Of a DNA stretch of 64,000 bases, positions 1 through 64,000 are shown piece after piece. Under the pieces are notes generated by a model that saw nothing but the letters and a program-made list of their open reading frames with translations, was not told where the DNA came from and searched no databases. This stretch comes from Candidatus Limnocylindrus sp. Lineage in GTDB: Bacteria; Chloroflexota; Limnocylindria; Limnocylindrales; Limnocylindraceae. The stretch spans positions 32,001-96,000 of the forward strand of contig JBBAWM010000003.1 in the NCBI GenBank assembly GCA_040397175.1. The letters are read 5' to 3'. Position 1 is the first letter of the stretch; every line of letters begins with the position of its first letter. A program made the position numbers and the translations under genes.

Positions 1-1
1 T

Positions 2-109
2 GCCGCATGTGTCTCTTCTGCAGTTGAAGCGCTCAAGGCGGACGGAACGCTCGCCGCACTGCTGAAGCAGTGGATTCCAGACATCGCTAACGCACCAGTC
101 CTGAAGTAG
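2..109 (+). CDS. 3' end of polar amino-acid ABC transporter substrate-binding protein (partial)
   Basis: Manual translation ...AVEALKADGTLAALLKQWIPDIANAPVLK* is typical of SBP_bac_3 C-termini; lies directly upstream of the permease and ATPase. Confidence 0.75.
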   Translation, partial: AACVSSAVEALKADGTLAALLKQWIPDIANAPVLK

Positions 110-121
110 GCGAATCGCACG

Positions 122-928
122 ATGACGGCGGCGAGGTCGGCCCGAAAGGGAACCTTCGTCGCCGTCATCAGCACCCTCGTCGTCGCGACCATCGTCGCGA
201 TCTCCATCGGATCATCACCGAGCTGGCCGCTCGTGCAGAAGGCCTTCTTCGACGGAACCTATTTCTCTACCTCGCTCCCCAGCGTGCTCGGGGCGTTTGC
301 CATCAACATCCAACTCTTCGTGTTGGCAGAGATCCTGATCCTGCCACTCGGACTTCTCATCGCCCTCGCGCGATCCATCACGAGTCCCGCGCTCGCGCCG
401 CTGCGCATCTTCGCCACGATCTACACCGACTTCTTCCGTGGCGTGCCGAGCATCCTGGTGATCTACGTGCTCGGCTTCGGCGTGCCCGCGCTGCGCCTCC
501 CTGGCGTGCCGAAGGAGCCCTTCTTCTGGGCGCTCGTCACCCTGGTGCTGATCTACAGCGCCTACGTGAGCGAGGTCTACCGCGCTGGCATTGAATCGAT
601 TCACCCGTCGCAAGAGCGCGCTGCGCGTGCCCTTGGGCTGACCCGCCTCCAGGCGCTGCGCTACGTCGTCCTGCCGCAGGCACTCCGACGCGTGGTGCCA
701 CCACTCTTGAACGACTTCATCGGGCTGCAGAAAGATACGGCGCTCGTCTCGATTCTCGGTGTCGTGGAGGCCTTCAAGCAGGCACAGATCTTGAAGTCGG
801 CGAACTTCAACTTCACGCCGCTGATGACTACGGCGCTGATCTTCTTGGTCATCACGATTCCGATGACTCGCCTCGTTGACCGACTCGCGGCGAAGGATCG
901 TGCGACGCAACAGGGAGGCACACGCTAA
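122..928 (+). CDS. Amino-acid ABC transporter permease (HisM/GlnP family)
   Basis: FRGVPS motif, YVSEVYRAGIESI...ARALGL EAA loop, KDTALVS; hydrophobic. Confidence 0.92.
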   Translation: MTAARSARKGTFVAVISTLVVATIVAISIGSSPSWPLVQKAFFDGTYFSTSLPSVLGAFAINIQLFVLAEILILPLGLLIALARSITSPALAPLRIFATIYTDFFRGVPSILVIYVLGFGVPALRLPGVPKEPFFWALVTLVLIYSAYVSEVYRAGIESIHPSQERAARALGLTRLQALRYVVLPQALRRVVPPLLNDFIGLQKDTALVSILGVVEAFKQAQILKSANFNFTPLMTTALIFLVITIPMTRLVDRLAAKDRATQQGGTR

Positions 929-1710
929 TGGCCCGTGCCGCAGCTCGACGAGACGTAGCGCCAGTATTGGAGTTGCGTGGTCTCTCGAAGCGCTATGGGC
1001 GTGCGCTCGTGCTCGACAAGATTGACCTCACGCTCGCCGAGCATGAGGTGGTCTGCCTGATCGGCGCATCAGGCTCTGGCAAATCCACCTTGTTGCGCTG
1101 CGCCGACCTGCTTGAGCCGATCGACGCCGGAAGTATCACGCTCGACGGGCGTGCCGTGCAAGCCGACGATCGTGACGCCGATGCAACGCGCCGACAGCTG
1201 GGGATCGTCTTTCAGGGGTTCAGCCTCTTCCCGCATCTCACCGCGCTCGAGAATGTGGCACTTGCGCCGCGTGTCGCGCTTGGCCTCAGCGCCGCTGCGG
1301 CTGAGAAGCGTGCCCGCACGCTCCTGAAGCAGCTCGGACTTGCCGCCAAAGCAAGCGCCTATCCCGACAGCCTCTCGGGCGGTCAGCAGCAGCGCGTGGC
1401 AATCGCCCGAGCCTTGGCAACGGAGCCGAAGGTGCTCTTGCTCGACGAGATCACGAGCGCCCTTGATCCGGTGTTGGTTGCCGATGTGCTCGAAGCCCTA
1501 CGCGCGCTGGCGAAGGGCGGCATGACGATGTTGATTGCTACGCACGAGATGGCCTTTGCCGCCGATGTTGCTGACCGCATCTGTTATCTCGAGGGAGGCC
1601 GAATCGTGGAGGAGGGCACTCCCGAGAAGATCTTTCGTGCGCCGCGGGATCCGCGCACACGAGCGTTCTTAAAGCGCGTGCGATCGGTTGGAGCCAGCGC
1701 GCTGCGCTAG
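928..1710 (+). CDS. Amino-acid ABC transporter ATP-binding protein (GlnQ family)
   Basis: Walker A GASGSGKS, LSGGQQQR signature, Walker B LLLDE, THEM; TAATG overlap with the permease. Confidence 0.95.
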   Translation: MARAAARRDVAPVLELRGLSKRYGRALVLDKIDLTLAEHEVVCLIGASGSGKSTLLRCADLLEPIDAGSITLDGRAVQADDRDADATRRQLGIVFQGFSLFPHLTALENVALAPRVALGLSAAAAEKRARTLLKQLGLAAKASAYPDSLSGGQQQRVAIARALATEPKVLLLDEITSALDPVLVADVLEALRALAKGGMTMLIATHEMAFAADVADRICYLEGGRIVEEGTPEKIFRAPRDPRTRAFLKRVRSVGASALR

Positions 1711-1757
1711 AGCCTCGAAATACGGGCCGCATACGTAATCACAGATAGGGTTACCCA

Positions 1758-2294
1758 ATGAGCCGCATGTATCGCGTCAAGATTGCCGGGCGTTGGACCG
1801 AGGCGCCCAAGTGGGCGCTCGATCTCCCCTTTGAGGTTCGCCCCATGCGCGGCTTCACCGTTGCCGCTTGGCCGCAGTGGCGCCCCACCCTCGAGTTGCT
1901 CGCGCGTGCGACGGCGCGTGCCAAGCGCAAACTTGAGTGGGTACGCATTCACGACCACACGGGAACGCGCCGTGAACCAGCGCATCCGTTCGGCTGGGTC
2001 GTTACCGAAACAGGCGAAATGTTCCTCTGCTCCTACGACAAGGGGACGGCGCTCCACGAGCTTGCACACCTCATCAGTGGTGATTCGCATGGTGATGCGT
2101 GGGCGCGCGCCTGCTTTGAACTCCATCGAACCTGGCTGCGGGGTGCGGCGATCAAGGCGGCTGACCTCGAGGTTACGCGCTATCTCTCGGGGCGGCGTGA
2201 GTGGAAGCGACGATTTGGCGAGAGGCCTCCGAAGCAGCCGGTTCCAGTTAGCTCTTGGATCGCCCCGCGACGAAGAGCCGCTCGAGCAGCGTAA
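1758..2294 (+). CDS. Small SprT-like zinc metalloprotease-domain protein
   Basis: HELAH (HExxH) followed by HGDAW; TAGGGT -10 box 6 nt before ATG. Confidence 0.6.
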   Translation: MSRMYRVKIAGRWTEAPKWALDLPFEVRPMRGFTVAAWPQWRPTLELLARATARAKRKLEWVRIHDHTGTRREPAHPFGWVVTETGEMFLCSYDKGTALHELAHLISGDSHGDAWARACFELHRTWLRGAAIKAADLEVTRYLSGRREWKRRFGERPPKQPVPVSSWIAPRRRAARAA

Positions 2295-3480
2295 GGTAGG
2301 CAGCGCTCTCGCTCTCCCAATTTGCGCCGCCCGCGATCACCTCGCGTGCTGCATCAATCGTTGTTCGTCGTAGGTCGGCATTTCCATGTAGCCGCTGAAT
2401 CGCATCCGCAAGTGAGGCGGGGTTGCCGCTCTCGTAACGGATCACCGCGGGTTCTGGAATAAGATCATCCAACGTTGCGAGGCGCGATGCAACGACGACA
2501 CGCTCGATCGCCATCCCCTCATACACCTTATTGGAGATGGTCAGGTCCGTAAACGCATCGCGCCGTGTTGGGGCGAGTGCGATATCGCTCTCTGCAATCA
2601 ACCGTGGTACCTCGTCCATCGGCACCCTGCCAGCGAAGTGCACCGCAGACGCCACACCGAGTGTGGCGGCAAGCTCCTGAAGTAGGGGCTCACTCTCACC
2701 CCTACCAGCAATGGTGAGCGTCGCGTTGATCGGTGGGGTGGCTGATCGCATGAGGGCGAGGCCGCGAATCACAACATCAAGCTCATAGGTGGGCGTGAGC
2801 GCTCCGGCATAGACGAGGCGCAGCTCACCATCCTCAGCCCAGGCCCGTGTCCTAAATGCTCCGCTACGGAAGCGCTTGACCTCGGGAACGTTGAGCAGGG
2901 TGCTCATTGAGGATGCGCGCGACGGAACCTCGCGCTTGAGGCGGGCGAGCATTCTTGGAGTCGTTACGAGGGTCCAGTCAGCGGCACGCACCGAGGCGCG
3001 TTCAGCCCACGCAACAACCCCGCCAGCGAGGCGAGCGAGGGCTCGGGTCGCACGAGGCCGATCGTGTGCCGCGAATCGCATCTTGAAGAATTCGGGCGAT
3101 GCCTCATGGAGATCCAGAAGAATCGGCACCGCCGCCTGTCGCCGAAGTGAAGTCGCGGCGAAGATGAGCCAGTCGGGGACGCTATTGACGTGCACCACGG
3201 AGACCGGTGATGCGGCGTGGATCTGGTGCAGCGCCGATCGCGCGGCGAGGGCGAAGCGTGCGTATTCCACAAGGTACGAGAAGAGGCCAGCCCCCTGCCG
3301 TCGCTGGATCGGCAGACGGTGGACCTGCGCACCGTCCACTACGTCGATCGGCGCGTCGTCCGTTCGCTGCAAGGCGATAACGTCGACCTTCCAGCCGGCA
3401 CCGGTGGCTGCGGAGACGGCGCGACGAACGCGTGGATCTTCGTCGTAGTAGGAGTGCACGATCGCGACGAAGTGTGACAT
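2248..3480 (-). CDS. Glycosyltransferase family 4
   Basis: DPRVRR N-terminus, DLHE, NKVYEGMA...VVAS GT-B motif. Confidence 0.88.
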   Translation of the reverse strand: MSHFVAIVHSYYDEDPRVRRAVSAATGAGWKVDVIALQRTDDAPIDVVDGAQVHRLPIQRRQGAGLFSYLVEYARFALAARSALHQIHAASPVSVVHVNSVPDWLIFAATSLRRQAAVPILLDLHEASPEFFKMRFAAHDRPRATRALARLAGGVVAWAERASVRAADWTLVTTPRMLARLKREVPSRASSMSTLLNVPEVKRFRSGAFRTRAWAEDGELRLVYAGALTPTYELDVVIRGLALMRSATPPINATLTIAGRGESEPLLQELAATLGVASAVHFAGRVPMDEVPRLIAESDIALAPTRRDAFTDLTISNKVYEGMAIERVVVASRLATLDDLIPEPAVIRYESGNPASLADAIQRLHGNADLRRTTIDAAREVIAGGANWESESAAYLTLLERLFVAGRSKS

Positions 3481-3492
3481 CGTCGTGGCCGC

Positions 3493-4584
3493 CTAGGCGC
3501 GGTAGCGGTCGTTGATCATCGCGGCAATACGCACGCCCGCCTTGCCATCCCAGAGCGGTGGCGCCTCCGACGGCAGTGCGAAGGCTCCGGCAAGCACCCC
3601 TGCAGCCGCGTCGGCCAGTTGCGCAGGTGAGATCAGTCGGTTTGTTCCGTGGGTGATGGTGATGGGGCGTTCGGTGTTTTCGCGCATGGTCAGGCACGGC
3701 ACCTTGAGGATGGTCGTCTCCTCCTGCACGCCGCCCGAGTCCGTCACGACCAGTGATGCGCCGCGAACCAGCGAGGCGAACTCGATGTAGCCGAGTGGTG
3801 GAAGGATCTTGATCTGCCGTGATGCTGTTGCCGCATCCACGAGCCCAAGTGCGCCAAGCCGCTCTGCGCCACGCGGATGCAGTGGGATGACGAGGGGGAT
3901 GGTCGCCGACAGCTGCAGCAGTTGTTCGACAATCTCACCCCCGAGCGTTGGGTCGTCGACATTCGATGGTCGGTGCAGGGTTACGACCGCGTAGCGATCT
4001 GGCCAGCCATGGAGCGAGCGTACCGATTCAGGATCCATGCGGTCGAGATTCTTGAGGAGGGTGTCGATCATTGGGTTGCCCACCAGGGCGATGCGCTCTG
4101 TGGATACACCTTCGCGTACCAGGTGATCGACGCCCTCGGGGCTCGTGACCAGGAGGAGATCGGCGAGCGCATCGACAACGACACGATTGACCTCTTCAGG
4201 CATAGCCCGATCGAACGAGCGCAGCCCCGCCTCAACATGCACGACCGGAATCCCGAGCTTTGCCGCAACGAGCGTTGCAGCGAGGGTGGAGTTCACATCG
4301 CCGTACACGATCACGGCACGCGGCGGATTGGCGATGAACTCTGCCTCAAGGGCAAGCAGGAGTGCAGCGGTTTGCCCGGCGTGACTTCCAGAGCCAACAC
4401 CAAGGTTCACATCGGGCTCTGGGATCCCAAGTTGTTCGAAAAACACATCGCTCATGGCTCGGTCGTAGTGCTGCCCCGTGTGCACAAGTCGTTGGGGTAG
4501 GTGATGTGCGGCGACCGCCGCAATCACGGGGGCGGCCTTCATGAAATTGGGCCGTGCCCCGACGATGTGGGTGACTGGCTTCAT
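3493..4584 (-). CDS. wecB: UDP-N-acetylglucosamine 2-epimerase (non-hydrolysing)
   Basis: GARPNFMK, HTGQHYD, GDVNST, HVEAGLRS, PEEVNR, DSGGVQEE, TERP. Start reset to MKPVTH (TATCAT-6nt-ATG). Confidence 0.95.
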   Translation of the reverse strand: MKPVTHIVGARPNFMKAAPVIAAVAAHHLPQRLVHTGQHYDRAMSDVFFEQLGIPEPDVNLGVGSGSHAGQTAALLLALEAEFIANPPRAVIVYGDVNSTLAATLVAAKLGIPVVHVEAGLRSFDRAMPEEVNRVVVDALADLLLVTSPEGVDHLVREGVSTERIALVGNPMIDTLLKNLDRMDPESVRSLHGWPDRYAVVTLHRPSNVDDPTLGGEIVEQLLQLSATIPLVIPLHPRGAERLGALGLVDAATASRQIKILPPLGYIEFASLVRGASLVVTDSGGVQEETTILKVPCLTMRENTERPITITHGTNRLISPAQLADAAAGVLAGAFALPSEAPPLWDGKAGVRIAAMINDRYRA

Positions 4585-4600
4585 GGTCGTATGATACTCC

Positions 4601-6469
4601 GTGATGCCGCTCCGATTTCTCATCATGAGCCTCCTGCGCCCGCGAGAAGCCCTTCGGATCGCCCGTTCCGTGCTTGCCGCTGGTGGTGTCGTAGCGGCTC
4701 GGGCCATTGCCGAACGAAGCGCGAAACGGCGCAACCTTGTCTACGGCCTCATGCGGGCAATCGGCGCACTCTTGACGCGAACGGGCTCTTCGGGCGGCCT
4801 GGTCTACACCACTGTTGCGACCGCTGGAATAGGAAAACGGGGTGAGGCGCTCACCCACCTGCAGCAGCTCATTGGGCTGCCCTCCATTGAGCGCCGTGCC
4901 GCTGGAGCCGCTGCTGCCGCACTTCTAGGGGAGCGCACGCTCTGGAGCGAGCTGACCAGCAGCGCAGGCTTCTCGCAGCCAGCGCTCGATCAGGAAATTT
5001 CTGCGAGCGCGAACCAAACGCTCGAACATGTCGCCACAGCATCGATCTATGCCGGCGAGCTCTCAGAGGGGATTCGCCTCCTTGATGCGCTGCTCCTTCG
5101 CCCCCGCCTCTCGCGCAATTCGCGGTCGGTCCTGAGCCGTCGACGCTCCGATGCCGTTGGGAAGTTGCGGCAATACGATGCGGACTGGCGGCCGAAGATG
5201 CCAGAACCGCCTGCGACCGCTACTTCTGTGGTGCACGACCTGGTGACAACGCTCTGGGTCAACGCCCTTCCAGAAGTTCAGTCGGGCTATACGCTGCGCA
5301 GTCGCTCGGTTGCGCTCGGGCTGCGTGGGGCTGGGCTGGGCGTTCAGGCGGTGACAGCGGCGGGATTCCCTCAAGGCTCCCGCAGGTTGGATCGGCCCGA
5401 GCTCCGACACCTCGACGGACTCGACGTGTGGCGGATCGGCGGCACGGGCACAGATCTCTCCCCCGACGAACTCGGCTGCGCGACCGAAACTGGACTGGCT
5501 CGTGTCATGGACGAGAGTGGATCGGGGGTACTGATCTCCACCACCCCGTACCTCACTGCAGCAACGGCGCTCGCGGTGGCGCGCTCTCGTAAGCGGAAGA
5601 TGATCTACGAGGTTCGTGGCTTCTTGGAGGAGACGTGGGTCTCACGGGCGGGCGCTGGTGCCGATACATCGGAGCTCTACCTGCGTTGGCGCGATGCCGA
5701 GACGCGCACGATGCGCAATGCAGATGCGGTGGTCACCCTCTCTGATGGAATGCGCGACGAGATCGTAGCCCGTGGCGTTCCCGCCGATCGTGTCTTCGTC
5801 GTTCCCAACGGCGTCAACGTCGCTAACTTCACGCCGCAGGCGCCCGACAGCGCACTTCGCGCGCAGCTCGGCATTCCTGCAGGGCTCCCTGTGATTGGGT
5901 ACATCGGCTCCCTCGTTCAATATGAGGGGATCCCCGACCTCGTTCGCGCGGCAGCGCTCCTTCGAGATCAGGGGGTCGATTTCCGGCTCCTGATCGTAGG
6001 CTCGGGCGCCGATGCGGGGCGCATCTCCTCTGCCATCCAAGAGGCCGACCTTGGGGGGCTCGTCGTGATGCCAGGTCGCGTTCCGCACGCTGAGGTTCGT
6101 CGCTACCACTCCCTGATAGACCTCTTCGTCGTACCAAGAACGGCAGACCGTGTCTGTCAGCTGGTCACCCCCTTGAAGCCGTACGAGGCAATGGCGATGG
6201 GGCGTTGTGTTGTGGCATCCGATGTTGCCGCCATCCGCCAGGTGGTTCGAGAGGGTGAGACGGGTCGACTCGCAACTCCGGAGAGCCCGGCCGACCTTGC
6301 TCGCGTGCTCCGAGAACTCATCGAGGCGCCAGAGGTGCGAATGACGCTCGGTCAGACGGCACAGGAGTGGGTCCGCCGTGAGCGAAGCTGGGAGGCAATC
6401 GGCGAAATCTACGCCGACGTCGTGCGCCGCGTGAACTCAGGAGCGTTGGGGGCTTACTCCGAACGCTAA
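4601..6469 (+). CDS. Glycosyltransferase family 4 with long N-terminal extension
   Basis: SGYTLRS, YEVRGFLEETW, VPNGV, VTPLKPYEAMAMG. Start uncertain (4601, 4604 or 4625). Confidence 0.88.
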   Translation: MMPLRFLIMSLLRPREALRIARSVLAAGGVVAARAIAERSAKRRNLVYGLMRAIGALLTRTGSSGGLVYTTVATAGIGKRGEALTHLQQLIGLPSIERRAAGAAAAALLGERTLWSELTSSAGFSQPALDQEISASANQTLEHVATASIYAGELSEGIRLLDALLLRPRLSRNSRSVLSRRRSDAVGKLRQYDADWRPKMPEPPATATSVVHDLVTTLWVNALPEVQSGYTLRSRSVALGLRGAGLGVQAVTAAGFPQGSRRLDRPELRHLDGLDVWRIGGTGTDLSPDELGCATETGLARVMDESGSGVLISTTPYLTAATALAVARSRKRKMIYEVRGFLEETWVSRAGAGADTSELYLRWRDAETRTMRNADAVVTLSDGMRDEIVARGVPADRVFVVPNGVNVANFTPQAPDSALRAQLGIPAGLPVIGYIGSLVQYEGIPDLVRAAALLRDQGVDFRLLIVGSGADAGRISSAIQEADLGGLVVMPGRVPHAEVRRYHSLIDLFVVPRTADRVCQLVTPLKPYEAMAMGRCVVASDVAAIRQVVREGETGRLATPESPADLARVLRELIEAPEVRMTLGQTAQEWVRRERSWEAIGEIYADVVRRVNSGALGAYSER

Positions 6470-6477
6470 GACGGACG

Positions 6478-7806
6478 CTACGACTGCGGCCGCGCGCTCC
6501 CATCGCCGAGGCGAAGCACGAGCGAGCGATCGTGCGGGAAGCGCGACGAGGCGTTGACGGTATCTACCACCAGCCGCTTACTGGCGAAGAGCTCGCCAAG
6601 TTCCAGTGCTTTGTGCGGAGTTACGACAACGGCGAGATCGGCCCACGCGATTGCCGCAGTGAGCGTGTCGATGCGCTCAACGGCGACGCCCTTGGCGTCG
6701 GTGAACTTCATGACGTGCGGGTCAACGAATCGCACCTCGGCCCCCTCGCCGCGAAGCAGGTGCACAACGTCGGCGGCGGGCGAGTTCCTTGCATCGCGTA
6801 CGTCTGGCTTAAACGAGACACCAACTACGATGATCTTGCTTCCGTTCACAGAGCGCTTCGCCTCGTTGAGGAGTCGCCCACAGAGCTCAAGAACGTGGCG
6901 CGGCATGGCGAGGTTGATATCGGCGGCAAGTTCGACGAAACGGTCGACGAAGTCGAACTGTCGAGCGCGCCACGACAGGTAATACGGGTCAACCGGAATG
7001 CAGTGGCCGCCAACGCCAGGGCCTGGCGTGAACTTCATATAGCCGAAGGGTTTGGTCGCGGCGGCATCGATCACTTGCCAGACATCGAGCCCCATGCGCT
7101 CGCAGAGCAGCGCGAGCTGATTCACGAGCGCAATGTTCACGTTGCGGAAGGTGTTCTCTAGGAGCTTTGCAAGTTCGGCGTGGTCTGGGCTTGGGAGTGA
7201 GACCACGTGATCATTGATGCGCCCGAGCAGCGCTGCTGCGCGAGCCGTACCGCCCTCGGTTGTTGCCCCAACAAGTCGTGGGGTGGTGCGGGCGGCGCTC
7301 TCTGGATCGCCCGGGTTAACACGCTCTGGCGCGAAGGCGAGATCAAAGTCGACCCCGGCAGTAAGGCCACTCTTCTCGAGCGCCTCGCGGAACGGGCCCG
7401 TGGTAGTTCCTGGAAAGGTCGTGCTCTGCAAGATGATGAGCTGGCCCTTCTTGAGCCCCTGCGCCACCGTGCCAGCGGCCGAAAGAACTGGCCCAAGATC
7501 TGGATCCTTGCTTGCGGTGACGGGGGTGGGCACGCAGACAAACACGGCGTCGGCCTCGCCGATCTCTGGCCCGCCCGGGGCCACGACGGTGAACCCTGCG
7601 GCGAGCGCGCTCTTGAGGCGCGCGTCGGAGATGTCGTCGATTGGGCTTGTGCCAGCATTGAGCTCGGCAACCCGGCCGGCAAACGCGTCAATGCCCGAAA
7701 CCTTCAGCCCTGCATCGTGGAACGAGAGTGCGAGGGGGAGGCCGACATAGCCGAGGCCAACGATCACGACGCGCATATCAGCCTGAGATCCAACTGCATT
7801 GCTCAT
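6478..7806 (-). CDS. UDP-N-acetyl-hexosamine 6-dehydrogenase (WecC/WbpA/TviB family)
   Basis: GLGYVG Rossmann motif, CVPTP, PERVNPG, KLLEN, GPGVGGHCIPVDP, FKPDVRDARNSP. Start reset to MSNAVG. Confidence 0.93.
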   Translation of the reverse strand: MSNAVGSQADMRVVIVGLGYVGLPLALSFHDAGLKVSGIDAFAGRVAELNAGTSPIDDISDARLKSALAAGFTVVAPGGPEIGEADAVFVCVPTPVTASKDPDLGPVLSAAGTVAQGLKKGQLIILQSTTFPGTTTGPFREALEKSGLTAGVDFDLAFAPERVNPGDPESAARTTPRLVGATTEGGTARAAALLGRINDHVVSLPSPDHAELAKLLENTFRNVNIALVNQLALLCERMGLDVWQVIDAAATKPFGYMKFTPGPGVGGHCIPVDPYYLSWRARQFDFVDRFVELAADINLAMPRHVLELCGRLLNEAKRSVNGSKIIVVGVSFKPDVRDARNSPAADVVHLLRGEGAEVRFVDPHVMKFTDAKGVAVERIDTLTAAIAWADLAVVVTPHKALELGELFASKRLVVDTVNASSRFPHDRSLVLRLGDGSARPQS

Positions 7807-7845
7807 GCCGAAAATATAACAGGGTCGTCCTATACAATCCTGGTC

Positions 7846-9867
7846 ATGACCAAACAACGGTCTCTCGGACTCGATGGGCTGAGAGGAATTGCAGTCGCGT
7901 CTGTCGTCGTCGGGCATGCCTGGCCACAGCTACTCCCTGGCGGATTTACGGGTGTCGATATGTTCTTTGTCCTCTCTGGATTCCTCATCACCACCCAACT
8001 CTTCGCTGAGCATCACCAGTTTGGAACCATCGACATTGGAAGGTTCTATGCGCGAAGAATCAAGCGAATATTCCCCGCCTCGCTGCTGGTGATCTCAATC
8101 GCTGGAATCGCATGGGCGCTGCTGTATGGGCCTGGCCTCTCTCAGGAGGTCCGCACCGGCCTCTCTGCAGCGGCGGCCTCTCTCTCAAACATCTATTTTC
8201 GGGCTGCCTCGCTCGACTACTTCAACACCAGTTCAGGCTCGTCACCAATATTGCATTACTGGTCCCTTGGTGTTGAGGAGCAGTTCTATCTACTCTTCCC
8301 CATTATCCTGCTGCTCTTACAGAGAGTTGCGCAGAGGCGAGCGGGCTCTCCCTCGCTCCTCAAGCTCACCGGCGCAACCCTTGCGGCAGTGACCGTGGTC
8401 TCATTTGTCGCCATGGCCCTCTCGACCCCAACATCGGCCTTCTACCTCCCATGGTTCAGGGCGTGGGAGTTTGGCGCTGGGGGGCTGCTTGCCTACTATT
8501 TCGCTTCACGGCTACGGGCAGCGCCGTGGCTGCGACCATCGATCCGCATCATTCTGATGCTCGTTGGCTCGGCGGGTTTGGTGGTCGGATTCTTCTACGC
8601 AGGCAGGCTGATCCGCTGGCCAGGTGTTGAAACAGCGATTCCCGTCATCTCAACATGCCTTTTGATCTTCGCCCTCTCGCACGCGGAATCCGCGCGAACC
8701 ATCTTCTCGAACGCACTCCTGCGATTCTTAGGGAGGATCTCCTTCGCCCTCTACTTGTGGCATTGGCTCCTGCTCGGAATCGCCGACAGCATCTCGATGC
8801 CAAATAGCCGAAGCGACGCGGCGACCGCCCTTGCAGTTGGAGCAGCGCTCATACTCGCGACCATCAGCACCATCTCTCTCGAAGAACCGATTCGAAACAT
8901 TCGGATCGATACCTTGCACCGGACCCGCTGGGTGCTCATCAGTGGCATTGCCGCGGCGGTACTTGTTGTTGTGGGAGCTAGCATCGGGCTACCGATATTG
9001 GCCAGCGTAGCGGGTGGCAATAGCTCGTTGGCATCTTCGCTTTCGCACGTGCGCAAAGACTTCGTCAAGCTTCGACATGAACCTGGGTACTTTACTAAGA
9101 CAGCACCATTCCGAAGTGATTATGTGCCGTGTGAATACGGTGCGGCGGCAGTTGGCGCAGGTGAGCGCGGTTCATGCACCGCCCCCGATTTACCCAAGGT
9201 CGTCTTACTGGGAGATAGTCACGCTCTAGCGTGGTTCCCACCAGTGAATCAGTGGGCCAGGGAGCACGGTTACGCACTAATCGTACTTGGGCGATCATCA
9301 TGTAGCCCCTTCAATATTGCACCAACGCCGGTGAACGGCTCTGCGGTGTGCACGAGGTGGGCGAACGAGGTGTGGGAGCGCATTGCCACGATAAGACCAG
9401 CGCTCCTCATCGTGGCATCGTCAAATGGTTCAAAGATCGCCGTCGGTGAAACCTACTCGTTGCCAGTGACAGGGGCGCGGGATTGGATGAGTGGCGCCAT
9501 AGAGACGTTGGTGCAGGCAAGGTCGCACGCAGGGCGCGTTGTGTTGCTCAGTGATGTGCCGCGAGCACGATTTGACATTCCAGATTGCATCGCACTACAT
9601 CGATTCGATACCAGTGCGTGTACGGTGCCCATTGGCGACACCCTGCCAGCACTTTATATCGCGAATCTCGAGGAGGTAGCCGCCGCTGCCGGTGTATCTT
9701 CCTGGGATCCTTCCGAGTACATCTGCCCAGATGGGCTCTGCACCTGGTTGCAGGGGAGCACCATTATGTACATAGATAACAACCATCTCTCGGCAACATT
9801 CGCCGCTACCCTAGGGACGCCACTCGGGAAGGTGCTCGACGAGATCTTGTCGCCGCCCTCGCCGTAG
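7846..9867 (+). CDS. AT3-SGNH O-acyltransferase (OafA/OatA-like)
   Basis: LDGLRGIA, GVDMFFVLSGFLI, HYWSLGVEEQFY, YLWHW; SGNH domain GDSHA...DNNH. Start reset to MTKQRS. Confidence 0.92.
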   Translation: MTKQRSLGLDGLRGIAVASVVVGHAWPQLLPGGFTGVDMFFVLSGFLITTQLFAEHHQFGTIDIGRFYARRIKRIFPASLLVISIAGIAWALLYGPGLSQEVRTGLSAAAASLSNIYFRAASLDYFNTSSGSSPILHYWSLGVEEQFYLLFPIILLLLQRVAQRRAGSPSLLKLTGATLAAVTVVSFVAMALSTPTSAFYLPWFRAWEFGAGGLLAYYFASRLRAAPWLRPSIRIILMLVGSAGLVVGFFYAGRLIRWPGVETAIPVISTCLLIFALSHAESARTIFSNALLRFLGRISFALYLWHWLLLGIADSISMPNSRSDAATALAVGAALILATISTISLEEPIRNIRIDTLHRTRWVLISGIAAAVLVVVGASIGLPILASVAGGNSSLASSLSHVRKDFVKLRHEPGYFTKTAPFRSDYVPCEYGAAAVGAGERGSCTAPDLPKVVLLGDSHALAWFPPVNQWAREHGYALIVLGRSSCSPFNIAPTPVNGSAVCTRWANEVWERIATIRPALLIVASSNGSKIAVGETYSLPVTGARDWMSGAIETLVQARSHAGRVVLLSDVPRARFDIPDCIALHRFDTSACTVPIGDTLPALYIANLEEVAAAAGVSSWDPSEYICPDGLCTWLQGSTIMYIDNNHLSATFAATLGTPLGKVLDEILSPPSP

Positions 9868-9894
9868 CGGTATCCCATCCCGTACACTCCCCCA

Positions 9895-10875
9895 ATGGAC
9901 CGCCGCAAGATCTTGCTCGACGCCGACGTGGGGATCGATGACGCGATCGCCATGCTCCACCTTGCTGGGCGCAGCGACGTTGAGTTGATTGCCGTCGGGA
10001 GCGTGCACGGCAACGTTCCTTCAGATCTCGGTGCCGCAAATGCCCGCCGTCTCCTTGAGCTCTGCGGCCTCGACGACGTACCGGTTGCCATCGGCGCTCG
10101 TCGGCCGATGGCCCAGCCACTCGCCACCGCCGAATGGGTGCATGGTGAAGACGGCCTCGGCAAAACCAACCAGCCCGCACCAAAGCGCGGGCCCGTTGCT
10201 GAAGATGCGGTCTCGCAGATCTTGCGCCTCACGCGCGAGATGCCCGGAGAGATTGATCTGCTCGCCGTTGGCCCACTCACCAACCTCGGCCTCGCCCTCT
10301 GCCTTGAGCCAGAGCTCGCTGGGCGCGTGCGCTCCGTTGTGGTGATGGGTGGCGCAATCGCCCACGAGGGGAACGCCTCGGCTACCGCTGAGGCCAACAT
10401 TTGGCACGATCCCGAGGCGGCAAACCTTGTCTTCGGCGCGGAGTGGCCAGTCACCATGGTCGGCCTCGATGTGACGCAGGTCACGCGACTCCGAACCAAG
10501 GAGCTTGCCGACATCGAGGCCCTCGGATCGGTGCGCTCGAAGTTCGCCCTCAAGGTGTTGAGCCACTACCTCGACGTCTATCAGCGAACGTTCGGCACGC
10601 GCGAGTGCCCACTGCATGACCCGTTGGCCGCCGGCATCGTGGCTGATCCAACCTATATGACCGAGTGGCTTGATCGTGCTGTTGAGGTGAACACCACCGG
10701 CCCAACGCGCGGCGCAACAATCATTGACCGACGTGCCTGGATGGCCCCAGCGGCCGACGCTCGCGAGACACGAGAGCGCAACGGCGGCAAAGATGCCACG
10801 CCGCCCCTGGTACGAGTACCAATGAAAGTTGATGGTCCGCGCTTTGTCGCCGACCTCATTGCCTCGCTGAAGTGA
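9895..10875 (+). CDS. Nucleoside hydrolase (IU-NH/Rih family)
   Basis: DADVGIDD, VHGEDG, GPLTN, MGG, AEANIWHDPEAA, LHDP. Confidence 0.93.
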   Translation: MDRRKILLDADVGIDDAIAMLHLAGRSDVELIAVGSVHGNVPSDLGAANARRLLELCGLDDVPVAIGARRPMAQPLATAEWVHGEDGLGKTNQPAPKRGPVAEDAVSQILRLTREMPGEIDLLAVGPLTNLGLALCLEPELAGRVRSVVVMGGAIAHEGNASATAEANIWHDPEAANLVFGAEWPVTMVGLDVTQVTRLRTKELADIEALGSVRSKFALKVLSHYLDVYQRTFGTRECPLHDPLAAGIVADPTYMTEWLDRAVEVNTTGPTRGATIIDRRAWMAPAADARETRERNGGKDATPPLVRVPMKVDGPRFVADLIASLK

Positions 10876-12386
10876 CAGTGAGCGCGCCGATGGTCGCGGC
10901 AGCGGTGCCGCGCCCAGCACGGACGCTAGTTCTCGGTTGTGGCTCCATCGGCCAGGCGATTGTGCCGCTGATGATCCGCGACCTTGGGTTTGATCCGCAC
11001 TCCATCCGTGTCGTAGAGATGGCCGATACACGACACCGCATCGCCGACTCCATTACGGCAGGAGTGACCTATGAGCAGGCTGCCATCACCCGCGAAAACC
11101 TCGCCAGCTTCCTGGCTGAGAGATTGTCTAGTGGAGACCTGCTACTTGACCTGGCGTGGAATATTGATGCAAACACCATCATTGGTTGGTGTCGTGCCGC
11201 TGGCGTGCGCTACTTGAACACCAGCGTTGAGGTGTGGGAGCCGTACACCGACATTGCAGAGCAGGAGCCAACCTCGCGGACGCTCTACGCCCGTCACATG
11301 GCGATGCGCGAGATGATCCGAAAATGGGGTGACAACGGCGGCCCGAGCGCGATCGTGGAGCACGGTGCGAATCCAGGCTGGGTCAGTCATGAGGTGAAAT
11401 TTGCACTTGAGGAGCTTGGTGCGGAACTCCTCAAGCGTGGCCTCGTTTCAGGCTCCACGCGCGATGCCCTTACCCAGGCGTTGACCGCGGGTGACCATGC
11501 GCGCATAGCAGAAGCTGCTGGTGTCAAGGTGATTCAGATTGCAGAGCGGGATACGCAGCACACCGATCGACCAAAAGAGGTCGGTGAGTTTGTGAACACC
11601 TGGTCGGGTGAAGGGTTCTACGAAGAGGGGGTCGCGCCAGCGGAGATCGGGTGGGGAACGCACGAGAAGACACTTCCACCGCGCGGCCTTGCCCATGCCG
11701 ACGGTGGGCCACGTAACCAGATTCTGATTCAGCGTGCTGGCATGGAAACACTGGTGCGCACCTGGGTCCCCGGAGCAGATCCGGCTCGTGCTGCCGAACA
11801 GGGGCTACCCACAATCGGCATGCTGATTCGTCACGGTGAGGCGTTCACCATGAGTGACTGGTTGACGGTTCGCGGTGCAGATGGAAGTGCGCAGTATCGA
11901 CCCACGGTGTACTACGCCTATTGCCCATCAGACTCTGCCATCGCCTCTGTGCACGAGCTGCGTGGCAACAATTGGAAGCACCCAGAGCGATTCCGCCTTC
12001 TGAACAACGAGATCATTCGTGGCGAAGATCGCCTTGGCGTTCTACTGCTCGGCCACCCACTCAAAGCGTGGTGGAGCGGTTCTCTCTTAGGGATTGATGA
12101 GGCGCGCTTGAACTTGGCAGGGCATTCTGCCACCACCCTGCAGGTTGCAGGTTCGGTAGCTGCTGCTGTTGCATGGCTCCTGCGACATCCGAACGAGGGG
12201 CTACGAGTCCCTGACGAACTGCCGCATAACGAGCTTTTGGCAGACATTCGTCGCTACATAGGCACCCGCTGGTCAGGCCCAGTGGACTGGACGCCGCTCC
12301 AGGACCGCCTTGAGCTCTTCCCAGACCCTGCGAAGCCGCTCTCGACTGATCCGTGGCAGTTCGAGGCGTTCCTCGTCGCCGACTAA
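10872..12386 (+). CDS. hss: Homospermidine synthase
   Basis: GCGSIG, YLNTSVEVW, HGANPG, IAERDTQ, EFVNTWS, EIGWGTHE, HGEAFT, YRPTVYYAY, ATTLQV. Confidence 0.9.
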   Translation: MTVSAPMVAAAVPRPARTLVLGCGSIGQAIVPLMIRDLGFDPHSIRVVEMADTRHRIADSITAGVTYEQAAITRENLASFLAERLSSGDLLLDLAWNIDANTIIGWCRAAGVRYLNTSVEVWEPYTDIAEQEPTSRTLYARHMAMREMIRKWGDNGGPSAIVEHGANPGWVSHEVKFALEELGAELLKRGLVSGSTRDALTQALTAGDHARIAEAAGVKVIQIAERDTQHTDRPKEVGEFVNTWSGEGFYEEGVAPAEIGWGTHEKTLPPRGLAHADGGPRNQILIQRAGMETLVRTWVPGADPARAAEQGLPTIGMLIRHGEAFTMSDWLTVRGADGSAQYRPTVYYAYCPSDSAIASVHELRGNNWKHPERFRLLNNEIIRGEDRLGVLLLGHPLKAWWSGSLLGIDEARLNLAGHSATTLQVAGSVAAAVAWLLRHPNEGLRVPDELPHNELLADIRRYIGTRWSGPVDWTPLQDRLELFPDPAKPLSTDPWQFEAFLVAD

Positions 12387-12438
12387 GGGTCCCGCACGTG
12401 CCACGCTGCTGGCACGCCAACCTGCCACACTGAAGAAC

Positions 12439-13383
12439 ATGAAGAAACCTCAGCGCACACCCTGGCTCGCGGCTGCAGCACTGGTCGCCCTGATCGCTGG
12501 CTCCGCTGCCGCACCGCGAACGTTTGGCTGGGGCACTGGCCCGGTCGCCGCAGCTGACGAAGACCCGATCGAAGGGGATCGGATCGCTGACGAGAGCACC
12601 GATCCCGGCGAGAGCCTGGCGCCAGATGAGAGTGTCGATCCTGACGCCTCCGCTCCTATTGAGGGAGAGCCAGAGCCTGACCCAGGGCAAGACCCGGGCG
12701 ACGGGACAACTCCAGATGTATCCGTAGATCCTGACGCCACCGATGGCGAAGGTGGCGATATCGAGGTATCTCCAAGCGATGAGCCAGCAGCACCAACGCC
12801 ACCCGTACTCACACTCGGCGATCTGCTCGCTGCTGCGACCACGAGCACACCCTTTGATGCCGAGCTTGCGCTGCAGATCCTGCAGGGCTATGCGCCAACG
12901 GGTGCGCGGGCGATCGAAGTCGCAGATCGACAAACGTTCCGGAACGTACGCACCTACACGCTCCGGGAGGTGCGCAGCTGGTCACGCCTTCCGCAACTGG
13001 GCACGTCAAGCACAACGGTCTGGATGCGCTTCGTTGGTGGGTCAGAGCGAACGCCGTTCGCCGTTGCCGCCGGTCGTGACCGTAGCGATCCACGGATCAG
13101 CAGCGTCCGAGTACGCAAAGGTTGGGCATCGCATGGAAACCCACCGCCATATCTCTTATCAATTATTGGAAGCGATACGGGCACCGGCACCGTTGCTATC
13201 GAGGTGCGCGTTGGTTATGAGAAGCCACTCAGGTTTGCAGCTGGTGATGGGATTGAGATCGGCCCTTTCATGAAAACCACAAGTGGGAAGGTTGTCTTGT
13301 TGATGCGTGGTGTCACCGTTGAGGTGCGCCTGATTGATGCGGCTGGGAATGAGAGTTCCTGGCGCAGAGTGCGCCTCCCCTAG
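12439..13383 (+). CDS. Secreted hypothetical protein with acidic Pro-rich repeats and an Ig/FN3-like C-terminus
   Basis: Signal peptide MKKPQRTPWLAAAALVALIAGSAAA; repeats DESTDPG/DESVDPDA/DVSVDPDA; C-terminal DAAGNES. Confidence 0.65.
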   Translation: MKKPQRTPWLAAAALVALIAGSAAAPRTFGWGTGPVAAADEDPIEGDRIADESTDPGESLAPDESVDPDASAPIEGEPEPDPGQDPGDGTTPDVSVDPDATDGEGGDIEVSPSDEPAAPTPPVLTLGDLLAAATTSTPFDAELALQILQGYAPTGARAIEVADRQTFRNVRTYTLREVRSWSRLPQLGTSSTTVWMRFVGGSERTPFAVAAGRDRSDPRISSVRVRKGWASHGNPPPYLLSIIGSDTGTGTVAIEVRVGYEKPLRFAAGDGIEIGPFMKTTSGKVVLLMRGVTVEVRLIDAAGNESSWRRVRLP

Positions 13384-14643
13384 CTAGAGAATCGCCCGCC
13401 ACCGCGCTGCTGCGTACGCGGTGGCGATGAGTGCCAACCCGCCCGCCACGATTAGAGCGCCTGTTGCGCCAATGAGTGACACCACCGCGCCTGTGCCGAG
13501 GCCGCCGATCGGCGTGGAGCCCGCGAAGACTGTGGTGTAGACGCTCATCACCCGGCCGCGCAGCGCGGGGGGCGTCGAGGTTTGAATGGAAGCGTTCGCG
13601 GTGGCGGCCATGGCGATGGCACCGAACCCGGCTCCAAAGAGGGCGACACCGGTCGCGGCTGCTGCCCATGCTGCGCCGCTGCCGCTTGTGAAACCCGCAG
13701 CAGCGGAGAGGATTCCGAGCGCTGCCGCTCCACCAATGATCACCACGGTGCGGGGTTTGCGGAGAGCGGCAACCGCGAGCGCCCCGCTCAGTGAGCCGAG
13801 CCCAATTGCGGCCATCAGCAGGCCAAGGCCAGGCGCCCCAATCTGCAGCACGCTGCGGGCGAGCGTTGGGATGATCACGTTGAAATTCATCGCCACGCCA
13901 GAGACCACGCCGATCACAAAAATACACAGCGCGATCAGTGGCGTGCGCGCAACGAATCGAACTCCTTCTGCAAGGCTGATCAGTACGTCGGCAACGGTGC
14001 GCGGACGCGGAGACCGCGGCGCGGGGCGCAGTTCATCGGCACGCATGAAGAGCAGTGCCAGCAGCACGGCAAGGAAACTAGCGCCGTTCACCGCGAAGCA
14101 ACCGGCAACACCGATGACGCCGATCAGTACACCGCCAATCGCTGGCCCAATCACGCGCGCCCCATTGAACATTGCCGAGTTCATCGCTACGGCGCGACCG
14201 ACCTCATCCTCGGGAACCATCTCGCTAAAGAACGATTGCCGAACCGGCATGTCAACGGCGTTGACCACGCCGAGGAGAACGGCCATGAGGATCAGGAGTG
14301 GCAGTGTCATGAGTCCTGTTGCGACCAGCGCTGCCTGGATAATCGCGAGGGCCATCAGGCTGAGTTGTGTTCCCATCAGTGCGCGATGCTTGGGGAGCGC
14401 ATCAGCAAGGACGCCACCAAAGAGTCCGAGGATCATCACGGGGGTGAACTGCGCCGCGGCGATGATGCCGAGCCACGCCGGTTCGTGCGTCAACTCGGTG
14501 ATGTACCAGGCTTGCGCAATGGACTGCATCCAGGTGCCCGCCAGTGAGACAAGTTGCCCGAACCAGAAGAGACGGTAGTTTCGATGCCGAAAGGGGCCGC
14601 GCCACGCAGGAGCAACACGAGACGACCGGCGAGTTGATGGCAT
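13384..14643 (-). CDS. MFS transporter (DUF894/EntS-like)
   Basis: FRHRNYRLFWFGQLVS, GGVLAD motif A, ARVIGPAIGG, LRGRVMS; about 12 TM segments. Confidence 0.9.
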   Translation of the reverse strand: MPSTRRSSRVAPAWRGPFRHRNYRLFWFGQLVSLAGTWMQSIAQAWYITELTHEPAWLGIIAAAQFTPVMILGLFGGVLADALPKHRALMGTQLSLMALAIIQAALVATGLMTLPLLILMAVLLGVVNAVDMPVRQSFFSEMVPEDEVGRAVAMNSAMFNGARVIGPAIGGVLIGVIGVAGCFAVNGASFLAVLLALLFMRADELRPAPRSPRPRTVADVLISLAEGVRFVARTPLIALCIFVIGVVSGVAMNFNVIIPTLARSVLQIGAPGLGLLMAAIGLGSLSGALAVAALRKPRTVVIIGGAAALGILSAAAGFTSGSGAAWAAAATGVALFGAGFGAIAMAATANASIQTSTPPALRGRVMSVYTTVFAGSTPIGGLGTGAVVSLIGATGALIVAGGLALIATAYAAARWRAIL

Positions 14644-14697
14644 ACCGAGAGGCTACACCCGCGCTGCGTTACCCCTCGCTGGGGTCCAGGAGAGGAG

Positions 14698-15813
14698 CTA
14701 GCGGCGCTTGCGGGTTGCCGCTCGCTTGGCCGCTGTGGCGCGCTTCTCTTGGGGCGTGTCGCGGCGAATCGCGGCAACGGCGGCGACGACCGGCAAGGCG
14801 AAGATCGCCCCAAGCACGCCACCCACGAGCCCACCCGCGCTGCCAGCGATGAAGACGGTGGTCCCAGAAAGGCGCAGTACGCCGTTCATCAGTCGCGGAG
14901 CAAGTTGTGTGGCGCACACGAGCCAGCCCACAATGATCACCACGGAGCCCGGAAGTACGTAGGGACCAGCGGCCAAGATCGAGAGTGCGAGTGGCGGCAG
15001 TACTGCGGCGCCCTGACCGATCGACGGAATGGCCATGACAATCCCACCAAGTACAGCTGACAACAGCCCGTCGGCGCCGGCAATGGTTGCACCAACGAAG
15101 ACGATCACCCCGTAGGCAAACCCGAGCGCAACATGGCGGCCAATGAATCGGGCAACGATCGTTTCAAGGATCTTTCGTGAGCGCCCTGCGCGGCGCACTC
15201 GCCCTCGCGTCGCAAGTCGATCAACGGAGTCCAGGTGAGCGGGATTGGCAGAGAGGATGACGCCAATGCCGATGGCCAAAATCAGCGGGCCAAGCGCGCC
15301 AATCGCTCCTGCCGCGACCGCCGCAATATTTGATTGCACCGCGGTCGCAACATCGCGAATGGCCAAGATGACGGTCGTTGCGATCGGAACAAGATCAACG
15401 GTGAGTCCAACCGACGCGAGAAGGGCGCTCAGTCGCTCAACTATGACCCCAACATCTGCCGGGGTTGGCTCGGGCCCAGCGATGATGCCGCCGAGCGAAC
15501 GTGCAAACGCAATCGCAAGCTCAATGGTGATGACGATGACGGGGATGGCGCCAGCGATCCACACGAGGAGCGCCGCGCGCGTGCGCGGCCAGCCACGCGC
15601 GACCAGTCGATCGATCGGCGCGTCGGCAAGTGTTGCGAGGAGCCATCCGCCAGCAATTGCATAGAAGAGCGGTCCCTGGGCTGAGATGACGCTCATCAAC
15701 ACGTCCAGTCCCGCCACGATTGCCACCAGCGCCGCGCTGGCGAGCGCCGCCCAGGCGATGAGGCGAACGGGCTGTGACCACGCGGTGCTCTGAAGGGGAT
15801 TCGGCAGATTCAT
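14698..15813 (-). CDS. AI-2E (PerM) family membrane transporter
   Basis: Polytopic; IPSIG, LAPRLM, GGLVGGVLGAIFALPV. Confidence 0.75.
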   Translation of the reverse strand: MNLPNPLQSTAWSQPVRLIAWAALASAALVAIVAGLDVLMSVISAQGPLFYAIAGGWLLATLADAPIDRLVARGWPRTRAALLVWIAGAIPVIVITIELAIAFARSLGGIIAGPEPTPADVGVIVERLSALLASVGLTVDLVPIATTVILAIRDVATAVQSNIAAVAAGAIGALGPLILAIGIGVILSANPAHLDSVDRLATRGRVRRAGRSRKILETIVARFIGRHVALGFAYGVIVFVGATIAGADGLLSAVLGGIVMAIPSIGQGAAVLPPLALSILAAGPYVLPGSVVIIVGWLVCATQLAPRLMNGVLRLSGTTVFIAGSAGGLVGGVLGAIFALPVVAAVAAIRRDTPQEKRATAAKRAATRKRR

Positions 15814-15822
15814 GGCCTGATC

Positions 15823-16977
15823 TTAGTCCACGGCCGCGCGCACGATATCAAGCGGAAGCGCAATAGCCGTGGCGCCTCCGGCGCCGGTCATGGTCTCAGC
15901 GGCAAGGAGTGCGTCAAGAATGGCGGATTCTGTCGCATCGGCTGTCGCCTCGAAGAGTGCGGAGAGGTGCGCATTGACCACCATCGTGACGGTCGCCTCA
16001 ATCGGCTCCTTCGGTTCCAGGTCCTCTGGGGGGAGATGGCCATTGGCCGTACTGAAGCTGAGTACAAGATCACCCGACGAGTGCTCGCCGACGCCACCAA
16101 CGCGCCCAATCCCTATCACGGCGCGCTGCGCTAGACGATCAAGTTGCATGGGGAGAAGCGGGGCATCGGTTGCCACGATCACGATGATGGACCCGGCACC
16201 ACCACGGGGGTCATCGGGCTTCGGCCCGGCGCTAACTTTTGTCTCCCATGGAAGTGGATAGTGCTCGGTGGAGAGTGGACCACCGGGAGCGGCGAGCATC
16301 TTCCCTTGCAGTGTGAATCGGTGACGCCGACCGTGGTTAGCCTGAACGAAAACGCCGATGGTGTAGCCGCCAAGCTCTTTCGGGAGTCGGCGGCTCGAGG
16401 TTCCGTTGCCACCCTTGAAGCCGTGGCAGATCATGCCGGTGCCGCCACCCTGGTTGCCACGTGGCACCGGTGCGCCGCTCGGAAGTGCCGCCGCGGCATC
16501 GAGCGCGAGCTGCGCATGCGCAGCGGTTACGTGGAAACCGTTGACGTCGTTCAGCACACCGTCCCACGTTTCGCCAGCGACGGGGAGGCTCCACGGTGGT
16601 GTGTTTGGCACATGATCGAGTGACCACGCAATCATGGCGTCGTGCACCACACCTACGGAGTGCGTGTTCGTGAGACAGATCGGCGAGGTGAGGAGGCCAG
16701 ACTCACGAATCCATTCCAGCCCAGTGAGTTCTCCGTTGCCATTCAGCCGATGGGTGCCGGCAAAAAGCGGGTGCCCCATTTCAGTGATCGGGCGGGGCAA
16801 GATCGCTGTCACACCGGTGCGGATTGGCCCAACGCCACGCCCGACTGCGCCGTCGCCTGCGATGATGGTGGTCGCAGCAACCCGCACTCCTGCCACGTCG
16901 GTGATGCCGTCAGTTGGGCCAGGGGTGAACCGCCCGATGCGGATCCCGAGGTCGATGGCGCGGAGCGGTCGAGGCAT
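15823..16977 (-). CDS. dmpA: P1-family L-aminopeptidase/D-esterase (DmpA-like)
   Basis: ITDVAGV, TGVTAILP, NGNGELTG, LTNTHSVG, ETWDG, G/SIIVIVATDAP autocleavage site, SGD. Confidence 0.88.
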   Translation of the reverse strand: MPRPLRAIDLGIRIGRFTPGPTDGITDVAGVRVAATTIIAGDGAVGRGVGPIRTGVTAILPRPITEMGHPLFAGTHRLNGNGELTGLEWIRESGLLTSPICLTNTHSVGVVHDAMIAWSLDHVPNTPPWSLPVAGETWDGVLNDVNGFHVTAAHAQLALDAAAALPSGAPVPRGNQGGGTGMICHGFKGGNGTSSRRLPKELGGYTIGVFVQANHGRRHRFTLQGKMLAAPGGPLSTEHYPLPWETKVSAGPKPDDPRGGAGSIIVIVATDAPLLPMQLDRLAQRAVIGIGRVGGVGEHSSGDLVLSFSTANGHLPPEDLEPKEPIEATVTMVVNAHLSALFEATADATESAILDALLAAETMTGAGGATAIALPLDIVRAAVD

Positions 16978-17012
16978 AGGGGTAGTGTGCCATCCCCCAC
17001 TACACTCTCCCT

Positions 17013-17807
17013 ATGTTGCCGCCGATTGAGCCAAAGCGTCGCACCGCACCCCAGCGCATGCCCTTCCGCCATATTGGCTCCACGATCTTGCTTGCGACGT
17101 CGTTCATCCTCGCCGCTGGCGCGCTTGTCACCTGGGGCATTGATCAGCAGATCGGTCCGTGGGCCCCCAACGGCGTCGTCGTTATTACAGAAGACCCGTC
17201 CCCTGACGGCTCGAGCGGTTCCCCCACTCCGGTAGCTGATCCATCCGACCCATCTGCACGATCGCACGATACGCCGCCACCCCTCCAACCAGTAGATCCG
17301 AGCCTGCTCGTGCCATCGGTGGTCGGAGATCCAGTCCGCATTCTGGTGAGTGGCGTATGGATCAACCTTCCGGTGGTGCGTCCGCCGATTGCTACCGACG
17401 GATCGCCACGATTCCCCTGGTGCCGCGTGGCGGAGTGGATGCCGAGCAAGGGGAAGGCCGACGGAAAGACCGGCATCCTCTTTATCTACGCGCATGGTCG
17501 CTACTGGGAGTTCGGCGGACTCCTCGACAAGACGCCAAAGCAGATGCTCGGCCAGATCATTGAGGTCGACACCCTGCCAAAGGTTGCTGGCCAGAAGCCG
17601 CTGCGCCTAAACTTCCGCGTGATTGAGGTTCGGCAGCACATCTCGACATGGGCCGACCTGAGCGATGTGCCAGACGGTCGCATCATCCTACAAACGTCTG
17701 AGACGATCCACCATGATGGGACGAAGCTCGCCATCATCGGGAGGTATATCAACACCGACCTGTCCCCACGACCGGTACCGGTAGCAAAGCCACAGATCTG
17801 CGAATAG
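17013..17807 (+). CDS. Membrane-anchored sortase-fold protein with variant active site (H...LQTS...K)
   Basis: N-terminal TM, Pro/Ser linker, PVRILVSGVWINLPV, IYAH, FRVIEV, IILQTS, KLAIIG in the strand order of class F sortases; TACACT-6nt-ATG. Confidence 0.6.
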   Translation: MLPPIEPKRRTAPQRMPFRHIGSTILLATSFILAAGALVTWGIDQQIGPWAPNGVVVITEDPSPDGSSGSPTPVADPSDPSARSHDTPPPLQPVDPSLLVPSVVGDPVRILVSGVWINLPVVRPPIATDGSPRFPWCRVAEWMPSKGKADGKTGILFIYAHGRYWEFGGLLDKTPKQMLGQIIEVDTLPKVAGQKPLRLNFRVIEVRQHISTWADLSDVPDGRIILQTSETIHHDGTKLAIIGRYINTDLSPRPVPVAKPQICE

Positions 17808-17811
17808 CCTG

Positions 17812-19797
17812 ATGCGGGCTCCATCAACCAGCGCGGAATTCCGTCCTGACATTGAAGGGTTGCGGGGCATCGCAATTCTCTTCGTCTTGCTCTTTCATGC
17901 TGGGCTTCCGTGGACGCCTGGTGGATTTATTGGCGTTGACGTCTTCTTTGTCATTAGCGGCTTCTTGATCACGGGGAAGCTCTGGCGCGAGTCAGCGCAG
18001 CCGGGCGGGCTGAGCATCGCCAAGTTCTATGCCTGGCGGATCCGTCGACTACTCCCCGCAGCGCTCGTCGCCGTGGCAATCGTCTCACTCGTTGGGCTGC
18101 TCATTGCTGCGCCGCTCAATCGCAGCGAGCTGGCGGCAGATGGGGCATCGTCAGCACTCTCGCTCGCCAACATGCGATTCATCGGTTCGGTTGACTACTT
18201 CGCGCCAACCTCCAGCCCGTCACCCTTCTTGCACTTCTGGTCGCTCAGCGTCGAGGAGCAGTTCTATCTCGTCTGGCCCGCCCTGATCGCGCTGCTCACC
18301 TGGCGTGGCGGGAGCGCACGGCGACTGATCGCCGTGCTCCTCATTGGCGTGTGCGCCTCCTTCGCGCTCAGCGTGTGGCTGACCGATGCCTCACCAGCAC
18401 GCGCCTTCTACCTGCTCCCGACGCGCGTCTGGCAACTCGGAGCTGGGGGCCTCCTCGCCCTGATTGGCATCGCGGGCGGCTCGCGACGCGCGGGGGTTGT
18501 TGCGTGGCTGGGGCTCGCGGCGATCGCGCTTGCGGGCGTGGCGCTCAACGCCGACATGCCGTATCCCGGGTTCGCCGCCCTGATCCCCACTGCGGGAGCC
18601 GTGGCGCTGCTCTATGGCGGGGCTGCGCCAGCTGGGCCCCTTCGCCTCCTCACTGCCGCACCGCTGCGACTCCTCGGCAAGATCAGCTACTCGCTCTATC
18701 TATGGCACTGGCCACTCCTTGTGCTTCCCGCCATGCTCCTTGAGCGCCCACTCTCGGAGATCGAAGTGGTAGCGGCGGTTGCTGTGGCAATCGGTGTCTC
18801 GTGGTTGAGCTGGCGATTCGTTGAGCAGCCCTTTCGCTACGGAGATCGATCACGTCGTGCCACCTCATGGAGCGCGATTCGCCTTGGCGTTGCTGGGATT
18901 CTTGTCGTCACCCTCTTCACACAGGGACTTGCCGCTGGACTGGCAGCACCCGCAGTTGCCGTTCAGCCATCACCGAGCCCCTCGGGTTCACCGCTCGCGA
19001 GCGATGGGCCGATCGCGCTGCCGGCTGATCTCGCACCGTCGCTTGCAGTAGCACGCAGCGATGAGGAGCGACTCCGCGCCGATGGCTGTCTCGCGTTTGA
19101 GCGCGTCACCACTCCGCCAGACTGTGAGTATGGCGTCAAGGGATCAGCGATTACGATCGCCCTCGTTGGTGACTCACACGCCGCGCACTGGTTCCCCGCA
19201 ATTGAGGCGATCGCCCTAGACCGCGGCTGGCGGCTGCTGACATTCGTCAAGGTGTCGTGCTCGTTCACCACACTCGCGCAGCGAAACTTGGCCCTGAAGC
19301 GAGAGTACCGAGAGTGCACCACGTTCAACGAGGCAACCGTGGCGCGCATCAACGAGGTCAAACCGGCGCTGACTATCATCGTCAATCGCCGCACCTTCCG
19401 GCCAATCAGCGGCGGTGAAACGCCAGAACTAGCTGGGGCCGCGTTCGGCGCAATGGTCGCTCGACTCCCCGGTGCCACTGCCATCATCGTTGATACGCCA
19501 GACCCTGGCCGCGATGTGCCCGCCTGTCTCTCAAAGCATACGAACGACATTCGTGCCTGCCTCTTCACCAAAGACGATGCTGACAACAGCGATATTGGTG
19601 TGGCGGAACGGGTGGCGGCCGAGGCTGCAGGTGCGCAGCTGATTGATCTGACGAGTGAGATTTGTGCTGAGTGGCCCTGCTCGCCAATTCGCGGGAGCCT
19701 ATTGGTCTATCGCGATGAAGATCACATGACGGAGACGTTCTCGAGAGGCCTTGCTCTTCCCCTTGGAGAGGCGCTGACGAAGATTTTGCCGCGCTAG
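17812..19797 (+). CDS. AT3-SGNH O-acyltransferase (OafA/OatA-like), second paralog
   Basis: FRPDIEGLRG, GVDVFFVISGFLI, HFWSLSVEEQFY, YLWHWP; SGNH domain GDSHA...DEDH. Confidence 0.92.
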   Translation: MRAPSTSAEFRPDIEGLRGIAILFVLLFHAGLPWTPGGFIGVDVFFVISGFLITGKLWRESAQPGGLSIAKFYAWRIRRLLPAALVAVAIVSLVGLLIAAPLNRSELAADGASSALSLANMRFIGSVDYFAPTSSPSPFLHFWSLSVEEQFYLVWPALIALLTWRGGSARRLIAVLLIGVCASFALSVWLTDASPARAFYLLPTRVWQLGAGGLLALIGIAGGSRRAGVVAWLGLAAIALAGVALNADMPYPGFAALIPTAGAVALLYGGAAPAGPLRLLTAAPLRLLGKISYSLYLWHWPLLVLPAMLLERPLSEIEVVAAVAVAIGVSWLSWRFVEQPFRYGDRSRRATSWSAIRLGVAGILVVTLFTQGLAAGLAAPAVAVQPSPSPSGSPLASDGPIALPADLAPSLAVARSDEERLRADGCLAFERVTTPPDCEYGVKGSAITIALVGDSHAAHWFPAIEAIALDRGWRLLTFVKVSCSFTTLAQRNLALKREYRECTTFNEATVARINEVKPALTIIVNRRTFRPISGGETPELAGAAFGAMVARLPGATAIIVDTPDPGRDVPACLSKHTNDIRACLFTKDDADNSDIGVAERVAAEAAGAQLIDLTSEICAEWPCSPIRGSLLVYRDEDHMTETFSRGLALPLGEALTKILPR

Positions 19798-20585
19798 CGC
19801 TGTGCCCGCTCTGCCGCGTAGAGCATGATTGCGGAGGCCACCGCAAGGTTGAGGCTCTCCGCGGTTCCCAGCATGGGAATGAGAGCTGCGCTGGCACAGG
19901 CGCTGCGCAGGTTTGCGCTTAGGCCATCCGCCTCCGTGCCGATTACGATCATCGTTGGTGTCGCATATGGCAACGCGCTGTAGTCGGAGGCGCCATCCAG
20001 TGCGGTGGCGACCGTGCTCCCTGGCCAGCCCTTGAGCAGGGTGACCGCCTCCTCGTGTGTCGCGCGATAGATCGGCACGGTGAAGATCGACCCCATCGTG
20101 GCGCGGACCGTTTCAATGGAGTACGGGTCGCAGGTGTTGCCAACCAGAATCACGCCACCAGCGGCGCACGCATCGGCGCTGCGAATGGCGCTGCCGAGAT
20201 TGCCAGGGTCGCGCGGCGCTTCCAGCATGAGCCAGCGCGCCGCACACGTCGGGTCGATGCCCATCACCGATTGAACATCGGGGGCCGGATCGGCATAGAC
20301 GGCGAGCTGCTCCTGCGGATTGTCACGCCCGGTGATCTTCGCCAGCACCTCGGTCGTGACCGAAAACGATTCGCGTGCACGGCTCGCTCCACCATCGATG
20401 GGGGCGCGCAAGGGCCCCGCGGTCAGCAGCATCTCGGGGATCCAGCCCGCAGCGGTGGCGGTAGCAATCGTGCGCTCGCCCTCCGCCAAGAAGAGGCGCT
20501 GCTCGTCACGCCCCTTCGGCGTGCGTAGGGCGCGCAGACCCTTCACGACCGGGTTGGAGAGACTCTCGATGCGCAACGGCTGCAT
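19794..20585 (-). CDS. TrmH/SpoU family RNA 2'-O-methyltransferase
   Basis: RDPGNLGSAIRSADA, RATMGS, GTEADG, IPMLGTAESLNLA. Confidence 0.93.
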   Translation of the reverse strand: MQPLRIESLSNPVVKGLRALRTPKGRDEQRLFLAEGERTIATATAAGWIPEMLLTAGPLRAPIDGGASRARESFSVTTEVLAKITGRDNPQEQLAVYADPAPDVQSVMGIDPTCAARWLMLEAPRDPGNLGSAIRSADACAAGGVILVGNTCDPYSIETVRATMGSIFTVPIYRATHEEAVTLLKGWPGSTVATALDGASDYSALPYATPTMIVIGTEADGLSANLRSACASAALIPMLGTAESLNLAVASAIMLYAAERAQR

Positions 20586-20600
20586 GTGGTGAGGATACCC

Positions 20601-21575
20601 TTAGGGGGCTGCGACAGTTGCGCCAATGACGCGTAAGAGGGAGTCGTTGCCACGCGCATCCTGCGACAGCTCCCAGATCATGATGCCCCCGACCAGCCGC
20701 ATCGCAAGCTCGGTCTTTCGCTGAATCGTTGCTGGACCGTTGTAGTTCTGTTCCACACCCTGGTAGAGCACCCGGTCCCCACTCGCGGTCGCTGGGTCGT
20801 TCTCCAGCAGCGTGCGGTAGGTGGCGTTCCCCGGCCGAGCGTAGAACGGCACGCCAATCACAAGCTTCTCGGGCTGAATGCCGCGCGAGATCCAGCTCGC
20901 GATGGAGCGCTCCGCCATTGCGTACGAAGCGTGCTCCTCTCTTGGTCCGTCGTACGCCATCAGGTTGATGTAGTCGAGGTGCGCAACCGCTTCGGTCGAG
21001 ATCCCTTCGGCATCTGGTGCATTCGCCAGCACAGCCGCGGTCACGATTGCTCCAGTTGGCAGCGCCGCACGCAGCGCAAGGACGAGTGCGGTGAAGTGTG
21101 CCGCCGAAACCCCCGCATTCGGATACTCCCAATCAATGTCAACACCATCGAGTTGATAGGTGTCACAGAAGGCTGCCACGCGCCGTGCAAGGTTTGCCCG
21201 GATTGCCGGGTCGGCAGCAAGCGCCTCAAACTCGCGATCCCAACCCCAGCCGCCGAGGGCGATCAGCACCTTGACACCATACCTCTTCGCCTGCGTGACA
21301 ACCTTGCGCAAATGATTCGGCGCACTAAATGGTCGAACCGTGCCGTTCGAGCGCGGGATGAGAAAGGCGTAATTGATGTGCGTCAGTAGCGAAAAGTCGA
21401 TCTCGTTGATGTTGGCGGCAGGCGAGACATAGCCAACAACCTTGAACGGTTGAGTTCGCTGGATCTGCGTTGGGCTCGCCGACTCGTTGGGGGCGACCAC
21501 GACAGAGCAGCCAGCGAGTGTCAGCACGAGGGACAGCACCGCGAAACGCCGTGCGATTCGCGCAGCGAACATCAT
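20601..21575 (-). CDS. GH18 chitinase-like lipoprotein
   Basis: Lipobox LAGC; THINYAF, LGGW, DGVDIDWEYP (intact DxDxE), MAYD, GIMIWELSQD. Confidence 0.9.
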   Translation of the reverse strand: MMFAARIARRFAVLSLVLTLAGCSVVVAPNESASPTQIQRTQPFKVVGYVSPAANINEIDFSLLTHINYAFLIPRSNGTVRPFSAPNHLRKVVTQAKRYGVKVLIALGGWGWDREFEALAADPAIRANLARRVAAFCDTYQLDGVDIDWEYPNAGVSAAHFTALVLALRAALPTGAIVTAAVLANAPDAEGISTEAVAHLDYINLMAYDGPREEHASYAMAERSIASWISRGIQPEKLVIGVPFYARPGNATYRTLLENDPATASGDRVLYQGVEQNYNGPATIQRKTELAMRLVGGIMIWELSQDARGNDSLLRVIGATVAAP

Positions 21576-24280
21576 CAGCGACGCGTCTTGATGGCGCCGA
21601 GTTCAACGCGAGGTGATGGTCCAGCTGGTGCTGACCAGGCGATCAGCGTCACCTTGTAGGTGACCCCCTTCACGAGATTCGTGATCCTGCAGTGGGCGGC
21701 GGCTCCTGCAACTTGGGTAACCGTTGAGCCGGCTACGGAACAGCTACGAGTCGTTCGGCCCCGCGCGGTAGCGGTCGCAATCCAGCCCGCCGCCACGGTG
21801 GAATCTGCCGGAAGTGTCCAGTCGACGCGGATGGTGCCTCGACCCGCCGTGAGTGTTGTGCCAACAGGTGCACCGGGCACCTGCGTCGCCCAGGCACCGA
21901 TGCAGCGGCCGCCGCTACCGCCAGGAGTCGCACTGCGCACCCGTGTCGCGGCATACATCCCGCCGAACGCACTCCCCGCGAGGGCATCGGGCTCAACGGC
22001 GAGCCCCGTGCCGATAGTGGAGTAGCGCTGGGTGATCGGATCCCACACGGCAAGGTTCGGCGCAAGGAGGGCACCGGCACGTGCAAAGTAGCCGCCAACG
22101 GCAATCGTGCCGTCGCCGAGGGTCGCCATCGCCGTCACCCACGACGTCCGTCGCGGATAACTCACGCCACCACCCAAGGGGATCCAGCCGCCAGGTGCGG
22201 CAGGCTCAATCATTTGTACCGCTTCGCCATACCATCCGACACCGCGCCCAATTAGCGGATGGCCGAGCGAGTCAACGACCATGCTCGTCGGAAGATCGGA
22301 GAAGAGCCGAGCGTCACCGATCACGCTCCACTGCTTTGTCGTCGGGCTCCACGCAGAGACAAGCCCGTCCACGAACCTGCCGGCGGCGTAGACCGTGCCG
22401 TCGCTGGAGAGTGCCGCCGTGGCGACATCGGATTGCAGCCCAGCACCGAGGCGCAGCCATCTCTGTCTCACTGGGCTCCAAAGTGCAATGTTTGCCGAGG
22501 CGGCACCGCCCGCCTTCGTAAAGTGACCAGCAACCAAAAGGGTGCCGCTCGCCTCATTGAGCGAGAGGGCTCGGACCGAGATCGCCTCTCCAGTCAGCCC
22601 AGTGCCAACCCCTGACCAGACACCGGTGCGCAGATTCAGCTGGGCGATTCCGACCGCCGCAACACGGCGGGCGCCTCGCGTCACGCTGCTGAAGTTGCCG
22701 GCGACATACAGGATGTTTCTGGTCGCATCGACGGCGAGGCTATACACCGAGGCAACGCGGCCCTTTGAACCGTTCAGCATCGCAAGTGCCTTCCAGGAGC
22801 CGGTCCGCGGGTCGCGCACGGCGAGGCCCGCCACCGACACGCCGGCAGCTTTTGTCAGCCCGACGCCCCCAACAACAAGGCGGCCGTCGGGAAGCTCCGC
22901 CATCGTGGTGGAACTTCCAACCCAGCCATCGGTTGAGCCGAGGGCGATCCATCGAGCCGCCAGCGCATCACTGCTGCTGCTCGGTGTGGGATCGCCGCAG
23001 AAGTCCACGGGTAGGGCCACAGGTGGATCTGGTGGCTCCGGGTCCCCACTCTCCGCGGCGGTTGGACGTGCAACGCCACTCGCATCCGCGGAGGGCCGAT
23101 CAACCACCTTGAAGAGATCCTGCACGAGGTCGTCAGCGAAGGAGTTTGTCGACGGTGTGCCATTCGCGACCGCCGCAATGGTGATGCCAAGTGCGGGAAT
23201 TCGGTGAAGTGAGCTCGTGACCCCAGAGAATCCACCGTTGTGGCCGTAGCTGCGCAGCGCTCCAAGCCAGGTGCGATCCACTTGTGTTCCGTAGTTATAG
23301 AGCCACGACGACCAGGTTTGATGTCCGATGCCATTCATCGCTAATGTCTCAGGGCCCTCCGTGAGGCGGTTCCCCCAGAAGAGTTCTCCGAATCGTGCCA
23401 GGTCCCGCGGCGTTGACATGATGTCGCCGGCGCCTCGCAAGATCGTGGCAACCGACTTGCTGGGACCCCATCCAGCGAATCCGTAGGGTTTCCCTCCCAT
23501 ATGCGGTCGAGCGGCACCAGCCTTCGGCCCCCACCCGGTCTCCGACATGCCCATCGGGTCGAGCACGAGCGTCTGAACCAGCCTCTTCCAGTCGACACCG
23601 GTCGCACGCTCCGCGGCGATCGTCACGAGGGTGAATCCAGAGTTTGAATATGCGAACTCACCAACGGTGGTTGGTGGCAGCAGGTTTCGTACCGCGGTGA
23701 GTGGGGCAACCTTCGCATTCTGATGTCTGCTGAGCCACCCCATTCTCGAGTCGTTGTCAGTGAGCCAATCACTCATGCCCGATCGATGCAAGAGCAGCTG
23801 GGCAATCGTTACCTCGGAGGCCACGTCGGCTTCGGGCACCAGTGATGCGGCACGGGTGTCAAGCGGCAAGATTCCGCAGTGGTCAAGCAGCAGTGCTACC
23901 GCAGAGGTGATCGCCTTGCTCGTGCTCGCGATTGCGAACGGCATCGATGGGGTAACCACGCGCCTACTCGTGGTGTCACCCACTCCCGCAGTAGCGGTGA
24001 GGCTCCGGCCGTCATCCCAGCGAATGGCAACGGAGACACCTGGGAGGCGTGATCGACGCCCCTTCTGCCAGGCCACGACCTTTGCGGTGATGGCACGGGC
24101 GAGAGCGGGGTCGACCGCCCGTGCCGCCGGAAGCGGTACAGGACGCGCCGCGCACGCCTGCCAATTGACGGGATCAGACGCAGCAACCGCTGCCACCGTT
24201 TGACCAGAGAGGTTGATCGCGACGGCGAGCAGGGCGACGCACAGGTGAGCGGCGCGACGCGGTCGAGCGGTGAATCGCAT
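21575..24280 (-). CDS. Secreted serine hydrolase (beta-lactamase/PBP family) with beta-propeller repeats and a C-terminal FN3 domain
   Basis: Signal peptide; STSK, LLLHRSG, YSN, GHNGG; repeated xLxVAGxF...IAxWxPxxxxW units; ITNLVKGVTYKVTL. Confidence 0.8.
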   Translation of the reverse strand: MRFTARPRRAAHLCVALLAVAINLSGQTVAAVAASDPVNWQACAARPVPLPAARAVDPALARAITAKVVAWQKGRRSRLPGVSVAIRWDDGRSLTATAGVGDTTSRRVVTPSMPFAIASTSKAITSAVALLLDHCGILPLDTRAASLVPEADVASEVTIAQLLLHRSGMSDWLTDNDSRMGWLSRHQNAKVAPLTAVRNLLPPTTVGEFAYSNSGFTLVTIAAERATGVDWKRLVQTLVLDPMGMSETGWGPKAGAARPHMGGKPYGFAGWGPSKSVATILRGAGDIMSTPRDLARFGELFWGNRLTEGPETLAMNGIGHQTWSSWLYNYGTQVDRTWLGALRSYGHNGGFSGVTSSLHRIPALGITIAAVANGTPSTNSFADDLVQDLFKVVDRPSADASGVARPTAAESGDPEPPDPPVALPVDFCGDPTPSSSSDALAARWIALGSTDGWVGSSTTMAELPDGRLVVGGVGLTKAAGVSVAGLAVRDPRTGSWKALAMLNGSKGRVASVYSLAVDATRNILYVAGNFSSVTRGARRVAAVGIAQLNLRTGVWSGVGTGLTGEAISVRALSLNEASGTLLVAGHFTKAGGAASANIALWSPVRQRWLRLGAGLQSDVATAALSSDGTVYAAGRFVDGLVSAWSPTTKQWSVIGDARLFSDLPTSMVVDSLGHPLIGRGVGWYGEAVQMIEPAAPGGWIPLGGGVSYPRRTSWVTAMATLGDGTIAVGGYFARAGALLAPNLAVWDPITQRYSTIGTGLAVEPDALAGSAFGGMYAATRVRSATPGGSGGRCIGAWATQVPGAPVGTTLTAGRGTIRVDWTLPADSTVAAGWIATATARGRTTRSCSVAGSTVTQVAGAAAHCRITNLVKGVTYKVTLIAWSAPAGPSPRVELGAIKTRR

Positions 24281-24366
24281 GGGAAGAGTCTAGCGCCGTA
24301 CCCTCAGGGCAGCACGATAGAATGGCGCAAGCAAGCTAAGCGGCTTGCAGCAGATGGAGAGTAGAA

Positions 24367-24777
24367 ATGCCTGAAGTGAATGCACTTGCGATCATCGCCG
24401 GAACCGCCGTTAGTTTTGTCAGCGGCTTCCTCTGGTTTGGACCAGCAACGTTCTATCCGACCTGGTGGCGCTTGATGGGGAAGGGGCCAAAGGATGTGCC
24501 GGGTGGCGGCCTCAATATGAGGATCGCCTTCGGCTCTGTGCTCGTGGGTCAGATCTTGCAGGTCACGGTGCTTGCACTCATCGTCAGCGCCATTAAACTC
24601 ACCGCGCCAATCGACGGTGCGCTCGTTGGCCTGTTGATCGGCGTCGGCATTGTTGGGGGTAGCAGCCTCAGCCATCGGATCTTTGCGGGACACGGCTTTG
24701 GCGTCCTGCTCATTGAGGCAGGGAACGACATCGTGAATCTTGGGCTCGTTGGTGCGCTCCTGGTGGCGCTGCGCTAG
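24367..24777 (+). CDS. DUF1761 family membrane protein
   Basis: NALAII...GFLWFGP..F...W; four TM segments; GGAG RBS. Confidence 0.75.
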   Translation: MPEVNALAIIAGTAVSFVSGFLWFGPATFYPTWWRLMGKGPKDVPGGGLNMRIAFGSVLVGQILQVTVLALIVSAIKLTAPIDGALVGLLIGVGIVGGSSLSHRIFAGHGFGVLLIEAGNDIVNLGLVGALLVALR

Positions 24778-24839
24778 GCCCACGGGCCGTACCTGCAGTC
24801 GGCGCGACTGGCCCGTGCAGTCGGGTAGTGCGCGGCGGG

Positions 24840-26450
24840 TTACGGCTGGCTGACCCCTGGGTCAACCACGGAGAGAAGGACCGAGGTACGGCCCCACCCT
24901 CGGCCTGAGGTAGCGCCGTCGCGGCCATCACCGTACGCCAGTACGGTCAGACCATTGGCGGTACATGCTGCGGAGTCGGCAAGGCCGATCCCGTTGTGAT
25001 TGCGTCCGAGCACCCGCGCGTTCCAAGAGGCGCGTGCGGTGACGAGTGGCGGCGCCCAGGTTGCTCCCGCATCACGCGACACAAAGGCGTAACCGCCAAT
25101 CACGACTGGGGGTCGACGGGTCGCGCGGAGCTCTTTCGCCATGAGTGCCGTAGCGGTGCGCAGGCCTACGACGACACGGCCGTCACCGCAGGCGGTGACA
25201 ACGGGTCGGAAGGATCCCGACGCCCCTCCGCCGGTACTTCTTGCCCCGGCAACGCGAATCGAGGGTAGATCTTGCCAGCTCCATGTCAGGCCGCCGTCGA
25301 GGCTAGTGCCAAGTCGGACGAGTGCCGCAGGCGGCTGTGACCGAACGGTCCGAACGTCACCGACCGCCAGGTAGATTGCACCGCTCGTGGGGTCAACGCT
25401 CAGTCCGTAGGCCCACGTGGGATCGGCAATGAGGGCGTTGGTTCCTGGGTAAAAGATGCCCGCGAGGGTCTGCGGGCTCCGCGAAACCTCGGTAGCAACG
25501 ACCGTTGGGCCGACGTTGATCGTGCCGCCAACCCTGTCAACCGTAACCGCCGCGGTCGTGAACGCCTGTCGGCACACATTGGCACTATCCCCTTTGGCAA
25601 ATGGGCTTGTTGGGCTCCAGCGGCGAAGGTCTGACTGATATCCAACGACATGCAAGATGCCGTCGGCGCCCACAGCGCCACGATACGAGATGCGCCACGT
25701 GTAGCGGCAGCCCTCCGGAAGAGGTGCCGGTGGCACCTCGGCGCCGAGCGACCAGGTACCACCGTAATCTGTTGAAGCGAGCACGCGCATCCCCGATCCC
25801 CCGCTCTCACCAAGCGCGTGGTTGTAGATCACGAACACGTTGCCGAAGCCTGGGCTCACGGAATTCCTATCGACGGTGATCGCCGGGAGTCCACCGATCC
25901 AGGGTGCGGTGCTCGAGTTTATGACGGGCTTCGACCAGGTGACTCCCTCATCGTCACTTCACGCCATGGTCACGGAGTGCTTCTTGTAATTGCAGCCCGG
26001 CACGGTGGTGTTTACCCAATAGAGGCGCGCACTCCCTTCGGTCGGGCCTGGGCCCCAGGCAATGGTTGCGTGGTAGCTCTGACCTCGACCGCCGCCGAGT
26101 CCAGGCCCCACCTTGGTACTTCTCCACGTTGCCCCACCATCGTGCGAGATGCGGACGACGGAGCCGGACCCGCAGTGCATCCAGCTCTCGTACCCCTGAT
26201 AGACGACAGCAAGGGTATTGGGATCCGTTGGGTGGGTGGTGACGGTTGGCTCGTATGCGCTGTTTCGTGGCCACGCCCGCCCATTGAAACTTGGACTGAC
26301 GCGGTACTCCACCGATGTTGGGTCGGCACCCACCTCGAACGGCAGGACGCCGGAGACGGCCGACTCAGAACGCATGCGAGCGGCAACGGGCGCTGGGCCG
26401 GCGACGCCGATAAGAAGGGCCGCGGCCAACAGGAGTGGGCTCCAGATCAT
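24840..26450 (-). pseudogene. Secreted BNR/Asp-box (sialidase-like beta-propeller) protein interrupted by an in-frame TGA at 25959-25961
   Basis: ORFs 25959..26489 and 24840..25859 are in the same frame. Read-through gives HSVTMA*SDDEGVTWSKP; other Asp boxes are SHDGGATW, STDYGGTW, SLDGGLTW, SRDAGATW. Confidence 0.75.
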
Positions 26451-26457
26451 GCGCACA

Positions 26458-28320
26458 TTATGCCTGGAGCCCGAACTGCATCGCCGCAAGTTCTGCGTAG
26501 AGTCCGCCCTTGGCGCGCAACTCTTCGTGTCGTCCGCGCTCCACGATTACACCGTGATCCAAGACGATGATCTGATCTGCGGAAGACACGGTGCTGAGCC
26601 GATGTGCAACCGCAATGGTGGTGCGACCTGCCATCGCGCGCTCCAACGCCTGCTGCACATGGCGTTCCGACACCGAGTCGAGCGCAGAGGTTGCCTCGTC
26701 GAGCAAGAGGATTGGCGGATCTTTCAAGAGAACGCGAGCGATCGCGAGGCGCTGACGCTCCCCTCCAGAGAGCTTGTAGCCGCGCTCACCCACCACCGTG
26801 TCGAGACCCTGTGGCAGCTCGTTCATGCGTTCGGCCAGCGAGGCCCCCTCGAGCGCCACAAGGATTTGCGCGTCCGACGCCTCTGGTCGCGCATAGAGCA
26901 GATTGTCGCGAATGCTGGCGTGCAGGAGGTGGGTCTCTTGCGTAACGACGCCAATCATTTCGCCCAGTGATCGCAGCTTGATCTGCCGCACATCGACACC
27001 GTCGAGCAGTACCGAGCCGTCACTTGCATCCCAGAATCGCGGGATGAGGCTGAGGATCGTGCTCTTCCCCGAACCCGATGGGCCAACCAGTGCGGTGAGG
27101 CTCCCCGGCTCGGCGGTGAACGAGATGCCCGTGAGGCCGAAGGAGTCGCGCCGATGCCGGCCGTGCCCCTCGGGTGGCTGCGGATAGCGGAAACTGACAT
27201 CACGCAGCAGTAGGTGCCCGCGAACACCGTCACGCGTCAGCGTGATCGCATTTGGCGCATCGACGATTTCAGGGACAAGGTCGAGGTAGGCGAAGATGCG
27301 TTCGAAGAGCGCCAGGCTGCCGCCGATCTCTACCTGGAGCCCAAGCAGCGAGGCGAGCGGGAAGAAGAGTCGGCTCTGCAGCGTGGTGAACGCCACGATG
27401 TCGCCGATCGTTGGCGCGTCAGCGGCACCAGCGACCGAGAGTGATCCGGCAACGAAGTAGACCAGCGCAGGAATGCCGCTGAAGACCACCTGCACCACCA
27501 CACCGACCCAACGACCGGTGAGTGCCTGTCGCAACTGCAGCGTGGCGAGCTCTGCCGATCGCTTGGTGAATCGCTCTGCGCCAGCCTCCGAGCGACCGAA
27601 TGATTTAGCCAGGAGCGCGCCACCCACCGAGAGGTGCTCTTCAGCGATGGAGGTGAGGTCGGCGAGCGCCGTCTGCACCTCACCGCTCGCCTTACGACGT
27701 GCCGCAGATGCCTGGGATGTGAGGAAGAGGAAGATCGGCGCCACCGCGATGCTCACAACCGTGAGGCGCCAGTCGATGATCGTCATCGCTACCAACGTTG
27801 AAGCCACAATGGCGATGCTCGACGCGAGGTTCGCCGCCGCATCGCTCACGACCGACTGCACCCCAGAAACGTCGTTGGTCAGGCGGCTCTGGATCTCGCC
27901 GGTTCGCGTCTCCGAGAAGAAGCGGATCGGCATGGACTGCACGTGTACGAACAGCGCGTTGCGCAGGTCGCGCATCACGAACTGGCCCACGGAGGCGGTG
28001 AGCCACGCCTGCGCGAGACCGATCGCACCGTTGATGATCGGCACGATAACCATCAAGCCGGCGTAGAGCGCCAGTAACCCAAGGTCTCGTTGTGGAATGG
28101 CTTCGTCGATCAGCAGTTTCAGGAGATACGGGTTGGCAAGCCCCAAGACGCTTGATCCGAGGATTGCCACGCCGATAATGCCGAGCCGCCCGCGATATGG
28201 TCCAAAGAATCTCGCTGCTCGGCGCAAGAGCGGCAGTGCCGCTCCGGCCGGCTTGGTCGGGCCTTGGCCCTCACCACCAAACATGTGGCCGCCGCGCCCT
28301 GGACCCATGCCACCGCTCAT
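26458..28320 (-). CDS. ABC exporter, fused permease/ATPase (MdlB/Sav1866 family)
   Basis: TM domain plus GPSGSGKS, LSGGERQR, LLLDEATSALD, AHRLST. Confidence 0.93.
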   Translation of the reverse strand: MSGGMGPGRGGHMFGGEGQGPTKPAGAALPLLRRAARFFGPYRGRLGIIGVAILGSSVLGLANPYLLKLLIDEAIPQRDLGLLALYAGLMVIVPIINGAIGLAQAWLTASVGQFVMRDLRNALFVHVQSMPIRFFSETRTGEIQSRLTNDVSGVQSVVSDAAANLASSIAIVASTLVAMTIIDWRLTVVSIAVAPIFLFLTSQASAARRKASGEVQTALADLTSIAEEHLSVGGALLAKSFGRSEAGAERFTKRSAELATLQLRQALTGRWVGVVVQVVFSGIPALVYFVAGSLSVAGAADAPTIGDIVAFTTLQSRLFFPLASLLGLQVEIGGSLALFERIFAYLDLVPEIVDAPNAITLTRDGVRGHLLLRDVSFRYPQPPEGHGRHRRDSFGLTGISFTAEPGSLTALVGPSGSGKSTILSLIPRFWDASDGSVLLDGVDVRQIKLRSLGEMIGVVTQETHLLHASIRDNLLYARPEASDAQILVALEGASLAERMNELPQGLDTVVGERGYKLSGGERQRLAIARVLLKDPPILLLDEATSALDSVSERHVQQALERAMAGRTTIAVAHRLSTVSSADQIIVLDHGVIVERGRHEELRAKGGLYAELAAMQFGLQA

Positions 28321-28364
28321 CGACGTAGACGCGCTGAGGTGAGTACGAGTGCTTCAGGTGTCAT
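28317..28364 (-). CDS. Putative leaderless upstream peptide MTPEALVLTSARLRR, ATGA-coupled to the ABC exporter
   Basis: TACAAT 7 nt before ATG 28364; its TGA overlaps the exporter ATG, which has no SD. Confidence 0.45.
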   Translation of the reverse strand: MTPEALVLTSARLRR

Positions 28365-28406
28365 CAAGCGGATTGTAGACGTGTGGCGCAACACAGCCCG
28401 AGGGAC

Positions 28407-28835
28407 CTAGTTTCCTGTCACCTCAAGATCAACGAACATGCCCTGCTGGTAATGGTCTGCGATGTTGCACATGAGCACATAGTGGCCGGCTGGCAGGTCG
28501 ATGGTAAAGGTGCCAGTGACCCCCGTCTGAAGGTCCCCGTACTCCCCGGGCGACGTGAGCTTCTCCTCGTCGAGGCGCATGGTGACAGGATCAACCTGGG
28601 CGACGAGGTCACGCCCCGGTACATCGGTTTGGATGATCACGAACTCATGGTCAATGTTGCCCTGGCTATCAATGTAGAAGGTGATCGGTCCTGCCACGTG
28701 GCTCGGTGTGTTTGTCGCGATCTTCCACTCCTTGACCGCCGCGATGATTGCGGTGGTCTTGACGATTTGTGCGCTCGCAATCGGTGCGCCAATCAAGACC
28801 AAGAGCAGTGCCCCAACTCCAACAAATCGCTTCAT
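28407..28835 (-). CDS. Secreted blue-copper cupredoxin (auracyanin/sulfocyanin-like)
   Basis: Signal peptide; DHEF plus CNIADHYQQGM (Cx4Hx4M type-1 copper site). Start at MKRFV (CACACT-6nt-ATG). Confidence 0.82.
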   Translation of the reverse strand: MKRFVGVGALLLVLIGAPIASAQIVKTTAIIAAVKEWKIATNTPSHVAGPITFYIDSQGNIDHEFVIIQTDVPGRDLVAQVDPVTMRLDEEKLTSPGEYGDLQTGVTGTFTIDLPAGHYVLMCNIADHYQQGMFVDLEVTGN

Positions 28836-28897
28836 GCTCTCAGTGTGCATCCGCCCTGGAGGAGCCGGTAAACCCACGTGTGCCGATCGGGATTCTC

Positions 28898-29788
28898 CTA
28901 GATTCCCGAACCCTCGCCCGCCACCTCATCGGTGCGCACACGCGCCTGAGAAAGCTGACTCCCAGCAGGAACGCTCTTCGTAAGCCATACGTTGCCGCCA
29001 ATCGTCGAACCACGCCCAACCGTGATTCGGCCAAGGATCGTTGCCCCCGAGTAGATCACCACGTCGTCTTCAATGATCGGGTGGCGAGGCTGACCCTTCA
29101 CCAGGTTGCCATCGTCACCCTTCGGGAAGCTCTTGGAGCCGAGGGTAACTCCCTGGTAGAGGCGCACGCCACTGCCAATGATTGCCGTCTCGCCAATGAC
29201 CACGCCGGTTCCATGGTCAATGAAGAAGCGCTCGCCAATCGTGGCGCCAGGGTGGATATCAATCCCCGTGGCTGAGTGCGCCGCCTCCGACGCAATGCGT
29301 GGAAGCAGCGGCACATTCAACGTGTACAAGAGGTGCGCCATGCGGTGATCGATCATGGCGCGAACGCCTGGGTAGCCATGCAAGATCTCGGAACGGCTGC
29401 GTGCCGCGGGGTCGCCGGCAAACGCTGTGGCGATATCACCCTCTACGAGCGTGCGGATTGCAGGGAGCTCCGCTGCAAACGCGGCAACCGCCCGATCAAC
29501 GTGATCGAGAGTGAGCCCCTCACCAGGTCGCTCCGCCGCGAACAAGACCGTGCATCGCCGAACGTGCTCGCGTAGACCGGCGAGCGCCGCCGCAAGGTGT
29601 GCGGCTACCGCTGCCTCACCATCGGCTGCAACGCCAAGCTCACGCGGGAAAAGTGCGGCACGAAGCTCAGCCAGCACGCGGGTAATCTCACCGCGCGATG
29701 GGCGGTCGCCTGCCGCCACCGCACCACCCGCGAGGGCGGCGTCGGCGGCGATCAGCGCGCGACTGAGTGCAGCAGCATCAACGCTCAC
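28898..29788 (-). CDS. cysE: Serine O-acetyltransferase (EpsC/CysE type)
   Basis: [39 protein letters not shown]; C-terminal Ile (EGSGI); GTGA overlap with cysK. Confidence 0.92.
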
Positions 29789-30774
29789 AGCGTGATGCCG
29801 TTCGCATCGAAGAGGCCCTCGTAGAGCGCGGTGCTCAGGTAGCGCTCGCCCGAATCTGGCAGCACCACCACGATGGTCTTCCCCGCGTTCTCCGGCAGGT
29901 GTGCCAACTTCAGCGCAACATGCGCTGCTGCACCGCATGAGATACCAACGAGAATCCCCTCTTCGCGAGCAATGCGACGCGCCATCGCGATCGCCTCCTC
30001 GTTCGTTACCAACTCCACCTGATCGATTAGCGTGAGGTCAAGAATGTCTGGCACGAAGCCGGCGCCGATCCCCTGGATCTTGTGCGGGGCCGGCTGATTC
30101 GGCTCGCCTGCGAGTCGTTGGGTAATGACCGGACTTGCCGCAGGCTCCACTGCTACAACACGCACCGAAGCGCCACGTCCCTTCTTGAAGTGACGTGCAA
30201 CGCCGGTGATCGTTCCACCGGTGCCGACGCCCGAAACAAAGATGTCGACCTTTCCTGCGGTGTCTTCCCAGATCTCTGGGCCTGTGGTGGACTCGTGAAT
30301 CGCTGGTCCCGCCTCGTTCTTGAACTGCTGCAGCAACACGTACCGCGCAGGATCCGATGCGGCGATCTCTTCGGCGCGCGCAATGGCACCCGACATACCC
30401 TTCGCACCTTCGGTGAGCACCAGTGTGGCGCCGTAAGCAACGATGAGCTTGCGTCGCTCGATGCTGACGGTGTCGGGCATGGTCAGCGTGACCTTGTAGC
30501 CGCGCGCGGCGCCCACCATCGCAAGTGCGATGCCAGTGTTGCCGCTTGTTGGCTCAACGATCTCCATTCCTGGCTTCAGCGCGCCGCGCTTCTCGGCGTC
30601 GAGCACCATGGCGGTGCCGAGGCGGCACTTTACGGAGTATGCGGGGTTGCGCCCTTCGATCTTGGCCAGCACGGTGGCGGCGGCGCCATCAGTCACGCGA
30701 TTCAATCGCACGAGTGGAGTTCGGCCAATAGTGAGAGCGTTGTCGGTAAAGATCTCTGGATTCTGAACAGTCAT
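29785..30774 (-). CDS. cysK: Cysteine synthase A
   Basis: [14 protein letters not shown] (PLP Lys), [29 protein letters not shown]. Confidence 0.96.
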
Positions 30775-30856
30775 CTTGGGTACCTCAGGCTACGTGGTGG
30801 GGTGGTGGAGTTCATCCGCCGCCCCCTCTGCCGTTTGGTCCCTGGTTGCGTGTGCC

Positions 30857-30949
30857 TCAGCGCGCGCAGGACGGCCCGAAGAAGAGCGACGGGCATCGAC
30901 AGATGCTCGGCTCGCCAGCGGCTTGGGCAATAAGGTCGGCTGCGGTCAT
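30857..30949 (-). CDS. Putative Cys-sensing leader peptide MTAADLIAQAAGEPSICRCPSLFFGPSCAR
   Basis: Manual translation; TACACT-6nt-ATG leaderless start; three Cys codons; ends 82 nt upstream of cysK. Confidence 0.65.
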   Translation of the reverse strand: MTAADLIAQAAGEPSICRCPSLFFGPSCAR

Positions 30950-31003
30950 GGGGGGAGTGTATCGCCTACGCGCGGAGGTCGTTACTGCAACGTCTCGCAA
31001 CCG

Positions 31004-31588
31004 CTAGATGCGGCGCATGACCCCATCAATGAAGCTAAGGAGGCTGCCCTTGCGAAGGGTGGGGGTGGTCCAGAGGCGCCAAAGCGCGGCAACAACCTTC
31101 AGTGCGAGGTAGATCGCAAGTGCCCCGGCCGCTCGCGCCATGACGTCGTGCACGTCAATCCGATAGGGCGGCACTGGGCTCGAGAAGTAGTTCGAGAACG
31201 CCTGGCTGATCTCAAGGCCCACCGCCATGATGCCGATCACGGCAAAGGCCGCCCGCCTGGCGTCTCCGTAGAGCGCAAGGGTTGCCAAAAAGAACGTTGA
31301 TGCGCCCATGCTGACCTGCACCAACAACCACTGCGTTTGCAGAAGAGCAGGATCAAAGTTCACGAATGGAATCAACCGGATCACATCGCTACCGAGCGGC
31401 GCACGCGACCAATCAGAGTTGGGGAATCCAAACGGTGCCCAAACGTAGGCGACGAGAGCGGCAAATGCGATAGTGCTCACCGTCGTTCCGCGGGATCGAT
31501 AGATGCGCTGCGACCGCTGCACGAACAGCACGACGAGGAAGCTAATGAGCCCCCCGATGATCCCCGTCCAGTCCCATTGCGCCAGCAT
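31004..31588 (-). CDS. VanZ-like membrane protein
   Basis: LIPF, GLEISQ, RIDVHDV pattern; polytopic; TAAAAT-6nt-ATG. Confidence 0.6.
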   Translation of the reverse strand: MLAQWDWTGIIGGLISFLVVLFVQRSQRIYRSRGTTVSTIAFAALVAYVWAPFGFPNSDWSRAPLGSDVIRLIPFVNFDPALLQTQWLLVQVSMGASTFFLATLALYGDARRAAFAVIGIMAVGLEISQAFSNYFSSPVPPYRIDVHDVMARAAGALAIYLALKVVAALWRLWTTPTLRKGSLLSFIDGVMRRI

Positions 31589-31653
31589 TAGAGAATTTTA
31601 CTGAATACGGCCGACCTCCGCCAACCCCCCCCCGCAGGCGATACGATGCACGC

Positions 31654-32823
31654 ATGAACACCCGAGAGCGCATGCAGCTCTTTCTTCGCAGCGAGACCGT
31701 AGGTGGCGCGCTGCTGATTGGTGCGGCCCTCATCGGCATCCTCCTGGCCAACAGCCCCCTCTCAGAAGTACTGCGCGCCGTTGCCACGGCGCAGATCGGT
31801 AGCGACGCGCTCCACCTGAACTTGACCGCGCAGGAGTGGGCCGCCAATGGCCTGCTCGCCATCTTCTTCTTTGTCATTGGCTGCGAGCTAAAGCATGAGC
31901 TGGTCGTGGGCACACTCTCAAAGCCACGCCAGGCGGCCCTGCCGGTGGCGGCGGCACTCGGCGGGATGATCGTTCCAGCGCTCCTCTACATCGCAATCAA
32001 TCAGGGCGGTGCCGCCGATGCGCTGGGCGGCTGGGGTATTCCCATGGCCACCGACATCGCCTTCGCCCTCGCCGTGCTCGCAGTGCTCGGTCGCGGACTG
32101 CCAGCTGGCGTTCGCACCTTCCTGCTGACACTGGCAGTGGTCGACGATCTTGGCGCCATCCTTGTAATCGCACTCTTCTACTCCGCAGGACTGCACGCTG
32201 AGTGGCTCGCGGTTGCCGTGGCGCTGTTGGCACTATTCGCGATTGCGCAGCGGCGGCGCATCACGTCACCGCTTATCTACGTACCCCTCGCACTTGGCAC
32301 CTGGTACGCCGTGCACAGTGCTGGGATTCATCCAACGATCGCCGGCGTTGCCCTCGGGCTACTGATGCGCGTCAAGAATGATCGCGGCGAGGCAGAGGCG
32401 CCAATCGATCGCGCGACCGCACGTTTCCATCCGATCAGCGCCGCAATTGCGGTGCCGCTCTTCGCCCTCTTCGCCGCGGCGGTCAATCTTCGCTCCATTG
32501 ACCTCGGTGCGGTAACCGGTTCGCCCATTCTGCTTGGCGTACTTGTTGGCCTTGTCCTCGGTAAGCCAATCGGCATTCTCCTCGCCGCCCGGCTGGCGAC
32601 CGCGCTGGGGGCGAAGCTCTCGGCTGGCATGCGCTGGATCGACATCGCCCTCGTTGGCGCACTTGGAGGGATCGGCTTCACCGTCTCGCTGCTTATTAGT
32701 GAGCTCGCCTTTACCAACGAGGCATCACTTGGTGCTGCCAAGATTGGCGTCTTGATCGCGTCACTCGCCGCAGTTGCCCTCTCTGCTGTCGTTCTCGCCC
32801 TGCGGCGATCACTCGCTCGCTAG
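31654..32823 (+). CDS. nhaA: Na+/H+ antiporter NhaA
   Basis: ELKHE, GGMIVPA, GWGIPMATDIAFA, LAVVDD, GKPIG, GIGFTVSL. Confidence 0.95.
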   Translation: MNTRERMQLFLRSETVGGALLIGAALIGILLANSPLSEVLRAVATAQIGSDALHLNLTAQEWAANGLLAIFFFVIGCELKHELVVGTLSKPRQAALPVAAALGGMIVPALLYIAINQGGAADALGGWGIPMATDIAFALAVLAVLGRGLPAGVRTFLLTLAVVDDLGAILVIALFYSAGLHAEWLAVAVALLALFAIAQRRRITSPLIYVPLALGTWYAVHSAGIHPTIAGVALGLLMRVKNDRGEAEAPIDRATARFHPISAAIAVPLFALFAAAVNLRSIDLGAVTGSPILLGVLVGLVLGKPIGILLAARLATALGAKLSAGMRWIDIALVGALGGIGFTVSLLISELAFTNEASLGAAKIGVLIASLAAVALSAVVLALRRSLAR

Positions 32824-32856
32824 CCCAGCTCGATCGCGCTCGGCTATCCTCGCGCC

Positions 32857-33348
32857 ATGGAAAACACCACGTTGAACCGCACCCTGGAGCACATGGCCTG
32901 GGCGAACACCCAGATGTTCACAGTGCTTGCAGCACTTCCTGTTGATGCGCTCGCCTACACCTCACCCGGCTCCGAATGGAGCGTGGGCGCCATTGCCCAC
33001 CACCTGGTCACCGCCGCCGAAAACTACGCCCAACGACTACATGGCGAGCCACGCGCCGAGAAGCGGGAGCTTCCCACCACCATCGCCGATCTCGCAGTCT
33101 TTGCTGCCGCCGCCAAGGTTGCCGACGCCAAGCTTCGTGCAGGCGCGCAGCTCCCGGGCGACGAGATCCTCACCTGGATCTCGTTTAGCGGCGAAGAGCT
33201 CTCGGTACCGCGCTGGGTGTTGGTGAACCAGGCCGTGCACCACGCCACCGAGCACCGCGCCCAGATCGCCGGTGCCCTCGCCGCGAACGGCAACACCACG
33301 CTTGATCTAGACGCGCTCGACGTCTGGACGTATAACGACGCCTTCTAG
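32857..33348 (+). CDS. DinB family protein
   Basis: HMAWAN, HLVTA, HATEHRAQI. Confidence 0.85.
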   Translation: MENTTLNRTLEHMAWANTQMFTVLAALPVDALAYTSPGSEWSVGAIAHHLVTAAENYAQRLHGEPRAEKRELPTTIADLAVFAAAAKVADAKLRAGAQLPGDEILTWISFSGEELSVPRWVLVNQAVHHATEHRAQIAGALAANGNTTLDLDALDVWTYNDAF

Positions 33349-33383
33349 ACCGCTCGCGAAGCGCCGGAGCTAGCCTCCGCCTC

Positions 33384-34574
33384 TTACGCGTTCTGGTCGT
33401 GCGATAGAAAGAGCAGCCCCGTTGCTGGCTTTGGCGAGAAGTGCGTCGCCTTCTGGGGCATCACCTGTTGTGCGAGTGCCATCGATGTCACAAGTTCCGC
33501 TCGCTCTGGCGGAAGGAGCAGAGTGATTACTCCTTTGGTGCGTGATGCTTCAACTGCGTCAGTTACTCGTCGCTCGTAGCGCAGCACGCCTGCGGCAATA
33601 TCCGCCTTTGTGATTCCAAGGAGAGATCGAAGTAGATCCTCCACCCGCTGCGTGATCGGCTGCGCCTGTTGGCTTGGCGCCAGCGTGATAAGGTGCGCCA
33701 CTCCATTGGCGCAGAGCGCAAACTCCGCTCGCTCGCCGCGGTGCGCTTCGGAGAATTGCTCTGCCGCATCAGCCAGGTCAGCTGCCTGAACAGTGACTAC
33801 GTCGCTGCTCGCGCGAAGGGCGGTTAGGAATCGCTCGCTCTCGTACCCGCGCAGGATTCGGTGAGTGGCGTGCAGCGTTGGGCCAGCACCATCGGCCTCA
33901 ACGATGAGGCCCATCGTGGCCGCAGGGCCGTCGTGGCGCTCGGCATATTCGCGCGCTGCTTCATAGCGGTGATGCCCGTCGGCAATGATCAGCGGGGCGC
34001 CAGATGCCCAGTCCAGCAAGGCGCGACCTGCATCGCTCTCTGGCGCTACGTGCCAGAGCTGAATACGCGTGCCATCGGGTGCCGTTGTGCGCGTTACTGG
34101 TTGACCCGCTGCAACCTGCGCAAACGCGGTGCTAAATGTGGTCGCGCCCCCCGCGCGCAGCAGCAGGATCGGCGACAGGTTCGCGCGCGTTGCCGCGAGC
34201 AGTGCCAGCCGGCCTGCGCGTGGTGCATCGAGGGTGCGCTCGTGCCCATACACGCCAGTCGCTGGTCCGTATGCGCCAACTGGCACCGCGGCGAAGATGC
34301 CGCGCATAGTGACGCCGCTCTCGCTGACCCCTTCGTACAGGTAGATCGCAGGCTCGGCTTCGTCGATCAGCACGCCGCTTTTGCGCCAGTCTTGCCAGAG
34401 TGCCGCGGACTCTTCGGGGGAGTTTGAGGCGTCGAGCGCTGCCGAGTTGAGCGGCTCGCTCGCGCGCAAGCGTTGAATGACCTCTGCCTCTGCCGCGTCA
34501 TACGGCGGACTCAGGAGCGCATCAATCTGCTCGCGCGCGTAGCGCGTCGCCCGGAAGGGTCGTACGTTCGCCAT
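33384..34574 (-). CDS. DUF1015 family protein (ParB/Srx-like fold)
   Basis: VRPFRA, SPPYD, HERT, IADGHHRY, MPQKATHFSPKPATGL. Confidence 0.85.
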   Translation of the reverse strand: MANVRPFRATRYAREQIDALLSPPYDAAEAEVIQRLRASEPLNSAALDASNSPEESAALWQDWRKSGVLIDEAEPAIYLYEGVSESGVTMRGIFAAVPVGAYGPATGVYGHERTLDAPRAGRLALLAATRANLSPILLLRAGGATTFSTAFAQVAAGQPVTRTTAPDGTRIQLWHVAPESDAGRALLDWASGAPLIIADGHHRYEAAREYAERHDGPAATMGLIVEADGAGPTLHATHRILRGYESERFLTALRASSDVVTVQAADLADAAEQFSEAHRGERAEFALCANGVAHLITLAPSQQAQPITQRVEDLLRSLLGITKADIAAGVLRYERRVTDAVEASRTKGVITLLLPPERAELVTSMALAQQVMPQKATHFSPKPATGLLFLSHDQNA

Positions 34575-34594
34575 GAGCGTCTAACGCCGCTGCG

Positions 34595-35959
34595 TTACGG
34601 CTTTGGCAGGTCGTTGAGCGCAGCCTCGATCTTGCTCTGCTCAAGGCTCAAGTCCTCGAGCTTGCCAGCGAGGTAGTTCTCATACGCCGCCAGGTCGAGA
34701 AAGCCGTGCCCGCAATTGTTGAAGACAATCACGGTCTCCTTCCCCTCGACCTTGGCGATCAGCGCCTCACGAACCGCCGCCGCAATGGCGTGGTTCGCCT
34801 CTGGCGCTGGCAGGATCCCCTCTGCGCGGGTGAACTCCACGCCACGCTCGAAGGTTTCGCGTTGCGGAATGGCGACCGCCTCGATGGCGCCCTTCTCCTT
34901 TAGGAGAGAGACCAGCGGGGCCATGCCGTGATAGCGCAACCCACCGGCGTGGATTGGATCTGGCATGAAGGCCGAACCAAGCGTGTGCATCTTCACCATT
35001 GGAGCCATATGCGCCGTGTCGCCGTAGTCATACGCATAGATGCCGCGGGTCAGCGATGGTGCCGCCGTCGGCTCCGCCGCAATCACGCGCACTTTGCGGC
35101 CGCCGCGGAAGGCGGCGCCCAAGAACGGGAAGGTGAACCCGGCAAAGTTCGAACCGCCGCCGGTGCAGCCGACCAAGATGTCGGGCTCAACGTCCGCCAT
35201 CTCCAGCTGCAGCTGCGTCTCCTGCCCGATCACCGTCTGGTGCAGCAGCACGTGATTGAGCACCGAACCGAGTGCGTACTTGGTGTCGTCGCGCGTGGCA
35301 GCATCTTCGACCGCCTCGCTAATCGCCATGCCAAGTGAACCGGTCGTGTGTGGGTCAGAAGCGAGCACCGAGCGACCGTAGTTCGTGTCGGGGCTTGGAC
35401 TTGCAACCACCTTCGCGCCGTACGTCTCCATAAGGATGCGGCGATACGGCTTCGCGTCGTAGCTCCCTCGCACCTGGTAGACCTTGATCTCCAGGCCGAA
35501 CATTGCTCCTGCGAACGCGAGTGACGTGCCCCACTGGCCTGCGCCTGTCTCGGTTGCTAGTCGCTTCACACCCTCTTGCGCGTTGTAGAACGCCTGCGCA
35601 ATGGCGGTATTCGGCTTGTGGCTGCCCGCTGGGCTTACACCCTCGTACTTGTAGAAGATCTTCGCTGGCGTGCCCAGCAGCTTCTCGAGTCGATGCGCGC
35701 GATAGAGCGGGCTCGGTCGGTAGAGGCGGTACGCGTCGCGCACCGGCTCTGGAATCTCAATCTCTCGTTCCGTCGAAACCTCTTGACCAATGAGTGCCAT
35801 TGGAAAGAGTGGGGCGAGATCATCGGGGCCGAGGGGCTGGCCGGTCTGAGGATTCAGCGCCGGCGATTGTGGCCACGGAAGATCCGCCGCGATGTTGTAC
35901 CAGGCCTTAGGCATCCGATTTTCGTCGAGCACGAATTTCGTCTGCTTTGGGTCGGCCAC
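34595..35959 (-). CDS. trpB2: TrpB2-type tryptophan synthase beta
   Basis: WYNI, KYEGVSPAGSHKPN, TETGAGQWG, GSVLNHV, GGGSN, HAGGLRYHG, GHG. GTG start 35959 with GGAGG RBS. Confidence 0.93.
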   Translation of the reverse strand: MADPKQTKFVLDENRMPKAWYNIAADLPWPQSPALNPQTGQPLGPDDLAPLFPMALIGQEVSTEREIEIPEPVRDAYRLYRPSPLYRAHRLEKLLGTPAKIFYKYEGVSPAGSHKPNTAIAQAFYNAQEGVKRLATETGAGQWGTSLAFAGAMFGLEIKVYQVRGSYDAKPYRRILMETYGAKVVASPSPDTNYGRSVLASDPHTTGSLGMAISEAVEDAATRDDTKYALGSVLNHVLLHQTVIGQETQLQLEMADVEPDILVGCTGGGSNFAGFTFPFLGAAFRGGRKVRVIAAEPTAAPSLTRGIYAYDYGDTAHMAPMVKMHTLGSAFMPDPIHAGGLRYHGMAPLVSLLKEKGAIEAVAIPQRETFERGVEFTRAEGILPAPEANHAIAAAVREALIAKVEGKETVIVFNNCGHGFLDLAAYENYLAGKLEDLSLEQSKIEAALNDLPKP

Positions 35960-36094
35960 GATACACCTCCGTATTAATGACAGCGCCTCAGGGGAAGCCC
36001 CCCAATGATCATCTGACTCGACGGAGTATACGAGAGCCGAGCACGGCGCTTCAGGAGCAACGCATTTACGTTGGCGCGGTAGTATTTCGCCGTC

Positions 36095-36649
36095 ATGACA
36101 ACACTTCACAACCGAACTGCAACTGCGCTCCTGATCATCGACGTGCAGGTTGGCGTGGTTGGCGCCGCCCACCAGCGCGACGCCGTGATCGCCAACATCC
36201 AAACGCTCCTCGCCGCCGCCCGTGCCGCCGGCACGCCCGTAATCTGGGTGGCGCACTCCGAAGAGCAGATGCCCATCGGCAGCGACGCCTGGCAGTACGT
36301 ACCCGAGCTCGTGCGACTTGAGAACGAACCGCTCGTGCACAAACTCTACGGCGACTCATTCGAGGCGACTGACCTGGAGGCGGACCTTGCCGCAGCAAAT
36401 GTGGCGCACCTGGTGGTGGTCGGCGCACAGACCGACGCCTGCATTCGCTCAACGATTCACGGCGCGTTCACGCGCGGCTACGACGTGACGCTGGTCAGCG
36501 ACGCCCACACCACAGAGGACATGACCGAGTGGGGTGCGCCGCCTCCTGACGTGATCGTCAAGCACACCAACATGTACTGGGGCTTCCAGTCGGCGCCCGG
36601 GCGAACGGCGAAGGTTGTGACTACCGCCGAGGTGGCGTTCTCCGCCTAG
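36095..36649 (+). CDS. Isochorismatase-family cysteine hydrolase
   Basis: LLIIDVQ, K..GDSF, GAQTDACI, DAHTT. Confidence 0.9.
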   Translation: MTTLHNRTATALLIIDVQVGVVGAAHQRDAVIANIQTLLAAARAAGTPVIWVAHSEEQMPIGSDAWQYVPELVRLENEPLVHKLYGDSFEATDLEADLAAANVAHLVVVGAQTDACIRSTIHGAFTRGYDVTLVSDAHTTEDMTEWGAPPPDVIVKHTNMYWGFQSAPGRTAKVVTTAEVAFSA

Positions 36650-36653
36650 CTCG

Positions 36654-37130
36654 TTACCCCTTGCGCTCGCGCGCCGTCTCGGTTTTTGGCGTCACCGGCT
36701 TCATCCCGACCGCACCGCCGAGCCCAAAACCTGCGGGCATATCGGCATAGAGCGTCTCAACCTCACCGGGTCGAACAATGTAGGTCTCGTGAAAGATGCC
36801 CACGGCGCCAGTGCCGCTGGTTGCACGCTTGTAGAAGGCGGTCCATGCCGGTCGGTGCTTTCGATCGCTCATCGACGCATAGGCCTCCAGCGCCTCGAAT
36901 GACTTCCAGTACTGGATCACCGTAATCGTGCGACCCGCTATTTCGGTGCGGGCGCTCAAGAAGCCGAGCTCGGGGTTCTTGTACAGCTCTGCAATCATGG
37001 TTGGCATCGCGAGAAAAGCAGGGAACCACTCCCACACGCGCCAGAGCGTGTTGATGCGCATGCCGATCAGGAAGAGCACGAGTGGCTCCTTGACGTCGGC
37101 CATCGTGCGAGTTGGAAGGTGCTTTGCCAC
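36654..37130 (-). CDS. DUF4188 family (monooxygenase-like) protein
   Basis: VLFLIGMRIN, QYWKSFEAL, HRPAW, GIFHETY; GTG start with AGGAG RBS. Confidence 0.85.
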   Translation of the reverse strand: MAKHLPTRTMADVKEPLVLFLIGMRINTLWRVWEWFPAFLAMPTMIAELYKNPELGFLSARTEIAGRTITVIQYWKSFEALEAYASMSDRKHRPAWTAFYKRATSGTGAVGIFHETYIVRPGEVETLYADMPAGFGLGGAVGMKPVTPKTETARERKG

Positions 37131-37298
37131 GTGTACTCCTCTTTCTGTGTCACAAGTGCAATTACTCGCCAGATGACGACATTGGCTCTCGCGCAGCGTA
37201 GATGAATGGAATCGTCGCATGGATCAGCACCAGCGAAGCCGAGTGGTAGGGTTCGGCCGAGGGCCCACATGGACGCCCATCACCCATTAGGAGTACAC

Positions 37299-37574
37299 AT
37301 GTCGACATTCATCGTCGTTTGTAGTTTCAAGCCCGACACAACGGAAGAGGCAACTCGGGCGCTCGTGCCTGCGGAGCAAGCCGCAGCCAGCGCCCTCCAA
37401 GCGGCTGGCCGACTTGGAGCAATTCACATCGCCCCACCGCCACGGCGCAAGGTGTTCATTGAGGTCATTGCGAACGATCTTGCCGCGGCAGAGCAGACCG
37501 TTCATGAGCTGCCCATGGCAACGCTGTGGGACCTCGATACCTACCCGGTTGTCGCGCCGCCTCCAACGGCGTAG
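37299..37574 (+). CDS. Small ferredoxin-fold protein, muconolactone-isomerase-like
   Basis: PAEQ...L...G.L, LPM..W...YP pattern; AGGAG RBS. Confidence 0.55.
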   Translation: MSTFIVVCSFKPDTTEEATRALVPAEQAAASALQAAGRLGAIHIAPPPRRKVFIEVIANDLAAAEQTVHELPMATLWDLDTYPVVAPPPTA

Positions 37575-37632
37575 GTCTCGCGGGGGGGGCATGCCGCGAA
37601 CGGATGCTAGCCTCCCACTCAAAGGAGGAGGC

Positions 37633-38364
37633 ATGGTGGAAGAGTCGTTAAAGCACGAGGCACGCGAGGCGGCGCTCGCTCGCTTGCGCACCGTTGCGCG
37701 CCCAGACCATCGCCACCACTGGGACCTCGCGGAATTCATTGCCGACTTCGAAGGGAGCGCCGATGCAACCGTGCGACTCCTTGCCCTCGACGCGTATCGC
37801 TCTGCGCGTGTGGTGTTCGTGACGCCAGACAATGGCTTGCGTCGACTGCGTGAACAGGTGCTCCATGACGGAAAGCGGCTTCTTGTCAGTACCTGCGGCA
37901 TTGGACGCGGATTTCTTGGCGTTGATGGTGCCGCCCTCACACGTGAACAGGCGGTACTTGCGAGCACCATGGAAGGGATCGACGAGCTCGCGCACGCCGT
38001 CACCCTCGCCGAAGTTGCACGGGAATGGCAGCCAACGCTCTTGATCACCGGCGCACTGGCCGTAACGCGTGATGGGCTGAGACTCGGTAAGGGGCGGGGC
38101 TACTTCGACCTTGAGTGGGCGCTGCTCTGCACGGCAGGCGCAGTGCAACGAGATGCAACGGTGATCACCCTCGTGCACGATGTCCAGGTAACCGAAGAGA
38201 CGTTGCCGACTGCGGAGCACGATGTGATCTCTGACTGGATCGTCACGCCGTCAGCCGCAATCGCCACTGGTCGAACGGGGATGCGCAGCGGTGCGATTGA
38301 GTGGGACCGCTTAAGTGCCGAGAAGATCGCCGCGACGCCGCCGCTCCAAGAACTCTCGCGCTAG
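37633..38364 (+). CDS. 5-formyltetrahydrofolate cyclo-ligase family protein
   Basis: FVTPDN, GLRLGKGRGYFDLEW, VHDVQV, HDVISDWIVTP; AGGAGG RBS. Confidence 0.85.
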   Translation: MVEESLKHEAREAALARLRTVARPDHRHHWDLAEFIADFEGSADATVRLLALDAYRSARVVFVTPDNGLRRLREQVLHDGKRLLVSTCGIGRGFLGVDGAALTREQAVLASTMEGIDELAHAVTLAEVAREWQPTLLITGALAVTRDGLRLGKGRGYFDLEWALLCTAGAVQRDATVITLVHDVQVTEETLPTAEHDVISDWIVTPSAAIATGRTGMRSGAIEWDRLSAEKIAATPPLQELSR

Positions 38365-38479
38365 TCTCGCCGCTCGGCAATGATGGGGCCGTCTACGCCG
38401 ACCTTGTGGCAGCCGGCGCACCTAAGGGTCCGTAGGGAGCACACTTAGCGGTCTCGCTCCGCTACAATCCCCCTCCGGC

Positions 38480-38554
38480 GCCGATGTAGCTCAGTGGTAG
38501 AGCAGCTGTTTCGTAAACAGCAGGTCGTGAGTTCAATCCTCACCATCGGCTCCA
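38480..38554 (+). tRNA. tRNA-Thr (CGT)
   Basis: Cloverleaf: acceptor GCCGATG/CATCGGC, anticodon loop TT-CGT-AA, GTTCAATC, encoded CCA; TACAAT upstream. Confidence 0.96.
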
Positions 38555-38558
38555 GCCC

Positions 38559-39614
38559 CTACGGCTGGTTGACCGGGACTCCCATCCACTTGGCCAACAC
38601 GGCCGCCGAGTAGCGCCCGTCGTGATACTTCCGGGCGAAGGCTTGGCCTGCGGCGGCGCGAGCGGCCCAGGTGGAGCGATCGGCAACGAGGTCGCGCAGC
38701 ACGCCTTCGAAGGTGGTCGTCATGGCATCGATCACCGGGTGTTCCGGCAGGATCTTGCGTGAGCGGTCGCCAACAGCACCAATCACCAGTCGGCCCGAAG
38801 CGAGCGCCTCTGCGGCGAAGACGCCTGTCGCCCCAAAGCCAACCTTGTCGATGACGATGTCGGCCCAAAGCACCTGCGCACGAACCTCTTCCGGTGGAAT
38901 GCCGGCCACGCTTCGATAGTCAATGAGTCCTTCAGCATCAAGGGCGGAACAGATCTTATCGATCACTTCGCTCTGCGAGAAGGCTCGCCGCGTCCACATG
39001 TGCAACACCTTTGGGCGCGAAGTCGTCACGTCGATCGGCGGCGCAGGGGCAAGCCACCCCGGGGCGATCACCACGGGGAGCCAGGTTGCTCGCGCCACAT
39101 AGGCGTGCAGGTCGAGCGTCGTGATGAAGGTTGTTCCCAGCCAGAAGCGAAGGCGACTACGACGCGCTGAAACGAGTCGCTCAAGTTGCTCAGTCAGCCC
39201 ATCGTTGCTCTGGTGAAATGGGGAGTCAGGGTTTCCGGCCCGATGCTTGCTGGGGAGTCGAATATCGCTGCCGTGGAACAGCATCGCTGTGCGCACCCCG
39301 CGAAGCCGTCGCCCATAGGCGTCTTGGATCACGCGTCGCATTGATCGAGCAGAACCGAACGGCTGACCGCTCTCGTTGATCACATGGGTAAATCGTGTGG
39401 CGATCTCCCTGACCAGCGCCGCATGCTCTTGCGCATCGCGGATCTCTGGCTGGAGCACGCGCTCTACCTGATACGGGTAGGCCTCATCGCCGAGCTTCGC
39501 CTTCCACACCTCGGCCTCCACGCCAAGGAGAGCACGCACGGTCGATGCCCAGGTGCTCGCCTGGCCAACGGTGTTGGTTGGTCCAATGAGAAGGCGTGCC
39601 TCTGAGTGCTTCAC
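38559..39614 (-). CDS. Glycosyltransferase-like protein (GT-B fold)
   Basis: GPTNTVGQ, FHGSDIR, ADIVIDK..FGATGVFAAEALASGR. GTG start 39614 (TATACT-7nt) or 39638. Confidence 0.75.
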   Translation of the reverse strand: MKHSEARLLIGPTNTVGQASTWASTVRALLGVEAEVWKAKLGDEAYPYQVERVLQPEIRDAQEHAALVREIATRFTHVINESGQPFGSARSMRRVIQDAYGRRLRGVRTAMLFHGSDIRLPSKHRAGNPDSPFHQSNDGLTEQLERLVSARRSRLRFWLGTTFITTLDLHAYVARATWLPVVIAPGWLAPAPPIDVTTSRPKVLHMWTRRAFSQSEVIDKICSALDAEGLIDYRSVAGIPPEEVRAQVLWADIVIDKVGFGATGVFAAEALASGRLVIGAVGDRSRKILPEHPVIDAMTTTFEGVLRDLVADRSTWAARAAAGQAFARKYHDGRYSAAVLAKWMGVPVNQP

Positions 39615-39733
39615 ACGCACGAGTATAGATACCTCCACACGCCACCTTGCGGTCCGATGATACGGAGGAGGCGAAACCCATCCGCTACCATTACGGTACG
39701 TGGGGCACCCGCCTCACCAGCGATGGAGGAGCC

Positions 39734-40681
39734 TTGGATCCGATACTCCTGACGGGTTTTGTCGCCTTTGTCGGATTCGCCCTCTTCATCGATCTCTTCT
39801 GGCTGCGCCGCAAGGGCTCGCACATTGTGCCGCCAAAAGAGGCCCTGACCTTCACCGCGATCTGGGTGGCTTCGGCGATCGTGTTTGGGCTGATCGTATG
39901 GTTTGAGAAGAGTGCGGAGACCGGACAGGCCTTCTTTACCGGCTACCTCATTGAATACTCGCTCTCCATCGACAACATCTTTGTCTTCACCATGATCTTT
40001 GCTGCGCTAAAAACTCCGAAGCGGCTCCAGCAGAAGGCGCTGATCTACGGCATCATCATGTCGCTTGTCATGCGGTTCGGCATGATTCTCGTAGGAGCCG
40101 CGCTCGTAGACCGCTTTGAGATCGTCTTGTATGGCTTTGGCGTGTTCCTTCTACTCACCGGAATTCAGATGGTGCTGAAGGACGGCCATATGATGGGCGA
40201 GGGCGAGCCCAGCGCCATTCGTTTTGCTCGTCGATTTGTGCATGTCAGCACCGACTTTGATTCCGAGCGATTCAGGGTGCGCCACGGATCCAAGCTCATG
40301 TGGACGCCGCTCTTCTTGGCGATCGTTGTTATTGGAATTATTGACCTGGTCTTCGCGGTGGACTCAATCCCAGCCATCTTCGGCATCACCAAGGACCCCT
40401 TCGTCGTATTCACCGCCAATGCGTTTGCCATCCTCGGGCTCCGATCTCTCTACTTCCTACTCGCTGACGCGAAGGATCGCTTTCACTACCTACCGAAGGG
40501 ACTCGGTTTGGTCTTGATCTTCATTGGGGCAAAGATGGCCGTGCCGATCGTGCACGCACTGGTGCCAGAGGTCGATGTGCACATTGATCCGCTCCTGAGC
40601 CTGCTCGTTGTCGTTGGCATCCTCGGTGGATCCATACTCCTCTCACTGCTGCGACCAGTCGCGTTGCGCAAGGGGCGCTGA
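39734..40681 (+). CDS. TerC/Alx family membrane protein
   Basis: GYLIEYSLSIDNIFVF, DLVFAVDSIPA, NAFAILGLRSLYF; TTG start with GGAGG RBS. Confidence 0.92.
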   Translation: MDPILLTGFVAFVGFALFIDLFWLRRKGSHIVPPKEALTFTAIWVASAIVFGLIVWFEKSAETGQAFFTGYLIEYSLSIDNIFVFTMIFAALKTPKRLQQKALIYGIIMSLVMRFGMILVGAALVDRFEIVLYGFGVFLLLTGIQMVLKDGHMMGEGEPSAIRFARRFVHVSTDFDSERFRVRHGSKLMWTPLFLAIVVIGIIDLVFAVDSIPAIFGITKDPFVVFTANAFAILGLRSLYFLLADAKDRFHYLPKGLGLVLIFIGAKMAVPIVHALVPEVDVHIDPLLSLLVVVGILGGSILLSLLRPVALRKGR

Positions 40682-40705
40682 AAGCACCAGCCGGGCGGCG
40701 GACAC

Positions 40706-40741
40706 AAAAGTGCCGCTGGCAGGAGGACCACCAGCGGCACT
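40706..40741 (-). terminator. Intrinsic terminator downstream of the DUF5666-like gene
   Basis: 11-bp stem AGTGCCGCTGG/CCAGCGGCACT followed by T run (TTTTGTGT) on the minus strand. Confidence 0.7.
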
Positions 40742-40764
40742 CTACGAGAGGGCTATCGCGTTCG

Positions 40765-41517
40765 TTACTTGATGATCAGCACCGACTCTGCCGCGACCGT
40801 GCCCCGGCCAAGATCCACAGTGACACGAGCGCCAACGGTCAGGTCAGCGATTGTTGCGGTTGCGATCTTGCTGATCGACGTAGTGGCGCCGATCGTGACC
40901 GTGATGGTCTTGGTGCCACGGGGCATGACGACCTCGAGCGTTAGCGTGTTTCCGTTTACCGCGGTGACCTTCGCTGGGCGACCGAGGTGGAGATGAGCCG
41001 TGGTGAGCCCGTTGGTCAAGACACTGATATTGGTGACCTCTTGCGTTGTGCTGCGACCAGGCAGCTTTGCCGCAACAAGCACGTAGGAACCAACGGTCAC
41101 ATCGGTGGAAGAACCTGAAGACTGCGTGAAGTATTGGCTGGTGCCGTCAAGCGTTGCCGTCGTCGTCGTGCCATCAGCAGACGTGACCGATAGTTCGGTT
41201 GCGGACGCACTTGCGACCGTACCAACCAGGTCGGCAACGGCTCGTGGCCCGCGATCCCCCTGGTGCCTTCCGCCAGCGTGGTCGCCGTGCATCTCCATGC
41301 GAGCTTCCATCCCTGGACCTGGTAGTCGGCCGTCGCCGCCCTTAGGCCCATCATGCGCGAGCGTTGTTCCGGCAAGTGCGCCAGCTGCCACAAGGGCCGC
41401 CGCGCCCAAAACGGTTGGCAAGTTGTTGCGAATGCCGCTAAAGCGCGACGGCGAAACCACCTGCTTCACCTCCGGCGCTGACCGCTCTGTCGGGGCGAGC
41501 TTTACGACTCGTGCCAT
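40765..41517 (-). CDS. Exported DUF5666-like (tandem OB-fold) protein
   Basis: TM/signal segment; repeats GTVASASATELSVT...DVTVG and KVTAVNGNTLTL...DLTVG; AAGGAG RBS before MARVVK. Confidence 0.6.
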   Translation of the reverse strand: MARVVKLAPTERSAPEVKQVVSPSRFSGIRNNLPTVLGAAALVAAGALAGTTLAHDGPKGGDGRLPGPGMEARMEMHGDHAGGRHQGDRGPRAVADLVGTVASASATELSVTSADGTTTTATLDGTSQYFTQSSGSSTDVTVGSYVLVAAKLPGRSTTQEVTNISVLTNGLTTAHLHLGRPAKVTAVNGNTLTLEVVMPRGTKTITVTIGATTSISKIATATIADLTVGARVTVDLGRGTVAAESVLIIK

Positions 41518-41626
41518 GGGTTGCTCCTTCCAGATCTTCGAGGGCATCTCCCTCGTTCTCACCCATTCTGCGCCCCGCGCATTAGCGCTTTCTTTGTTGA
41601 GCATTGGAATGCGCCAAACTACCTCC

Positions 41627-42616
41627 ATGATCCGTGCTCAACGACCTCGGAATTTGCTGTGTGTAGGGCCTCTCCTCGCACTCATCCTGGTGACGTCAGC
41701 CCTTGGCGCCGCCCTGCCGGGGGGTGGGGTTGTAGCGGCGGGAGTTGCGCCACAAGCAGTTGAGGTGCCTTCGATCACCCCCTGCTCTGAGATTATCAAG
41801 CGCAAGATCGTCATCACACGCACGTCGATCGGCATCCAGGGTGCGGTCACCACAAAGAACTTTCGTACCAACCAGTGGGCGACCTCGCTGCTTGATCCCA
41901 TGTACCGGCTCTCCTCGAGCTACAAGCCGAGCAACCTTGTCGCAATCACCTGGCGTGGTCTGATCAGCCCGAAGGGCGGATACCTGCTGAAGCGCGAGGC
42001 GGCCGATGCACTGAGCGCGATGTTCGCCGAAGCAAAGCTGGGTCGGGTTTCCCTAACGATTCTCTCCGCGTATCGATCGTATTCAACGCAGGTTGCAACC
42101 TTTGCAAAGTGGGTTGCCAAGGCTGGGCTACAAGAGGCGCGCAAGTATGGTGCGGTCCCAGGACACTCGGAGCACCAGCTCGGCACCACCGTTGACCTTG
42201 GAAGCGCAACTGGCGTCTCGTGGAGCGACCCCAAATTCCCAACCTCCACAACCGCGCGCTGGCTTGAGCAGAACGCGTACCGGTTCGGTTTCGTTCGCTC
42301 GTATCCGGCAGGCGCGGCACAGATTGCCCTCAGTTGCTACGGCGCGGAGGCGTGGCACTGGCGCTACGTTGGAAAGAGCCTTGCGTACGAGATCGTGTGT
42401 AGTGCGCAGGTTCCGCGCATCTTCTTGTGGAACCGTCAAAACGATGGCGAACGAATTATTGATCTCACATGCGGCTCACTCACACCGCCAGATGGGTATG
42501 TGCTGCCGAGCCCGAGCATTACGCCGCCAGCGAGTGAGTCGCCAAGTGACGCACCATCGGTGCCACCCGAAGGGCCAACCGCCCCTCCTACTGGGCCGGT
42601 AGTGACTCCGCCATAG
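41627..42616 (+). CDS. M15 (VanY-like) D-Ala-D-Ala carboxypeptidase
   Basis: SAYRS, GHSEHQLG..VD, YRFGF..SYP, EAWHWRYVG; signal peptide; Pro-rich tail. Confidence 0.88.
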   Translation: MIRAQRPRNLLCVGPLLALILVTSALGAALPGGGVVAAGVAPQAVEVPSITPCSEIIKRKIVITRTSIGIQGAVTTKNFRTNQWATSLLDPMYRLSSSYKPSNLVAITWRGLISPKGGYLLKREAADALSAMFAEAKLGRVSLTILSAYRSYSTQVATFAKWVAKAGLQEARKYGAVPGHSEHQLGTTVDLGSATGVSWSDPKFPTSTTARWLEQNAYRFGFVRSYPAGAAQIALSCYGAEAWHWRYVGKSLAYEIVCSAQVPRIFLWNRQNDGERIIDLTCGSLTPPDGYVLPSPSITPPASESPSDAPSVPPEGPTAPPTGPVVTPP

Positions 42617-43346
42617 TTTGCTCGCCCCTTCGGTACACGAGAGCAGCAATCACGACCGCTCCGAGCAGTACCGGTGTCGTTACCGCAGGGAAGAGCGTGC
42701 GCACTACCGCAACCGGAAGGTGAATCGCCACTGGAAGGAATAGGCCGCGACCTATGGTGCGCGCGCCACCCCCGCGCACCACAGCGCGAAGGGTGATTGC
42801 AGTCAGCAGCGCGTGGAGCCCAAGAATGAGCGCCCCCTGCAGAATCGATACCAGTACAAACGCAGATGTTTGGTTCGTAAAGAAGATTGCGACGGCGTGA
42901 ACCTTATCAATAACCTCGCTACTCTGCCCAACGAAGATGCTCCCATCGCTGATCTTGTCGAGGATGATGACGGCTGAAAGTGTTGGGATCAGCGAGCTCG
43001 TAAGCAGGTCGATGGCGCCGTGTCCGAATCCGAACGCCGTGCTCGGCCGTTCACCGCGAACGCGACGGGCGGCGGTAGCGAGGATCAGTGCGCGGCTCAC
43101 CTCTTGAAGTGGGGCGCCGGCAAACGCGGCGACGAGCGGGCCGAACAGGAAGAGCGTGACAACCTGCGCTGTTTGGCTTAAGACGAACGAGATGCTACCG
43201 AATGCCCACCCGCTCAGGGATCGCGCCCAGGTAGCGGCGGCGATCGCGCTCCCAACGATCAGAGCGCCAATGCCAAGGAGGGCAAACGTAAAGAGTGACG
43301 ACGCTGCGGAGAGCGCCTCAGGTGATGGCAGGTCGACCGTAGTCAC
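42588..43346 (-). CDS. YhfC/PrsW-like intramembrane glutamic protease family protein (degenerate motifs)
   Basis: QEVSR, FGFGHGAID, LGLH, AIH; polytopic. Confidence 0.55.
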   Translation of the reverse strand: MTTVDLPSPEALSAASSLFTFALLGIGALIVGSAIAAATWARSLSGWAFGSISFVLSQTAQVVTLFLFGPLVAAFAGAPLQEVSRALILATAARRVRGERPSTAFGFGHGAIDLLTSSLIPTLSAVIILDKISDGSIFVGQSSEVIDKVHAVAIFFTNQTSAFVLVSILQGALILGLHALLTAITLRAVVRGGGARTIGRGLFLPVAIHLPVAVVRTLFPAVTTPVLLGAVVIAALVYRRGEQTMAESLPAQ

Positions 43347-44020
43347 CGACGAGAGATGGTGCGCGACGATCTCTGGCCGCGACTCCAGACGCGGTAGGCG
43401 ACAAAGAGTGTGCCCGCGATGCTGAGCGCCAGGCCGATCAAGAGGGTGAGGATTGCCGCCTCACTGAGCGCCAGGAGTCCGAGGAGTGCCGTGACGGCGC
43501 CGACCAGAATCCAAATTCCGCCAATGAAGCGATGCGATGCATCCCAGGCAGCTTCGCTCTCGAGCGTCCAGGGGAGACGTACGCCGATCGTGTAGTTCTG
43601 GCGGATGTTCGGCAAGGCGTATCCAAGGATGGCGAACAGCGTGCCAGCAACAATCGGTACCGCTCGGTCGAGCCGTGCCGCCTCGCCGAAACCAGAGTTA
43701 ATGATTGCCGACTGCACCACGGCAACCAGTAGCGAGAGGGCAACGACGACGATCCCAAGCGCCTCAGCGCTACGGGCGATGTTCGCGCGCTTCGGGTCAA
43801 AGCGCACCGCGAGCCAGAGCAGCCCGCCCACCAGCGCCGTAGTGATGGGAACGATCAGGAGCGCCTCCCGTCCAGCGAAGCCATCAGCGATGCCGTTGAT
43901 GTTCCAGTGGATCGCCAAGACGGCGTCGGCTGGAAGTGTTTGGAAGGCCGTAAGGGTGAAGAAGGCGGTCGCCGCCAGCGCGACCGTGCTGACCGCTCGA
44001 GGGTAGGGGTTCAGTTCCAT
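43343..44020 (-). CDS. SdpI family immunity protein (DUF1648 + SdpI)
   Basis: HWNINGIADG, DPKRANI, NYTIGVRLPWTL.SE.AW..SHR. Confidence 0.88.
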   Translation of the reverse strand: MELNPYPRAVSTVALAATAFFTLTAFQTLPADAVLAIHWNINGIADGFAGREALLIVPITTALVGGLLWLAVRFDPKRANIARSAEALGIVVVALSLLVAVVQSAIINSGFGEAARLDRAVPIVAGTLFAILGYALPNIRQNYTIGVRLPWTLESEAAWDASHRFIGGIWILVGAVTALLGLLALSEAAILTLLIGLALSIAGTLFVAYRVWSRGQRSSRTISRR

Positions 44021-44029
44021 CCGTTGACT

Positions 44030-45454
44030 CTAGAGCCCTTTCACTTCGGTGACGACCTGGGAGAGCACACTCTTGGCATCGCCGAAGAGCATCGAGGTCT
44101 TGTCGAGGTAGAAGAGTTCGTTCTCAATGCCCGCGAAGCCGGTCGCCATGCCGCGCTTGACCACGATGACCTGCTCGGCATCCTGCACGTTGAGGATCGG
44201 CATGCCGTAGATCGGTGAGCCTGGGTCGTTCTTGGCGGCAGGGTTCGTTACGTCGTTGGCGCCGAGCACCAACGCAACGTCGCAGGCGTGGAACTCTTCG
44301 TTGATCTCTTCGAGGTCGAAGAGGTGGTCGTACGGCACGTTTGCCTCGGCGAGCAGCACGTTCATGTGGCCCGGCATGCGCCCAGCAACCGGATGGATGG
44401 CGAAGCGCACGCGGCCGCCGCGCTTCTCGATCAGCTCGGCAAGCTCACGAACGGCGTGTTGCGCCTGCGCCACCGCCATGCCGTAGCCCGGCACGATGAT
44501 CACGTTGCGCGCGTAGCCGATGCGCATTGCCGCATCCTCCGCGGTGATGCTGCGGGTCGTCAGGCCCTCAGCGCTCTTGGCAGAGACGGCCGCCTTCTCG
44601 CCGCCGAACGCCCCAAACAACACATTGGCAAATGAGCGATTCATGGCCTTCGACATAAGGATCGAAAGGATGAAGCCACTGGCGCCGTCGAGGGCGCCAG
44701 CCACGATCAAGATGTTGTTGCCAATTGCGAATCCCGTGGCGCTCGCAGCAAGTCCTGCATAGGAGTTGAGCAGCGAGACAACTACCGGCATGTCAGCACC
44801 GCCAATCGGCAGCACCAGGGTGACGCCGATGATCAGTGCGAGCACCGTCATCACGGCGAACATGATGACCCCCGCGTCTCCCGTCGATCCACCCGACTGG
44901 GTCAGGACCAGCGTCACATAGAGCCCGACGGCGCCCAAGAAGACGGCGGCGTTGATCAGCTTCTGCCCCGGGAAGGTGACTGGTCGGCCAGTGACGAAGC
45001 CCTGCAACTTGCCGAATGCCATGAAAGAGCCGGTGATGGTGAGCGCGCCGAAGAGCGTCTCGAAGCCGAGGGCGATCATCTTCACCACGCCAGGGCCGCC
45101 CGAGATGTCGCGGTAGTGCAGGAACTCGGCGATGCCGACGAGGGTCACCGCAAGTGCGCCGAACATGTGGCTAATCGCGATGCGTTGCGGCATGGCGGTC
45201 ATTGGCACGAGCAGGCCCATCGGTAAGCCGATCGCGCTACCAACGACGAGGCCGACGATGATGAACTGGTAGGTAACGATCTCATGGTTGAGCAGGGTGC
45301 CGATGATGGCAAGCAGCATGCCCACCGCAGCAAGCTGCATGCCGCGGCGCGCAGTATCGGGCTTCGTTAGGCCACGCAAGCCGAGAATGAATGCCGCGGA
45401 TGCGCCGATGTAGGCGATCTGCACGAAGAATGCGCCGATCTGCTGGTCGATCAC
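44030..45454 (-). CDS. pntB: NAD(P) transhydrogenase subunit beta
   Basis: MTAMPQ, IGGADMPVV, AMNRS, PGYGMAVAQAQ, HPVAGRMPGHMN, GANDVTNPAA, GDAK. Confidence 0.97.
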   Translation of the reverse strand: MIDQQIGAFFVQIAYIGASAAFILGLRGLTKPDTARRGMQLAAVGMLLAIIGTLLNHEIVTYQFIIVGLVVGSAIGLPMGLLVPMTAMPQRIAISHMFGALAVTLVGIAEFLHYRDISGGPGVVKMIALGFETLFGALTITGSFMAFGKLQGFVTGRPVTFPGQKLINAAVFLGAVGLYVTLVLTQSGGSTGDAGVIMFAVMTVLALIIGVTLVLPIGGADMPVVVSLLNSYAGLAASATGFAIGNNILIVAGALDGASGFILSILMSKAMNRSFANVLFGAFGGEKAAVSAKSAEGLTTRSITAEDAAMRIGYARNVIIVPGYGMAVAQAQHAVRELAELIEKRGGRVRFAIHPVAGRMPGHMNVLLAEANVPYDHLFDLEEINEEFHACDVALVLGANDVTNPAAKNDPGSPIYGMPILNVQDAEQVIVVKRGMATGFAGIENELFYLDKTSMLFGDAKSVLSQVVTEVKGL

Positions 45455-45834
45455 TTCGGCGCCTCCGTCTTCTTGAACATCTTCAACATGCGGTCGGTGA
45501 TCACGAAGCCGCCGACGACGTTGATCGTTGCGGCGGCAACGGCGACCATCCCCATGATGTTGATGAAGAGGGGCCGCTCAGCACCAGCGATCACGATGCT
45601 GGCAACGAGGCTGATCGCCGAGATGGCATTCGTTGCCGCCATCAACGGGGTGTGCAAGAGCGGTGGCACCTTGGTGATGATCTGGAAACCGGTGAACGCG
45701 GCGAGCAGGAAGACGTAGATCTCGACGATCTGGCCGTCGACGAGCGTTGCTGCTGTGGCCGTAGCGGCGCCGTCGGAGGTTGTCGCAGCGATGAACGCGG
45801 CGGCGGCACCGAGGGCGGTCAAGAGCGCCGTCAT
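45451..45834 (-). CDS. pntA: NAD(P) transhydrogenase subunit alpha, membrane part
   Basis: VPPLLHTPLM..TNAIS, INVVGGF.ITDRML.MF. Confidence 0.95.
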   Translation of the reverse strand: MTALLTALGAAAAFIAATTSDGAATATAATLVDGQIVEIYVFLLAAFTGFQIITKVPPLLHTPLMAATNAISAISLVASIVIAGAERPLFINIMGMVAVAAATINVVGGFVITDRMLKMFKKTEAPK

Positions 45835-46943
45835 GATGCCTTCACTGGCACAGCGCCGTTATGCACCACCAGCATTGGGCCGGTGATCTCGTCGGCGGCA
45901 TTCACGGTCAGCGCGCCGTTCTCGCCGCTCAGGTGCGTCAAGAGTGTGCGCACGTTGGTGGAGAACATCTGGCTGGCATGCAGTGGAACCGACGCAGCGA
46001 TGTTTGCCACGCCGATGAGTTGCACACCGTGGCGCACCACCGTCTCTCCCGCAACAGAGCCCTCGACGTTGCCGCCCGACTCAGCGGCAAGGTCAAGCAC
46101 AACAGATCCTGGTCGCATCGTCGCAAGCATTGCATCAGTAACTAGAACCGGCGCCTTGCGCCCCGGGATCAGCGCCGTCGTGAGCACCAGGTCCTGGCTC
46201 TTGATGTGGTCGGCGATGATCGCGGCGTTCTGGGCGGCCTCGTCCTCGGTCTGCGCACGGGCGTAGCCGCCCGTCCCCTCCGCCTTTGCCGCGGGCTCGA
46301 CGAACTGTGCGCCGAGCGAGCGCACCTGCTCACCGGCGGCGGATCGCACGTCGAAGGCGCTCACGACCGCGCCGAGGCGGCGTGCCGTAGCAATGGCCTG
46401 CAGGCCAGCAACACCGGCGCCCAACACAAAGGCCTTGGCAGGGGCGATGCTGCCGGCTGCCGTGGTCAACATGGGCAGGAACTTGTCGAGCGCACTCGCT
46501 CCAACGAGTACCGCCTTATAGCCAGCGACGCCGCTCTGCGACGAGAGCACGTCCATCGACTGCGCGCGACTGATGCGTGGCACGAGCTCGAGCGCGAGGG
46601 CGGTGAGGCCGCGCTCCTTGAGTGCTGGGAGCAGGTCGTCGTTGGAGCCGGGGGTCAAGAGGGCAACAAGGGTGGAGCCCTTCGGTAGTAGTGCCGCCTC
46701 GGCGCTGCTCGGCTTGCGCACCTTCACGACCATCTCGGGGTTGCCACCACACAGTGCAGTGGCATCGGCGGCAAGTGTTGCGCCCGCCTTCTCGTAGGTG
46801 GTGTCGAGGAATCCGGCAGCCTCACCAGCACCGCGCTGCACGACGACCTGGTGGCCAGCTGCCACAAGCTTGGCGACGGCGTCAGGTACGAGGGCAACGC
46901 GTCGCTCGCCCGTAACGGTTTCGCGCAAGACGCCGATTCGCAT
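45831..46943 (-). CDS. pntA: NAD(P) transhydrogenase subunit alpha, NAD-binding part
   Basis: ERRVAL, RISRAQSMDVLSSQ, GAGVAGL, GGYA, TTALIPG, GGN. Start reset to MRIGV. Confidence 0.95.
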   Translation of the reverse strand: MRIGVLRETVTGERRVALVPDAVAKLVAAGHQVVVQRGAGEAAGFLDTTYEKAGATLAADATALCGGNPEMVVKVRKPSSAEAALLPKGSTLVALLTPGSNDDLLPALKERGLTALALELVPRISRAQSMDVLSSQSGVAGYKAVLVGASALDKFLPMLTTAAGSIAPAKAFVLGAGVAGLQAIATARRLGAVVSAFDVRSAAGEQVRSLGAQFVEPAAKAEGTGGYARAQTEDEAAQNAAIIADHIKSQDLVLTTALIPGRKAPVLVTDAMLATMRPGSVVLDLAAESGGNVEGSVAGETVVRHGVQLIGVANIAASVPLHASQMFSTNVRTLLTHLSGENGALTVNAADEITGPMLVVHNGAVPVKAS

Positions 46944-46968
46944 AACTCCCCCTTTCGCTCTCGGTAGT

Positions 46969-48705
46969 TTAGGCGGGAACGTAGGTACGGTAGGTCGGGC
47001 TCCACATCGCCCCATCCACAAGGTCGGCTGCGCGTGCCCCGTCGACGGCCGACGCCCAGCCTGCCAACGCGCCCGCCTCGATAACCGCGATGGCAATGGC
47101 GCGACTAATAGAGCGCAGGTCGGCAAGGGGTGGATAAAGCGCTCTACCAACAGGGGCGCTCTGCGCCGTCAGCGCTGCCAGCGTCGTCGCCGCCACGATG
47201 AACGCCTCGTCTGGAATGGCTTTCAGCCTCCCAGCAATCGCGGCCAAGCCGACACCCGGGAAGATATATACGTTGTTCGCCTGGCTGATCGTTCGAGCTG
47301 TGCCGTTCACCGTGACTGGATCAAATGGTGAGCCGGTTGCAACCACGGCGCGACCATCGCTCCAGGCGAAGATGTCGCTCGGCGTCGCCTCGGCACAGGA
47401 GGTTGGATTTGAGAGCGGCCAGATTAGCGGCGCCGCTGCCGCAGCCGCCAGTGCACGAATCGCCGATTCGGTAAACGCTCCAGCTTGACCGCTCGTGCCG
47501 ATCAGGATCGTTGGTTTTACCTGGCTGATCACGTCGGTGAGCGATCCTTCTAGTAAGTTCCCAACGCCAAGCGCTGCAACCGCAGCGTTGGAAATTGCGA
47601 GCTCACTCTTTCCGTCGCCCAGCTCGGCACGCCCTTCGTGAACGATCCCCTTGGAGTCGAGTGCGACGATCGCTGCATCGAGCGCGCTCCCCTCAACGCC
47701 GGCCGCGGCAAGCGCGTGTCGCAAGAGTCGCGCGATACCGAGCGTTGCGGCACCGGCGCCATAGAAGAGGATGCGTTGATCGTTCAGCGTGCCGCTCCCC
47801 GATCCACCTCCAGCCACGACTGCCGCAATGATGCCGGCGAGCGCGACGGCGCCCGTTCCCTGTACGTCGTCGTTGAATGATGGAACGGTATTGCGATAGC
47901 GCTCGAGGATTCGAATCGCGTTCTGCTGCTTAAAGTCTTCCCACTGGATGACGCAGCCAGGGAAGGCAGTCTGCACGCCACGAACGAATGCCTCGATGAA
48001 GGCGTCGTACTCCGCTCCGCGCAGTCGCGGCGTTCGGCGACCGAGGTAGTTTGGGTCGGCAAGGAGTTCGCCGTTATCGGTGCCAACGTCGAGCGAAACG
48101 GGGAGCGCCCAGGTTGGTTGGATTCCCGCAGCAGCGGTGTAGAGCGAGAGTTTGCCAATCGGAATCCCCATGCCGCCGACACCGAGGTCTCCAAGACCAA
48201 GGATGCGCTCATTATCGGTGACGACAATCAGGCGAATCTCCGCGCCGCCAGAGGCGTTGCGCAGCAGCTCAGGAATGCGCGCTGAATCTTCGGGGGTGAT
48301 CCACGCGCCACGCGCACGACGCCAAATTTGGCTCCACCGCTTGCACGCCTCTCCGACGGTCGGCGTGTAGACGATCGGCAGAAACTCTTCGACGTTCTCG
48401 ACGAGGAGGCGATAGAAGAGCGTCTCGTTGCGATCTTGGAGCGCGGCGAGTCCGATATAGCGCTCGAGCGGATCCTGCTTGCGGCGAATCTTGACCAGCT
48501 CCACGGCGACCTGCTCCTCGAGCGTGAGGATCGAGGCAGGGAGGAGCCCGTCGAGGCCGAGGAGGCGTCGCTCCTCACGGCTGAAGGCGGTGTCTTTATT
48601 CAGGGTGGGGCGGCTCAGCAGCGCCTTGCCACGCTCCTTCACCGCAAGGGTGGCGGCGGAGGTTAGGTTGCCGTTGACGACCTGGGGGGCGCTTGGCGTG
48701 CTCAT
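46969..48705 (-). CDS. maeA: NAD-dependent malic enzyme (MaeA/SfcA type)
   Basis: NKDTAF, NETLFY, IVYTPTVG, ERILGLGDLG, QWEDF, FNDDVQGT, GAGAA, LSNPT, QANN.YIFPG. Confidence 0.93.
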   Translation of the reverse strand: MSTPSAPQVVNGNLTSAATLAVKERGKALLSRPTLNKDTAFSREERRLLGLDGLLPASILTLEEQVAVELVKIRRKQDPLERYIGLAALQDRNETLFYRLLVENVEEFLPIVYTPTVGEACKRWSQIWRRARGAWITPEDSARIPELLRNASGGAEIRLIVVTDNERILGLGDLGVGGMGIPIGKLSLYTAAAGIQPTWALPVSLDVGTDNGELLADPNYLGRRTPRLRGAEYDAFIEAFVRGVQTAFPGCVIQWEDFKQQNAIRILERYRNTVPSFNDDVQGTGAVALAGIIAAVVAGGGSGSGTLNDQRILFYGAGAATLGIARLLRHALAAAGVEGSALDAAIVALDSKGIVHEGRAELGDGKSELAISNAAVAALGVGNLLEGSLTDVISQVKPTILIGTSGQAGAFTESAIRALAAAAAAPLIWPLSNPTSCAEATPSDIFAWSDGRAVVATGSPFDPVTVNGTARTISQANNVYIFPGVGLAAIAGRLKAIPDEAFIVAATTLAALTAQSAPVGRALYPPLADLRSISRAIAIAVIEAGALAGWASAVDGARAADLVDGAMWSPTYRTYVPA

Positions 48706-48747
48706 GTGAGGCGAAGGATAGCCCCGTCAGGGGTGTAGCATCGGAGC

Positions 48748-49476
48748 ATGGCAGCCACGATCCTTGTTGTTGAAGACGATCCAGCCGTCGCGCTCGCCCT
48801 TGAGGTGGCGCTGAAGGGCGAGGGCTACCTTCCACTCATGGCCGCGACCGGCGACAAGGGCCTCGAAGTAGGCATGAAGCAGGCTCCCGACCTTCTCATC
48901 CTCGACGTGCGCCTCCCTGGGATCGACGGCTTTGAACTGCTCCGCCGACTGCGCGCTGGCGGGTCGAAGGCCCCCGTCATCATCCTGACCGCCCGCGACG
49001 AGGAGGTCGACACGATCCTTGGCCTTGAGCTGGGCGCCGACGACTACATGACGAAGCCCTTCCGAGTTCGTGAGCTGCTCACCCGGGTGAAGTCGCAGCT
49101 GCGCCGCGCCTATGGCGACCTCGCCGATGCGATGGGCGGGCGCGTCATCCGCGCAGAGGACCTTGTCATTGACCTTGAGCGCCGAAAGGTCACACGTGGC
49201 GGCGCGCGCATCACCCTCACCCCAACAGAGTTTGAGATCCTGCGCATCCTCGCCGAAAAGCCGGGACGCGTCTTCGGTCGGCGTGACCTGCTTGAACGCG
49301 TACGTGATTACGACGCGGCGATCGCGGGTGACGAGAAGACCATCAACGTGCACGTCAGCCACCTGCGCGACAAGGTCGAGCCGAACCCAGCGAAACCTCG
49401 CTTTGTCATGACGGTGCGCGGCGTTGGGTATAGCTTCTCTGACCGCAGTGATCGTGGTGAACGGAGTGGCGCCTGA
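48748..49476 (+). CDS. OmpR-family response regulator
   Basis: VEDD, LDVRLPGIDG, GADDYMTKPF, winged helix HVSHLRDK...TVRGVGY. Confidence 0.95.
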   Translation: MAATILVVEDDPAVALALEVALKGEGYLPLMAATGDKGLEVGMKQAPDLLILDVRLPGIDGFELLRRLRAGGSKAPVIILTARDEEVDTILGLELGADDYMTKPFRVRELLTRVKSQLRRAYGDLADAMGGRVIRAEDLVIDLERRKVTRGGARITLTPTEFEILRILAEKPGRVFGRRDLLERVRDYDAAIAGDEKTINVHVSHLRDKVEPNPAKPRFVMTVRGVGYSFSDRSDRGERSGA

Positions 49477-51227
49477 GCCCGCTCACTGACTCCCTTTATG
49501 GCGTACCGCCTCGAGGGCTGCGCGCACGACTCACCATCGCCTTCCTCGGCATCGTTGCGATTGCCCTCGCACTGTCTGGGTACCTTGTTGTCGACCGCGT
49601 CTCACACGAGTTTGAGACACAGGAGCGCGCAGCCCAGGCGGCCCGAACATCAGCAGTAGCTAGCGCTGTTCGTAGCCTTGCCCAGAGCGTATCGGGGACC
49701 AGGAGAATCATCGATAGCAGTGGGCGACTCAACGCCAAGGTTCACGAGCGATTCCTCTTGCAAGATCCCGAGCTCCAGCAGCTTGCGCTCGGCATTGCTC
49801 GTGCCGATGTGCGCGTTCGCTTTGGGACATGGGATCCAGACAAGGAGCACTTCTCTCCTGCCGCCAACGCAGAGTTCCTGATTAGCTCAGATGGCGCGGT
49901 GCTTGAGCCCGGTGAGGCTCGTGACACGATCGCACTTGAGCCCGATGTGGCTCTCATTGGTGGTGCCCCATCATCTATTGGTATTGAAGTGACACTGATC
50001 TCACCGCTCACGACACGCGCGTGGCGCGTAGCTGGCATTACGGGAACGATTATCTTTGTCGGCATCCTTGCCATGATCGTGGCCATCATCATCTCTGCGA
50101 TCGCTGCGGCTCGATTTGCAAAGCCTGTACAGCTCCTCTCTGATACGGCCACGGCCATCAGCGATGGTGATCTCTCTGCGCGTGTCCCGACTGGCATTGA
50201 GGTGGCAGCAAACGATGAGATGGTCGCACTACTGGAACAATTCAATCTCATGGCCGACCGACTGCAGGGATCCATGCAAGCGCTACGCCGAGAACGTGAT
50301 CGCGGGCAAGAGCACCTCGCGGATGTCTCTCATGAGCTGCGCACACCGCTCGCCGCCCTGCGCGCATTCGTTGATCTGTTGCAAGATCCAACTACCGAAG
50401 AGGCCACGAGAAAGAGGCTTTTCGTCGAGGCGGGGCGTCAGCTGGAGCGAATGGACTCGCTGACGTCAAACATCTTGGAGCTCTCACGATTCGACGCAGG
50501 GATTGCACGACCGGTGTTCCTCGTCTCCGACGTGCGCTCTAGCGTGCGCGCAGCGGTAGAGCAGGCGGCTGCAGGTGCACGTCGAGCAGGCGTGGCGGTA
50601 GACGAGCGTATGCCGACGCGCAAGGTGCTGGTGCGACATGATGCCGTGCTCGTCGGACAAGCGGTTGCGAACCTGGTCGCCAATGCGTTGAAGTTCACTG
50701 CACGTGGTGGGAGCGTTCTCGTCTCAGTGCAGCTTCTCTCGACTGGAGCGGCGACAGTGACGGTCCGCGACACGGGGGTCGGCATCTCATCAGACGAGCT
50801 GCCGCGCATCTTCGATCGTTTCTACCGCGGTACCGAAGGGCTCGCTGCGGCGAATCGGGCCGCCCGGGCCACGGGCTCTGGCCTTGGGCTCGCGATCGTC
50901 AAGTCGATCGTGGACATGCACGCAGGTCGCATCGTGGTCGAAAGCCTCCCCGGCGAAGGGACCAGCTTCGCCCTGACCTTCCCCGCCGACCCCGAGGCAA
51001 TCGGTGACGAGGTTCTAGAGCCCGCCGCAACGCCAGCCGGCCCAGCCACGCTCGTCAGCTTCGGCCGACGCGCCGCCACCCTCCTCGGCGAGGTTGCGAA
51101 AACTTCACTCCGCCTTCGCCGCGTTCTACGCGCAGATCCCCCATCCTCTACGGTGAGTGAGTCGCCCGCCTCATTGAGCGTGGCACAAGTGAGCGCCGAA
51201 GTTCCAAAGGAGACCCCAGGTGATTGA
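49473..51227 (+). CDS. HAMP-domain sensor histidine kinase (probable CTG start)
   Basis: DVSHELRTP, NLVANALKF, DTGVG, GSGLGL. Frame is open from 49461 and encodes TM1 upstream of the first canonical start at 49758. Confidence 0.88.
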   Translation: MSPLTDSLYGVPPRGLRARLTIAFLGIVAIALALSGYLVVDRVSHEFETQERAAQAARTSAVASAVRSLAQSVSGTRRIIDSSGRLNAKVHERFLLQDPELQQLALGIARADVRVRFGTWDPDKEHFSPAANAEFLISSDGAVLEPGEARDTIALEPDVALIGGAPSSIGIEVTLISPLTTRAWRVAGITGTIIFVGILAMIVAIIISAIAAARFAKPVQLLSDTATAISDGDLSARVPTGIEVAANDEMVALLEQFNLMADRLQGSMQALRRERDRGQEHLADVSHELRTPLAALRAFVDLLQDPTTEEATRKRLFVEAGRQLERMDSLTSNILELSRFDAGIARPVFLVSDVRSSVRAAVEQAAAGARRAGVAVDERMPTRKVLVRHDAVLVGQAVANLVANALKFTARGGSVLVSVQLLSTGAATVTVRDTGVGISSDELPRIFDRFYRGTEGLAAANRAARATGSGLGLAIVKSIVDMHAGRIVVESLPGEGTSFALTFPADPEAIGDEVLEPAATPAGPATLVSFGRRAATLLGEVAKTSLRLRRVLRADPPSSTVSESPASLSVAQVSAEVPKETPGD

Positions 51228-52458
51228 GAAAGCAAAGCGCACAACGTCTGCCACGAAGAGGTCGACGAAGGCGCCGGTAAAACGACGCTCGCCCCTCCGA
51301 TTCGAACCCGAGCCGGCCCCGGCTCCAGCTGCATGGATCACACGAGAGAGCGGCCCGCTCCAGGCTGCGCGAAATTCACTGCGCGCGAGCACCAGATCGA
51401 TCAGCCGTGGGGCGATCGCTGGAATGCTCGCCCTCTCCCTCATCTTTGGCGCAGCAGGTGGAGCCGCCGCAACGATCTTCCTCCTTGGTGGCCTCTCTAG
51501 GGGTGACATCACGACGCAGATTCGGCAGACACTTGTCTCGGAGCAGTCAGCGATCGTTGCAGTTGCAGAGCGTGTCTCTCCGGCGATCGTGACGCTTGAG
51601 GTTACGACCGCCGCTGGCAAAGCGATCGGATCTGGTGTCATCTATTCCGCTGATGGTTGGATCGTAACCAATAAGCACGTGGTCGCCGATGAGACCGCAA
51701 TCGTCGTGCACCTTAAAGACGGCCGTGACTTCACTGGCACCGTCTACGGCATCGACACCCTCACAGATCTTGCCGTGGTGAAGATCGATGCTGCCGGTTT
51801 GCCTACCGCAACACTCGGGCGCTCAGGCGGTATCAAGGTGGGGCAAACCGCCATTGCAATCGGCTCGCCACTCGGCGTTTACACCAACTCCGTTACCGCC
51901 GGCATCATCTCAGCACTCGGTCGTGACATCACAACGGAGAGTGGATCGATCCACGGTCTGATTCAAACGGACGCCGCAATCAACCCAGGCAACTCCGGTG
52001 GAGCACTGGTTGACTCCAGTGGTGCCGTGATCGGCATCAACACCGCCATCTCAACGGAAGGCTCTGGTATTGGGTTTGCGATCCCCATCGATATCGCTCG
52101 GCCGATCCTTGAGCAGGCCCTTGCGGGCAAGGCCCTCTCACGGCCGTGGATCGGTGTGCGCTACACGGCACTCGACCTGCGGATTGCGACAGAGAACAAG
52201 CTCTTCGTGAGTGCCGGCGCGTGGATCGCCGCCGACGGCACAACGTCACCGATCATTGCGGGGAGCCCAGCGGAGGCGGCAGGACTGAAGGATGGCGACA
52301 TCATTACTGCGGTCAACGACACCTTGATCGATGAGGTGCACCCACTACAAGACCTGCTGGTGCAATACGCGCCAGGAACGTCGATCAAGTTGACGGTGAT
52401 TCGTGATGGCTCGACGATCACCATCACGCTGGAGTTGGGGATCCGCCCGAAAGAGTAG
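51220..52458 (+). CDS. htrA: HtrA/DegP-family serine protease with PDZ domain
   Basis: TM; TNKHV, DLAV, QTDAAINPGNSGG; PDZ GSPAEAAGL. Confidence 0.93.
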   Translation: MIEKAKRTTSATKRSTKAPVKRRSPLRFEPEPAPAPAAWITRESGPLQAARNSLRASTRSISRGAIAGMLALSLIFGAAGGAAATIFLLGGLSRGDITTQIRQTLVSEQSAIVAVAERVSPAIVTLEVTTAAGKAIGSGVIYSADGWIVTNKHVVADETAIVVHLKDGRDFTGTVYGIDTLTDLAVVKIDAAGLPTATLGRSGGIKVGQTAIAIGSPLGVYTNSVTAGIISALGRDITTESGSIHGLIQTDAAINPGNSGGALVDSSGAVIGINTAISTEGSGIGFAIPIDIARPILEQALAGKALSRPWIGVRYTALDLRIATENKLFVSAGAWIAADGTTSPIIAGSPAEAAGLKDGDIITAVNDTLIDEVHPLQDLLVQYAPGTSIKLTVIRDGSTITITLELGIRPKE

Positions 52459-52476
52459 TCCGACGGGTTGGTAGCC

Positions 52477-53823
52477 TTACGGCTTCCGTACGACTTCAAC
52501 GCCCGCCCAATCTATCGGCGCTGCCACGGCAGCTTGCGGTTTGCGGACTCGAACGCGTACCTCGTACACCGTCGCACCGCTCGTTGCTACGACCTCCATG
52601 GCGCCGTCGGCGATGCGCTCGGCGAGCGCCTCAATGAGGTCGGCGTGGCCACCAGCGCCCACTCGTTCAATAGCGACGCGAACGAGCTCGCTGTAATCGA
52701 CAGAGGCGGCGAGTGCGTCACCGCGACCGGCCGGGGCAAGGTCGGCATCAACCTCAACGTCGACGAAGAATGGCTGTGGCTTCTGATGCTCCTCTGGGTA
52801 GACACCATGCGCCGCATCAAAGCGCACGTTGCGCACGGTGATGCGGTCACGCTGGCTCGGACGCGGAGGTCGATCGGCACGATTTGGGTTGGGACCGATG
52901 GCATCGTCAGGCTGATCTCCTCGTGCGCGTAGGGCAGCGTCGATGACGCGCACGGCGTCACGGTTCTCCCGCACATCATGAACTCGCACGATATCGACCC
53001 CGACGATTGCACCGAGCGCACTCGTGGCCAGGGTGGCAGCGAGGCGGTCGGCTGGCGCGCCATCGATCACGCGCCCCAGGGTGGACTTGCGGCTGGTGCC
53101 GAGCAGCACCGGGTGGCCCAGGTCCCGCAGGGCGCCGAGGAGGCGCAGGCTCACAAGGTTCTGTGCGGGCCCCTTCCCGAAGCCGAATCCAGGATCGAGG
53201 ATCAGCCGCTCTGGCGGGATGCCGAGGGCGCGCCCACGCGCGGCAACCGTCGCCATCTCCTCTAAGAACTCTTCGGGAAAATTGGCTGCGTGCGCGCCGG
53301 TGGCGATCTCCCGACGGTTATGCATGACGACGATTGGCACGTTGCGCTCTGCGGCAAGTCGAAGCATCTCATCGCCTGAGCGCGTGCCCCAGATGTCATT
53401 CAGCATGTGCGCCCCAGCGTCGAGTGCGGCGGCGGCAACGTCGACCTTCTGGGTATCGGCGCTGAGCGCCAGTGTTGGCAGCACTCGGCGCAGTCGTTCA
53501 ATGGCAGGGACCAGGCGCGCGATCTCATCGGCCGCCGAGATCTCGGTGTGCCCCGGACGTGTTGACTCAGCACCAAGGTCGAGCAGATCGGCTCCGTCAC
53601 GCACGGCGGTGCGCGCGAGCAACTCCACGCGATCCAACAGTTCGACGGTCGCTTCCAATGAGGTCATCAACCCATCTCCTGAGAAGCTATCCGGAGTGAG
53701 GTTTGCCACCGCCATCACGTAGGTGCGGCTCCCCCATACGACGTGCAGGGGGCCGATCGTCGTAGCTGGAATCGGTGCATAGGAGTAGCTGAGCGCTTCG
53801 CGGTTCATGGAGGCCTCACTCAT
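52477..53823 (-). CDS. folP: Fused dihydropteroate synthase and dihydroneopterin aldolase (FolP-FolB)
   Basis: NLTPDSFSGDG, GAESTRPG, DPGFGFGK, SRKS, RVHDV; C-terminal HGVYPEE..Q.F.VD, VDY, LIEALAE, RKP. Confidence 0.9.
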   Translation of the reverse strand: MSEASMNREALSYSYAPIPATTIGPLHVVWGSRTYVMAVANLTPDSFSGDGLMTSLEATVELLDRVELLARTAVRDGADLLDLGAESTRPGHTEISAADEIARLVPAIERLRRVLPTLALSADTQKVDVAAAALDAGAHMLNDIWGTRSGDEMLRLAAERNVPIVVMHNRREIATGAHAANFPEEFLEEMATVAARGRALGIPPERLILDPGFGFGKGPAQNLVSLRLLGALRDLGHPVLLGTSRKSTLGRVIDGAPADRLAATLATSALGAIVGVDIVRVHDVRENRDAVRVIDAALRARGDQPDDAIGPNPNRADRPPRPSQRDRITVRNVRFDAAHGVYPEEHQKPQPFFVDVEVDADLAPAGRGDALAASVDYSELVRVAIERVGAGGHADLIEALAERIADGAMEVVATSGATVYEVRVRVRKPQAAVAAPIDWAGVEVVRKP

Positions 53824-55304
53824 GTCGCTGATCCTGCCACGTCATCACGGCTTCCGTCATCTGGAAGAACACCTCGCCTCATGAGTTCACCGCGGATCGC
53901 ACCAACCAGATACAACGAACCGGCAGCAATGACTGAACCCTGCTGCTGCGCAGCAAGCACGAGTGCCGCGTTTGGGTTTGCAGCGACTTGCACCTGTGCG
54001 CCCAAACCATTGGCGCGGGCCGCTGCCGCAAGCTGCTCAGGGGCAAGGGAGCGCACATCACCAACGCTCGTACAGATCACGTGCGCGGCACGGAGCATTG
54101 GTGCGGATGCCAACGCCTTGCTCAGCTCCGAGAACGACTTGTCGGCCATCACTGCAAGGATCAACACGGCGGGTATGTTTCGTGTGCCGTTGGCGCTCAG
54201 GAGGTGCGGTCCGAGATCTTCGAGTGCTGTGGCGAGTGCCGCGGCACCATCTTCATTGTGTGCACCGTCAAGGAGTAGATCGCGTGCATCGCCCCCGCCG
54301 AGCGCGTTCGAGATCAGCTCCATCCGACCCGGCCAACGCGCCGCAGCAAAACCGGTGCGCATCTCGTCGTCACTGACCGAGGCGATCCCTGCATCACGAA
54401 GTGCGTCGAGTGTCGCTGCTGCGACCGCCGCGTTCGCCCCTTGGTGTCGTCCGAGCAAACTAACGTGCACCGCCCCGCGACCCTCAAGCTCTACCTCTAT
54501 GCCATCACGGCCAAGCGAACGAATTTCGCCAGCACGAGCAATCGTGAATGGCGCGCCAACGCGTTGCGCACGATGGCGAATCACATCCAGGGCACCACCG
54601 CGCTCGCTCGCGCCAATCACTGCACGATCTCCGCGCACGATGATCGCCGCCTTCTCTTTGGCAATCGCCTCGATGGTGTCGCCCAGGTATTGCTGATGGT
54701 CCAAGCCCACATTCGTCACGACCGCAACACCGCCATCCCAGGCATGCGTCGCATCGAGCCGGCCGCCAAGCCCAACCTCAACGATCGCCGTAGTGACCTC
54801 AGCCTGGTGCAGCGCCGCAAAGATGGCGCCGACGAGGATCTCGAACTCGGTCGCTGGCCCGACACGAGCCTCAATCTGGTCGGCGGCATCGAGGGCGCGC
54901 GCAACCGCCTGCGCAAACGGCAGCGGGGCGAGTGGCTGTCCGTCGATCTGCACCCGCTCGCGGTAGCTAACGAGGTGCGGCTTCGGCGTGGTGGCGTGGC
55001 GAATCCCCGCCGCGCGGAGGGCCGCCGAGACGAGGGCGACGACACTCCCCTTGCCGTTGGTTCCGGCGACGAGTGCGCCACGGACACCCGCTTCAGGCGA
55101 TCCAAGTGCGCGCAGGAGGGCATTTGATCGCCCGAGTCCCATGCGAATGCCGAAGCGTCCTCGCGACTCGAGCGCTACGAGTGCGGCACGCCACGCGTCG
55201 GCACCTCGCCCCTCTCCTGCGGCAAGAACGACCTCGGCGCGAGCACGCGCAACGCGATCGCGCATCTCGAGGATCAACTGTGGGTCACTCGGCTGATCGG
55301 GCAT
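53820..55304 (-). CDS. folC: Folylpolyglutamate synthase/dihydrofolate synthase
   Basis: GTNGKGS, EVGLGGRLDAT, DH..YLG, EKAAI, WPGRME, DGAHN, GSLYLVG. Start reset to MPDQPS. Confidence 0.93.
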   Translation of the reverse strand: MPDQPSDPQLILEMRDRVARARAEVVLAAGEGRGADAWRAALVALESRGRFGIRMGLGRSNALLRALGSPEAGVRGALVAGTNGKGSVVALVSAALRAAGIRHATTPKPHLVSYRERVQIDGQPLAPLPFAQAVARALDAADQIEARVGPATEFEILVGAIFAALHQAEVTTAIVEVGLGGRLDATHAWDGGVAVVTNVGLDHQQYLGDTIEAIAKEKAAIIVRGDRAVIGASERGGALDVIRHRAQRVGAPFTIARAGEIRSLGRDGIEVELEGRGAVHVSLLGRHQGANAAVAAATLDALRDAGIASVSDDEMRTGFAAARWPGRMELISNALGGGDARDLLLDGAHNEDGAAALATALEDLGPHLLSANGTRNIPAVLILAVMADKSFSELSKALASAPMLRAAHVICTSVGDVRSLAPEQLAAAARANGLGAQVQVAANPNAALVLAAQQQGSVIAAGSLYLVGAIRGELMRRGVLPDDGSRDDVAGSAT

Positions 55305-55350
55305 CGTTGGAGCGTAGCGGTCTCGGCGCGCTGCGTGCGAGAATCGCCCC

Positions 55351-56517
55351 ATGGGACTCTTCCGTCGATCGAGTTCGAAGCCACCACGGCGCGGCCTTCC
55401 AGGCCGTTCCGAGGGGTACACACCCCCCTACCGCGTTGAGTCCACCTCGCATCGATCTACCTCCTCACGCAGCATTGGTGGAACGATCGCAACGACCCTC
55501 TCTGCGTTCATCACGCTCTTCGTCATTGTCGGGGCCATCGGCCTCGCAGTTGTTGCGCTTCCGCTCATCACCACGTTCGGCGGCAACGCGTCGCCAACGC
55601 CGCCACCCGCCTCACTTGAGCCGGGACGGCCAACCCTGACAGCGCCGAGCGATCCAATCACTTCCGCATCAACGATTACCGTCAGTGGCACGCTCCCACA
55701 AGACCTTCTCGACAAAGGTGATGCGACGATTCGCATCCTCATTACCCGTGACGATGGCTCGGTGATTACCGCGGCCGAAATCAAGATGCCGAAGACAGCA
55801 GGGTTTGACGTTGCCCAGATTCCGCTCTCCTCGGGCAAGAACGTCATTGAGGCGGCCGTGGTCATCAATGGTGTTGAGGGGACGCGCTCCGCTCCGATCA
55901 CCGTCGTGCGCGATACGAGTGCACCGGTGCTCACCATCACGGCACCCACCCCTGGCGAGATCATGAATGGCGACTCTGTCACCGTGACGGGAAAGACGGA
56001 CAAGGATATTGACGTTCAGGTCCGCAACGAAACAACTGGGACAATCGAGAGTGGTCGCACCACGACGAAGGGTGCCTTCGCCATCGACATCACACTGCGC
56101 AATGGCGCCAACGTGCTGACGATCACCGCAACAGATGGCGCAGGGAACCAGACTTCAAAGAGCGTCGAGATTTCAACCAGCGCATCGGTCGGTCGAATCT
56201 CCATAGTCTTGAATCCAGGGACGATCATTTTAAGCAAGAAGCCAATCGCATTCCGCATCACTTCAACGGCTACAGATTCAAGCGGCGCACCAGCGGCGAA
56301 TGTGCGGGTGTGTATGTATGTGACTCCATATAGAATGAAGCCGAGCGATCCAGTCTGCGTCACCTCTGACGTCAATGGGCGAGCGGCATGGGATTATGTG
56401 TTCCCCGACAGCTACGTCGATGAGGGGCGCGGGTTGGTGACGGTGAGCTATGAGCTTGCGGTTGGAGATCCGATCTTGGGGACGCAGAGTTTTCACTCCT
56501 ACCTGGTAAAGCCGTGA
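55351..56517 (+). CDS. Membrane-anchored protein with tandem Ig-like domains
   Basis: Single TM; DTSAPVLTITAP, VTGKT, L.NG.N.LTITATDGAGN. Confidence 0.7.
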   Translation: MGLFRRSSSKPPRRGLPGRSEGYTPPYRVESTSHRSTSSRSIGGTIATTLSAFITLFVIVGAIGLAVVALPLITTFGGNASPTPPPASLEPGRPTLTAPSDPITSASTITVSGTLPQDLLDKGDATIRILITRDDGSVITAAEIKMPKTAGFDVAQIPLSSGKNVIEAAVVINGVEGTRSAPITVVRDTSAPVLTITAPTPGEIMNGDSVTVTGKTDKDIDVQVRNETTGTIESGRTTTKGAFAIDITLRNGANVLTITATDGAGNQTSKSVEISTSASVGRISIVLNPGTIILSKKPIAFRITSTATDSSGAPAANVRVCMYVTPYRMKPSDPVCVTSDVNGRAAWDYVFPDSYVDEGRGLVTVSYELAVGDPILGTQSFHSYLVKP

Positions 56518-56840
56518 GTGCTGCGCCAGCCCTCACCTGGCGCTGTCCAACGTGTAACGCCATCCAAGAGGAGTCTGGGCAGTGCTGGGTCTGCAAGACA
56601 CCAACTGCGTCGTGCGGAAGTTGCCGACACATGCGTCGATCGGTCATTGGCAAGATCTCGTACTGCGGCATCGATAAGAAGCGTCGACTTGTCGCGGAGA
56701 TCGACGTGAAGGAGTGTTGGACCGCCCCTGTGCCCTTGCAGGCCGCAGCACAGCGAGAGCGTGGAGTAGATGGAACGCTCGCGGAACGTCCTCGGTTGAG
56801 TTGGGTGAGTGGCGGACTCTGGGAGGGCCTAGAGGCCTAG
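56514..56840 (+). CDS. Small Cys-rich (metal-binding) hypothetical protein
   Basis: CPTC, CWVC, CGSCRH, then C and CW; GTGA overlap with the upstream gene. Confidence 0.65.
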   Translation: MSAAPALTWRCPTCNAIQEESGQCWVCKTPTASCGSCRHMRRSVIGKISYCGIDKKRRLVAEIDVKECWTAPVPLQAAAQRERGVDGTLAERPRLSWVSGGLWEGLEA

Positions 56841-56845
56841 CCGCG

Positions 56846-58666
56846 CTACGGACAACCGGTGATCGGCGTACCTGCTGGCGCACTCGTCACGATCGTAATC
56901 TCACTCCCAGGTTCCACGAAGACTCCGACGAGCGGCGTGAACGTGTCGATGCGATCAGTTTCGGTCAGCGCCGCTGAGGCAGTGCTCAACGAGAGGCCGA
57001 GCTCCGTCAGGATCGCCTTCGCGTCGCGGACGCTCGAGCAGCGGAGATCCGGAACCTGTGGCCAGTCGGCCCCGCTCGAGCTTGCCGAAGGGCTTGGCGA
57101 TGGCTCCACACCAAGGGAGATGACGATATCGATCGCCGTTCCACCCGATACCTGCACCCCTGGACGCGGATTCTGTTGGATCACCTCACCGACTGGCACC
57201 GTGTCGGAGTATTCCGTAAAGGTCGCGCCGCGGACCAGCCGTGCCCCAGTCAGTGCTGCGGCGGCATCTACCTCACTCTTTCCACGAACATCGGGGACCA
57301 CCACAAAACCGGTACCGGCCACAACCCGAACCTCAATGATGGTGTTCAACGGCACCAGGGTTTCGCTGCCTGGCGACTGCGAGAGGATCGTGTCCACCGG
57401 CTGATCATTTGAGGTGACCCGCTCAACAACCTGAACGCGCAGGCCAAGTCCCTCAGCGATCGGGATCGCCTCAGCAAGCGTGAGCGTGGTGAGGCTCGGC
57501 ACCTTCACGTTGTTATCCGGGCCGATTCCGGCGGAGAACACCCGCAGCGCCAAGATCACACCCCCCACAAGGAGGAGCGCGGTAAGTGCGACGCCGCCGA
57601 TCGCCAAGAGCATCGTGCGCAGCGACATCGTGTCACCCGCGCCAGAGGGATCCTCACCGCCCACATCGTTCGGGTCCGGCAGTGTCTCGGGCTCACCCGG
57701 TCCAGCCTCTGCTGCAACTCGTGCGACACGTGTTCCCGCAAGGGCACGTGGTGCTCCGGCGGCGGGCCCAACCGGTCGCGACGGAACGGCGGTGCGATTC
57801 GCCTGTACGACATAGGTTTCGAGCGCATCTGCGGCGGCGGTGGCGTTGACGTAGCGCTCATTCGGTTTCGGCGCCAGCAGTCGCATCGTGATCAGGTCGA
57901 GCTCCTGCGAGATATCGGGTCGCAGCTCGCGAGGCGATGGGGCTGGTGATTGGCCGCGGCGCTCCTTCAGCTCTGCGCCACTCAAGCGGTCAAATGGGCG
58001 ATGCCCCGTTAGGAGCTCAAAGAGCACAACGCCGAGGCCGAAGACGTCTGATGCTGCGGTCTGTGGTCCGCCCGCCAACACCTCGGGCGCTAGGTACCCA
58101 ACTGAACCTTCGGGCCGCTGCCCGCTCCGCGCGGCCGCTTCACTTCCGTCAACCTCGTGCATTGCCTGTGCAATACCGAAGTCGGCGATCTGCGCACGAC
58201 CTTCTCGATTGATCAAGATGTTGCGCGACGAGACGTCGCGATGGATGATGCCGCGCACATGTGCAGCGGCAAGTCCACGAGCGACTTGCGCGGCAACGGC
58301 TGCTGCACGACGCGGGACAAGCGGACCCACTCGTCGCAACATGGAGGCCAGGTCCTCGCCGTCGACGAACTCCATGACGATGGCTGGGGTTTCGCCATCC
58401 GGCGCAACGTCGAAGACGGCGGCAACATTCGGGTGTGCGACGATTGCGGCGGCGCGACCCTCGGCGCGGAATCGATCAGCGGCGGCACGCGATGTTGCGA
58501 GCGGCGCGCGCAGCACCTTTACGGCTACGTCGCGGCCGAGCGCCTCATCGGTTGCGCGAAAGACGAGTGCAGCGGCCCCTTCACCGATCAGCTCTTGTAG
58601 GCGATATCGACCGGCAACCAGGTCACCGGGCTTCAGCGTTCCCTCATCGCGCTCTGATGGTGTCAT
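56846..58666 (-). CDS. Hanks-type protein kinase with TM and three PASTA domains (PknB-like)
   Basis: VAVK, HPNV, HRDVSSRN, DFG, YLAPE; VPSL/VPDVRG/VPDLR PASTA repeats. Confidence 0.9.
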   Translation of the reverse strand: MTPSERDEGTLKPGDLVAGRYRLQELIGEGAAALVFRATDEALGRDVAVKVLRAPLATSRAAADRFRAEGRAAAIVAHPNVAAVFDVAPDGETPAIVMEFVDGEDLASMLRRVGPLVPRRAAAVAAQVARGLAAAHVRGIIHRDVSSRNILINREGRAQIADFGIAQAMHEVDGSEAAARSGQRPEGSVGYLAPEVLAGGPQTAASDVFGLGVVLFELLTGHRPFDRLSGAELKERRGQSPAPSPRELRPDISQELDLITMRLLAPKPNERYVNATAAADALETYVVQANRTAVPSRPVGPAAGAPRALAGTRVARVAAEAGPGEPETLPDPNDVGGEDPSGAGDTMSLRTMLLAIGGVALTALLLVGGVILALRVFSAGIGPDNNVKVPSLTTLTLAEAIPIAEGLGLRVQVVERVTSNDQPVDTILSQSPGSETLVPLNTIIEVRVVAGTGFVVVPDVRGKSEVDAAAALTGARLVRGATFTEYSDTVPVGEVIQQNPRPGVQVSGGTAIDIVISLGVEPSPSPSASSSGADWPQVPDLRCSSVRDAKAILTELGLSLSTASAALTETDRIDTFTPLVGVFVEPGSEITIVTSAPAGTPITGCP

Positions 58667-59550
58667 GACAGGCGATCACGCTCTTCTTCGATCGCCTTGC
58701 GCACAATAGGTCCGTACATCGGATGGTCGAGCGCAACGTGGATGTTGGCGCGAAGCCACCCCTCTGGCGATCCGACGTCGTATCGCGTTCCGGTGAAGTG
58801 GCGTCCAACCACTGGCTGCTCTTGGGCCAGGGTATGGATTGCGTCGGTGAGCTGGATCTCACCGTTCAGGCCGTGGGGCGTTTGCTCCAATCGCTCGAAA
58901 ATCTTTGGGCCGAGAATGTAGCGACCAACCACCGCAAGATCGGATGGAGCGTGCGCTGCGTCGGGCTTCTCAACGACGCCGCGGAGCGGAATGGTTCGGC
59001 CCTGATCGCTGATTGGCAGCGTGGTGTCGGGGTCAACAATGCCGTAGCGGTGTGTCTCTGATGGCGCGACACGCATTACGCCGAGTACCGACGCCTGTGT
59101 CGCTACATACGCCTCGATCAGCTCGGCAAGCGCGGGGGTTTCGCCAAAGATCAGGTCGTCGGGGAGCATGACCGCAAAAGGCTCATGACCTACGGCGTCT
59201 TGCGCCATCAGCACGGCGTGGCCAAGGCCGAGCTGCTCTTTCTGACGGATCGTCACAAGGTGCACCATGTCGGCAACCGCGCGCACCGCACGAAGGTGCT
59301 CAATGTCGCCACGCTGCTCCAGGATCGCCTCGAGGTCGGCCGAGATGTCGAAGTGATCTTCGATCGCCCGTTTATGTTCACTCGTCACCAGAATAACCCG
59401 CTCGATTCCCGCCGCAACCGCCTCTTCAATGGCGTACTGAATGGCGGGCCGATCAACGATCGGGAGCAGCTCCTTGGGCACGGCCTTCGTCGCAGGAAGG
59501 AATCGGGTGCCCCATCCGGCTACTGGGAGAACTGCGGTGCGGATCTTCAT
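58663..59550 (-). CDS. galU: UTP-glucose-1-phosphate uridylyltransferase
   Basis: PVAGWGTRFLPATKAVPKE, GLGHA, LPDD, VEKP, GEIQLTD; GGAGG RBS. Confidence 0.96.
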   Translation of the reverse strand: MKIRTAVLPVAGWGTRFLPATKAVPKELLPIVDRPAIQYAIEEAVAAGIERVILVTSEHKRAIEDHFDISADLEAILEQRGDIEHLRAVRAVADMVHLVTIRQKEQLGLGHAVLMAQDAVGHEPFAVMLPDDLIFGETPALAELIEAYVATQASVLGVMRVAPSETHRYGIVDPDTTLPISDQGRTIPLRGVVEKPDAAHAPSDLAVVGRYILGPKIFERLEQTPHGLNGEIQLTDAIHTLAQEQPVVGRHFTGTRYDVGSPEGWLRANIHVALDHPMYGPIVRKAIEEERDRLS

Positions 59551-59587
59551 TGGGGCCTCCGTGCGGTGCTGGGGTTCAGGATACCAG

Positions 59588-60631
59588 TCACCCCTCGTGG
59601 CGAACCCACCTCAATAGTGCACGGATTGGCGTGCCAACGAGTGGCAGGCGCACCTCGCTTGGCGCTTCAACGCTGGCGAGGAAGCCGCAGAGCAAGAGCA
59701 GTGCCCCGAGGAGCTTTCCGGCCTGATACCCCTCAGTCGAACCGGCACGATTCAAGGTATCGGTGAGGCTTGGCACAAAGGCGCCGAGGGCAATGAGCGC
59801 CGTTGCCGGTACGCGGCGGTTTAGGGTGCCAGCGCGCCATGCTCGCCAGGCATCGGGAACGCTGCGCACGAAGTTCACGGTAAGGGCTACTGGGGCAATC
59901 GCAAGGTTGAAGAGCAGCTCGTCACCACGCTGATCAGGATCACTCGAGTAGGGGAGCACGCGGCGCTTCGGCATGAAAACGTAGATCGAAAAGAGGGCGC
60001 CAGTCAGGAGCGCGAGTCCACCACTCACATTCAAGATCGGTGTGAGCAGGCGCAGTGCAGGCGGAAGCAAGAGGGCAATCGGCGCACCAGTCGCCGGGTC
60101 GGTCGCCCAGCCCGGTGGCGGGAGTCGTACGACCACCATGAGTGGCACTGCGGCGGCGCTCAACACTGCGGTTAACGAGATCGCAACACGCGCCCAGCGC
60201 ACATTACCCATGTACGAGAGCCAGCCAATGGCAATTGCAGCGCCCCACGCGGTCAGTGAGTAGAGCAGCGCCGTTGGCCCAGCAGATGGATCTTCGAGTC
60301 GGCGTGCGACCAGAATCGTAAAGAGGCCAGAGAGTGCTAAGCAGAGCGCATACCAATAACCGAAGCGCGTTTTCGCGAGCAGCAGAATGGTTCCAGCGCC
60401 AAGCCATCCTGCAGTCCATACCGCACCAAAGAGATACCAAACGCGATAGATCGGCTCGCTCCAACCTACGACGGCCGCGAGTGCCTCCGCTCCAGCGGCA
60501 ATCGCAAAGGCAAGCGCACCAATGCCCCACGCCAACTGATACGCGCCCCGACGGGATCGATACTGATCAATGAGCAGTGCTGCGAACAGCAGGGCGAAGA
60601 GTGCGGTGAGTGTTGGTAGGAGCGTGGTCAC
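59588..60631 (-). CDS. Polytopic membrane protein of unknown function
   Basis: About 9 hydrophobic segments; Trp/Tyr-rich (YRVWYLFGA, WLGAG). Confidence 0.7.
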   Translation of the reverse strand: MTTLLPTLTALFALLFAALLIDQYRSRRGAYQLAWGIGALAFAIAAGAEALAAVVGWSEPIYRVWYLFGAVWTAGWLGAGTILLLAKTRFGYWYALCLALSGLFTILVARRLEDPSAGPTALLYSLTAWGAAIAIGWLSYMGNVRWARVAISLTAVLSAAAVPLMVVVRLPPPGWATDPATGAPIALLLPPALRLLTPILNVSGGLALLTGALFSIYVFMPKRRVLPYSSDPDQRGDELLFNLAIAPVALTVNFVRSVPDAWRAWRAGTLNRRVPATALIALGAFVPSLTDTLNRAGSTEGYQAGKLLGALLLLCGFLASVEAPSEVRLPLVGTPIRALLRWVRHEG

Positions 60632-60643
60632 GCCAGGTCCGGC

Positions 60644-61000
60644 CTACGCCGGCTGAAACTCGTGTGCATCGTGATGCAGGCCATCACAGAGGCCAAACTC
60701 GGCGCCAGCGCCGTGTGGCAGACGGATCGGTCGCATGATCTCGCGCACACCACTGCGGTCGCAACGGAGCCAGCCACGCTCTGCCATCCAGCGCGGCGGG
60801 CAGGCGGGATCGGTGCAGAACTGAAATGGTCCAGGATTGATCGGCGATGGCTCGCCGAACGATGGGGCAACTTCCGTTGCGGTGGTGTCGAGCACGCTGA
60901 TGCGAAACGGGGTGCCAGCGATCTGCGCCGAGCAGCCATCGCATCGCGCGGCACTATTCTCGGCGATGATGGTGGGGATGCGGATGCCATTCACTTCCAT
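60644..61000 (-). CDS. Small Cys/His-rich hypothetical protein
   Basis: CDGC, FCTDPAC, CDGLHHDAH; TACGAT upstream of MEVNG. Confidence 0.65.
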   Translation of the reverse strand: MEVNGIRIPTIIAENSAARCDGCSAQIAGTPFRISVLDTTATEVAPSFGEPSPINPGPFQFCTDPACPPRWMAERGWLRCDRSGVREIMRPIRLPHGAGAEFGLCDGLHHDAHEFQPA

Positions 61001-61142
61001 AGGAATCTGATCGTACCTGAGGCTGCGCCGACCTGGCGCCGAGCGCAGCCCCGTCGGTGACCCGGCTACGGAGGCCGACGAGCCGTAGCTCACCACAAAC
61101 GCCGAGAAGGTCGTACCCTAGAGCCATGAGGATGCTGACGAG

Positions 61143-61481
61143 ATGAGTGCGCCCGCCAAACTACGAAGCCGCCTTCGCGGCGTGGTCTCCCTCGGCACCT
61201 TCGTTGCCGTGGTCGTCGCGGTTGGCGTCTCCCTCCTCTACCTCGCCTGGGTCGCCACCATTCGCAATGCTGACCAGATCGGTGAGCTCTCGGTGGGCAC
61301 CTTCGTCGTTGGCCTCTCCTGCGCATTTGCGTCGCTCATGCTCACGATCAGCATGATCCGCGCGATTCGCGGCGCCCGCGATGGGCGGGCGATGCTCGCC
61401 GCCCTCTTGGCTGGTGGCTTCGCCATCGCCGCGGGAATCGCCCTCGGCGCGTCGAACATCCTCGGCAAGCTCGCCTCCTAG
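61143..61481 (+). CDS. Small three-TM hypothetical protein
   Basis: Three hydrophobic helices; GC-rich codon usage; ends just before tRNA-Glu. Confidence 0.65.
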   Translation: MSAPAKLRSRLRGVVSLGTFVAVVVAVGVSLLYLAWVATIRNADQIGELSVGTFVVGLSCAFASLMLTISMIRAIRGARDGRAMLAALLAGGFAIAAGIALGASNILGKLAS

Positions 61482-61521
61482 GGGCGGCGCCCTAGGAGCG
61501 GTGCTACGCTGCGAGCCGCGC

Positions 61522-61598
61522 GCCCCTGTCGTCTAGAGGCCTAGGACGCCACCCTTTCAAGGTGGAGATCACGGGTTCGAATCCCGTCGGGGGTACCA
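61522..61598 (+). tRNA. tRNA-Glu (TTC)
   Basis: Acceptor GCCCCTG/CGGGGGT, anticodon stem CCACC/GGTGG with loop CT-TTC-AA, GTTCGAATC, encoded CCA. Confidence 0.96.
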
Positions 61599-61693
61599 CC
61601 CCACCGCGCAACCCCCCGCACGCATGGGATGCCACGAGGATCCGTACGTCGGGGCGTCGGGTGCAGAAGTGGCACCCGTGGCATCCTGAAGTC

Positions 61694-62047
61694 ATGCCGA
61701 TTGCCGTCGTCGCCTTCCTCACCTACGCCCTCCTCCTGCTCGCAGGGCTCGGACTCACGCTCGGCAAGATCGTGGAGCAGGCAACCGCCGCCCCCGTCAC
61801 CCTCCAAGGCGTGGTCTGGATGGCGCTCATCGCGGCCTGCATCTTCACCATTACCCTCGTCTGGCAGCGCAAGGAGGCTGGGCGCGGATTCGCGGTGGGC
61901 CTCAGCACCATGTTGATCCCTGCTGGCCCACTGATCGCCCTCACCCTGGGGAACTGGCTCCCTGGCCTCCCCCCGGTCGCCCTCGCCCTTCTCTTGATTC
62001 GGGGCTTACGCGGCGCCCCTGCCCGCGCCTGGCTGAACGAACAGTGA
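61694..62047 (+). CDS. Small membrane protein
   Basis: Four hydrophobic segments; CATCCT-6nt-ATG; GTGA overlap with the next gene. Confidence 0.65.
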   Translation: MPIAVVAFLTYALLLLAGLGLTLGKIVEQATAAPVTLQGVVWMALIAACIFTITLVWQRKEAGRGFAVGLSTMLIPAGPLIALTLGNWLPGLPPVALALLLIRGLRGAPARAWLNEQ

Positions 62048-62928
62048 GCTCCGCTCCGATTCGCCGGGTCGGCGATCGCGACCGCCGGCCAGACCTTGCG
62101 CTCGCGGGGACCTTCAGCTCTCCACTCGACGTGCACCTGCACACCCTCCTCTCCCCCGACTCCGAGGTGCCGCTCGACGTCTATCCCGCCCTGGCGATTG
62201 CCTTGGGGATGCAACGCATTGCCCTTACCGACCACCTCGACTTTGACCCGCGCGAGGAGGGGGCGACCCTCGCCCCACATCGCCAGCGCGTCGAGGCGGT
62301 CGAGGCGCTGCGCCGAGAGTTTGGAGATCAGCTGGAGATCCTACTCGGCGTGGAGATCTCGTATGAGCGGCAATACGAGGCGGAGATCCGCGAACACCTG
62401 CGCACCACCCAGTACGACCTGACCATCTGCAGCGTGCACCCAGGAATCGACTCGCCCTTCAAGCGTTCGCTCGCGGCGAACTGGGCCGGACATGACGTGC
62501 ACGAAACAGCCCCGTATTTTGCCGAGGTGCAGGCGGGGATTCAGAGTGGACTCTTCGACATCGTGGGGCACATGGACTACGTACGGAAATATGTGCACCC
62601 ACATATCGACACACCCGCATTCGAGGCGGCACCTGACCTGTACGAGCCCGTACTGAAGGCGCTCATCGAAACTGGGACCGCCTTAGAGATCAACTCGTCA
62701 GGGTGGCGCCAGCGAACTGGAATTCCGTATCCACTCCCACAAGCGGTGCATCGCTACCGCGAACTTGGCGGCGAGTACATCGTGACCGGCTCCGACGCCC
62801 ACCAGCCAGAGTGGTTTGCGATGAACTTTGATCGCGCACGAGACTTGCTTCTTGATGCAGGCTTTGAAGAGCTGGCAACGAAGCGATGGAAGTCCGCGGG
62901 TGAGCAGTGGCCAATTCCAGCGCGCTAA
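62044..62928 (+). CDS. Histidinol-phosphatase HisJ/HisK-type PHP-domain protein
   Basis: HLHT, TDH, GVE, SVH, GHMD, LEINSS, GSDAH. Confidence 0.85.
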   Translation: MSSAPIRRVGDRDRRPDLALAGTFSSPLDVHLHTLLSPDSEVPLDVYPALAIALGMQRIALTDHLDFDPREEGATLAPHRQRVEAVEALRREFGDQLEILLGVEISYERQYEAEIREHLRTTQYDLTICSVHPGIDSPFKRSLAANWAGHDVHETAPYFAEVQAGIQSGLFDIVGHMDYVRKYVHPHIDTPAFEAAPDLYEPVLKALIETGTALEINSSGWRQRTGIPYPLPQAVHRYRELGGEYIVTGSDAHQPEWFAMNFDRARDLLLDAGFEELATKRWKSAGEQWPIPAR

Positions 62929-63743
62929 CGCTCACGGTCCTCGGTTCGGCCGGCGCGTATCGCACGCATGATGGATCTCGCGCGTCTGGATACCTCGTGC
63001 AGCACGGGCTGACCACGCTCCTTCTTGACCTGGGGCATGGTGCCTACGCGCCGCTCGCTGCGCACCTTGGCATCAACGGGTTGCCACAGATAAGCGCCGT
63101 AGCAATTTCACATCTGCATCCCGACCACTGGGCTGACCTCGCCGCGCTGCGACACGCCCTGGTGCATGGCAACAAGATGGGGAGCGACGCGCGTAGCGTT
63201 TCCGTGATCGGTCCGAGTGGCCTTGCACCACGAATCGCAACGCTGCTTGATGCTCGCACGCCCGAGGAGCAGGCTGCCGGGACCTACGAGGCCGCGCAGC
63301 CATTTGCCTTTTCGACGTGGCGGCTTGAGTTGGCGTTGCCTCCACTGGGTGGCGGACGCGTTGTCACCGTTGGCGATCTTACGCTACAGAGTGCGCGTGT
63401 ACGCCACACTGGCGAGTCGTATGCGCTGCGAGTCGCCGTCGGCGACCAGCCCGGGCTGACCTACTCAGGAGATGTGTCGCATTGGGAGGATCTTGCGGCG
63501 ATCGTGCAACGTGGTGACACGCTGCTCTGTGAAGCGGCAGGTGGCGCAGCGACGTGGGAAGAAGGCGACACACACATCACGGCGAACGGAGCGGGAAAGG
63601 CTGCGACATCGGCTGGCGCTGCGAGGCTGCTTCTCACACACTTCGGCGCCGAGGTTGATCCGGTCGACGCCTTGCGCGCCGCTGCGATTGAGTTTGCTGG
63701 CGAGATCGTCGCGGTACGCGAAGGAGATCGTTTCGAGCTGTAG
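62907..63743 (+). CDS. MBL-fold metallo-hydrolase (RNase Z-like)
   Basis: LTVLGS, LLDLG, SHLHPDH, H, YSGD, LLTH. Confidence 0.85.
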   Translation: MANSSALTLTVLGSAGAYRTHDGSRASGYLVQHGLTTLLLDLGHGAYAPLAAHLGINGLPQISAVAISHLHPDHWADLAALRHALVHGNKMGSDARSVSVIGPSGLAPRIATLLDARTPEEQAAGTYEAAQPFAFSTWRLELALPPLGGGRVVTVGDLTLQSARVRHTGESYALRVAVGDQPGLTYSGDVSHWEDLAAIVQRGDTLLCEAAGGAATWEEGDTHITANGAGKAATSAGAARLLLTHFGAEVDPVDALRAAAIEFAGEIVAVREGDRFEL

Positions 63744-63753
63744 GGTGCGGCGA

Positions 63754-63999
63754 TCAGTCTGGTGGCAAGGTGGGATCGGTAGCGGCAAACCCACGCTCTA
63801 CCGCAAGGGCCAAGCCGCCACGCTGGTCAATCAGCACATACGCCCGAATCACATCCGTCGCATCACCTGCCGGAATCTCCATTGATGGGCGAATGTCGTC
63901 TGTGACGATGAGCCAGAAGGTCCCCGACAGTCCTGGGGCATCGGTGCCGCCACTGCTCAGGGTGATGAGTCGTACCCGCGGCGTTGCGCCAACCGGCGC
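63754..63999 (-). CDS. 3' end of a hypothetical protein (partial)
   Basis: Frame open from the window edge: APVGATPRVRLITL...FAATDPTLPPD*. Confidence 0.5.
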   Translation of the reverse strand, partial: APVGATPRVRLITLSSGGTDAPGLSGTFWLIVTDDIRPSMEIPAGDATDVIRAYVLIDQRGGLALAVERGFAATDPTLPPD

Positions 64000-64000
64000 A

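Follow-up and report, generated by a model that had tools for sequence, protein, structure and literature searches.

A conserved leaderless leader ORF with one fixed cysteine codon upstream of cysK-cysE in Candidatus Limnocylindrus, a candidate cysteine-sensing translational attenuator

An unannotated open reading frame (ORF) lies upstream of cysK-cysE in this Candidatus Limnocylindrus genome, at a promoter of leaderless geometry, and it is conserved among relatives with a UGU cysteine codon at a fixed position, further members of the same family being situated before other sulfur genes. We hold it to be highly probable that the element, in one form or another, is translated and acts as a leader responding to cysteine. 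As to how it acts, the balance tips modestly toward translational attenuation in response to cysteine: a ribosome that pauses at UGU17 would free the cysK ribosome-binding site. The points of interest are the single-codon design and the predicted inversion of the switch.

The window, the whole stretch of 64,000 nucleotides that was analyzed, holds the following features at this locus (SD, Shine-Dalgarno sequence):

30986..30999, minus strand: imperfect palindrome TGC-N8-GCA with its center about 43 nt 5' of the leader ATG; may bind a transcription factor
30956..30961, minus strand: -10 box TACACT, 6 nt 5' of the ATG at 30949; leaderless geometry, transcription start putative
30857..30949, minus strand: leader ORF, unannotated, 30 codons, MTAADLIAQAAGEPSICRCPSLFFGPSCAR, with its TGA at 30859-30857
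30902..30913, minus strand: strand A (codons E13-I16), predicted to form a local hairpin with strand 1 over the Ile-Cys codons when the ribosome is absent
30899..30901, minus strand: Cys17 codon UGU, invariant; putative sensing codon
30893..30895, minus strand: Cys19 codon UGC, present in cysK leaders only
30882..30892, minus strand: strand 1 of helix 1:2 (predicted ON helix), beginning 9 nt past the U of UGU17
30867..30875, minus strand: inner ON helix, coding strand GCCGUCCUG, overlapping the Cys28 codon; its predicted partner is the post-stop segment
30837..30846, minus strand: post-stop segment ACCAGGGACC, predicted candidate anti-SD
30816..30826, minus strand: strand 2, G-rich, partner of strand 1 or strand 3
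30799..30809, minus strand: strand 3, C-rich, of hairpin 2:3 (predicted OFF state)
30782..30786, minus strand: cysK SD GAGGU; the 3' end of the genome's 16S rRNA has CCUCCU
29785..30774, minus strand: cysK, cysteine synthase A (TIGR01139, 443 bits against a cut-off of 351)
28898..29788, minus strand: serine O-acetyltransferase gene (cysE-like, EpsC type), which overlaps the cysK stop; 5' end approximate

A preliminary description of this DNA had named the -10 box, the leaderless ATG, the 30-codon ORF, the 82-nt gap between the leader stop and the cysK ATG (30774) and the helix coordinates, all of which were correct on recheck. The downstream pair is also as described there, cysK exceeding the TIGR01139 cut-off and the gene after it exceeding that of NF041874 (EpsC-type serine O-acetyltransferase), with a score below the cut-off of the cysE model TIGR01172 (165.5 against 210.65). 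The leader frame is also open from an upstream TTG (47 aa); we took the ATG as the start because the position of the -10 box fixes it. The leader peptide had no NCBIfam or Pfam match, and an exact look-up in a collection of 15 billion proteins came back empty. Comparison of the leader RNA with Rfam gave no family, the sole match being a snoRNA model at an E-value of 5.9; a T-box reading was rejected given the lack of an Rfam match and the conserved frame.

The spacing of box and start codon, likened in the preliminary description to that of many true genes, is indeed above chance. TAnnnT 6 nt before an ATG occurs 19 times in the window against 5.9 expected, a count that 0 of 100 shuffles reached. 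Genome-wide, the TAnnnT-to-ATG spacing of 1081 proxy genes peaks at 6 nt (103) and 7 nt (42), 145 cases before early ATGs altogether, with other spacings at 10 or fewer and a flat distribution before 4313 internal ATGs. Intergenic leaderless-type small ORFs (sORFs) of 8-60 codons number only 20 in the whole genome, and just four of them contain cysteine. Scanning 28700-31300 revealed no -35/-10 consensus promoter and, as had been noted earlier, no intrinsic (U-tract) terminator. Metatranscriptome contigs of relatives from seven runs (share of words 0.05-0.10) cover cysK and, in part, the spacer and leader; one such contig, of depth 4, spans the promoter into the leader start, for which DNA or read-through is a possible source, and we gave these contigs no weight.

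Orthologues of cysK at no less than 85% identity were present in 18 of 61 genomes, and 17 of these had upstream DNA (two of the upstream regions being identical), the 18th lying at a contig edge. The leader ORF is intact in 17/17, with 30 codons, both C17 and C19 kept and TAnnnT held 6 nt before the ATG. Three further genomes came from a DNA search, among them the one with the divergent G065 leader MTAAELIACVAGEPSICRCPSFAMECCAS. Cys28 is missing in the G024 lineage, so that of the cysteines proposed earlier the first two stood up to comparison with related leaders and the third is not fully conserved. Across 34 distinct cysK leaders, which represent only three lineages, the variable columns of codons 2-17 fall 4/6/12 at codon positions 1/2/3, a third-position bias, and nucleotides 40-63 of the leader are invariant, third positions included. 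Codon 17 is UGU in all 17 cysK leaders found via the downstream gene, although UGU makes up 21% of the cysteine codons of the genome. Cys19 occurs in 34/34 cysK leaders and at that offset in none of the other classes. A dispersed cysteine cluster had been regarded as the key feature; the invariant element is instead one UGU at codon 16/17, the rhodanese and Limnocylindrus DUF4395 classes having a single cysteine. The CGA codon that follows UGU17 is not rare here (11.8 per 1000), and a tRNA scan of the genome found the tRNA-Arg anticodons TCG, GCG, CCG, TCT and CCT and no ACG.

The leader is one of a family, found in Ca. Limnocylindrus and its relatives, that has UGU at codon 16/17, usually preceded by GEP(S/C)I, and that precedes cysK-cysE, DUF4395 or rhodanese-SufE, all of them sulfur/cysteine genes. 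A second member in the same genome, about 6.7 kb outside the window (G000:C3:25251-25301, plus strand, MTSMQLRALEGEPSIC-stop), stands before rhodanese and SufE; it has 16 codons and ends UGU-UGA. Searching with the rhodanese protein recovered the leader at 21/22 loci, the remaining locus having 4 nt upstream. For DUF4395 the leader was found in 25 of the 26 genus genomes with that gene, the exception lying at a contig edge and one leader being without a TAnnnT box; no DUF4395 gene was found with PF14340 in the present genome. Rhodanese and Limnocylindrus DUF4395 leaders carry a single cysteine codon each, and UGU is invariant in the 21 rhodanese and 10 sister-family DUF4395 leaders found via the downstream gene. 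Altogether 39/41 genus genomes match some leader of the family. Among metagenome sequences we considered 117 stretches, leaving out 32 that were out of frame and 7 that were in frame and unrelated; these members were chosen by the GEP motif.

In the sister family, leaderless C-x-C leaders occur at 10 of 30 Pfam-found DUF4395 genes and at 4 of 14 cysE-cysK upstream regions, one locus being common to both sets. Their second cysteine codon is always UGU, mostly at codon 16, and GEP precedes Cys in only one genus; GEPSIC as a universal motif was rejected, most sister-family leaders being without GEP (9/10 and 4/4). Consecutive cysteines are found only late in the ORF, in the G065 lineage and two sister-family leaders. 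Sequence comparison suggests that the ancestral leader was probably CxC and that the first Cys became Ser in Limnocylindrus. Two sister-family leaders before DUF4395 (L307 and L312) are a further length variant, of 12-14 codons ending C-L-C-x-stop. In a genus clade without this cysK, the DUF4395 leader L263 (G061:C1:100050-103400) heads a string of rhodanese-ThiF, cysteine-synthase-like and Mec-like genes, the latter two named by inspection; the string resembles a sulfur-carrier cysteine route, and the leader family may serve an alternative pathway. A GEP pattern gave, in strict form, 0 matches in 247 genomes of three other families of the class; among 301 genomes of the phylum there were 14 matches outside the order, all out of frame or not before sulfur genes. 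The pattern is blind to leaders without GEP, and the limits drawn with it are a minimum.

The preliminary description had proposed two alternative helices overlapping the ORF, and this picture of mutually exclusive pairings is borne out as a conserved prediction. Because MAFFT misaligns the spacer of two divergent lineages, we assessed pairing sequence by sequence, by enumeration of ungapped helices, rather than by column covariation; a duplexfold test of the 5' boundary was uninformative. The proposed 11-bp pairing (30892-30882 with 30826-30816) is the strongest ungapped coding:spacer helix here, and in 34/34 cysK leaders the strongest such helix begins at +9 (31 leaders) or +8 (3 leaders) after the U of UGU17. 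The duplex has z<-2 in 30 of the 34. Its length is 11 bp in the present leader, G065 forms 13 perfect base pairs from a different sequence, and the G024 form is bulged; given that the pairing survives sequence change across three lineages, we take helix 1:2 to be real on the grounds of conservation. The helix at this register is not the strongest ungapped one in most sister-family leaders. The alternative pairing of G-rich and C-rich strands, hairpin 2:3 (30826-30799), is part of the minimum free energy (MFE) fold as had been suggested, and it carries two C-A mismatches. Taken as a whole, the leader has no unusual stability (z +1.1). In the ribosome-free MFE fold, strand A pairs with strand 1 in the A:1 hairpin, whose loop AUCUGU holds the Ile-Cys codons; across the cysK, DUF4395 and rhodanese classes of the genus this loop stays the same while the stems around it differ, and in the sister family the hairpin is present in just 2/10 GEPCIC leaders.

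Folding of the 34 cysK leaders with the nucleotides under a ribosome masked gave mean pairing for helix 1:2 of 0.12 free, 0.70 with the ribosome on Cys17, 0.18 on Cys19 and 0.00 at the stop, and for hairpin 2:3 of 0.45, 0.21, 0.52 and 0.69, respectively. In nascent RNA, helix 1:2 formed in 34/34 leaders with the ribosome on Cys17, in 33/34 on Cys19 and in 7/34 with none. The earlier proposal had assigned helix 1 to the cysteine-replete state, in which these values predict little or none of it, and had held that a stalled ribosome blocks it, which applies to the full-length RNA with the ribosome on Cys19 and not to Cys17. We therefore reversed the polarity of the switch, because the paused ribosome is predicted to promote helix 1:2 rather than to block it. 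With Ile16 in the P site the helix starts 11-12 nt from the first P-site base. The mRNA channel is reported to hold 11 nt, and two frameshift hairpins at 11-12 nt to hinder the binding of tRNA in the A site (PMC7282821); given that such inhibition needs hairpins of specific length and structure, as described in PMC8861025, a braking role for the long helix 1:2 is speculative.

The output predicted for this switch is at the SD of cysK. Averaged over the 34 cysK leaders, pairing of the SD with the post-stop segment was 0.66 with the ribosome at the stop versus 0.11 at Cys17, and pairing of the SD with coding RNA in the ribosome-free leader averaged 0.00, the partner of the SD sitting past the stop. 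We calculated the cost of opening the SD for a set of 103 leaders, from which one was dropped for want of an SD motif, and for the sister leaders found via the downstream gene. Opening was costlier by at least 1 kcal/mol at the stop than at Cys17 in 30/34 cysK leaders (the reverse in 1), in 8/10 GEPCIC leaders (the reverse in 0) and in 7/10 CxC leaders of the sister family (the reverse in 1; one start pick in this set, L319, is doubtful). In a position scan of 12 of the 34 cysK leaders the cost was about 5 kcal/mol for ribosomes as far as Cys+6 codons and rose to 8.2-8.8 past that point. For rhodanese leaders opening was costlier ribosome-free than bound in 19/23 (the reverse in 0), which is partly expected from masking alone, and Limnocylindrus DUF4395 leaders had the stop above Cys in 11/35 and the order reversed in 16/35. 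This measure of the SD core was a second try, picked after a wide one (-15..+3, 30 nt of cysK, mask from Cys+12) had shown no switch. Whichever of the four states was modeled, the mean unpaired probability of the SD in the 34 cysK leaders stayed near 0.3, and the SD:post-stop duplex reached z<-2 against shuffles in only 2/34 cysK leaders and in 7/36, 4/10, 0/23 and 0/4 leaders of the other sets. Several lineages each have a post-stop segment complementary to the SD, and the sequence of that segment differs among them.

The copy in this genome is the single reversal among the 34 cysK leaders, with SD opening at 6.3 at Cys17 and 4.8 at the stop, flat across positions and 3' contexts. When the ribosome occupies Cys17, only nascent transcripts reaching no further than nt 164 have helix 1:2 as their MFE fold; at full length it lies 6.4 kcal/mol above the MFE fold, which pairs coding RNA directly with the SD. 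Because only the nascent-RNA fold shows the switch, the model for this copy relies on kinetic trapping.

On the attenuator model, we infer that the ORF is translated, that ribosomes pause on it and that the pause responds to cysteine. With no ribosome, strand A would fold over the Ile-Cys codons and hold strand 1, hairpin 2:3 would form, and the post-stop segment would pair with the SD, stacking around hairpin 2:3, to give the OFF state. When Cys-tRNA is scarce a ribosome would wait with UGU17 in its A site, covering strand A and leaving the RNA from about 8 nt past the U exposed, and strands 1 and 2 could then form a long hairpin that captures the post-stop segment and makes the SD easier to open, the ON state. 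With plentiful Cys-tRNA the ribosome would unwind that hairpin and reach the stop, restoring the OFF fold. Expression of cysE would follow cysK by coupling, and Rho could add polarity. It is conceivable, and we put it forward tentatively, that the leader is a one-codon sensor, in which a single wobble-read UGU is sensitized by the GEPSI peptide and by the entry helix 11-12 nt from the P site; the helix would form at the mRNA entry only while UGU waits in the A site, acting at once as ON switch and as a brake on Cys-tRNA.

The same sensor, with the same polarity, might act on termination instead, helix 1:2 serving as antiterminator against hairpin 2:3 as a U-less terminator or Rho pause site. 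Rho is encoded, above the TIGR00767 cut-off, the conserved hairpin 2:3 switches cleanly (0.21 at Cys17, 0.69 at the stop) where the unpaired probability of the SD is unchanged, and helix 1:2 is best supported in nascent RNA. On the other hand, there is no U-tract terminator, the spacer is short, SD-complementary post-stop segments of differing sequence are found in several lineages, and the mycobacterial leader that was tested was translational as reported in bioRxiv 10.1101/834739; we consider termination an unlikely output, though one of some weight. Much less probable is the original proposal, that a stalled ribosome blocks helix 1 and hairpin 2:3 hides a rut site, with Rho terminating at high cysteine. 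A C-rich tract does exist (17 C versus 7 G in 41 nt) along with Rho, a ribosome on Cys19 of the full-length RNA shifts the folds in the direction proposed, and Rho was suggested for actinobacterial cys leaders in PMC1262725, which itself grades that prediction "rather weak". But helix 1 is rare ribosome-free and absent post-translation, sister leaders have no Cys past codon 16/17 able to block the helix, and, contrary to a rut output, the C-rich tract is predicted to be about 0.5 unpaired in every one of the four ribosome states, with only 32-41 nt from the G-rich strand to the cysK start in the four leaders measured.

Sensing might also reside in the peptide, nascent GEPSIC being an arrest peptide that responds to free cysteine or another sulfur metabolite, with Cys-tRNA supply secondary. 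GEP(S/A/C)IC occupies codons 11/12-16/17 in leaders of two families and three target classes, its codons change synonymously (four Gly codons, two Glu codons, and AGC, TCG, TCC and TCA for Ser), the residue two before Cys is only Cys, Ser or Ala, and a single Cys is a weak sensor by classical standards. This reading we judge improbable, given that C-x-C and the RNA core persist in most sister-family leaders without GEP, that the same codons form strand A, so that RNA constraint explains part of the conservation, and that the metagenome members were selected by the motif. Least probable of all, to the point of being very doubtful, is an incidental ORF within an untranslated, riboswitch-like structured RNA, or control by the promoter alone through the palindrome. 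It would suit the third-position invariance of nucleotides 40-63, the conserved palindrome and the encoded Rrf2-family regulator, but every leader found via its downstream gene retains the start codon, the frame, the length and the Cys register, the codons show a third-position bias, no Rfam family matches, and a comparable sORF before efp is not conserved.

The TGC-N8-GCA palindrome occurs at 32/33 distinct cysK and 31/34 DUF4395 promoters, against a background of about 0.011 per window, and at 0/21 rhodanese promoters and 0/14 in the sister family. It is perfect in the G065 lineage and lies inside the end of the upstream gene in most DUF4395 loci. One Rrf2-family regulator gene is present (G000:C1:17455-17844), and the palindrome is a candidate regulator site that may form a second regulatory layer. 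The gene upstream of the leader (31004-31588, minus strand), which encodes a membrane protein with weak VanZ likeness that scores under the Pfam cut-off, gives way to other genes in some relatives, in which promoter and leader stay. Elsewhere in the window, a leaderless-type 15-codon ORF, MTPEALVLTSARLRR (28317-28364, minus strand), has a stop overlapping the start of an ABC transporter gene (26458-28320) and is a possible regulatory leader or coupling ORF. A ten-codon sORF with a PP pair precedes efp (L340; G000:C2:114196-114228, minus strand); some sORF is found at 8/30 efp loci and PP at only 1/30, and the PP-containing sORF is probably there by chance.

If the one-codon reading is true, the family shows how single-Cys leaders arose from a two-Cys (CxC) ancestor, and a leader has been reused as a three-operon cysteine regulon in a lineage with a streamlined 1.4-Mb genome. 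A search of openly available papers and preprint main texts found no description of such Cys leaders in Chloroflexota, and the main text of PMC13212565 (Limnocylindria) makes no mention of cysteine, leaderless, attenuation, sulfur or sORF. In the literature found, cysteine-sensing leader ORFs were demonstrated only in mycobacteria, relying on poly-Cys runs; the present family would extend the principle to an abundant freshwater Chloroflexota lineage, with similar targets reached by convergence, and suggests that one Cys codon may be enough for sensing. The 16-codon UGU-UGA rhodanese leader and the fixed helix register provide small, testable constructs for the minimal number of regulatory codons, which also bear on whether peptide or RNA context amplifies the pause.

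In classical attenuators such as trpL and hisL, the position of the ribosome on the leader ORF selects between alternative helices. Mutually exclusive helices overlapping the leader ORF are shared with these systems, here as conserved predictions; unlike them, the leader has no U-tract terminator, a leaderless geometry and one regulatory codon. TnaC stalls the ribosome in response to tryptophan. Like the arrest peptides TnaC and ErmCL, the leader keeps certain residues at a set distance from its start, immediately ahead of the putative stall site, whereas its motif is not kept across the whole family and ligand-dependent arrest is hypothetical. Against Rho-dependent attenuators of the tna type, Rho is likewise encoded, but the predicted folds show no ribosome-dependent exposure of the C-rich tract.

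Closer likenesses are found in actinobacteria. The metL leader of Streptomyces lividans (PMC8079986) is leaderless, with 29 aa, spaced cysteines, hairpins and no typical terminator, and it too precedes a sulfur amino-acid operon; it is described as a Met leader, with no mechanism and no GEPxIC motif. The actinobacterial cys/cbs leaders of PMC1262725 similarly place Cys codons before cys operons with no conserved terminator, and Rho was suggested there; as described, they have Cys runs near the stop and no conserved hairpins, in contrast to the conserved alternative helices here.

The precedent cited in the preliminary description, leaderless poly-Cys sORFs in mycobacteria, is documented in bioRxiv 10.1101/834739, where Ms5788A, Rv0815A and Rv2334A are attenuators. 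Like these, the present leader is an unannotated leaderless sORF of about 30 codons, leaderless here as judged from geometry, and has no terminator; several sulfur operons have separate leaders in both cases, with cysK1-cysE among the mycobacterial targets along with a small hydrophobic gene that has the sulfurtransferase gene cysA2 after it. Sequestration of the SD is the output in mycobacteria and, as predicted, here. We did not file the leader as a member of the mycobacterial type because it lacks both consecutive cysteines and direct pairing of a Cys tract with the SD, a contrast with another phylum that is drawn from the main text of the preprint. The mycobacterial sensor is 2-8 consecutive Cys codons, whereas here it would be one fixed UGU, with none consecutive (C17-R-C19...C28). 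In Ms5788A the Cys tract pairs with the SD and a stalled ribosome blocks this OFF helix; here, unlike Ms5788A, the paused ribosome is predicted to let the ON helix form ahead of itself.
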